From a virus, in UHGV virus genome UHGV-0335474: a stretch of DNA of 36,185 bases; one strand, 5' to 3'. The notes below the pieces were generated by a model. That model made no database searches. It was not told the DNA's origin and worked only from the letters and a program-made list of their open reading frames with translations. Position numbers and translations under genes: made by a program. Shown piece by piece: positions 1 through 36,185 of the stretch. Numbering within the stretch: position 1 is the stretch's first letter; the number at the start of each line of letters is the position of its first letter.

Positions 1-236
1 CCATCCGACTAGTCGGATGGTTCAGCAAGGCTCTGGAGAGTGTCGACGAAGTTCGCATTATCACTGATGGACGGATTAATTTTATCGAACCATCGACAGG
101 GCTGGAGAAGAAGGGAAACAGCAAAGGCTCCATGCTGTTGATTTGGCGACCGTTCATCAGTCCTCGACGGATGTTTACTACCGTATCCAAAGCGGCATTG
201 ATGGCGATCGGGCAGGGCGTCAGGAGGGCGGCATGA
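1..236 (+). CDS. 3' end of an upstream nin-region gene (ninD/ninC-like), truncated by window start
   Basis: Frame 3 is open from the window edge to a TGA at 234-236, overlapping the ninE ATG as ATGA. Identity is inferred from position only. Confidence 0.35.
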
Positions 237-415
237 GACGACAGCGACGAAGTATCACCGACATCATCTGCGAAAACTGCAAATACCTTCCAACGAAACG
301 CTCCAGAAATAAACGCAAGCCAATCCCAAAAGAATCTGACGTAAAAACCTTCAATTACACAGCTCACCTGTGGGATATCCGGTGGCTTAGAGAACGTGCG
401 AGGAAAACAAGGTGA
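233..415 (+). CDS. ninE: NinE protein
   Basis: 60-aa product [23 protein letters not shown]... matches my recollection of lambda NinE. AGGAGG SD lies upstream of the ATG at 233; the longer track ORF from 143 is an upstream in-frame extension. Confidence 0.8.
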
Positions 416-582
416 TTGACCAAAATCGAAGTTACGAACAAGAAAGCGTCGAGCGGGCTTTAACGTGCGCTAACTGCGGTCAGAAGCTGCATGTGCTGGA
501 AGTTCACGTGTGTGAGCACTGCTGCGCAGAACTGATGAGCGATCCGAATAGCTCGATGCACGAGGAAGAAGACGATGGCTAA
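412..582 (+). CDS. ninF: NinF protein
   Basis: GTG start overlapping the ninE stop. Product [56 protein letters not shown], which I recognise as lambda NinF. Below the 60-aa track cutoff, read manually. Confidence 0.7.
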
Positions 583-1186
583 ACCAGCGCGAAGACGATG
601 TAAAAACGATGAATGTCGGGAATGGTTTCACCCTGCATTCGCCAATCAGTGGTGGTGCTCTCCAGAGTGTGGAACCAAGATAGCACTCGAACGACGAAGC
701 AAAGAACGCGAAAAAGCGGAAAAGGCAGCAGAGAAGAAACGACGACGAGAGGAGCAGAAACAGAAAGATAAACTTAAGATTCGAAAACTCGCCTTAAAGC
801 CCCGCAGTTACTGGATTAAACAAGCCCAACAAGCCGTAAACGCCTTCATCAGAGAAAGAGACCGCGACTTACCATGTATCTCGTGCGGAACGCTCACGTC
901 TGCTCAGTGGGATGCCGGACATTACCGGACAACTTCTGCGGCACCTCAACTCCGATTTGATGAACGCAATATTCACAAGCAATGCGTGGTGTGCAACCAG
1001 CATAAAAGCGGAAATCTCGTTCCGTATCGCGTCGAACTGATTAACCGAATCGGGCAGGAAGCAGTAGACGAAATCGAATCAAACCATAACCGCCATCGCT
1101 GGACTATCGAAGAGTTCAAGGCGATCAAGGCAGAGTACCAACAGAAACTCAAAGACCTGCGAAATAGCAGAAGCGAGGCCGCATGA
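575..1186 (+). CDS. ninG: NinG / Rap recombination protein
   Basis: 203 aa, near-identical to lambda NinG as recalled (MAKPARR...[21 protein letters not shown]..., Cys-rich). Start overlaps the ninF end. Confidence 0.9.
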
Positions 1187-1389
1187 CGTTCTCAGTAAAA
1201 ACCATTCCAGACATGCTCGTTGAAGCATACGGAAACCAGACAGAAGTAGCACGCAGACTGAAATGTAGTCGCGGTACGGTCAGAAAATACGTTGATGATA
1301 AAGACGGGAAAATGCACGCCATCGTCAACGACGTTCTCATGGTTCATCGCGGATGGAGTGAAAGAGATGCGCTATTACGAAAGAATTGA
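1183..1389 (+). CDS. ninH: NinH protein
   Basis: 68 aa, [37 protein letters not shown]... HTH-like, lambda NinH-like. ATGA overlap with ninG. Confidence 0.85.
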
Positions 1390-2038
1390 TGGCAGCAAAT
1401 ACCGAAATATTTGGGTAGTTGGCGATCTGCACGGATGCTACACGAACCTGATGAAAAAACTGGAGACGATAGGATTCGACACCAAAAAAGACCTGCTTAT
1501 CTCGGTTGGCGATTTGGTCGATCGCGGTACAGAGAACGTCGAATGTCTGGAATTAATCACATTCCCCTGGTTCCGAGCTGTACGTGGAAACCATGAGCAA
1601 ATGATGATTGATGGCTTATCAGAGCGTGGAAACGTCAATCACTGGATGCTTAATGGCGGTGGCTGGTTCTTTAATCTCGATTACGACAAAGAAATTCTGG
1701 CTAAAGCTCTTGCCCATAAAGCAGATGAACTTCCGTTAATCATCGAACTGGTGAGCAAAGATAAAAAATATGTCATCTGCCACGCCGATTATCCTTGTGA
1801 CGAATACGAGTTTGGAAAGCCAGTTGATCATCAGCAGGTAATCTGGAACCGCGAACGAATCAGCAACTCACAAGACGGGATCGTAAAAGAAATCAAAGGA
1901 GCGGACACGTTCATCTTTGGTCATACGCCAGCAGTGAAACCACTCAAATTTGCCAACCAGATGTATATCGATACCGGCGCAGTGTTCTGCGGAAACCTCA
2001 CATTGATTCAGGTACAGGGAGAAGGCGCGTGGGCATAA
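1367..2038 (+). CDS. ninI: NinI Ser/Thr protein phosphatase
   Basis: Metallophosphatase motifs GDLHG, GDLVDRG, GNHE. Start set at the internal MRYYERIDG by comparison with lambda PPase; the track ORF from 1292 is an in-frame extension overlapping ninH. Confidence 0.85.
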
Positions 2039-2547
2039 GAGAACTAAACCTCACCAAAGAACAGCATGAGTGGCTGAATGGCTGGCTTGAACTGTGGGGC
2101 GCATGGGTTTATTCAGGTCGTCTGGAAAAGCGCATGAGCAGCGTAATAGCGAAGTTCATGGAGAGCGTAGAGCCGGGAAGAGTTATGACAAGGCCAATGT
2201 GCAATGATGATGATGGAATGTTGATTTCTCAGGTCGTCGATTCCGTCATGTACATTGACAAAAAAGCCTTTGGCATCCTCCTCAGCTACTACGCTCATGG
2301 TTCATCTAAGCGAGCAATTGCATCCTACTATCACGCGACTGCAAAGCCACGCAAGATGTGTGGACGTGGTGGCGAGGGATGGAGAAAACCTTCACTGGCA
2401 ACCTGTAGAAACGAAATTGACGACATCCTGAAAGCGTCATTATTTGTTTTATACCAGCCAATGCAAAATGCTTTCAAAATGCGTAAACGTGTTGAGAAAG
2501 TTAAGCATGTTGCTGTTAAAAGCCTTGACATGCAATTAGCCATTTAG
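2029..2547 (+). CDS. Q: Late-gene antiterminator Q (non-lambda type, phage 21/82-like)
   Basis: Lies between ninI and the lysis cassette. Protein does not resemble lambda Q; family assignment is from position and recalled similarity. Probable GTG start at 2029 after GGAG; start uncertain (alternative internal ATGs). Confidence 0.6.
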
Positions 2548-2554
2548 CCATAAT
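2525..2554 (+). promoter_or_regulatory. Putative late promoter pR'-like (-35 TTGACA, -10 CATAAT, 18-nt spacer)
   Basis: TTGACA at 2525-2530 and CATAAT at 2549-2554, overlapping the Q 3' end and upstream of the lysis genes. Confidence 0.4.
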
Positions 2555-2565
2555 TAGAGGGTAAG

Positions 2566-2602
2566 CTGCCGTTAGTGACTCTTAAGTTGCAACGGTGGCT
2601 TT
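2566..2602 (+). terminator. Putative tR'-like terminator/pause region downstream of the late promoter
   Basis: Imperfect stem GCTGCCGTT...AACGGTGGC followed by a T7 run; weak stem with a long loop. Confidence 0.3.
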
Positions 2603-2886
2603 TTTTATTTGCACAACAGGTAAGAGCATTGAGTCGATAATCGTGAAGAGTCGGCGCGCCTGGTTAGCCAGTGCTCTTTCCGTTGTGCTGAATTAAGCGA
2701 ATACCGGAAGCAGAACCGGATCACCAAATGCGTACAGGCGTCATCGCCGCCCAGCAACAGCACAACCCAAACTGAGCCGTAGCCACTGGCTATCCTGAAT
2801 TCATCAGTGATAGTTACGCTGCGGCCTTCTTTTTTCCCCTTCCCAATATAAGAACTACGCAATCCGTTACTGGCGGAGGCGTTGCT

Positions 2887-3102
2887 ATGAAATCAATGGA
2901 CAAAATCTCAACTGGCATTGCCTACGGAACATCCGCTGGTAGTGCGGGATACTGGTTTTTGCAGTGGTTGGATCAGGTCAGCCCATCACAGTGGGCTGCG
3001 ATTGGAGTGCTTGGAAGCCTTGTGTTGGGCTTTCTCACCTATCTGACAAATCTGTACTTCAAAATCAGAGAAGACAGAAGAAAGGCTGCGAGAGGTGAAT
3101 AA
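2887..3102 (+). CDS. S: Class II holin (pinholin, S21-like) with dual-start motif
   Basis: 71 aa, [71 protein letters not shown]. Two Met codons (M1, M4) as in the phage 21 holin/antiholin; two TMDs. Confidence 0.9.
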
Positions 3103-3599
3103 TGCCTCCATCATTACGAAAAGCCGTTGCTGCTGCTATTGGTGGCGGAGCAATTGCTATAGCATCAGTGTTAATCACTGGCCCAGGTGGTAACGATGGT
3201 CTGGAAGGTGTCAGCTACATACCATACAAAGATATTGTTGGTGTATGGACTGTATGCCACGGACACATCGGAAAAGACATCATGCTCGGAAAAACGTATA
3301 CCGAAGCAGAATGCAAAGCCCTCCTGAATAAAGACCTTGCCACTGTCGCCAGACAAATTAACCCGTACATCAAAGTCGATATACCGGAAACAACGCGCGG
3401 CGCTCTTTACTCGTTCGTCTACAACGTGGGTGCTGGTAATTTCAGAACATCGACGCTTCTTCGCAAAATAAACCAGGGCGATATCAAAGGCTCATGTGAT
3501 CAGCTACGTCGCTGGACATATGCTGGCGGTAAGCAATGGAAAGGTCTCATGACTCGTCGTGAGATTGAGCGTGAAATCTGTTTGTGGGGTCAGCAATGA
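3102..3599 (+). CDS. R: SAR endolysin (R21-like lysozyme with N-terminal signal-anchor-release domain)
   Basis: Gly/Ala-rich hydrophobic N-terminus ([20 protein letters not shown]) followed by a lysozyme-like domain. TAATG overlap with S. Confidence 0.9.
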
Positions 3600-4063
3600 A
3601 CAGAGTAACCGCGATTATCTCCGCTCTGGTTATCTGCATCATCGTCTGCCTGTCATGGGCTGTTAATCATTACCGTGATAACGCCATGACCTACAAAGAG
3701 CAGCGCGACAAAAACGCCAGAGAATTGAAGCTTGCGAACTCGACAATTACTGATATGCAGCAGCGCCAGCGTGCTGCTGATGCACTCGATGCTAAATACA
3801 CGAAGGAGTTAGCTGATGCGAAAGCTGAAAATGATGCTCTTCGGCGCAAGCTTGATAATGGTGGTCGGGTGTTCGTCAAAGGAAAATGCCCTGTGCCATC
3901 CTCAGCCGAAACCTCCAGCGCCTCCGGCATGGGCAATGATGCCACCGTCGAACTCTCTCCAGTTGCTGGACGAAACGTTCTCGGTATCCGGGACGGAATT
4001 ATCCGCGACCAAACAGCACTGAGAACGCTTCAGGAATACATCAGGACGCAATGCCTTCGATGA
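3596..4063 (+). CDS. Rz: Spanin inner-membrane subunit Rz
   Basis: N-terminal TMD then coiled-coil periplasmic domain. ATGA overlap with the R stop; start at internal MNRV of the track ORF. Confidence 0.85.
3816..4022 (+). CDS. Rz1: Spanin outer-membrane lipoprotein Rz1, embedded in the +1 frame of Rz
   Basis: [21 protein letters not shown]: lipobox with Cys, then a Pro-rich segment [11 protein letters not shown], as in lambda Rz1. Confidence 0.8.
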
Positions 4064-4237
4064 TAGCGATAATTTTACTCATCATCCTTCACATCTGGCT
4101 CTGTAGACAGGATGGTGATCACTTCTGGAGTGAATCCAGATTAAACATCTCATTGCTGATGCTTGATATTGAGCATCTTGCGCGCGGTAAGGGGCTGCGT
4201 TGAGATAAGAGCCAGTCATCACAAACACCAGGATTTA

Positions 4238-4262
4238 GCCTCGCATTCGCGGGGCTTTTTAT
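4238..4262 (+). terminator. Rho-independent terminator after the lysis cassette
   Basis: Stem GCCTCGC/GCGGGGC (one G-T wobble), loop ATTC, then T5-T7 run. Confidence 0.55.
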
Positions 4263-4367
4263 TGCCATTACAAAAGCCATTCCCTACAGAGTGGCTTTGA
4301 TAATGGCTTATACCCTACACGGGATATCTTAACTGATATCCCTTTTAACGGATAAACGGAGCCAACA

Positions 4368-4610
4368 ATGGCAGAGATTATTCCCATGACTGAAGAACAG
4401 AAATTCCAGTTAGAGATTTACAAACTGGTCATGAACCAGAACGCAGCCGCAGAAGAAGCATTTCAATTCATTGGCACTGACGAACTGAAGCTTGAGCTAT
4501 TCAAAATTCACTTCCAGTCAGGCGGCGCTAATTCGGATATCACAACCCGCACTATCGAAGCGGTGCGTAAATCGAAGGAAGCGTTAGACCTGTTCACTAC
4601 CGGAGCGTAA
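4368..4610 (+). CDS. Hypothetical protein upstream of terminase
   Basis: 80-aa ORF with GGAG upstream; acidic, helical. No family recognised. Confidence 0.45.
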   Translation: MAEIIPMTEEQKFQLEIYKLVMNQNAAAEEAFQFIGTDELKLELFKIHFQSGGANSDITTRTIEAVRKSKEALDLFTTGA

Positions 4611-4689
4611 ACATGGCAACTCAAGGTTTCGACAACCCATCCAAATTCCGCGATGAATGGGATAAGCAAGCAGAAGGGAAATAATCAAT

Positions 4690-5115
4690 ATGGCGACTGA
4701 GAAAAAGAAAGGTGGTCGCCCCTCTGATTATATGCCGGAGGTGGCTAATGACATTTGCGCATTGCTTTCCTCTGGTGAGAGTCTGCGCAAAGTTTGCGAA
4801 CGCCCAGGAATGCCGAGCAAAACATCAGTTTTTCGCTGGCTGGCTGAACATCAGGAGTTTCGTGACCAGTACGCGAAGGCAACAGAGACTCGGGCCGACT
4901 CTATTTTCGAAGAGATATTCGAAATTGCTGACGACGTAATCCCTGATGCCGCCGAGGTGGCAAAGGCAAGACTTCGCGTTGATACCCGCAAATGGGCGCT
5001 GGCCAGAATGAATCCCCGTAAGTATGGCGACAAGGTAACTAATGAGCTTGTCGGCAAAGACGGCGGCGCAATCCAGATTGAAACATCACCGATGAGCACT
5101 CTATTCGGAAAATGA
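4690..5115 (+). CDS. Terminase small subunit (Sf6 gp1-like)
   Basis: 141 aa, MATEKKKGGRPSDYMPEVANDICALLSSGESLRKVCERPGMPSKTSVFRWLAEH..., HTH-type terS very similar to Sf6 gp1 as recalled. Confidence 0.85.
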   Translation: MATEKKKGGRPSDYMPEVANDICALLSSGESLRKVCERPGMPSKTSVFRWLAEHQEFRDQYAKATETRADSIFEEIFEIADDVIPDAAEVAKARLRVDTRKWALARMNPRKYGDKVTNELVGKDGGAIQIETSPMSTLFGK

Positions 5116-6527
5116 CCTCGATTAATCCTATCTTTGAACCGTTCATTGAGGCGCATCGCTACAAAGTCGCCAAAGGCGGTCGAGGTAGCGGTAAGTCATG
5201 GGCAATTGCGAGGCTTCTTGTTGAAGCGGCGCGTCGGCAGCCTGTGCGTATTCTTTGCGCTCGTGAGCTGCAAAACAGTATCAGCGATTCGGTAATCAGG
5301 TTGCTTGAAGACACCATCGAGCGTGAAGGGTATTCGGCTGAGTTTGAAATTCAGCGTTCAATGATTCGTCATCTCGGAACGAATGCTGAATTCATGTTCT
5401 ACGGCATCAAAAACAACCCGACGAAGATTAAATCGCTCGAAGGCATTGATATCTGCTGGGTGGAAGAAGCGGAAGCGGTAACAAAGGAATCGTGGGATAT
5501 CCTGATACCAACCATCCGCAAGCCGTTTTCCGAAATATGGGTGAGCTTTAACCCGAAGAACATCCTCGACGATACCTATCAGCGATTCGTCGTAAATCCT
5601 CCTGATGATATTTGTCTGCTGACGGTGAACTACACCGACAACCCGCACTTTCCTGAAGTTCTCCGTCTGGAGATGGAAGAGTGTAAACGCAGAAATCCGA
5701 CACTGTATCGTCACATCTGGCTTGGTGAGCCAGTAAGCGCAAGTGATATGGCAATCATCAAACGTGAATGGCTTGAAGCCGCAACCGATGCGCACAAGAA
5801 ACTCGGATGGAAAGCGAAAGGCGCGGTTGTCTCTGCGCATGACCCGTCAGATACAGGGCCAGATGCTAAAGGTTACGCATCGCGTCACGGTTCGGTGGTT
5901 AAGCGCATTGCCGAAGGCCTGCTGATGGACATCAACGAGGGTGCTGACTGGGCTACTTCGCTGGCGATTGAAGACGGCGCTGACCACTACCTGTGGGATG
6001 GCGATGGTGTCGGTGCCGGGCTACGCAGACAGACAACGGAAGCGTTCTCCGGTAAGAAAATCACCGCCACGATGTTCAAGGGCAGCGAATCGCCATTCGA
6101 TGAAGATGCGCCTTATCAGGCCGGGGCATGGGCTGATGAAGTCGTGCAGGGCGACAACGTTCGCACTATTGGCGATGTGTTCCGCAATAAGCGAGCGCAA
6201 TTCTATTACGCGCTGGCTGACAGGCTGTATCTGACATATCGGGCGGTTGTTTACGGTGAGTATGCAGACCCCGACGACATGCTGAGTTTCGACAAAGAAG
6301 CGATAGGCGAGAAGATGCTGGAGAAGCTGTTTGCAGAACTGACGCAGATTCAGCGCAAATTCAATAACAACGGGAAGCTGGAGCTTATGACTAAGGTCGA
6401 AATGAAGCAGAAGCTCGGTATTCCATCTCCTAACCTGGCTGATGCACTGATGATGTGTATGCATTGCCCGGAGTCGGCTGCGCAACCAGACTATTCCAGT
6501 TACTCAATTCCTTGTGGTGTAGGTTGA
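5112..6527 (+). CDS. Terminase large subunit
   Basis: 471 aa; Walker A GGRGSGKS near the N-terminus, nuclease-type C-terminus. ATGA overlap with terS. Confidence 0.9.
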   Translation: MTSINPIFEPFIEAHRYKVAKGGRGSGKSWAIARLLVEAARRQPVRILCARELQNSISDSVIRLLEDTIEREGYSAEFEIQRSMIRHLGTNAEFMFYGIKNNPTKIKSLEGIDICWVEEAEAVTKESWDILIPTIRKPFSEIWVSFNPKNILDDTYQRFVVNPPDDICLLTVNYTDNPHFPEVLRLEMEECKRRNPTLYRHIWLGEPVSASDMAIIKREWLEAATDAHKKLGWKAKGAVVSAHDPSDTGPDAKGYASRHGSVVKRIAEGLLMDINEGADWATSLAIEDGADHYLWDGDGVGAGLRRQTTEAFSGKKITATMFKGSESPFDEDAPYQAGAWADEVVQGDNVRTIGDVFRNKRAQFYYALADRLYLTYRAVVYGEYADPDDMLSFDKEAIGEKMLEKLFAELTQIQRKFNNNGKLELMTKVEMKQKLGIPSPNLADALMMCMHCPESAAQPDYSSYSIPCGVG

Positions 6528-6528
6528 T

Positions 6529-8727
6529 ATGGCAGAAAAAAAGATGACTGACTGGCATCGCAAGGTGCTGTGCAACTTTGATAATGCCTGGTCAGCAACG
6601 CAGGATATGCGTGAGCAGATTATTGAGGCTCAACGTTTCGTCCGGGTATCCGGCGCACAGTGGGAAGGCGGTACAAACGCTGGTTACTCATTTGATGAAG
6701 GCAGGTTTGAGCATTACCCGCGCTTTGAACTGAATAAGATTGCCCGTGAATGTGATCGCATCATTGGCGAGTATCGACAGAATCGCATCAGCGTTAAATT
6801 CAGGCCGAAGGACGATAAGGCATCGGAAGCGTTAGCCGAAAAGATGAACGGCAAATTCCGCGCTGACTATCAGGAAACATCCGGTGGCGAAGCGTGTGAT
6901 AACGCATTTGATGATGCCGTAACGGGTGGATTCGGTTGTTTCCGCATGTGTGCCGATTACGAAGATGAAATGGATCCGAGTAACGAGCAGCGACGCATCA
7001 GTCTTCTTCCTGTTTACGACCCAGCGACATGCGTCTTCTTCGATCAGGACAGCAAGCAATATGACCGCTCTGATGCTATGTGGGCTATGGAAATGTTCTC
7101 CATGACGCCTAAAGCGTTCGAGGCTGAATACCCTGATTCCATCGCGGCAAGTCTTTCTCGTGATGACACTGGTACTCAATATGACTGGTCAACTCCTGAC
7201 GCCATCTATGTTGGACGCTACTACGAAGTCCGCATAGAGAAGGTGAAGCTCACAGCATGGCGTAACCCTGTCAGCGGAGAAACGGCAATCTATGATGAAG
7301 AGCAAATCAAAGATATTGTCGACGAGCTGACCGATGGTGCATTCGAACTGATTGGCGAGCGAACGGTGAAGAAACGCCGAGTTTATTGCGGTCTTCTGTC
7401 TGGCGCTGAATGGCTGGAAGAACCGAAGCGTATTCCGGGCGAACATATTCCTCTCATCCCGGTATATGGGCGTCGTTCATTTGTTGATAATCAGGAGCGA
7501 ATCGAAGGCCACGCAGCAAAAGCGATGGATGCACAGCGTCTTGAGAACCTGATGGTTTCCATGATTGCAGATAACGCCACTCAGGCTGGCGGTGATGGCA
7601 TTCCTGTAGTTGATGTTGACATGATTCCTGGTCCTCTTGCCACTCATTGGGCGGAGCGCAACAAAAAGCGCCCGGCGTTCCTGCCGATGGTCAGTCTGAA
7701 AAACAAAAACGGAGATATTACTGCGCAGGCTCAGGTCAGCAGTTATACACCTCCGACACAAATGCCTCCTGCTCTTGCCGGGCTATTGCAGTACACCGGA
7801 ACGGCTATTCAGCAAATTACAGGTGCGTCGCAGCTTGAGAACATGCCGAGCAACGTCGCCACCGATACCGTTGATAGCATCTTTAACCGGATGGACACGC
7901 AGTCCTATATCTACATGGACAACATGGCTAAATCCATGCGTCGCGCTGGCGTTGTGTGGCTTTCTATGGCGCGTGAGGTCTATGGCAGCGATACGCCAAT
8001 GCGCATCGTTAATGAGGACGGCAGCGATGACGTGGCGCTGATGACTGGTGAAGTGGTTGACCGTCAGACAGGGCAGGTTATCGCGCTTAACGACCTTTCG
8101 CAGGGTAACTATGAAGTGACTGTCGATGTTGGTCAGTCGTTCGCTACTCGCCGTGATGCAACGGTTAAGTCGTTACTTTCCATGCTGGCACTTATCCCGC
8201 CTGGAACGCCGAAACACGACCTTGTGTCGTCTCTTATTCTCGACAATATGGACGGCGAAGGGATGGACGACCTTAAAGAATACAACCGCAATCAGTTGCT
8301 TCTGTCTGGCGTTATCAAGCCGAAAACGCCAGAAGAACAGCAAATGGTTGAGCAGGCGAAACAACAACAGGCCAGTCAGCCAGATCCGGCTATGGTTGCT
8401 GCGCAAGGTCAGCTTCTTGCTGGTCAGGCTGAATTGCAGAAAGCGCAGAACGAACAGGCAGCCATTCAGGTTAAAGCATTCCAGGCACAGACTGATGCTC
8501 ATGTTGCAGCGGCAAATGTTGTGAAAATCCTCGCATCTGCCGATAGCCAGCAGAAATCTGATATCCGCGAGGCTCTGAAACTGCTCGGACAGTTCCAGCA
8601 ACAGCAAGGAGACAATGCCCGTGCTGATGCAGAGCTTGTCCTGAAAAGTCAGGCGCAGGGACATGCACAACGCATGGACATCAGCAGCATCCTGCAAAAA
8701 TCAACTCAGCAACAACCACAGCAGTAA
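6529..8727 (+). CDS. Portal protein (P22 gp1-like, with C-terminal Gln-rich barrel)
   Basis: 732 aa immediately after terL; long C-terminal helical Q/A-rich tail as in the P22 portal. Confidence 0.85.
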   Translation: MAEKKMTDWHRKVLCNFDNAWSATQDMREQIIEAQRFVRVSGAQWEGGTNAGYSFDEGRFEHYPRFELNKIARECDRIIGEYRQNRISVKFRPKDDKASEALAEKMNGKFRADYQETSGGEACDNAFDDAVTGGFGCFRMCADYEDEMDPSNEQRRISLLPVYDPATCVFFDQDSKQYDRSDAMWAMEMFSMTPKAFEAEYPDSIAASLSRDDTGTQYDWSTPDAIYVGRYYEVRIEKVKLTAWRNPVSGETAIYDEEQIKDIVDELTDGAFELIGERTVKKRRVYCGLLSGAEWLEEPKRIPGEHIPLIPVYGRRSFVDNQERIEGHAAKAMDAQRLENLMVSMIADNATQAGGDGIPVVDVDMIPGPLATHWAERNKKRPAFLPMVSLKNKNGDITAQAQVSSYTPPTQMPPALAGLLQYTGTAIQQITGASQLENMPSNVATDTVDSIFNRMDTQSYIYMDNMAKSMRRAGVVWLSMAREVYGSDTPMRIVNEDGSDDVALMTGEVVDRQTGQVIALNDLSQGNYEVTVDVGQSFATRRDATVKSLLSMLALIPPGTPKHDLVSSLILDNMDGEGMDDLKEYNRNQLLLSGVIKPKTPEEQQMVEQAKQQQASQPDPAMVAAQGQLLAGQAELQKAQNEQAAIQVKAFQAQTDAHVAAANVVKILASADSQQKSDIREALKLLGQFQQQQGDNARADAELVLKSQAQGHAQRMDISSILQKSTQQQPQQ

Positions 8728-8817
8728 TTAACCCATAACGTGCAATGGCTGTCTTTATGAGGCCTGGCACCCTATTGCCTTCCGATGGGCTGAACATCGA
8801 GTAAACAGGGGTAACAA

Positions 8818-9714
8818 ATGGACCAGATGGCAGAAAACACACCAGAAGTTGAAATCGAAACCGACGCGTCAGAGCAGATTCCTGATGATGTCAAACTGGC
8901 TGAAGAAGTCGAAACAGAAGATGGCAGTGAGTACTCCGGCAATGATGCAGAGAAAGCTACTGAAACTGATGACGACGAATCAGAACAGGAATTCTACTTT
9001 GGTGACGAAAAGCTGGATTCGCCAACCAGCGAAGATGGCGCAGAGCATGGACTGGTAAAACACCTGCGCAAGACGATTAAAGAGAAAGACCGTGAGCTGA
9101 AAGAGCTGATGCGTCAGTCTCAGAAACCCGTCGAGCAGCAGCCGGTAATCACTCAACCACCTCGAATGCCAAAACTGGATGATGAGGACATTGGTTTCGA
9201 TGAAGAAATCTACCAGCAACGCATGGCTAAGTGGGCAGAGGATAACGGCAAGTACCAGCAACAGGAGATGGCTCGCAAGCAGAAGGAGCAGGAGCTTCAG
9301 GCTGCCTATCAAGAGCGATTATCCAAATATCAGCAACGTGTTAAGGCTCTCAAAGTTCCTGGCTATCAGGAAGCTGAGCAGGCCGTACTCGAGGAAATCC
9401 CCATCGAGACACAAAACGCGATCCTGTTTGAGTCAGAGAAGCCGGAAATCGTTGTTCTGGCGCTCGGTCGCAACGCTGAACTGCGCAAGAAACTGGCAGA
9501 AGCTACCAACCCCGTAGCAATTGGTCGTCTGCTGGAACGTATCGAATCGAAGGCCAGAATCATGCCAAAAGCAAAAACCACGGCAGCCACAACCCCGACA
9601 GTTAAGGGGAGCAACGGCGCAGTAATCAATAACCTCGACAAACTTCTCGAAAAAGCACGCGACACCGGTGATTACACCGAATACCGGGCGGCGAAGAACA
9701 AAGCTAAAAAATAA
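8818..9714 (+). CDS. Scaffolding protein
   Basis: 298 aa, highly acidic N-terminus, coiled-coil, between portal and coat (P22 gp8 position). Confidence 0.7.
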   Translation: MDQMAENTPEVEIETDASEQIPDDVKLAEEVETEDGSEYSGNDAEKATETDDDESEQEFYFGDEKLDSPTSEDGAEHGLVKHLRKTIKEKDRELKELMRQSQKPVEQQPVITQPPRMPKLDDEDIGFDEEIYQQRMAKWAEDNGKYQQQEMARKQKEQELQAAYQERLSKYQQRVKALKVPGYQEAEQAVLEEIPIETQNAILFESEKPEIVVLALGRNAELRKKLAEATNPVAIGRLLERIESKARIMPKAKTTAATTPTVKGSNGAVINNLDKLLEKARDTGDYTEYRAAKNKAKK

Positions 9715-9734
9715 TCCATCGGAGCTAAATACCT

Positions 9735-10994
9735 ATGTCTAACCAGTTAACCAAAGACCTCGAAATCCTCTTTGAGAGCGTCATTGATAGTTTTGAGGCG
9801 TCCAATGTCGTTTCCCGCGAGTGCAGCAAGTTCCGACCGGGCGACATTGAAATGCAGCGCGCTGGCGACGTTGTTTATCGCCCTCAGGGCTACCACCTGA
9901 AAACCGTGAGCGGACTTGATCTGACTTCGGCCACTGCAAACTCACTCGTTCAGCGTCAGGTGCCTGCTCGCTTCCGCGAGCCAGAGAACGTCATCTACGA
10001 ACTGGACGCAAAAGAAATGCGCGATCCGTGGCACAAAGAGCAGGCTGGCAAGGCGGCGGGTCGCCAGTTGGCGGCGTGGGTTGATAACATGATCGTCGAT
10101 GAGGTGGTCGCTCGCTCCACCAACGTGGTCACCATTAAATCGGCGTCCACCGGTAGCACTCTCGGCGAAGAACTCTGGAACGCATCGGCTGACGTTGATG
10201 CAATGATGCTGTCCATTGGTGTGCCTCAGGGTGGTCAGCGCAAGGCGTTCTACAACCCGTTCAACTACAAAGACCTGGCTAAGGAGCTTGGCTCTCGCGC
10301 ATATGCGGTCGGTGCAACTCTGACAGCCTATGAGAAAGCTCAGATTCCACCTGTGGCATCCTTCGACAGTTTCCGCGTTGATTATGCTGGCGCAATGAAG
10401 GCTGGTTCAGCTACCGCTGTAACTCTCGGCGGCGCAGTAAAACACAAAGTTACCGCGATGGATTCCAACGGCGCGCCTACCGATAACCGCCAGGGTGACA
10501 TCACCGTATCCACTGCTGACGTACTGGCTGTCGGCGATGCATTCACTATCGCAGGCGTTAACAGTGTCCACATGATCAAGAAGGTGGATACAGGTAAGCC
10601 GCAGGTATTCCGCGTCCTGGCAGTAAATGGCACTACCGTTACCATCAGCCCGAAAATTCTGCCACCAGACAACGCGGATAAGGCGTCTATTCCTTACCAG
10701 AACGTTACCGCCAATCCGGTGGCAAACGCGGCGATCACCATCCTCAACAAGAAGGCTGCGGCTTCCAACATCTTCTTCGCTGAGGGTTCTGTTGAGCTGA
10801 TGTATGGCAAGTTGGCATTCCCTACCGGCCAGGGTCCGCAGGTTATGACCGCAAGGACCGAGCAGGGTGCGACCATCATCATGGCTTACCAGTTCGACGC
10901 TAAATCTGGCAAAACGTGGACTCGCTTCACCACGCTGGCTGGCGCAAGCGTACTGGTCCCGGAATTCACCGGCCTGGTACTGGCTAACCAGTAA
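9735..10994 (+). CDS. Major coat protein (P22 gp5-like)
   Basis: 419 aa, position and size; followed by a strong terminator. Confidence 0.8.
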   Translation: MSNQLTKDLEILFESVIDSFEASNVVSRECSKFRPGDIEMQRAGDVVYRPQGYHLKTVSGLDLTSATANSLVQRQVPARFREPENVIYELDAKEMRDPWHKEQAGKAAGRQLAAWVDNMIVDEVVARSTNVVTIKSASTGSTLGEELWNASADVDAMMLSIGVPQGGQRKAFYNPFNYKDLAKELGSRAYAVGATLTAYEKAQIPPVASFDSFRVDYAGAMKAGSATAVTLGGAVKHKVTAMDSNGAPTDNRQGDITVSTADVLAVGDAFTIAGVNSVHMIKKVDTGKPQVFRVLAVNGTTVTISPKILPPDNADKASIPYQNVTANPVANAAITILNKKAAASNIFFAEGSVELMYGKLAFPTGQGPQVMTARTEQGATIIMAYQFDAKSGKTWTRFTTLAGASVLVPEFTGLVLANQ

Positions 10995-10998
10995 TCCA

Positions 10999-11024
10999 AG
11001 GGGCTTCGGCCCCTCTTTTTTTTT
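10999..11024 (+). terminator. Rho-independent terminator after the coat gene
   Basis: AGGGGC-TTCG-GCCCCT hairpin followed by a T9 run. Confidence 0.8.
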
Positions 11025-11034
11025 GGAGATCGAA

Positions 11035-11223
11035 ATGTCTCAAATCATGCTTTATAAGCCGGGATCGATGATCACCTGCGGCCCCCACTCGCTGGATTAC
11101 ATCATCGTTGATGACGAAGAAGTTAAATCTCACCTGAAAAAAGGCTGGGTAAAAACTCCTGAAGAAACCGCAACGAAGCAAAAAGTGGCTAAGGCGGAAG
11201 AAGATGGCGAAAATGAAGGGTGA
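11035..11223 (+). CDS. Small hypothetical protein (Sf6 gene 6 position)
   Basis: 62 aa after GGAG and ATG at 11035; the track ORF from 10867 is an upstream extension through the terminator. Confidence 0.4.
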   Translation: MSQIMLYKPGSMITCGPHSLDYIIVDDEEVKSHLKKGWVKTPEETATKQKVAKAEEDGENEG

Positions 11224-11665
11224 TCTCGTTCTAAAGGCTTTACGAAAAGCCGGGCTGTATTCCAATGCCACGTTGACAGATGCTGACCCTCAGGCAATTG
11301 AAGATGCCATTAATGACCTCGAAGACATGATGGCAGCATGGCAGGCTAAAGGTATCGAGCTTGGATATCAGTTTGCTGATACAGAAAACGGCATCATGCC
11401 GTTACCTGACGATGATTCAGGTATCCCTGCATGGGCAAATGATGGCGTCGCTTTGAAACTCGCTGTGCAAGTGTGCATGGATAACGTCATTCAGCCGTCA
11501 GACGCTCTCCTTACCGCTGCTGACAGTGCATATCAGACAATCTGCATCGCTTTAACCAAAATACCACCACTTGAGCGGCGAAATGACATGCCTCGCGGTA
11601 GTGGTAACAAAAGCGCGTTTACGTGGAATCGGTTTTACATCGAGAAAGATGATCCGAGTACGTGA
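11204..11665 (+). CDS. Head-to-tail adaptor / head completion protein (P22 gp4-like)
   Basis: 153 aa, KGDLV..ALRK.G...LTD..PQ...DA..DLE.MMA.W pattern matching P22 gp4 as recalled. Confidence 0.7.
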   Translation: MAKMKGDLVLKALRKAGLYSNATLTDADPQAIEDAINDLEDMMAAWQAKGIELGYQFADTENGIMPLPDDDSGIPAWANDGVALKLAVQVCMDNVIQPSDALLTAADSAYQTICIALTKIPPLERRNDMPRGSGNKSAFTWNRFYIEKDDPST

Positions 11666-11674
11666 GGTGAATAA

Positions 11675-13093
11675 ATGCCGATTCAGCAACTTCCGCTTAT
11701 GAAAGGTGTCGGCAAAGACTTTCGAAACGCCGACTATATCGACTATCTGCCAGTGAATATGCTGGCTACGCCCAAAGAAATACTCAACAGCAGCGGATAT
11801 CTTCGCTCATTCCCGGGCATTGCCAAACGTTCTGATGTGAACGGCGTATCGCGGGGCGTCGAGTACAACATGGCGCAGAATGCTGTTTATCGCGTGTGTG
11901 GTGGCAAGCTCTACAAAGGCGAAAGCGAAGTAGGTGACGTCGCCGGAAGTGGTCGCGTATCAATGGCGCATGGTAGGACATCTCAGGCTGTAGGCGTTAA
12001 TGGTCAACTGGTCGAGTATCGCTATGATGGCACGGTTAAAACCGTCTCAAACTGGCCTACTGACAGCGGATTCACACAGTACGAGTTAGGTTCGGTTCGC
12101 GACATTACGCGCTTACGTGGGCGTTATGCGTGGTCAAAAGACGGAACTGATTCATGGTTTATCACTGACCTTGAAGACGAATCGCATCCTGACCGTTACA
12201 GTGCACAATATCGCGCAGAATCGCAGCCGGACGGCATCATCGGCATCGGAACATGGCGAGACTTCATCGTATGCTTTGGTTCATCAACGATTGAATATTT
12301 CTCCCTGACTGGTGCAACCACCGTTGGTGCTGCTTTGTATGTCGCACAGCCATCGCTGATGGTGCAGAAAGGCATTGCCGGGACTTACTGCAAAACGCCG
12401 TTTGCTGATTCGTATGCGTTCATCAGCAATCCGGCAACGGGTGCGCCGTCTGTGTATATCATCGGCTCTGGTCAGGTGTCACCAATTGCCAGCGCGAGCA
12501 TTGAGAAAATCCTCCGCTCCTACACTGCTGATGAACTGGCTGATGGCGTGATGGAATCGTTGCGCTTTGATGCTCATGAGTTGCTGATTATCCACCTTCC
12601 ACGCCATGTTCTCGTGTACGACGCATCTTCAAGTGCCAATGGTCCGCAATGGTGTGTACTGAAAACAGGCTTGTATGACGATGTGTACCGCGCTATCGAC
12701 TTCATTTACGAAGGCAATCAGATAACGTGCGGAGATAAGCTGGAATCGGTTATCGGCAAATTGCAGTTCGATATCAGCAGCCAGTATGGGCTACAGCAAG
12801 AACATATTTTATTTTCACCATTAATAAAGGCAGATAATGTCATTATTAATGACCTTGAATTAGAAACATCAGGCGGCGTGTGTGATAGAATAGATAAAAT
12901 ATTTATATCAGCAACAACAGATGGAATAAATTACGGCAGGGAACAAATGGTCGTATTGCAATCTCCATTTGTATATGACAATCGAGTCTTATGGCGCAGG
13001 ATTGGAAGAGTTAGACGTCTCATCGGTTTTAAATTCAGAGTTATTGCAAAAGGCCCGGTTACATTATCCGGACTGTCTATTCGTACAACATAA
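11675..13093 (+). CDS. Tail accessory / head completion protein (P22 gp10-like)
   Basis: 472 aa, same length and position as P22 gp10 / Sf6 gp8. The last ~300 nt are AT-rich. Confidence 0.65.
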   Translation: MPIQQLPLMKGVGKDFRNADYIDYLPVNMLATPKEILNSSGYLRSFPGIAKRSDVNGVSRGVEYNMAQNAVYRVCGGKLYKGESEVGDVAGSGRVSMAHGRTSQAVGVNGQLVEYRYDGTVKTVSNWPTDSGFTQYELGSVRDITRLRGRYAWSKDGTDSWFITDLEDESHPDRYSAQYRAESQPDGIIGIGTWRDFIVCFGSSTIEYFSLTGATTVGAALYVAQPSLMVQKGIAGTYCKTPFADSYAFISNPATGAPSVYIIGSGQVSPIASASIEKILRSYTADELADGVMESLRFDAHELLIIHLPRHVLVYDASSSANGPQWCVLKTGLYDDVYRAIDFIYEGNQITCGDKLESVIGKLQFDISSQYGLQQEHILFSPLIKADNVIINDLELETSGGVCDRIDKIFISATTDGINYGREQMVVLQSPFVYDNRVLWRRIGRVRRLIGFKFRVIAKGPVTLSGLSIRTT

Positions 13094-13114
13094 ATCGAAA
13101 CTTAAGGAGTAGAT

Positions 13115-13660
13115 ATGTTAAGTGAAGATATTAGAGATGTAGTTGGTTATGAGGGGCTTTATGCGGTAACTCGTGATGGTAGAGTTTACTCTCACTCAAG
13201 GATAATAAATACATGCCATGGGGCTACTCGATTAATGAAGGGTAGATGGCTGAAGCCAGCAAAGGATGGGGGCGGATATCTATTTGTTGGTCTCTGTAAG
13301 GATGGAGAGGTTAAACCAAAAAAAATACATCGAATTGTTGCTGAGGCATTTATTGAAAACAAAGAATCTAAACCATTCATCAACCATATAGATAATAATA
13401 ATCAAAATAATAATGTAGAAAATCTTGAATGGTGTACGCAACATGAAAACATGCAGCATTGCTCTAGAAGCGGTAGGGTGAAAATACCTCATTATGTGGG
13501 TTCTGAACATCCATCGTCCAAATTAAATGAAGATATAGTTCTGGTCATAAAAAATGATTTGATTACGCCAATTAGCGAGTTAGCTGCAAGATATAATGTG
13601 ACTGTTCAGGCCATACACGCCATTAAAAAAGGGAAGACATGGAGGCATGTGAATGGCTGA
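13115..13660 (+). CDS. HNH homing endonuclease (NUMOD4 + HNH_3 type)
   Basis: 181 aa, [14 protein letters not shown] (NUMOD4-like) and [24 protein letters not shown] (HNH). Markedly AT-rich; AGGAG SD upstream. Confidence 0.8.
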
Positions 13661-14354
13661 TCCCAATCTCAACGTGCCAGTAACTATCCAGGCCACCCGG
13701 CTAGACACATCAATCCTGCCGCGAAATATCTTCTCGCAGTCGTACCTGCTGTACGTTATCGCTCAGGGTACCGATGCCAGTAACGTGGCTAACAAGGCAA
13801 ATCAGGCTGGTCAGGGCGCTTACGATGCTCAGGTGAAAAACGATGAACAGGACGTCGAACTGGCTGATCACGACGCAAGAATCACCGCAAACACAAAAGC
13901 GATAAATCTCCTTGAGGTCAGGTTAACAACCGCCGAAGGGAAGATAGTCGTACTGCGTAGCGATGTTGATTACTTGCTGGATGAGGTTATCGATATTCAG
14001 GCGCATCTGGTCACTGTTGACCAAAGACTGGATGACGTAGAAAACGATGTCTCTGGCATTAAGAGTGATTACGTATCGAAAACCGTAACCGAATTGCAGT
14101 CTCTTGAGTCACCGCTGGATGTAAAAACATCATATTCAGTTGATGGAATTCAGGTTGTTGGAGCAAGAAATACCGGATGGACTGCAGCCACAGGTACGCC
14201 ACTTCTTGGCTCATTCAACGCTAACCAGTCATACACGGTCGGCACTACGTACACACAATCCGAAGTCGCAGCTCTCGCTACAGGTTTGCAGCAGGCGCGG
14301 CAGCGTATTCTGGCGCTTGAAACAGCACTTAGATTACATGGGCTGATTGACTGA
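13653..14354 (+). CDS. Tail needle protein (P22 gp26-like)
   Basis: 233 aa, [25 protein letters not shown]... with heptad coiled-coil and a C-terminus matching P22 gp26 as recalled. Confidence 0.85.
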
Positions 14355-14809
14355 TGATTACATTCAAACCAACGCGAAACATCGACCTGATAGAAGCCGT
14401 GGGAAATCACCCCGACATTATCGCTGGTAGCAACAACGGTGATGGATACGACTACAAGCCTGAATGCCGTTACTTTGAGGTTAACGTGCACGGTCAGTTT
14501 GGCGGCATTGTTTACTATCAGGAGATTCAGCCGCTTACATTCGATTGCCACGCCATGTACCTGCCAGAGGTTCGTGGATTCAGCAAGGAAATCGGGCTGG
14601 CGTTCTGGCGATACATTCTGACTAACACCACCGTTCAGTGCGTCACATCGTTCGCTGCACGCAAATTCCGCCACGGGCAGATGTACTGCGCAATGATTGG
14701 CCTTAAGCGTGTCGGAACCATCAAGAAATACTTCAAGGGCGTGGATGACGTGACGTTTTACAGCGCCACACGTGAAGAACTAATCGACTTCCTGAATCAC
14801 GGGAGATAG
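14354..14809 (+). CDS. P22 gp14-like virion/ejection-associated protein
   Basis: 151 aa, gene-order equivalent of P22 gene 14; ATGA overlap with the needle gene. Confidence 0.5.
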   Translation: MITFKPTRNIDLIEAVGNHPDIIAGSNNGDGYDYKPECRYFEVNVHGQFGGIVYYQEIQPLTFDCHAMYLPEVRGFSKEIGLAFWRYILTNTTVQCVTSFAARKFRHGQMYCAMIGLKRVGTIKKYFKGVDDVTFYSATREELIDFLNHGR

Positions 14810-14811
14810 CC

Positions 14812-15501
14812 ATGTTATATGCATTTAAGCTGGGCAGAAAACTGCGCGGCGAGGAACCTTATTGCCCTGAAAAAGGCGGGAAAGGTGGCTCTGATAAAAG
14901 TGCAAAGTATGCCGCAGAAGCTCAGAAGTATGCCGCAGACCTGCAAAATCAGCAGTTCAATACCATCATGAACAACCTGAAGCCGTTTACTCCTCTGGCT
15001 GGGAAGTATGTCGGCAGCCTTGAGAACTTATCGTCTCTGGAAGGGCAAGGTCAGGCACTTAACCAGTATTACAACTCTCAGCAGTACAAAGATCTTGCTG
15101 GTCAGGCTCGCTATCAGAGTCTGGCGGCAGCGGAAGCAACAGGTGGATTGGGTTCCACCGCAACCAGTAATCAGTTAGCAACAATCGCACCAACGCTTGG
15201 TCAGCAATGGCTGTCTGGACAAATGAACAATTACAACAACCTGGCAAATATCGGTCTTGGCGCTCTTCAGGGGCAGGCAAACGCCGGGCAGACATATGCC
15301 AACAACATGAGTCAGATTTCGCAGCAAAGTGCGGCTCTTGCAGCGGCAAATGCCAACAGACCATCAGCAATGCAATCTGCTATTGGCGGAGGTGCGTCTG
15401 GTGCTATTGCTGGGGCCGGACTTGCGAAATTAATTGGTTCATCAACTCCGTGGGGGGCTGCGATCGGCGGCGGTCTTGGTCTGCTTGGCTCGTTGTTTTA
15501 A
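14812..15501 (+). CDS. Ejection (internal virion) protein, P22 gp7-like
   Basis: 229 aa, Gly/Ala/Gln-rich with hydrophobic C-terminus; position in the gp7-gp20-gp16 ejection cluster. Confidence 0.6.
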   Translation: MLYAFKLGRKLRGEEPYCPEKGGKGGSDKSAKYAAEAQKYAADLQNQQFNTIMNNLKPFTPLAGKYVGSLENLSSLEGQGQALNQYYNSQQYKDLAGQARYQSLAAAEATGGLGSTATSNQLATIAPTLGQQWLSGQMNNYNNLANIGLGALQGQANAGQTYANNMSQISQQSAALAAANANRPSAMQSAIGGGASGAIAGAGLAKLIGSSTPWGAAIGGGLGLLGSLF

Positions 15502-15511
15502 GGGGTAATCA

Positions 15512-16963
15512 ATGGCTACGTGGCAACAGGGTATTAATTCTGGTGGTTTTCTGGCTGGAATTGGTGCGCAAAATGAGAATGCGCCAAAGGCAAGCGACAT
15601 TAACGCAACGCTTGGTCTGATTCGCGAAAACAATGAACTGGCTCGTTCAGGTGCAAATAACGTTGGTCTGACCGCGTTACGTGGTCTGGCTGGAGTTGCT
15701 GATATTTATAAGCAGCAGCAACAGCAGGAACGTAAAGCGGCATTCCAGAAAGGTTATGCGGATGCTTATGCGTCCGGCGACAGGGAGCAGATGCGTAATC
15801 TTATTACAGCATTCCCCGAAGAGTTTGAGGAAGTCCGTAAAGGCATGGGGTATGTCGATGACGCCCAGCGGAATGATTTTGGCAATCTGGCGCTCAAGGC
15901 TCAGGTAGCTTCGTCGCTTGGTCCGGGTGCATTTGGCAGGTTCATGATGGATAACGAAAAGGAGATGCGTCGTTTAGGTATCCCTCCAGAAACTATTGCG
16001 GAAATGCAGGTTAATGACCCGCAGGGCTTCCAGCACTTCGCAGGTAATCTGGCACTATTTTCTCTCGGTCATGAGAAGTATTTCGATATCAAAGATCAAA
16101 TGGAAGGTCGGGATATTGAGCGTGGCAAGTTGGCAGAGACGATTCGCAGCAATAAAGCTGGGGAAGGTTTAAAGGCGCAAAGCATTGCTGTTAGCCGTGA
16201 AAACTCCCTGCGCACTGCTGGAGGTGCTGTTCCTGCATCTGTTAAAGAATATCAATATTTCAACAGCCTGTCTCCAGAGCAACAAAAGACATATCTTCGT
16301 GTTCGAGGTCGTCCTGATGCTGGCGGGGAGAATGTTGTGCAACTGGCAGATGGCAGAACGGTAACGGTTGGTAGGAAGCTTCACGGCGCTGGTGCTAATG
16401 CGTTCTACGAAGGAATAGACAACGAGGGCAATATGATTCGCGTCCCCGCAAGTTCTATTGCTGCTCCGGCTACATCGGCAGCTAATGCACAGAATTACGA
16501 AATGAAGAAAGATCTTGATGCAATTTCTGGCGCATCAATTGACGATCTTGGCTTCATGACAGGTATTACAGGTTCTTCAGGTTCTTTTGCTCTTGGTGCA
16601 GATATTCGTAGCAGGGCATCTGGTGTTGAGGAGAGGAGGCTATACAACGCTGCACAGCGAATCATGGGCAAAATGCAAAATCAGGGGATTGCAGCAGCCC
16701 GAGATATGGGGGCATCTGGCATCAACACCGAAGCAGAGGCCAATAGGTATTTTCAGGGTATGCCAAAGCCTGATTTCTCAAGTCCTGAAGCGCTGCAACA
16801 ATCAATGCGCGACATTCAGCAATATACCGACAATTACAACCAGCAATATAACGTTAATGTTGGTAATGGCGGGAAGAAATCATCAAGGCAACAGCCAGCT
16901 ACTCAGCAATCAGCAGGAGGTAGCTACACGTCAAAATCAGGCATTCAATTTACGGTGGAATGA
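15512..16963 (+). CDS. Ejection protein, P22 gp20-like
   Basis: 483 aa, position and size. Confidence 0.6.
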
Positions 16964-18975
16964 TGAAAGTAACTGCAAATGGTAAGACATTTACCTTTCC
17001 TGATGGTACGAGCACGGAAGATATTGGGTCCGCCATTGATGAGTATTTTGCTGGTCAGTCAGCGCCAACACAACAAGGTGTTCAGCAATCGCCAGCAGAC
17101 AACTCACTTGCATCAGGATATGCACAGCTTGCCACTCAGCAGAAGGAAGGACTAGATCGCTCTGCTGAGCAAGGGGCTGTTTTAGGTGCTGCAATGCGCG
17201 ATGCCGTTACCGGTGAAAGCCGAATGACACCAGAAATGGAGAGACTGCAAAATGTTGGGGCTGCCCCTGAGTTGAACTCACTAAGCATGGATGCCCTGAA
17301 GGCTGGATGGTCTCAACTTTTCGGCTCCGACGCGTCTCAGGAAAAGATTCTTCAGAGTATGGGGGCGAAATTAAGGCAGGATGAGAAGGGGAACACTATC
17401 GTTTCCCTGCCATCCGGTGATTATGCCCTGAACAAGCCAGGTTTATCACCGCAAGACCTGACTTCGTTTCTTGCTAATGCGTTAGCGTTCACACCAGCGG
17501 GCAGGGCTGGAACGGTGCTTGGTGCCATAGGGAAATCAGCTGCTACAGATTTAGCACTACAGGGTGGCACCAGCCTTGCTGGCGGAGAAGATATTGATCC
17601 TGCACAAACGGTAATTTCTGCTGGCATTGGTGGTGTTGGCAAGGGGCTGGAAAATACAGTTAGTGCGGTTTCCAGGGCTGTTCGCGGTGAGATGTCACCG
17701 GAAGCAAAGGCTGCTGTCGATTTTGCGTCGGAAAGAAACCTGCCGTTAATGACCAGTGACACGCTGAAAGATAAAACCTTTATGCAGAGTCAGGCTCAGA
17801 CATTAGGCGAAAGAGTTCCTTTTTTTGGAACCGGTAAGAATCGGCTGAATCAACAACAAGCACGAGAAAATTTAGTCAGAACATTTAGCGATGGTCTGGG
17901 TGGCATTTCTGATAAACAGCTTTATGAATCTGCGACTAAAGGGCAACAAAAATTCATTGAGGCAGCAGGAAAGCGATATAACCGCATAATTGACGCTATG
18001 GGGGATACCCCTGTCGATCTCTCAAACACGGTAAAAGCTATCGACAATCAGATTGCCGTGTTAAGCCGCCCGGGCAAATCTCAGGATAGAGCCGCGGTAA
18101 AAGTCTTGCAGCAATTTAAAGACGATATCACCAGCGGACCCAATGACCTGCGTCTGGCGAGAGAAAACAGAACTGACCTTCGAAAGCGGTTCATGAATTC
18201 AAACGAGACTGTTGATAAAGACACGCTCCAGAAAGCCAGCGATATTGTCTACAAGGCATATACAGCGGATATGAAAAAAGCAGTATCCCAAAAACTAGGC
18301 TCAGAAGAAGCTGCCAATATGTCTAGGGTTGATCGCTCATGGGCTAGATTCAATGACATGATGGGAAGAACGCGCGTTCAAAAGGCAATAGCCAGCGGCA
18401 AGGCTACACCTGAGGATGTAACAAAACTCGTTTTTAGCCAAAACCCATCAGAACGTTCTCAGCTTTACAGGCTTCTGGATGACAATGGTAGGCAAAACGC
18501 ACGAGCAGCCATAGTTCAGAATGCTGTAGATAAGGCGACTGATCCGTCTGGAAATATTAGTGTTGAAAAGTTTATTAATGCGTTACACCGGAACAGGAAG
18601 CAATCAGCAACTTTCTTTAAAGGCGTACATGGAAAGGAACTGGACGGCGTTATTAAATACCTCAACGATACAAGACACGCGGCAAAAGCGAACGTTCAAA
18701 ACTTAAATGGTCAGCAGCTTTATGGATTGTTAGTTGGTGGTGGCATCATAAACGCAGCAGTATTAGCGGGGATGCTAAAAACGGCTGCGTTTGTTGTTCC
18801 TGCTGCTGGTGTCGTAGGAGGAGCAGCGAAGGCATACGAAAGCCCTGTTATACGAAATGCCTTGTTACGTCTGGCAAATACGCCAAAAGGTAGCACAGCA
18901 TATGACAGAGCGATCAGTACGGTCACACAATCGCTCACCAGAGTCGCACAGGCATCACAAAAAGAAGCTCAATAA
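16960..18975 (+). CDS. Ejection protein, P22 gp16-like
   Basis: 671 aa, position; hydrophobic segment near the C-terminus. Confidence 0.6.
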
Positions 18976-18992
18976 CTGGCAGCCACGGATGG

Positions 18993-19397
18993 CTAATTTT
19001 TATTCTTTGATCTCGTCCACAGGTAAAGAAGAGCAATGGCAAGACAGGAAACAGAGAATAGATAACCTACCTCATATGGTGCGCCAAAAAAATTAGCTAT
19101 TGATACGGGCAAAAAAGCCGAAGCGATCAGAATTGAAAGGCAAAAAATAAGCCCAGTAACATAGTTTATTAAACTCTTAAATGAGAAACGTTTTGCTTGA
19201 TTTACGGTCTCAGCGAGTGATCGCTTAACGATGGATAAAAGCAAATAGATGGCGACAGTAGCTAATGCCCCTTTCCACCAGTCTGGATATAGTTTTGCGA
19301 CAATCAGCCCAAGGAAAACCATGATGACAGACTGAGCATTCACACCAACCTCCTTAGTTTTGTGCAGGATACCAGATGATGTATGGAGAGGCATCAT
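18993..19397 (-). CDS. Integral membrane protein (sieA-equivalent position; possible superinfection exclusion)
   Basis: Multiple hydrophobic helices. An AAGGAGG SD sits in front of an internal GTG/ATG, so the true start may lie ~15-20 codons inside the track ORF. Confidence 0.4.
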   Translation of the reverse strand: MMPLHTSSGILHKTKEVGVNAQSVIMVFLGLIVAKLYPDWWKGALATVAIYLLLSIVKRSLAETVNQAKRFSFKSLINYVTGLIFCLSILIASAFLPVSIANFFGAPYEVGYLFSVSCLAIALLYLWTRSKNKN

Positions 19398-19479
19398 CTA
19401 CTGGTGATAGAACGATGATTGCAGATTGATATTACGATCTGTACACTTCCAGTAGAACCGTGTGTTCTCTGGAGGCGAT

Positions 19480-20133
19480 ATGGACAACATCTACATAGCT
19501 AGTTTTGGTGATATAGACATTCGTTTTGTTAATGTCGACGATGATGTGTTTGTGTCTCAAGGGGATTTTGTCCGTGCAATGGAGTCGTGTCTCACTGATG
19601 ATATGAAACACATAGCTGGTATTTTCATCAGTGGTGGTGTGAGAATTGTTGGCGATTCTAGTGATAGCCGCTCTGCAATACTTGGCGACAGTCTAATTGG
19701 GCCAGCTATTCATTTTCATGCGGTAGGCAATATTCTTACCTCATTGGTTGAAATGAGTAATGAGGAAAACCCCTCTTTAAGAGAGAGTTGTTATCGCATG
19801 AATAGCTTATTGCAGTGGTACACGATAGCTTTATCCAAGGCCGATGAGTATTTTGGTCGTGATGTTGTTGACTTGCTATCTTCAGTAAAAAGGCGTCTTG
19901 ATCGACTTAACGCTCCATATACCGTAAACGTCCTTCATGATGGGGGTGTTTGGGTTGCAACATGCGATGAGCTTGGATTAGTTACAGAAGCTCCAGATTA
20001 TGAATCTCTTACTGAAAGAGTGTGGGATGTCGCTGGAGATATGCTGGTTGAGAATGGTATAGATCAAGACGTAGAAAGCCTGCGCTTTTCCTTCGTTCAG
20101 GAGCAGGTGTCTGATGACAGGATGGCGCTATAA
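19480..20133 (+). CDS. HicB-like antitoxin-domain protein with N-terminal Bro-N/AntA-like extension
   Basis: C-terminal YTVNVLHDGGVWVATCDELGLVTEAPDYESLTERVWDVAG fits the HicB N-domain pattern; N-terminal FGDIDIRFVNVDDDVFVSQGDFVRAME resembles Bro-N. GGAGG SD before the ATG at 19480; track ORF begins at 19462. Confidence 0.5.
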   Translation: MDNIYIASFGDIDIRFVNVDDDVFVSQGDFVRAMESCLTDDMKHIAGIFISGGVRIVGDSSDSRSAILGDSLIGPAIHFHAVGNILTSLVEMSNEENPSLRESCYRMNSLLQWYTIALSKADEYFGRDVVDLLSSVKRRLDRLNAPYTVNVLHDGGVWVATCDELGLVTEAPDYESLTERVWDVAGDMLVENGIDQDVESLRFSFVQEQVSDDRMAL

Positions 20134-20136
20134 GAA

Positions 20137-20334
20137 ATGGGGCAGGGGCTTTATCCAGAACTGAAAGAGTTATTGTTGTCCTACAACTGTTATTTTGTGC
20201 GTCAGGGTAAAGGTAGCCATGAGATATGGCGAAGCCCTATCACGAAAAAGGCATTTAGCGTTCCATTTACTATAGTTTCAAGGCATACGGCTAACGCAAT
20301 TCTTCGCCAGGCAGGAATAAACAAGAAAATTTAA
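20137..20334 (+). CDS. hicA: HicA-family toxin (mRNA interferase)
   Basis: 65 aa, VRQGKGSHEIWRSP...SVPFTIVSRHTANAILRQAGI matches the HicA consensus (GSH motif, C-terminal ILKQAGL-like). Confidence 0.7.
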   Translation: MGQGLYPELKELLLSYNCYFVRQGKGSHEIWRSPITKKAFSVPFTIVSRHTANAILRQAGINKKI

Positions 20335-20357
20335 CCCACCGTCAGGTGGGTTTTTTT
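20335..20357 (+). terminator. Rho-independent terminator after hicA
   Basis: CCCACC-GTCA-GGTGGG hairpin followed by T7. Confidence 0.8.
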
Positions 20358-20389
20358 ATCTTCTCTACTTTAAAGATTAAGGAAATACC

Positions 20390-20575
20390 ATGACCATAGA
20401 AGAACGTCTGAACAACATTGAGTTGAATCAAACCCTGCTTGACCAGCGACTTTCAGATCTTGAGCTTAAAGATCTAGATGTGCAAATATCAGAAGCAGAA
20501 GCCAAGCTCTCCAGCTTAAACCACCGCAGGAAGCAAATCCGCGACAGAATTACTCGTGGACGCGGAGGCTGTTAA
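20390..20575 (+). CDS. Small coiled-coil hypothetical protein
   Basis: 61 aa with AAGGA SD; heptad-like sequence. Could be non-coding. Confidence 0.3.
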   Translation: MTIEERLNNIELNQTLLDQRLSDLELKDLDVQISEAEAKLSSLNHRRKQIRDRITRGRGGC

Positions 20576-20652
20576 GGTGTGATGGTAATCCTTGCTCACT
20601 AAATTTAAGGATGCGAATCTTTCCGGCCATAGGAGTAATCATGATTTACCCA

Positions 20653-21189
20653 TCAAACAACCCACCAGTTTGCCTGATTGGATACCAGCCTTGCAGTTTT
20701 TATGGAATTAATTATGCCATGCTCAAGAGCCTTGTTAGCATCCAAAATGGTCGAGTCTGCTATCAGGGATGCCCACCTAATATGGGTTCCGATGTCGATA
20801 TTGAACGTCTCAACGAAGCGATCAAGATCGTTATCGAGGCATTTCCCGTACTCTCTCAATCTGGCATGGTCGGCGGCTGGGGAGGCAAAGCACCATAATA
20901 GAGGATGTAACAGGAATCTTGATAATGGGTTTGCGAAACGTTCTGAGCCAGCCAGGAAAACGATATTAGCTATGGATTCAACATTGCTTATGTTGTGAGT
21001 TCTAACGGTAACAGGGAGTGACTTAAGAAAGTTATACGCAGTAAAGCCAGCGGCAGTTTCCCCTCCCTGACTTGATATATGGATATTTAATTCAGTTGCG
21101 CCTTGAGATAATGCGGTGAGACAGTGGTTCTGAAGTTGCCCAACAGTGGCAGTGTTAACGGGGCATAAGAAATGAATTGTGTGCAGCAT
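20653..21189 (-). CDS. ClpP-like serine peptidase (S14-family fold)
   Basis: 178 aa; aligns by eye to the ClpP core (ISSQGG vs INSPGG, Ser in NVESIAN vs GQAASMG, His in RFLLHPL vs RVMIHQP). Start overlaps the mnt stop (TAATG). Confidence 0.65.
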   Translation of the reverse strand: MLHTIHFLCPVNTATVGQLQNHCLTALSQGATELNIHISSQGGETAAGFTAYNFLKSLPVTVRTHNISNVESIANIVFLAGSERFANPLSRFLLHPLLWCFASPAADHARLREYGKCLDNDLDRFVETFNIDIGTHIRWASLIADSTILDANKALEHGIINSIKTARLVSNQANWWVV

Positions 21190-21443
21190 TATTTATCATC
21201 CTTGCCATAAATCTTTTTAAGTGTCTCAAACACAACGGCCTTGAACTGCTCTGCTTGCTGATCAGCCAAGCGTTCAGCTTCGTCGCGATATCCTGTAATC
21301 GGTGATGGTTTTGATAGTGCATCCTGAACGATTTGTAATAACTCAGAGTTCATTGACCTTCCGTTAGCCTCGGCTCTTAATTTCAATTTTTCTCTTACTT
21401 CCAAAGGCATACGGAAGTTAAAGTGCGGATCGTCTCTAGCCAT
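21189..21443 (-). CDS. mnt: Mnt repressor (ribbon-helix-helix)
   Basis: 84 aa, MARDDPHFNFRMPLEVREKLKLRAEANGRSMNSELLQIVQDALSKPSPITGYR..., near-identical to P22 Mnt as recalled. Confidence 0.85.
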   Translation of the reverse strand: MARDDPHFNFRMPLEVREKLKLRAEANGRSMNSELLQIVQDALSKPSPITGYRDEAERLADQQAEQFKAVVFETLKKIYGKDDK

Positions 21444-21466
21444 GCCATCACTCCAAGTTAGTATCT

Positions 21467-21730
21467 CTAACTTTCGTCTTTATTGTTGCTATACATGCAT
21501 TTCAACTTCTCAACATCATGTTCAAGATCTATCAATCGTGATGCTATAGTTGCAAGGTCTAGTGCTTGAATGTGTTTATTTTTTTCGGTCCATGCTTCAA
21601 GTGCCGCGACCATCTCAGCATTTAATGAACGAGAATTAGCCTCAGCCAGTTCAATAAGACGTTCCTTTATCTCTACAGGAAGCCTCAGATTCACTTGAGG
21701 GTTTTTGTACTTACGATCAGACATCGGCAC
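21467..21730 (-). CDS. Arc/Mnt-family ribbon-helix-helix DNA-binding protein
   Basis: 87 aa, VNLRLPVEIKERLIELAEANSRSLNAEMVAALEAW: RHH motif. First gene of the leftward mnt operon. Confidence 0.6.
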   Translation of the reverse strand: MPMSDRKYKNPQVNLRLPVEIKERLIELAEANSRSLNAEMVAALEAWTEKNKHIQALDLATIASRLIDLEHDVEKLKCMYSNNKDES

Positions 21731-21761
21731 ATCCTGAATAATTTTTTACCACAGGATATGT

Positions 21762-21790
21762 AGGTATCTATTGACTATCAATGCGTACCT
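21762..21790. promoter_or_regulatory. Nested palindromic operator-like element in the divergent immI-like promoter region
   Basis: AGGTA-TCT-ATTGA-CTA-TCAAT-GCG-TACCT, plus a direct repeat ATGCGTACC x2 at 21781-21809, between the leftward RHH/mnt operon and the rightward arc-like/ant operon. Confidence 0.45.
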
Positions 21791-21829
21791 AAATACTATG
21801 TATGCGTACCACATATAACGGAGGATGCA

Positions 21830-21970
21830 ATGAAGGTAAAAACACTGCGTATGCCAGAGAAGTTAGAAAAAATCCTTGAAGAGAAAGCAAAGGAAGAGTG
21901 TCGCTCATTTAGTGCAGAAGTAATTAAACGGGTGATGGACAGCCTGAAGAGAGAGGGGATAACGGTATGA
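21830..21970 (+). CDS. arc: Arc-like repressor (ribbon-helix-helix), 46 aa
   Basis: Read manually (below track cutoff): MKVKTLRMPEKLEKILEEKAKEECRSFSAEVIKRVMDSLKREGITV, resembling P22 Arc as recalled. GGAGG SD 5 nt upstream. Confidence 0.6.
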   Translation: MKVKTLRMPEKLEKILEEKAKEECRSFSAEVIKRVMDSLKREGITV

Positions 21971-22170
21971 GTAAAGAATGTTGTTTCTGCGGCATTAGCG
22001 AATCAGACGCTGATCAAACATACATTTACTCTAAAGAAACAGGTCGGATGCTGTGTAGTGACTGCGTGTTGGACATCATAAGATACAAGCATCTTGGATG
22101 TTCTGCCAGCATTAGCAATATAGGTGAAGTATATGAAGGGAAAGATATAACTGATAGAGCAGAAAGTTGA
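21967..22170 (+). CDS. Small Cys-rich (zinc-ribbon-like) hypothetical protein
   Basis: 67 aa with CCFC...CSDC; ATGA overlap with the arc-like stop. Confidence 0.4.
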   Translation: MSKECCFCGISESDADQTYIYSKETGRMLCSDCVLDIIRYKHLGCSASISNIGEVYEGKDITDRAES

Positions 22171-22233
22171 AGCCCCAACTGCGGTAACAGTCAGGGCTTC
22201 GGTATCGTAAAACCACGCATAGGAATTAACGAC

Positions 22234-23157
22234 ATGACGAGTGTAGCAATTGCAGAACATACAATCAACGTTCCATTCCACGGCGCAGAGCTTTATGTTG
22301 TCAATCACAACGGCGAACCGTATACCCCAATGAAACCTATCGTTGAGGGAATGGGGCTAGACTGGAAATCTCAACATAAGAAGATTTCTCAACGCTTCTC
22401 GAAGGGTATGGTGGAAATCACCATACCTTCTGCCGGTGGGGTGCAAGCCATGATTTGTATGGCTTTACGAAAATTGGCAGCTTGGTTGAACAGCATCAGT
22501 CCTAACAAAGTCCGCCCTGAAATCCGCGACAAGGTAATCCAGTATCAGGAAGAGTGTGACGATGTGCTCTACGAGTACTGGACTAAAGGCTATGTAGTTA
22601 ACCCACGCAAATCTAAAAAGGCGTTGCCGGGTAAAATCACCACTGAACAGCAGGAAGCCATTAAACAACTCGTCATGAGTCGCGGTCAGTCTCTGCCAAA
22701 AGAAAAACAGGCTAAGGCGATGATCACCATGTGGTCGTCACTGAAATCCCATTTTGGATGTTCGTACAAAGAAATCAGTGAGGAGCAGTTTACCGAAGCA
22801 CTGTCACTTGCTGCTCGCGTTCCGCTTGAAGGTGAGTTCATTGGCAAACAAGAGAAGAAAACCAACGAGCTTTCTGCAAAAGAAGCAAACAGCCTTGTAT
22901 GGTTATGGGATTATGCCAACCGTTCACAGGCATTATTCCGCGAACTGTATCCGGCGCTAAAACAAATTCAATCGAACTATTCCGGCAGATGCTACGACTA
23001 CGGTCATGAGTTCTCGTATGTTATCGGAATGGCGAGAGACGTTTTAATCAATCACACACGAGATGTTGATATTAATGAGCCAGACGGACCAACGAATCTT
23101 TCCGCATGGATGAGACTTAAGAATAAAGAATTACCTCCTTCAGTACATAACTACTGA
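22234..23157 (+). CDS. ant: Antirepressor (Ant; AntA-like N-terminal domain)
   Basis: 307 aa downstream of arc in an immI-like layout; N-terminal FHG.ELYVV..NGEP pattern. Confidence 0.65.
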   Translation: MTSVAIAEHTINVPFHGAELYVVNHNGEPYTPMKPIVEGMGLDWKSQHKKISQRFSKGMVEITIPSAGGVQAMICMALRKLAAWLNSISPNKVRPEIRDKVIQYQEECDDVLYEYWTKGYVVNPRKSKKALPGKITTEQQEAIKQLVMSRGQSLPKEKQAKAMITMWSSLKSHFGCSYKEISEEQFTEALSLAARVPLEGEFIGKQEKKTNELSAKEANSLVWLWDYANRSQALFRELYPALKQIQSNYSGRCYDYGHEFSYVIGMARDVLINHTRDVDINEPDGPTNLSAWMRLKNKELPPSVHNY

Positions 23158-23176
23158 CAGATAACCAACGCAACGA

Positions 23177-23199
23177 CCCAGCTTCGGCTGGGTTTTTTT
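23177..23199 (+). terminator. Rho-independent terminator after ant
   Basis: CCCAGC-TTCG-GCTGGG hairpin followed by T7. Confidence 0.8.
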
Positions 23200-23257
23200 A
23201 TGCCCAAAATTCACCGTAGCCATGCTGCGGCGATTCCTTGTGTCTGGAGCAAATTAA

Positions 23258-25945
23258 ATGAGAGACATTACAGCCAATGTGATCGTATCGATGCCTTCGC
23301 AACTCTTCACTATGGCGCGTTCTTTTAAAGCCGTAGCTAATGGCAAAATTTATATCGGTAAAATTGACACTGATCCTGTAAATCCAGAAAACCAGATTCA
23401 GGTCTATGTGGAGAATGAAGACGGTTCTCACGTTCCTGTTTCGCAACCAATAATCATTAACGCTGCTGGATATCCTGTATATAACGGACAGATTGCCAAA
23501 TTCGTTACCGTGCAAGGCCATTCTATGGCTGTTTATGATGCGTATGGTGCGCAGCAGTTCTATTTTCCTAATGTGCTGAAGTATGACCCTGATCAGTCAT
23601 TGAAATATGTAGAAGGGGCATTGCTTGTTACTGACTTAGGTAATGGGACGTTTAAGAATAGTAGAAAAGACGTTGCCATTGGGGATAATCTAACAGGAAC
23701 CAATTTTATTAGAATAAACGGCGGCGTCTATAAATGCACTCCAGTTGCAACTGGAATTGTTACTGAGATCAAACATAGATACATTATCGCAGGCGGGGTT
23801 AAAAGCTACCTGTCTCATATTTCCAGGCATGTCAGTGGTACGCGTAGGCCGCTGAACTGGAAATTAGAATTCAGCATCATAGACGATGAGATTACCGCAG
23901 ATCTTAAAGATCAGTATGGTTACACGACCATGGGATTTCAGGGGATTTACATAGACAGCAATGATGGAATGGTATACATCGGCTGGCAGACGCTAGACCC
24001 CGCATCGGTATGGGTTACGGTGCATGACTGGGTAACAGGAGCATTGGTAACACGTCTTCATTTTCCGAATAACGTTGGTGCACCAGAAGGCATCCACGTT
24101 TACCGAGTGGCAGGACAGCGTTACATCCTGCTGCCGTACAGCCCATCTCGCACTATCAGAATTTACCCTATCGAAGATCCGCGTACGCTGGTTGATAAAA
24201 CGCAGATTACAAACTTCACTGAATCAACACGCCTTGGAGTGCGATATCAGTTTAGTGGCTTTGGTAATACCCTGATATACGAAAATGCGGATATGGGTTG
24301 GCCGAAAATTTTTGATGTTGAGACAGGTGTATCCAATATCTTTAACACACTGGATATTAACAGCCTTATAGAAGGATCTTACAGTCCAATGGGGACTATT
24401 ACGGTTGATGCAAATGTTGGAGGTCGCGGAGCCGGTAAACCAAAACGGCAGGGTGTCGCTCTTGGTTCTCAACGGATATTTGCTGGTATTGGTGCATCTA
24501 CCACGGCGGGATCTGGAAATACTTTCGCAGGGTTGCAGGGTTATATTGAGTACAGCCTTAATGGTTCAGAATTAGGTCAGTACCTGCTGTCACCTGCAGA
24601 TTTCAAAACATACTGGGATAGTTATTCAGGGAAGAGTGTTTACTCCACTGAAAATGAGGGGGTGCAGTCTTGTGATATTTCTGGCTCTGAGGAATTGTAT
24701 CTTCTACAGTCTATTCGCTATGACAATGGGGGCGGATCAAATTATAGGACTTTAAACATCATTCGCGCTAACTGTCCATCTAATGAACCTGGAACAGTAG
24801 ACATGACTCCGCTATCCAATGCCTCATCACAGTTATTTAACCCTCGCGGAAGGGTGATTAACGCTGGCCGTCACCCTGTAAACCCGGCTGATGGTATTGC
24901 GCTATTTACATCGGCACAGGCTATTTGTGACTATTTGCGGAATACAGATGCAGGTAGATATGTGACATATCTTGAACAGGATATGCCACTGTTTGAAGGT
25001 GGGCCATCTGCGCCAGGACAGATGACGCTGCCAGCATTCTGCCTATTGCAGATCGACTTCATCAACGGCGATACCTGGGAAATTACAGTTAATGGAACTA
25101 ACAGGGCTAATAATTATACAGGAAGGATTTCCAAAAACGGCGGGTACAACTCTTTTACTAAGGTGTCCTCCCGCAGCATGTCGATTCTCGGATCCCCTGG
25201 TCTGGTTGATGTATCAATTCGCTCACCTAACTCACTAAATCTTCCAGAATTTGCTGGAGACTGGTCTACTGGTGTAAGTATAGGAGCTGCAGGTGGGGTG
25301 ACAAACTGGCAGCCAGAAGGAACAGGTAACGGAGCATTATGGGAGTCAGGATATGCAAAAAACCGTGTGTTGCAGATATTCATGTCCACAACATCAAAAC
25401 TGTTCTTCCGCTACGCAGACGATGCTATTCGCGCAGGTAACACAGGCTGGGCTGAGGCATGGTCGTCGCTGAACACGACCGTCGATTCAAGTGGTTTCAT
25501 CAAAAAAGCCTCTCCGGTTGTGAAGATTTTCTCAGACGGTAGTAGTGAAACAAATCGCGAATCAGATGGGGTAACCGTCACACGGCTGGCATTGGGTGAA
25601 TATCTGATTGAGGGTTGCGTAGGTCTGAATGCAGATGCTTCATGGGGGGGGATTGATGGTGGATTTGAAATACCGCAGGACCGAAACAAGCAGCCGCTCA
25701 TCTGGCTGGATTATGTTGTTAACCAAGATGGATCTGTGTTGGTGAAAACGTTTCACCGCACTCATGATAACTCGCCCGTTTTTGCACGTAACGACATCCC
25801 TGGTGTTTCGAACGGTGACCCGATCGACATTCCTGCTAATCAATTCGTTTCTGTGCGAGTACAGATGCCTGAGGATTCTGCATGGAATAAGCTTAAGGAA
25901 CAACTAAATAAGGCTGAATTGATAGAAGATGATGTTGTGGAATAG
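23258..25945 (+). CDS. Tailspike protein (P22 gp9-like head-binding domain plus divergent receptor-binding domain)
   Basis: 895 aa. The first ~110 aa match the P22 tailspike N-terminus as recalled (ITANV.VS.P...F....[33 protein letters not shown]...NVLKYDPDQ); the remainder is unrelated to P22/Sf6 spikes. Confidence 0.85.
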
Positions 25946-25984
25946 GTCTGTGATATTGGCATAGGTATAAGTGTCCGCTATTTG

Positions 25985-26006
25985 GGTGGCATTACGCCAC
26001 CTTTTC
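25985..26006 (+). terminator. Rho-independent terminator after tailspike
   Basis: GGTGGC-ATTAC-GCCACC hairpin followed by a TTTT(C) run. Confidence 0.5.
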
Positions 26007-26305
26007 ATCAAGCCAGTCCGCCCATCACTGCATCATTTCTCTGCGCTTATCGTGGCAGATGCCTCACTATCACACGGTGATAGTTCATTACTGGTTTGCA
26101 TAATGGATAGAGAACTGAGGATAAAAGATATCCCAAAATCCCAAAATCTCATCTTTAGGATTTGCAGAAAGGGAGGCGTGAACAAATACCTGCGCATGAA
26201 AACGGAACTAGTCCAGATGTGATGTTTGTGGTGATTACATACATCATTAACGATGCTCGTTATGGTGAGTTTGATGACTACCCGCTGAAGTGAAAATTGT
26301 GTTGT

Positions 26306-26598
26306 GTACCAAATTGCGTACCAAACTAAAATCACAAATCATGAAACCCTTGTTCATGGCGGTTCTCAGGGGTGTTTCGCGTAATCGTGAAAGAGGAAGG
26401 TAGGTTGTTTATCTGTGTCTGTCATTGTCTATCATTGTCCACTGTAGTTAATTAACTGTCTGTTATAACTCGAAAAACAACCATTTTTTCACCTGAGTAT
26501 GTCTACGAACGTCAAATATAGTTGTTTACTGTGCGCTGTTGTCCATGTGATATTGTGTACCAGATGTGTACCAAACCATTATTTCTGAGCGTACCAAA
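26306..26598 (+). repeat. Putative attP arm-type integrase binding sites (five direct GTACCA[A/G]A repeats)
   Basis: Copies at 26306, 26318, 26557, 26568, 26591, flanking ~230 bp that would contain the core; immediately upstream of int. Confidence 0.5.
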
Positions 26599-26606
26599 TA
26601 TTATTT

Positions 26607-27785
26607 ATGGCTATAAGCGACACAAAACTGCGTACTATTTATGGTAAACCATATTCGGGCCCACAAGAAGTGGCTGATGCCGATGGCCTCAGCGTACGAA
26701 TTTCACCGAAGGGGGTCATCCAGTTCCAGTACCGCTATCGCTGGCATGGCAAGCCTAATCGACTTGGGCTTGGTCGATACCCATCCCTGTCTTTGAAGGA
26801 TGCCAGACAGATCACTGCTGACTTGCGAAAGCTCTATTTCTCAGGAACGGATCCACGCACCTATTTTGAAGAGAAGGTGGAGAACTCCATGACGGTCGCC
26901 CAGTGTCTCGACTACTGGTTCGACAATTACGTCTCTACAACTCTCAGAGAAAAGACCCAGGCACTTTACCGATCAACGGTTATGAAGCGCATGCATGACG
27001 CCTTTCCTAATCGTCCGGCATCTTCTATCACGGTTAAGCAATGGGTTGACCTGCTTACCGAAGAAGAAAGAGATAATCCACGCCGAGCAAGGCAGGTGCT
27101 AAGTCAACTAAGATCAGCAATAAGTTGGTGCATGCGGCGTCAGTTGATAGATAGTTGCGCAATTATGAGCATCCAGCCAAGGGACTTCGGCTCACGCGCT
27201 GAGGTAGGGGATCGGGTACTGTCGTATCACGAACTGGCTAAGATTTGGCTTGCTATTGAAAGAAGCCGTGCTTCTACGTCAAATAAGCTGCTTCATCAGA
27301 TGCTTATGCTGTGGGGGGCGAGGCTCTCAGAGCTTAGGCTGGCAACAAAGACAGAATTTGACCTGCTGGACAACGTATGGACCGTACCGAAAGAGCATAG
27401 CAAGATGGGTAATGTTATCCGCCGTCCAATCTTCGAACAAATTAAGCCTTTTCTCGAAAAGGCCATGACAACGTACAATGATGTTCTTTTCCCTGGAGAA
27501 GACATAAACAAACCGATCAGCATCGCTGCAGCCAACCGATTCGTAAATAGAATAAGGGGAGGGATGGATCTAGGTTACTGGCGAACACACGATTTCAGAA
27601 GAACGCTTGTTACACGGCTGTCCGAGATGAATGTCGAGCCTCATGTTACTGAGCGAATGCTCGGTCATGAACTTGGCGGGATAATGTCCGTATACAATAA
27701 ACACGACTGGATAGAGGCTCAGCGCAAAGCGTATGAGCTTCACGCTGATAAATTGTTCTGGCACATCAGGAGCATTTCTGATTAA
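26607..27785 (+). CDS. int: Tyrosine integrase
   Basis: 392 aa; conserved HDFRRT and GHELGGIMSVYNKHDW (H-x-x-R...Y catalytic region). Confidence 0.9.
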   Translation: MAISDTKLRTIYGKPYSGPQEVADADGLSVRISPKGVIQFQYRYRWHGKPNRLGLGRYPSLSLKDARQITADLRKLYFSGTDPRTYFEEKVENSMTVAQCLDYWFDNYVSTTLREKTQALYRSTVMKRMHDAFPNRPASSITVKQWVDLLTEEERDNPRRARQVLSQLRSAISWCMRRQLIDSCAIMSIQPRDFGSRAEVGDRVLSYHELAKIWLAIERSRASTSNKLLHQMLMLWGARLSELRLATKTEFDLLDNVWTVPKEHSKMGNVIRRPIFEQIKPFLEKAMTTYNDVLFPGEDINKPISIAAANRFVNRIRGGMDLGYWRTHDFRRTLVTRLSEMNVEPHVTERMLGHELGGIMSVYNKHDWIEAQRKAYELHADKLFWHIRSISD

Positions 27786-27957
27786 CGCCACCGTTAAGAA
27801 TCCACCCTTCAACAGCTTCACGAAGGTATGATTTGGGGTGGGTTCTGACTGGCTTCGGAAATCCGTGCCGTTTGGTATAGTTCCAGATTGTCTGACGTGA
27901 TGAAACACCGAGCTTGTTCATCACTTCTTTCTCAGGAATCAGGCTGGTATCGGTCAT
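27766..27957 (-). CDS. xis: AlpA/Xis-family excisionase-like DNA-binding protein
   Basis: 63 aa, LIPEKEVMNKLGVSSRQTIWNYTKRHGFPKPVR: AlpA-like HTH. Convergent with and overlapping the int 3' end. Confidence 0.65.
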   Translation of the reverse strand: MTDTSLIPEKEVMNKLGVSSRQTIWNYTKRHGFPKPVRTHPKSYLREAVEGWILNGGVNQKCS

Positions 27958-28036
27958 CTTAACTCTCCAGGCAAAAATAAACCGCCATATAGCGGCTCTA
28001 TCAGATATGAACAGGCCTCATCGAGTGTGAGGCGGG

Positions 28037-28381
28037 TTAGTCCTTGCGTAGCTCGCTGATTCTTCTGTAAGTCTCTGGTGCTTTGTTTCCGTGTATCTTC
28101 ATTTCAGACTTCAACAGAGCAACGAGGGAATCCCATTCGTTGAGGATTCCTTTGAATGCCGGAACGCGCTTTGCAACCTTGTCGAATGAATCTCTGATTT
28201 CTGGAATCTGCTCAACAAGTGCAACGCATCGTCGGAAATCGGCTGCGTCATGTGGAGCGCCGAAGCTATGACCATAGATATTCTTTTTCAGTCCACATGC
28301 GATTGAGGCAAGAGTTGCGCTACTGATGCCTACATCGCCAGTCGATTGCCATTTCAAAACCTTCATAGCCAAATCTGACAT
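28037..28381 (-). CDS. Hypothetical protein
   Basis: Start moved to internal MSDLAMKV (GGAGA SD), because the track start at 28408 lies inside a terminator hairpin. Confidence 0.45.
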   Translation of the reverse strand: MSDLAMKVLKWQSTGDVGISSATLASIACGLKKNIYGHSFGAPHDAADFRRCVALVEQIPEIRDSFDKVAKRVPAFKGILNEWDSLVALLKSEMKIHGNKAPETYRRISELRKD

Positions 28382-28394
28382 TTCTTGTCTCCAA

Positions 28395-28415
28395 TAAAAA
28401 ACCGCCATCAGGCGG
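28395..28415 (-). terminator. Rho-independent terminator (minus strand)
   Basis: Minus strand reads CCGCC-TGAT-GGCGG followed by TTTTTTATT; overlaps the stop of the 55-aa ORF. Confidence 0.6.
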
Positions 28416-28575
28416 TTTGGTGTTCTTTCAGTTCTTCAATTCGAATATTGGTTACGTCTGCATGCGCTATCTGCGCCCATATCATCCAGTGGTTATAGCA
28501 GTCGTTGATGTCCTCTGCTTCGATAACTCTGTTGAATGGTTCTCCATTCCATTCACCTGTGACTCGGAAGTGCAT
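28408..28575 (-). CDS. Small hypothetical protein (55 aa)
   Basis: Read manually: MHFRVTGEWNGEPFNRVIEAEDINDCYNHWMIWAQIAHADVTNIRIEELKEHQTA. GGAGA SD 6 nt upstream. Confidence 0.4.
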   Translation of the reverse strand: MHFRVTGEWNGEPFNRVIEAEDINDCYNHWMIWAQIAHADVTNIRIEELKEHQTA

Positions 28576-28663
28576 TTATCATCTCCATAAAACAAAACCC
28601 GCCGTAGCGAGTTCAGATAAAAGAAATCCCCGCGAGTGCGAGGATAGTTACTTGTTCATATTA

Positions 28664-28963
28664 TTAATCGTCAATGTATTTTGAGCATTGTGGGCAATCA
28701 TCGATCCCACAATACGATTCATATGCATCCTTTATTGCGTCGCGGGCTTCAGTAAGAGTATTGAATAAGTTGCAGCTATTATCTTTTTGATATAGGTAAG
28801 TTCCTAATTTATAAGCAGAAGAAGCATCATTTCCGCTGTCTAAAATTACATCGTTATGGATTCTGCACCTTGCAAGAACTCCTGATCCCATAAGGGTCTG
28901 CATAGCCCATTGCTCTTGATCTTCACACAAATCATGAATGCTCATTTCAACACCTCTCTTCAC
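28664..28963 (-). CDS. Cys-rich hypothetical protein in an AT-rich moron
   Basis: 99 aa; local GC is much lower than the flanks, with an AT-rich upstream region at 28964-29060. Confidence 0.45.
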   Translation of the reverse strand: MKRGVEMSIHDLCEDQEQWAMQTLMGSGVLARCRIHNDVILDSGNDASSAYKLGTYLYQKDNSCNLFNTLTEARDAIKDAYESYCGIDDCPQCSKYIDD

Positions 28964-29059
28964 GTTTCACACACGTTAAGATTAACAGTGTTTTTACATG
29001 CTTTGGAAGATTTATTTTATAAAAACTCTTTTAATACAAATAGATATAATAGTTCACTA

Positions 29060-29782
29060 TTATAGCTCCTTTAATCGAGGCGGTTCTGGTAGAGGCATCC
29101 AGTGGGTTACACCGCCAATTGGCTCATCGTCGTCGTACTCCAATGCGGCTATATAGAACCCGTCACGACGAGAATAAGAAATCCCGGACATTACAATGCC
29201 ATCCGAAACAACAATAATGTCACCCGTTTCTTTCGGCATTCGCTCACTACAGCTTATCCAACCATCCGGAGTTCCCGGAGAGTTGCCATTTACATCGAAG
29301 TTTGGCTCTGCGTCCTGAACCAGGAGGATGTAACCATTCTTGGCTGTATCAAGTTCTAACGCCTCGGTGACGGTGCCGAAATAGCGATTACCTAAATCAG
29401 CATCACAAGTGCTTACATCAATGGAAACTTCCATGCCTTCGATTAATTCTGCCAAGTTGTAAGCTTGGCTTACAGGTTCGGCTTCCAATTCTGCTATGCG
29501 CTTATTTGCTGCTTCCAGCTCATCCAGCAGCGCCAAGACGGTAGCAGGATTGGCTGCGGCGATGAATTCAGCATTGGCCTGCTGTTCCATTTGGAAATCT
29601 TCATCGAAACCGCTTTCAGGATGCGCTCCTTCAATTCTGCAAATGGGAAGATATCCAGCAGCCTTGCGATGAATTAGCGCATCATCACCATCAAATCGGC
29701 CCTCTCCATATTCGAGCGACCACGCACCACACGTTGCTTTCTCTGCCTTAGCACGCAGTGCCTGATAGTCAATTTCGCTCAC
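29060..29782 (-). CDS. Ead/Ea22-like protein with DUF551-like C-terminal domain
   Basis: 240 aa, [21 protein letters not shown]... with a coiled-coil middle and a C-terminus WISCSERMPKE...HWMPLPEPP typical of the family. Confidence 0.6.
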   Translation of the reverse strand: MSEIDYQALRAKAEKATCGAWSLEYGEGRFDGDDALIHRKAAGYLPICRIEGAHPESGFDEDFQMEQQANAEFIAAANPATVLALLDELEAANKRIAELEAEPVSQAYNLAELIEGMEVSIDVSTCDADLGNRYFGTVTEALELDTAKNGYILLVQDAEPNFDVNGNSPGTPDGWISCSERMPKETGDIIVVSDGIVMSGISYSRRDGFYIAALEYDDDEPIGGVTHWMPLPEPPRLKEL

Positions 29783-30267
29783 TGTTTGCCTCCTTTGCGA
29801 AGCTGGCCGGCGAACAAACGTACACTAGACGCTTCACTGCGTAGAAACTTAACGGCATAATCAAAACCACCTCGTTCTGCGTCGTCTGCTGCGTTGTCGA
29901 GGTTATCTGCGTACATCTCCACGCCCTGCGCCCGTACTTCAGCCAGAAAAGCATCGGTGGCTGGGGTTTCAGGTATCTGTCTCCTCATCCGTTCTATTGC
30001 ATGATTGAATCCGAAGTCTTCAGCAAGAGATACGTCATCCATATTGTCATTGTCAGCATCAATATCCCGTAGTTGAGGAATTGCAGACTTTATTCCCGCA
30101 TTCTCCACCGCCAGTGCCGCGCACTTGGCCTCAGCTTCAGCAAATTTACGCACCAGATATTCAGCATTTGTTTCGTTAACCTTTAAATCTCGTGGGATGC
30201 ATTTACCTTTCAGAAAACCATCCATCTCAATTAGTGACATTTGTTTCATTTCTTCCCACTCCGCCAC
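29779..30267 (-). CDS. Hypothetical early-left operon protein
   Basis: 162 aa, acidic; overlapping stop/start with the downstream gene. Confidence 0.5.
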
Positions 30268-30406
30268 ATCGCATTCAGATATTTGTTTTGATTCACTGAT
30301 GGAAAAGAATTTCTCTTAAGCAATTCCTCTCTCGATGGCATTGGCTTTACGCGTTGGCGAATAATCATTTCTGCCGGAAGAATGCCGGGATTGTATGCAA
30401 GTCCTC

Positions 30407-30697
30407 TCATGATTTACTCTCCACGAACTGGTCAATAGCCATGCTAAGTGACACACCTAAAGTTTCGATATGCTGCTGAATATCCTGTAGCGTCTGCGCC
30501 TGAGATAACAGAATTTCACGGTTTAATAACTCTTTAACCAGATGCTCAAACTTGCTGTAATAACCGATACGGCTTAGTGTTTCTTTCCCTGCATTCTCAC
30601 CTTCTTTGATAATTCCTCTTTCGCTAAGAATCAGGTCGTGTTTGGTTCCGGTAATAACGTATTTTCCGAGGTCGATGTTCAGCTTCATTGTTTTCAT
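30407..30697 (-). CDS. Hypothetical protein
   Basis: Start at MKTMKLNID after a GAGGAG SD; the track ORF from 30838 overlaps the upstream gene. Confidence 0.45.
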
Positions 30698-30707
30698 TGT
30701 TAACTCC

Positions 30708-31004
30708 TCAGTCATTACTGATAGCGCCATAGCGTGAGCGGTAATTACGCAGCCGCGGGTCGATATATTCAGGGAAGTGGGTATATGTGGCTTTGCGGAA
30801 TGGTCGGATTGATGTTTCGTTTGTTCGGTCCTTCTCATCTTTTAACGCGAGTTGTATATCGCGTCGGTACATCCGTTCTGCTTTTGTTTCTGGTGGCAGA
30901 TCGATAAACGTGTCGAAAATGTTTTTGATATTTTCCAGCACCTCCGCCTTGGAGCTACCGGAGCAATTGCGCGGGTCATCCGCACCATACAGAGGCGCTG
31001 GCAT
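30708..31004 (-). CDS. Hypothetical protein
   Basis: 98-aa ORF in the operon series. Confidence 0.4.
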   Translation of the reverse strand: MPAPLYGADDPRNCSGSSKAEVLENIKNIFDTFIDLPPETKAERMYRRDIQLALKDEKDRTNETSIRPFRKATYTHFPEYIDPRLRNYRSRYGAISND

Positions 31005-31027
31005 AATGGGAGCCTTATTTTCAGTAA

Positions 31028-31615
31028 TCAGAAAGCAGGGTAATCGTTCTGGCTGTAACCATAATCATCTGCATGATTCTGGCTTACGTTTTTAGAGCGA
31101 TTGTCTTTATCTTTGAGATTGGCAACCATGTTGGCGATAGTTTCTGGTTGCTTGCCTTCTGCCTTTTCTTTAAGGGTTTGACCTGTTTGTGCAATAAACG
31201 GGATGCGTATTTCCATCTGGTAGTTGTCTGCGCCAGTCTTTTTGTTTGTGGTTAATACTTTCTGGAGCACTAACCCGATTTTCTTTCCATGAAATTCAGG
31301 TGCAACAAATTTACTGGCGGAAACCATATGCTGCGTTAATTGTCCAATCCCGGCACACCCCATCATGGCGTGAACGACATTTGCGCCAAATTTGTTTTCC
31401 GTTCCGTCATTTTTCTGAACACAGACGCTAAGATATTGGATTTTACGTCCGTCGTCGGATTCTCCAGAAAACTCAATAAATTTGGCTCCTTTTTCTGATT
31501 GCTTTAGTTCTGCTTCAGTAATGGTAATGATATGGGCGCCAGTTTCGTTAATAAAACCACCTTGCCCTGCGGTCAGTGCTGCTTCTTCGTTATAAGTAAA
31601 AATCACGTTGCTCAT
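31028..31615 (-). CDS. Hypothetical protein, possible ssDNA-binding partner of the Sak4-like ATPase
   Basis: 195 aa, translationally coupled to the upstream ATPase; acidic aromatic C-terminal tail (DDYGYSQNDYPAF) reminiscent of SSB tails. Confidence 0.4.
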   Translation of the reverse strand: MSNVIFTYNEEAALTAGQGGFINETGAHIITITEAELKQSEKGAKFIEFSGESDDGRKIQYLSVCVQKNDGTENKFGANVVHAMMGCAGIGQLTQHMVSASKFVAPEFHGKKIGLVLQKVLTTNKKTGADNYQMEIRIPFIAQTGQTLKEKAEGKQPETIANMVANLKDKDNRSKNVSQNHADDYGYSQNDYPAF

Positions 31616-32292
31616 GCGGCGTTTTCCTTAATTTGATGAACATTATTGATGCCGTAGTAATCACAAACAGTGGCATCGACGAAAGAGAGATCGTTATCAA
31701 TCTCATTGGAATCAAACATTCCCATTGGGGATTTGACAGTGTCTGCACCGTTGTTTTTCGTGGTGAAAAAGAACTGGTCATCGCGGGTAAGAGTGCGAAG
31801 AACTATAGTAAACATGCCTTCGACAGTGATTTTCTCGTCCAGCATTTTGCCGATAGTTTTCATTTTCACGCGCCCCATAGGGGTTTCTTCGGTATGTGCA
31901 AGAAAATAGACTCTCAGGTCATCAGGTGCATCCTGTGCAGCCTTAATCACCTCCCATGCGTGGCGGCCTATCTCAGTAAATTTATCAAACGATTTTTCTT
32001 CTGAGCGGCGCATAAACTCATTGCTCATCACATACTGGAAGTCATCAACAATAACGATTCTTTTTCCGTATTCGTGAGCACGCTTAATTACAGCAACTAT
32101 TACGTCCCATTTGTCAGTGGTAACTACGGTTCCTTTTTTTGCTCTGGCATCCCATGCAAGCCAGTCTTTTGATTTAAATGGTAGCGGCTTGCCTATTGGT
32201 TTTATAAGTATTGCTTCCTCTGGATTGATATTTCTCATGCTGGTTGATTTTCCGGTGCCAGATTCACCGAGTATTAATGTCGCAGTTCCCAT
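31612..32292 (-). CDS. Sak4-like RecA-fold ATPase (recombination / single-strand annealing)
   Basis: 226 aa; N-terminal Walker A GESGTGKST and Walker B-like IVIVDDF. Occupies the position of lambda Red genes. Confidence 0.6.
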   Translation of the reverse strand: MGTATLILGESGTGKSTSMRNINPEEAILIKPIGKPLPFKSKDWLAWDARAKKGTVVTTDKWDVIVAVIKRAHEYGKRIVIVDDFQYVMSNEFMRRSEEKSFDKFTEIGRHAWEVIKAAQDAPDDLRVYFLAHTEETPMGRVKMKTIGKMLDEKITVEGMFTIVLRTLTRDDQFFFTTKNNGADTVKSPMGMFDSNEIDNDLSFVDATVCDYYGINNVHQIKENAA

Positions 32293-32300
32293 AATTTGCC

Positions 32301-32501
32301 TCAGAATGGTAATTCGGATGGGCAGGAAAGAAATTCGCGCTCATTCATGCGCTCTCTTTGCGCCTGCCATAAACAAAGTTGTTTCTTTGATTTATCTCCC
32401 GCTTTACGCCAGTAACGAGCCTCAGCAATGTGATATTCTCTTTTTAATCGACTTAACTCTGGAGTTTTCGCCAGTTCTACCGGAATCATTTTGACCTCCA
32501 T
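32301..32501 (-). CDS. Hypothetical protein
   Basis: 66-aa basic ORF between kil and the ATPase. Confidence 0.4.
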   Translation of the reverse strand: MEVKMIPVELAKTPELSRLKREYHIAEARYWRKAGDKSKKQLCLWQAQRERMNEREFLSCPSELPF

Positions 32502-32599
32502 TTTCTGTAGGCTTCTACGGCTTCACGAAACATCTTTTCATCGCCAATAAAAGTGGCGATAGTGAATTTAGTCTGGATAGCCATAAGTGTTTTATCCAT
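32486..32599 (-). CDS. kil: Kil-like protein (host killing / FtsZ inhibition)
   Basis: MDKTLMAIQTKFTIATFIGDEKMFREAVEAYRKWRSK matches the lambda Kil N-terminus as recalled; overlaps the cIII 3' end as in lambda. Confidence 0.6.
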   Translation of the reverse strand: MDKTLMAIQTKFTIATFIGDEKMFREAVEAYRKWRSK

Positions 32600-32732
32600 T
32601 TTTGGGAACTCCTGGCTGATTAAGTATGTCGATAAGGCGTTTCCATCCATCACGTAATTTACGTGTGATTCGTTCAAGTAAAGATTCGGAAGGGCAGCCA
32701 GCAACAGGCCACCCTGCAATGGCATATTGCAT
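32592..32732 (-). CDS. cIII: CIII (FtsH inhibitor protecting CII)
   Basis: MQYAIAGWPVAGCPSESLLERITRKLRDGWKRLIDILNQPGVPKNG, essentially lambda CIII; AAGGAG SD upstream. Confidence 0.8.
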   Translation of the reverse strand: MQYAIAGWPVAGCPSESLLERITRKLRDGWKRLIDILNQPGVPKNG

Positions 32733-32793
32733 GGTGTGCTCCTTATTTATACATAACGAAAAACGCCTCGAGTGAAGCGTTATTGGTATGCAT

Positions 32794-32818
32794 ATAAAAA
32801 AGCCCTCACACTGGAGGG
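32794..32818 (-). terminator. Rho-independent terminator within the pL operon (tL-like)
   Basis: Minus strand reads CCCTCCAGTGTGAGGG followed by CTTTTTTAT. Confidence 0.6.
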
Positions 32819-32969
32819 CAAAGAAGATTTCCAATAATCAGAACAAGTCGGCTCCTGTTTAGTTACGAGCGACATTGCTCCGTGTATTCACTCGTTGGAA
32901 TGAATACACAGTGCAGTGTTTATTCGTATGCCTGTCTTTTAACCACATCAGGCTCGGTGGTTCCTTCAC

Positions 32970-33016
32970 TTTCCACAGTCAAAGGAAATGGGTAGACTGT
33001 TGTTTCCACAGTCAAA
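32970..33016 (+). repeat. Direct repeats TTTCCACAGTCAAA (x2) overlapping a putative promoter
   Basis: Copies at 32970-32983 and 33003-33016; candidate -35 TTCCAC (32971-76) and -10 TAGACT (32993-98) upstream of the + strand gene at 33030. Confidence 0.45.
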
Positions 33017-33029
33017 AGAAGGAAATGCT

Positions 33030-33212
33030 ATGTCTAGCAACAATGTAGATGTAACTTTGTACCCAGTTCATGCCGCCTATCAGGTCGCACTTGAGCTTGC
33101 AAAGGCTGGGGCATTCAACAACTCAAGCGATCGCGGAACTGCTTTCATTAATGCCTTTGACAAGTTGAAAGAAAGGTTTGAGCAAGTTCAGGAAGAATCT
33201 AACAACAAGTAA
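33030..33212 (+). CDS. Small hypothetical protein transcribed against the pL operon
   Basis: 60 aa after an AAGGA SD; the track ORF from 32988 would translate through the second repeat. Confidence 0.4.
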   Translation: MSSNNVDVTLYPVHAAYQVALELAKAGAFNNSSDRGTAFINAFDKLKERFEQVQEESNNK

Positions 33213-33498
33213 GCTTTGCAAAGCCAGCGATAATGTTGCTGGCTAACATCTCAAACCGTTTTTTCTGAATATCTCTTGATTCTTCATCAATTGGGGGTTC
33301 ACTATTGCTTAGTGCCGTTACATATACGCGAATTGCCGCTGACCGGACATCATCAGGAAGATGTTCAAGTGTACTGGCTCTTGTTTGAATAAGTTCTGCA
33401 ATAGTTGCTTTCTTAATATCTTCAGTTTTTTCATCAATTACTGATATAAAATTTTTTACTGATGCTTCCAAGGAGCTTTCTAATTTACTTAAATCCAT
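33199..33498 (-). CDS. Hypothetical acidic protein immediately downstream of N
   Basis: Start at MDLSKLE, 2 nt after the N stop; the track ORF from 33567 overlaps N. Confidence 0.45.
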   Translation of the reverse strand: MDLSKLESSLEASVKNFISVIDEKTEDIKKATIAELIQTRASTLEHLPDDVRSAAIRVYVTALSNSEPPIDEESRDIQKKRFEMLASNIIAGFAKLTCC

Positions 33499-33500
33499 AA

Positions 33501-33884
33501 TTACCTCGCTGTCAGTTGTTTTGATTTCCGATAGCCTGCCGCGTAAAGAGCTACATTTGGAAGACATACACCAGTTTCTGGTTGCTTATGTCCAAACTCA
33601 TTCGCGTACACAACGGCCGCTCGCTCCAGATTGCGTCTGTATTCTTTCTGTTGCCAGATCACGTCCTGTGCCATGAACTTAATTGGCTTAGCGTCTTCTA
33701 TGCGCTCAGGCGTTTCGTGAGTACCTTTAGCCTGAATCTGCGCTCTGCTTAGAGTAGGGCGGTGTAATACTTCTGAACTTATTGCTTCTTCGCGGGCCAG
33801 TACGCCGTTAGCTAATGCCTTTGCCTTTAAATGCTCACGACGACGAGAACGTGAATTGCCTTTGAACTGAGTTCTGCGTGTCAT
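33501..33884 (-). CDS. N: Antitermination protein N (P22 gene 24-like)
   Basis: 127 aa with an N-terminal Arg-rich motif (GNSRSRRREHLKAKA); the C-terminus ...VALYAAGYRKSKQLTAR matches the P22 gp24 end as recalled. First gene downstream of pL. Confidence 0.75.
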   Translation of the reverse strand: MTRRTQFKGNSRSRRREHLKAKALANGVLAREEAISSEVLHRPTLSRAQIQAKGTHETPERIEDAKPIKFMAQDVIWQQKEYRRNLERAAVVYANEFGHKQPETGVCLPNVALYAAGYRKSKQLTAR

Positions 33885-34049
33885 ATAGACCTCCTGATGA
33901 ACTTTGGTGGTGTGGTAGGTGGGAGACCCATTTCGACCTGTTTCGGCCTACTTCAATTCGGCAATAGTCCTGCAGGCCTCGCCGCTTTACGTGCGACATA
34001 TTCCCGTCCATGAACCCTTCACCACACCCCAAAGTTCACTTTGGTTATT

Positions 34050-34064
34050 GCGCTTTGTCAGCGC
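34050..34064 (-). promoter_or_regulatory. nutL boxB (P22-type GCGCTGACAAAGCGC hairpin)
   Basis: Minus strand reads GCGCT-GACAA-AGCGC between pL and N. Confidence 0.6.
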
Positions 34065-34132
34065 CGTAGATTCATATTCGAATCGTTGTATATTCACCGC
34101 CCTGGTGAGTAGTGCGTCCTGCTGATGTGTTT

Positions 34133-34195
34133 AGTATCACCGCCAGTGGTATTTATGTCAACACCGCCAGAGATAATTTATCACCGCAGATGGTT
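34133..34195 (-). promoter_or_regulatory. Lambda-type OL1-OL2-OL3 operators with pL promoter
   Basis: TATCACCGCCAGTGGTA (34135-51), CAACACCGCCAGAGATA (34159-75), TATCACCGCAGATGGTT (34179-95); minus-strand -35 TTGACA and -10 GATACT. Matches the lambda OL region as I recall it. Confidence 0.85.
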
Positions 34196-34352
34196 ATCTG
34201 TATGTTTTTTATATAGATTTATTTTTTTGCAGGGGTGTGTGGCTTGGGAGGTGATCGAGAGATCTGAATTGCGATGTTTAGTGAGTTGTATCTATTAATT
34301 TTCAAATAAATACAATTGGTTATGTGTTATTGGGTGAAGGGGATCGTGAGGC

Positions 34353-34378
34353 AAAGAAAACCCGGCACTGGGGCCGGG
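34353..34378 (-). terminator. timm-like rho-independent terminator at the end of the cI operon
   Basis: Minus strand reads a CCCGGC...GCCGGG hairpin followed by TTTTCTTTG; homologous to the lambda terminator downstream of rexB. Confidence 0.65.
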
Positions 34379-34387
34379 TTGGTTGAT

Positions 34388-35409
34388 TTATAGTTTAACC
34401 ACCATCCTATCAATGGCTTCTAAGCAAGATTGTTTATATGGGGCATTAACTTTTACCCTTCTGTTCATAACTCGTACACTACCTGTTGGTAGGATCGAAA
34501 ATGGACATCCTTTAGCAAAGGCAACAACACCAGTTGTCTGAAAATCTTTAATATTTACCACTCCCTCTTCAATATTTTCGAAGTCGAAAATTTCAGGGTT
34601 ACTTAGTAATAGTTGCTGAATATCATTATCGATTGATTTTAGAACTGCGGCATAGGCTGATGCAGGCCCCATATACTGTGTAAGACGGTTTTTTGCGATC
34701 ATATGAACTTTGGGTAGTGGTCTGCTCACCGCGGTAAGTTTGTTTGCAAATGCGTAGGATGCATAAATATCAGATGGCAACTTTAATCCATAAATCAAAG
34801 AGAAAGCATTTTGAATGGCGCGACGAGAGGAATCATCAGCCATAACTGGCAAGATGAGCTTTTCTACAGCAGCTAATGCTATTTGAGTATAAATTGAAAA
34901 ACTAGGATTACAGTCAATAAATAAAACATCGTACTCATCATTTAGATCTTTAATAAGATCATTAATCCAATCAATGATGCTTACCCATGCATTTGTTCCT
35001 GGAATCTGCTGATTAGCAAGAGTGTTGATGGCGTTTGCTTGAAGCTCAAGAAGCGGGTCACCGCATACCAACGATATATTGGCTGGAATATGTTCGTTGA
35101 ATTTTTTTGGGTGTGTCAAATAATCGTGGGCATCAACAATGGGTTTTTGATAAGGCGTCGGGAGGCGCATTTGGAAGTAGCCACCCAAAGTACATCTATT
35201 ATTTATATCATGCCTAGTCAATAAGTTTATGCTTCCATTACCTATTAACCCCCCAAGAAAAAGCTCTGACAAGTTTGCCTGTGGGCACACATCAATAACC
35301 AACACGCGCTCAAGCGGGTGAATTTCTGCATATCTGCAAATAGCTTGAAATGACAGGCTTGTTTTCCCTGTTCCTCCCTTGTTGTTCCATATAGCATATT
35401 TCTTCATCA
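34388..35409 (-). CDS. ParA/MinD-superfamily ATPase with C-terminal extension, in the rexAB slot
   Basis: Deviant Walker A KGGTGKT, A' motif VLVIDVCPQAN, Walker B YDVLFIDCNPS. Start at MMKK (ATG 35409 or 35406) after an AGGAG SD; the track ORF from 35482 is an upstream extension. Confidence 0.7.
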
Positions 35410-35578
35410 TAAACTCCTGGTTAACGATGTCATTGCTGGTTAATGTTTTACCATTGGTAAAGTGGTGCACCAAGAGTGACACGGTAAACCAAATAGATCA
35501 AGACTTATGGTAAACGATTTACCAGTGGTGACATCGATAACCGAAAAAGACTGCATTTCTGCAGCCTGTTTCACACAA

Positions 35579-36185
<607 letters not shown>

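Follow-up and report, generated by a model that had tools for sequence, protein, structure and literature searches.

ATPases of the ParA/MinD class are regarded as positioning machines made of two components, in which the ATPase depends on a partner protein. Type Ia ParA proteins contact DNA with an N-terminal helix-turn-helix domain of about 100 aa and rely on ParB as a co-repressor, while type Ib and type II centromeres typically consist of repeat arrays that precede parA. Soj- and ParA-type proteins can also serve as transcriptional or replication regulators. Between cI and N lies a slot that is known as a hotspot for defence or toxin–antitoxin cargo expressed in lysogens (rexAB, bstA, hicAB). 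BstA is encoded in this slot, and the 5′ end of its locus carries a DNA element for self-immunity, the 63-bp aba site, which was demonstrated experimentally (PMC8585504), and in Gifsy-1 a region with a ParA-like gene is expressed in lysogens and lowers phage yield (PMC9879122). Here we describe a cassette from the same slot of a viral genome (UHGV-0335474; the window is the whole stretch of 36,185 nt that was analysed). Its single gene encodes an ATPase from a family that appears to work alone, unlike the partner-dependent ParA/MinD machines.

The cassette between cI and timm

The sequence-only reading of this DNA had described lambda-like flanks around a ParA/MinD-class ATPase gene that precisely replaces rexAB between cI and timm. 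Both points were confirmed when the window was compared with lambda (NC_001416) by blastn. Positions 34094-34380 matched lambda 35550-35826 (OL1-3, pL and timm), with the match ending at the rexB stop, and positions 35578-36086 matched lambda 37226-37734 (the 3′ part of cI), so that homology restarts 1 nt short of the cI stop, at 35578. Between the two junctions blastn detected no nucleotide similarity to lambda. The foreign segment (34381-35577) is 1197 bp long, compared with 1399 bp for its lambda counterpart, and holds one gene; the solitary ATPase fills the rexAB slot exactly. The features of the slot and its flanks are as follows.

34133-34195, minus strand: lambda-type pL and OL region (sequence, promoter scan and lambda homology)
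34135-34151, 34159-34175 and 34179-34195: OL1, OL2 and OL3, read as lambda operators in the sequence
34161-34133: pL hexamers TTGACA/GATACT (promoter scan)
34359-34380, minus strand: timm hairpin, common to lambda and labelled Timm in the CL707 annotation; terminator of the ATPase cassette
34380/34381: left junction, at the timm edge (blastn against lambda)
34388-35407, minus strand: ATPase gene, 339 aa, TAA stop at 34388-34390
35577/35578: right junction, at cI (blastn against lambda)
35579-36185, minus strand: 3′ part of a lambda-type cI, truncated by the window end, 97.6% identical to lambda cI in nucleotides (ORF listing)

Only 7 nt separate the ATPase stop codon from the timm hairpin, which leaves no room for a ParB gene. 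The earlier observation that no ParB partner is adjacent was thus upheld in the window, and a synteny survey of 128 contexts likewise found neither ParB nor an adaptor. All-against-all clustering of 1,897 neighbour ORFs from the 128 independent contexts gave no conserved neighbour gene; only lambdoid genes recurred. In enterobacterial phages the ATPase follows at least 11 different repressors in the cI-N slot, in either orientation, and an S24/HTH repressor was the upstream neighbour in 15 of the 18 cases tested (at least 11 distinct alleles). Distant homologues also directly follow cI in Pseudomonas phage phi297 and Klebsiella phage ST11-VIM1phi8.2, and sister phages carry rexAB and hicAB in the same slot. 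The phage in the window looks integrative, with an integrase-sized ORF at 26607-27785 and a P22-like backbone.

Leader repeats and expression of the cassette

Two statements of the sequence-only reading about the region upstream of the ATPase gene had to be revised. The gene does not begin directly after the cI stop, as a leader of 168-171 nt (35411-35578) intervenes, and a search of this 168-nt leader for a conserved ORF found none. Nor is it correct that no centromere-like repeat is adjacent, because the leader is crowded with palindromes and repeats. From cI towards the ATPase gene it contains the following features.

35541-35567, minus strand: terminator-like hairpin AGGCTGCAGAAATGCAGTCT (35548-35567) followed by a T-run, 11 nt past the cI stop (terminator scan)
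35507-35542, minus strand: distal arm of a 36-nt inverted repeat, with GGTTATCGATGTCAC (repeat search, sequence)
35509-35523: palindrome GGTAAA-TCG-TTTACC, inside the distal arm
35473-35501, minus strand: putative own promoter of the ATPase gene, -35 TTGATC (35496-35501) and -10 CACTCT (35473-35478)
35464-35471, strand-neutral: palindrome GGTGCACC (sequence)
35447-35461, minus strand: palindrome TTTACC-AAT-GGTAAA (sequence)
35419-35454, minus strand: promoter-proximal arm of the 36-nt composite inverted repeat, with ATGACATCGTTAACC; 81% complementary and conserved in the group A alignment
35414-35418, minus strand: Shine-Dalgarno sequence AGGAG (sequence)

The hairpin after cI, the first element of the cassette, folds at -18.7 kcal/mol (z -3.4), and stronger forms of it (GGTCGCAGAAATGCGGCC-T7) are kept in group A relatives. 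The arms of the 36-nt inverted repeat enclose a promoter-like site, and the leader also holds GGTAAA-N3-TTTACC palindromes. We infer that the ATPase gene has its own promoter at 35473-35501, a site that a simple promoter scan did not call. Its 17-nt spacer ends in TGT and its -10 is weak; the TTG of the -35 is invariant in 15 group A upstream regions, and relatives carry TTGACA-palindrome-TATAAT at the matching position. The repeat unit GGTTTACCGTGTCAC (35476-35490) overlaps this putative promoter, and within the window matches to the operator-like motif cluster only there, at 35419-35542. A promoter that the scanner did propose, ATGACA-16-TATGAT (35433-35406), was discarded, since its -10 runs into the ATPase start codon.

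Co-expression of the gene with the repressor had been assumed. This assumption was not supported: the cassette opens with a terminator-like hairpin and has a putative promoter/operator set of its own. In a sister subgroup the same cassette lies in the cI-N slot convergent with cI, which suggests that it is transcriptionally autonomous and not a pRM passenger. The predicted post-cI hairpin and the inverted orientation in the sister subgroup thus argue against obligatory co-transcription from pRM, although the -10 CACTCT is weak and the hairpin only moderately strong, so that some read-through from pRM is possible.

Repeat sets homologous to those of the window also accompany the gene in its relatives, where GTCCA-N4-TGGAC-type palindromes lie over its own promoter. 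GTCCA/TGGAC occurred upstream of the gene 1.7 times per 140 nt versus 0.23 in control windows, and at least three copies were present in 38 of the 127 contexts versus 0.2% of control windows. TTGACA-GTCCAnnnnTGGAC-TATAAT architectures were seen in both Proteobacteria and Actinobacteria, and in archaeal MAGs the repeats stand behind TATA-like boxes. In one subgroup the palindromes are expanded to a 666-bp array of 9-bp repeats, the ∼74 units of which exceed what an operator needs. The operator architecture was missing from the distant homologues in phi297, the Klebsiella phage and ColE1-like plasmids.

The ATPase and its family

The assignment of the protein to the ParA/MinD class proved correct: the Walker A, A′ and B motifs are intact, the fold is that of ParA/MinD, and a family profile scored above threshold. 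The elements discussed below map as follows.

35360-35380, minus strand: deviant Walker A KGGTGKT, residues 10-16, with signature lysine K10 (motif in the translation)
35273-35305, minus strand: Walker A′ region VLVIDVCPQAN, residues 35-45 (motif in the translation)
34901-34933, minus strand: Walker B region YDVLFIDCNPS, residues 159-169 (motif in the translation)
34448-34483, minus strand: beta-hairpin GSVRVMNRRVKV, residues 309-320 (secondary structure of the AF2 model), missing from the 250-aa ParA core

Across 30 aligned homologues 130 positions were invariant, among them K10, G11, G12, T13, G14, K15 and T16 of Walker A, D39, C41, P42, Q43, A44 and N45 of Walker A′, and D165, N167, P168 and S169 of Walker B. 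The protein retains every motif that DNA-binding ParA proteins use for catalysis and dimer formation, and its closest structures are ParA proteins that segregate DNA or position cargo (8ray, McdA, ParA2 and pSM19035 delta). An N-terminal helix-turn-helix is absent (Walker A lies as early as residue 10, and the model opens with a strand at residues 2-7), and the protein contains no nuclease, toxin, membrane or other effector domain. Ten longer distant relatives carry the ATPase domain only, with no informative fusion. The length of 340 aa given earlier would follow from an in-frame ATG at 35410, yet the homologues have 339 aa. Likewise, the ∼90 extra residues do not form a C-terminal extension, as had been thought, but are scattered insertions. 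The hairpin at residues 309-320 is a candidate DNA-reading element. Residues 310-312 had the top mutual information with operator type, but phylogeny confounds this signal. The leading columns of the operator–protein covariation lie in this hairpin, yet one clade dominates the covariation, and we treat it as a lead only.

The 339-aa proteins form a tight family whose members share 57-67% identity even between bacterial phyla, with a few archaeal MAGs included, and this identity holds while GC3 ranges from 0.19 to 0.91 across hosts. The dN/dS against the Salmonella phage copy was 0.04, and among phage copies synonymous sites had reached saturation although 90% of the amino acids were still shared. 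The family, with roughly 5,000 members, is under very strong purifying selection. Its conservation is about that of RecA and resembles a core housekeeping protein, even though it is sporadic and horizontally spread; it is nevertheless long-lived in the genomes that carry it, with a GC content below that of the flanks.

The exact protein is present in draft E. coli and Salmonella genomes, and a megablast search of complete E. coli genomes (n = 5,426) matched the timm flank alone. Among 72,556 plasmids, only about 5 genuine ones carried a member of the tight family. A plasmid origin was considered and rejected, as 17 near-identical 5.87-kb ‘plasmids’ turned out to be circular pieces of a lambdoid immunity region and not partition-dependent replicons. 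Plasmids of 5 kb frequently carry members of a distant subfamily (39% identity). In cellular genomes the gene mostly forms an islet of its own in the chromosome; at a Hafnia locus the ATPase lies beside an S24 fragment, an isolated islet that persisted after prophage decay. Cellular neighbours (145 ORFs from 76 contexts) were mostly housekeeping genes with few defence or mobile functions (2 AbiEi, 2 PD-Lambda-5_B, methyltransferases, 3 integrases and 2 TnpB), and PADLOC and Pfam searches of these ORFs gave no clear defence-island signal.

Possible roles and relation to known systems

The cassette is not a partition system in the ParABS sense. The sequence-only reading had judged a partition role unlikely and our data agree, since the lack of ParB, the integrative prophage and the near-absence of the family from plasmids make a classical partition role unlikely. 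The NCBIfam partition equivalogs scored far under their cutoffs (ParA_partition 35 bits versus 180, partition_RepA 40 versus 348), and the carrier, which looks like an integrative P22-like prophage, is not a low-copy replicon in need of segregation. The repeats upstream of the ATPase in the window, which are expanded to 666 bp in one relative, may act either as a centromere or as an operator.

We consider it quite possible, though we would not call it probable, that the cassette is a moron that acts autonomously, with a DNA-binding ATPase that represses its own gene and interferes with other DNA elements. Such a single-gene cassette would run from an insulating terminator through a promoter buried in repeats and the ParA-class ATPase gene to timm. 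The ATP-bound dimer itself may bind the promoter repeats and repress the promoter of its own gene, which would set the protein level in the lysogen independently of pRM. In the most likely, though speculative, role, ATP-dependent DNA binding would interfere with incoming or replicating elements and so lead to superinfection exclusion or defence, which would match other cargo known from the slot. The cis repeat array might double as a high-affinity sink and, once amplified on induction, could spare the phage's own DNA. We also entertain, as a doubtful but serious extension, a pan-prokaryotic, self-regulating single-protein module. In it, a ParA-class ATPase that has itself acquired sequence-specific DNA recognition would, together with its operator/sponge array, exclude or disable foreign DNA, and the carrier phage would become self-immune once the array is amplified; alternatively, the two would act in addiction with a DNA site as ‘antitoxin’.

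The exclusion or abortive-infection function proposed earlier is only a hypothesis. A search with PADLOC-DB v2.0.0 assigned the ATPase to 0 families at E <= 1, and a literature search that included ParA-like prophage defence and orphan ParA proteins found no description of the family. Defence proteins that recognise phage components are rarely as conserved as RecA, and this degree of conservation speaks against a defence role, as do the missing PADLOC match and effector domain. Because the family is both uncharacterised and very highly conserved across bacteria, it makes a good candidate, as yet unproven, for a new accessory or defence function of prophages.

Several other roles were weighed against the interfering moron. 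The ATPase could act in ParB-less positioning or tethering, binding the cis array as a centromere-like site and the nucleoid non-specifically, and so anchor or distribute the carrier DNA, for example an excised or replicating element. The nearest structures, the upstream array with its likeness to type Ib and type II centromeres, its growth to 666 bp of 9-bp units and the distant subfamily on 5-kb plasmids point in this direction. Nevertheless we find it unlikely, given a ParB or adaptor gene in 0 of the 128 contexts, the low partition-equivalog scores, an integrative-looking phage, about five genuine plasmids and cellular copies that are mostly chromosomal islets. A similarly low chance applies to a regulator of the prophage life cycle, whose ATP-dependent DNA binding would adjust induction, replication or the maintenance of lysogeny, for example by acting on DNA between OL and OR. 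The constant place between cI and pL/N across heteroimmune phages and the ability of Soj/ParA-type proteins to regulate transcription or replication would fit. So would the Gifsy-1 region with its ParA-like gene, which moderates phage yield on induction (PMC9879122). However, the same protein (57-67% identical) and its repeats occur outside prophages, beside unrelated housekeeping genes in many phyla, and the putative binding motifs in the window cluster at the ATPase's own promoter only.

A selfish, addiction-like stabiliser would be an ATPase that is harmful when free on the nucleoid and restrained by autorepression and the cis array, so that loss or disruption of the locus is counter-selected. 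The single gene with its putative tight autoregulation, the sponge-like array, the sporadic but long-lived occurrence at lower GC than the flanks, and the Hafnia islet that survived prophage decay are all compatible with it. Still, there is no antitoxin gene, the toxicity that it would require is not in evidence and we know of no precedent for the mechanism, and we regard it as quite improbable. An inert passenger or decaying remnant without current function is scarcely credible: the ORF is intact with its 130 invariant positions, and the selection data (dN/dS and synonymous saturation at 90% amino-acid identity) already contradict this reading.

Should the cassette serve in defence or exclusion, it would add a mechanistically new single-gene system and offer a handle on how cargo of the cI-N slot spares its own phage. 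With the pan-prokaryotic module, the partition ATPase fold would have given rise to a defence or selfish element of a new class, and a ParB-less tether or ATP-dependent autorepressor would widen the known repertoire of the ParA fold. The cassette is small (1.2 kb) and directly testable in E. coli or Salmonella.

With type Ib ParA and its relatives (8ray, pSM19035 delta 2oze, pNOB8 ParA and McdA) the ATPase shares the deviant Walker A with its signature lysine, the A′ and B motifs, the lack of an N-terminal DNA-binding domain and the repeats upstream of the gene. It differs from them in having no centromere-binding partner gene, in about 90 extra residues present as insertions and in not residing on low-copy plasmids; it also appears to carry site-specific recognition itself, and it is far more conserved than partition ParAs. 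Like the type Ia autorepressors (P1 ParA and F SopA) it would repress its own promoter via operator repeats, but its Walker A starts at residue 10 and it has no ParB. RexAB of lambda is encoded at exactly this position, between cI and timm of a phage with lambda immunity. The ATPase, however, has no sequence relationship to RexA or RexB and no PADLOC family; it is one soluble ATPase instead of a sensor and a membrane protein, and its cassette has its own terminator and putative promoter, whereas rexAB is transcribed from pRM/pLit. BstA-aba of Salmonella prophage BTP1 is likewise a single gene directly downstream of the repressor, with a DNA-binding product (as is probable for the ATPase) and a cis DNA element at the 5′ end of the locus, but BstA belongs to the KilA-N family and is not an ATPase (PMC8585504), and the role of the ATPase repeats, unlike that of aba, is putative. 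By its description, STM14_3218-3220 of Gifsy-1 (14028s) also resembles the cassette, as a ParB-less, ParA-like ATPase from the immunity region of a lambdoid phage, but its ParA-like protein comes from an 840-bp gene and acts within a three-gene region (PMC9879122).

Replacement of rexA-rexB and the product of the new gene

The window phage is a P22-like podovirus prophage whose virion, tailspike and ejection-protein genes match those of Sf101, CUS-3 and E212, and its early-control region is lambda-like. Comparison with lambda by blastn gave two blocks: window 34094-34380 matched lambda 35550-35826 (88.5% identity) and window 35578-36086 matched lambda 37226-37734 (97.6% identity). The first contains pL, OL1-3 (34135-34195, letter for letter the lambda operators) and timm, the terminator common to both phages, and it ends with the rexB stop codon; the second begins 1 base before the cI stop (35579). 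Because the blocks end and resume at these points, rexA-rexB was exactly replaced (1399 bp in lambda, 1197 bp here, 34381-35577), in agreement with the sequence-only reading of this DNA.

Features in and around the replaced segment
26607-27785, integrase-sized ORF
34359-34380, timm hairpin, in the first lambda block
34388-35407, minus strand, ATPase gene, the single ORF in the replaced segment, with AGGAG upstream

The N gene to the left of the cassette is of the HK97 type, not the lambda type. The phage is a mosaic with three kinds of parts (window 33501-33884 and 1-27785): its virion genes are P22-like, its cI/OL/pL immunity is that of lambda and its N antiterminator is of the HK97 type. A classical P-loop, GESGTGKST, is encoded by a 226-aa ORF of the early-left region (31612-32292, minus strand).

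The exchange of rexAB for other cargo is already known. In the same slot, the cI-N interval, the lambda-immunity sister phages mEp234 and HK106 carry hicAB, HK97 carries gp48/gp49, CL707 a 301-aa protein and ev099 an NYN-domain protein. Such variety agrees with the cI-N interval being a known mosaic hotspot, as described by Owen et al. with reference to Degnan 2007 (PMC8585504). A ParA-like gene standing alone in an immunity region has one precedent in print, Gifsy-1 (PMC9879122).

The second of two ATGs is the likely start of the ATPase gene, because its homologues are 339 aa long. Every test places the protein in the ParA/MinD superfamily. The three motifs that had been read from the sequence are present (KGGTGKT, residues 10-16; VLVIDVCPQAN, 35-45; YDVLFIDCNPS, 159-169), and 30 diverse homologues show no variation at their key residues. 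Pfam AAA_31 and CbiA both scored above threshold, the PHROG match was 164 ('ParA-like partition protein'), and the NCBIfam partition equivalogs matched only far below their cutoffs. The C-terminal extension of ~90 aa proposed earlier dissolved on profile alignment: residues 1-190 align with 1-150 of B. subtilis Soj, so the extra ~90 residues are scattered: some are inserted around 50-110, and others, among them a beta-hairpin at 309-320, are added in the last third.

Distribution, constraint and genomic contexts

A search of 5.8 billion protein clusters gave 5,338 relatives, the best 120 of which are all 338-367 aa long, 64-98% identical, and come from Salmonella, E. coli, Rahnella, Serratia, Hafnia, Yersinia, Streptomyces, Mycobacterium, Nocardia, Xanthomonas and Stenotrophomonas. 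When one genome per species was scanned (100,044 species), 175 encoding stretches were found; among the matches listed, identity to the window protein was 57-67% and the hosts were Cyanobacteria, Acidobacteria, Verrucomicrobia, Firmicutes, Bacteroidetes, CPR bacteria, Alpha-, Beta- and Gammaproteobacteria and Actinobacteria. Three species-scan matches are archaeal MAGs, where mis-binning is possible. Clustering at 50% placed the tight family in a few clusters, with ~100 more distant clusters at E < 1e-30. The names given to these proteins in the sources do not go beyond 'ParA family protein', 'AAA family ATPase' or 'BcsQ'.

The copies are old and partly ameliorated, because GC3 tracks the host (0.19 to 0.91) while the GC of the gene is lower than that of its flanks almost everywhere. 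Against the copy of Salmonella phage S.Inf 5-2, dN/dS was 0.04, and in phage copies with ~90% residue identity the synonymous sites were saturated. The cassette is a single gene for an intact, strongly selected ParA-type ATPase; the gene is sporadic and accessory, yet conserved like core housekeeping proteins.

The 1,897 ORFs that neighbour the gene at 153 loci (128 independent contexts) were clustered. This synteny survey gave no partner gene in any of the 128, the recurrent genes being lambdoid phage genes only, and so upholds the earlier statement that a ParB partner is missing. The closest relatives (89-100% identical), on enterobacterial viral contigs, lie directly 3' of the repressor on the same strand. 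An HTH + S24 repressor was recognised in 15 of 18 upstream proteins tested; their identity to lambda cI is 14-62%, and they comprise at least 11 alleles. S.Inf 5-2 carries the same cassette behind a different repressor, and with it a fossil 3' end of a lambda-type cI, window 35602 being the point from which the two are homologous. In that phage (locus L003, OR850760, about 5766-5830) the diverged last ~24 nt of a lambda-type cI lie past the stop of the non-lambda repressor, a junction that records travel of the cassette between heteroimmune phages via recombination at the cI 3' end. Distant homologues (31-35%) also follow cI in Pseudomonas phage phi297 and Klebsiella phage ST11-VIM1phi8.2. A sister subgroup (74-76%, Hafnia/Serratia type) occupies the same slot convergently with cI. 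The slot is therefore used in either orientation, and the convergent arrangement argues that the cassette is independent of pRM.

In non-phage settings the gene mostly stands alone, as an islet amid ordinary genes, with occasional integrases, TnpB, AbiEi, PD-Lambda-5_B or methyltransferases nearby. On a Hafnia paralvei chromosome (L007, 1-2366) the homologue adjoins an S24 fragment and an integrase, with GmrSD and an AAA_15/DUF3696 ATPase 5-8 kb away; the surroundings resemble those of a decayed prophage or a defence islet. In Streptomyces sp. DK15 (L011, 7273-14381) it lies inside a ~5-kb insertion splitting an NAD-dependent DNA ligase gene; apart from it the insertion encodes just two tyrosine recombinases (415 and 800 aa), a gene content suggestive of a minimal integrative element. 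In Streptomyces sp. TRM49041, a stretch of 9,645 bp with the homologue inside it recurs at 100% identity on four contigs (L151-L154) and reaches their ends; this suggests an element or repeat that is present in several copies and is no shorter than 9.6 kb.

On plasmids the tight family hardly occurs. Among 17 circular 5.87-kb Salmonella 'plasmids' (NZ_CP148796.1, locus L158, and 16 similar), the one examined (NZ_CP148796.1, serovar Infantis) is a lambdoid immunity region only, with cII, cro-like, cI-like and ATPase genes, a 69-aa ORF annotated FumD and an N-like gene. Such circles have no annotated replication gene and may have arisen through faulty assembly or through excision as mini-circles. 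As cargo of 5-kb ColE1-like plasmids, a 39%-identical subfamily is common. In E. coli pSUH-5 (L159, 1269-2327) the main cargo gene encodes a 352-aa relative (39%), as it does in ~130 similar small, mobilisable plasmids of this kind from E. coli, Salmonella, Klebsiella and Enterobacter; this type has neither a ParB gene nor the GTCCA-type operator set.

The leader and the repeats that accompany the gene

The sequence-only reading had the gene beginning right after the cI stop and saw no centromere-like repeat adjacent to it. Neither description holds: 168 nt separate the cI stop from the start codon, and this leader is full of palindromes and contains a 36-nt inverted repeat.

Features of the leader
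35541-35567, hairpin and T-run at the start of the leader (terminator scan; fold -18.7 kcal/mol, z -3.4)
GGTTATCGATGTCAC, after the hairpin
35509-35523, palindrome GGTAAA-TCG-TTTACC
35496-35501, -35-like TTGATC
GGTTTACCGTGTCAC, after TTGATC
GGTGCACC, between GGTTTACCGTGTCAC and TTTACC-AAT-GGTAAA
35447-35461, TTTACC-AAT-GGTAAA
35419-35433, ATGACATCGTTAACC

Together these motifs make up the inverted repeat (81% complementary), which flanks the promoter-like site on both sides. Motif matches are concentrated in the leader, and the palindrome pattern has 5 matches in the whole window versus 1.26 in shuffles. The leader can be aligned across 15 related cassettes, with the consensus order terminator, GGTTAACGATGTCAC-CAnTGGTAAAnnGTTTACCA, TTGATC, second unit copy, inverted copy and ribosome-binding site. 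Conserved cis repeats overlie the putative promoter, and this order points to a classic moron layout of terminator, putative promoter, gene and terminator.

In family members a promoter is set within palindromes upstream of the gene, as in Stenotrophomonas (TTGACA-CGTCCATTTTGGACG-CTATAAT-GTCC); Nocardia, Streptomyces, cyanobacteria and others have comparable palindrome sets, and the archaeal MAGs have 2-4 copies behind TATA-like boxes. GTCCA/TGGAC occurred 1.7 times per 140 nt upstream versus 0.23 in control windows; three or more copies were present in 38 of 127 contexts versus 0.2% of control windows, and the palindrome GTCCW-N2-6-WGGAC in 45 of the 127. The drift of the motif parallels that of the protein: most members have GTCCA, a set of Firmicutes and Actinobacteria have GTACA, the subgroup of the window has GTAAA (GGTAAA-N3-TTTACC), and low-GC members have other palindromes. 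In the Hafnia/Serratia-type subgroup a -10-overlapping palindrome is followed by tandem 9-bp units (CACGATGTC / GTCCACGRY), from 3-4 copies up to 10.2 in L043 (2615-2706) and, in L041 (5313-5978), a 666-bp array of ~74 units abutting the ribosome-binding site.

The loci have no further gene in common, and their hosts belong to phyla whose transcription machinery differs; most simply, then, the repeats would be recognised by the ATPase itself, which we infer from co-occurrence. The three alignment columns most strongly tied to operator class lie in the extra beta-hairpin (residues 310-312); this signal is driven by one clade and hence only a lead.

Possible role and comparison with known systems

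ATP-dependent dimers of the protein would bind the repeats and repress the promoter, and such repression would let the protein set its own level in lysogens. More speculatively, the repeat array may be a sink that spares the carrier during its replication. As to what the protein does, we tentatively favour interference with other DNA elements, by exclusion or defence, as the most likely though speculative role, because the known cargo of the slot comprises RexAB, BstA with its DNA self-immunity element (PMC8585504), HicAB and the Gifsy-1 ParA-like region, which lowers phage yield (PMC9879122). Against this role stand the lack of a recognisable effector domain in the ATPase, the lack of a match to it among catalogued defence proteins (PADLOC), the weak defence-island signal around family genes and the unusual conservation.

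We consider it unlikely that the protein is a ParB-less tether or partition device, and a regulator of the phage's own cycle is equally improbable. The chance that it is an addiction-like stabiliser seems smaller still, and an inert remnant is barely conceivable, being contradicted by the selection on the gene.

In the literature we found no description of a tight pan-bacterial 339-aa family, of its co-inherited promoter-embedded repeat arrays or of its recurrent two-orientation occupancy of the cI-N slot; these appear to be new here. A ParABS partition system was considered and rejected: there is no partner gene, the carrier is not a partition-requiring replicon and scores fall below the equivalog thresholds. 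The ATPase differs from type Ia autorepressors, whose N-terminal HTH it lacks, and is unrelated to RexAB.
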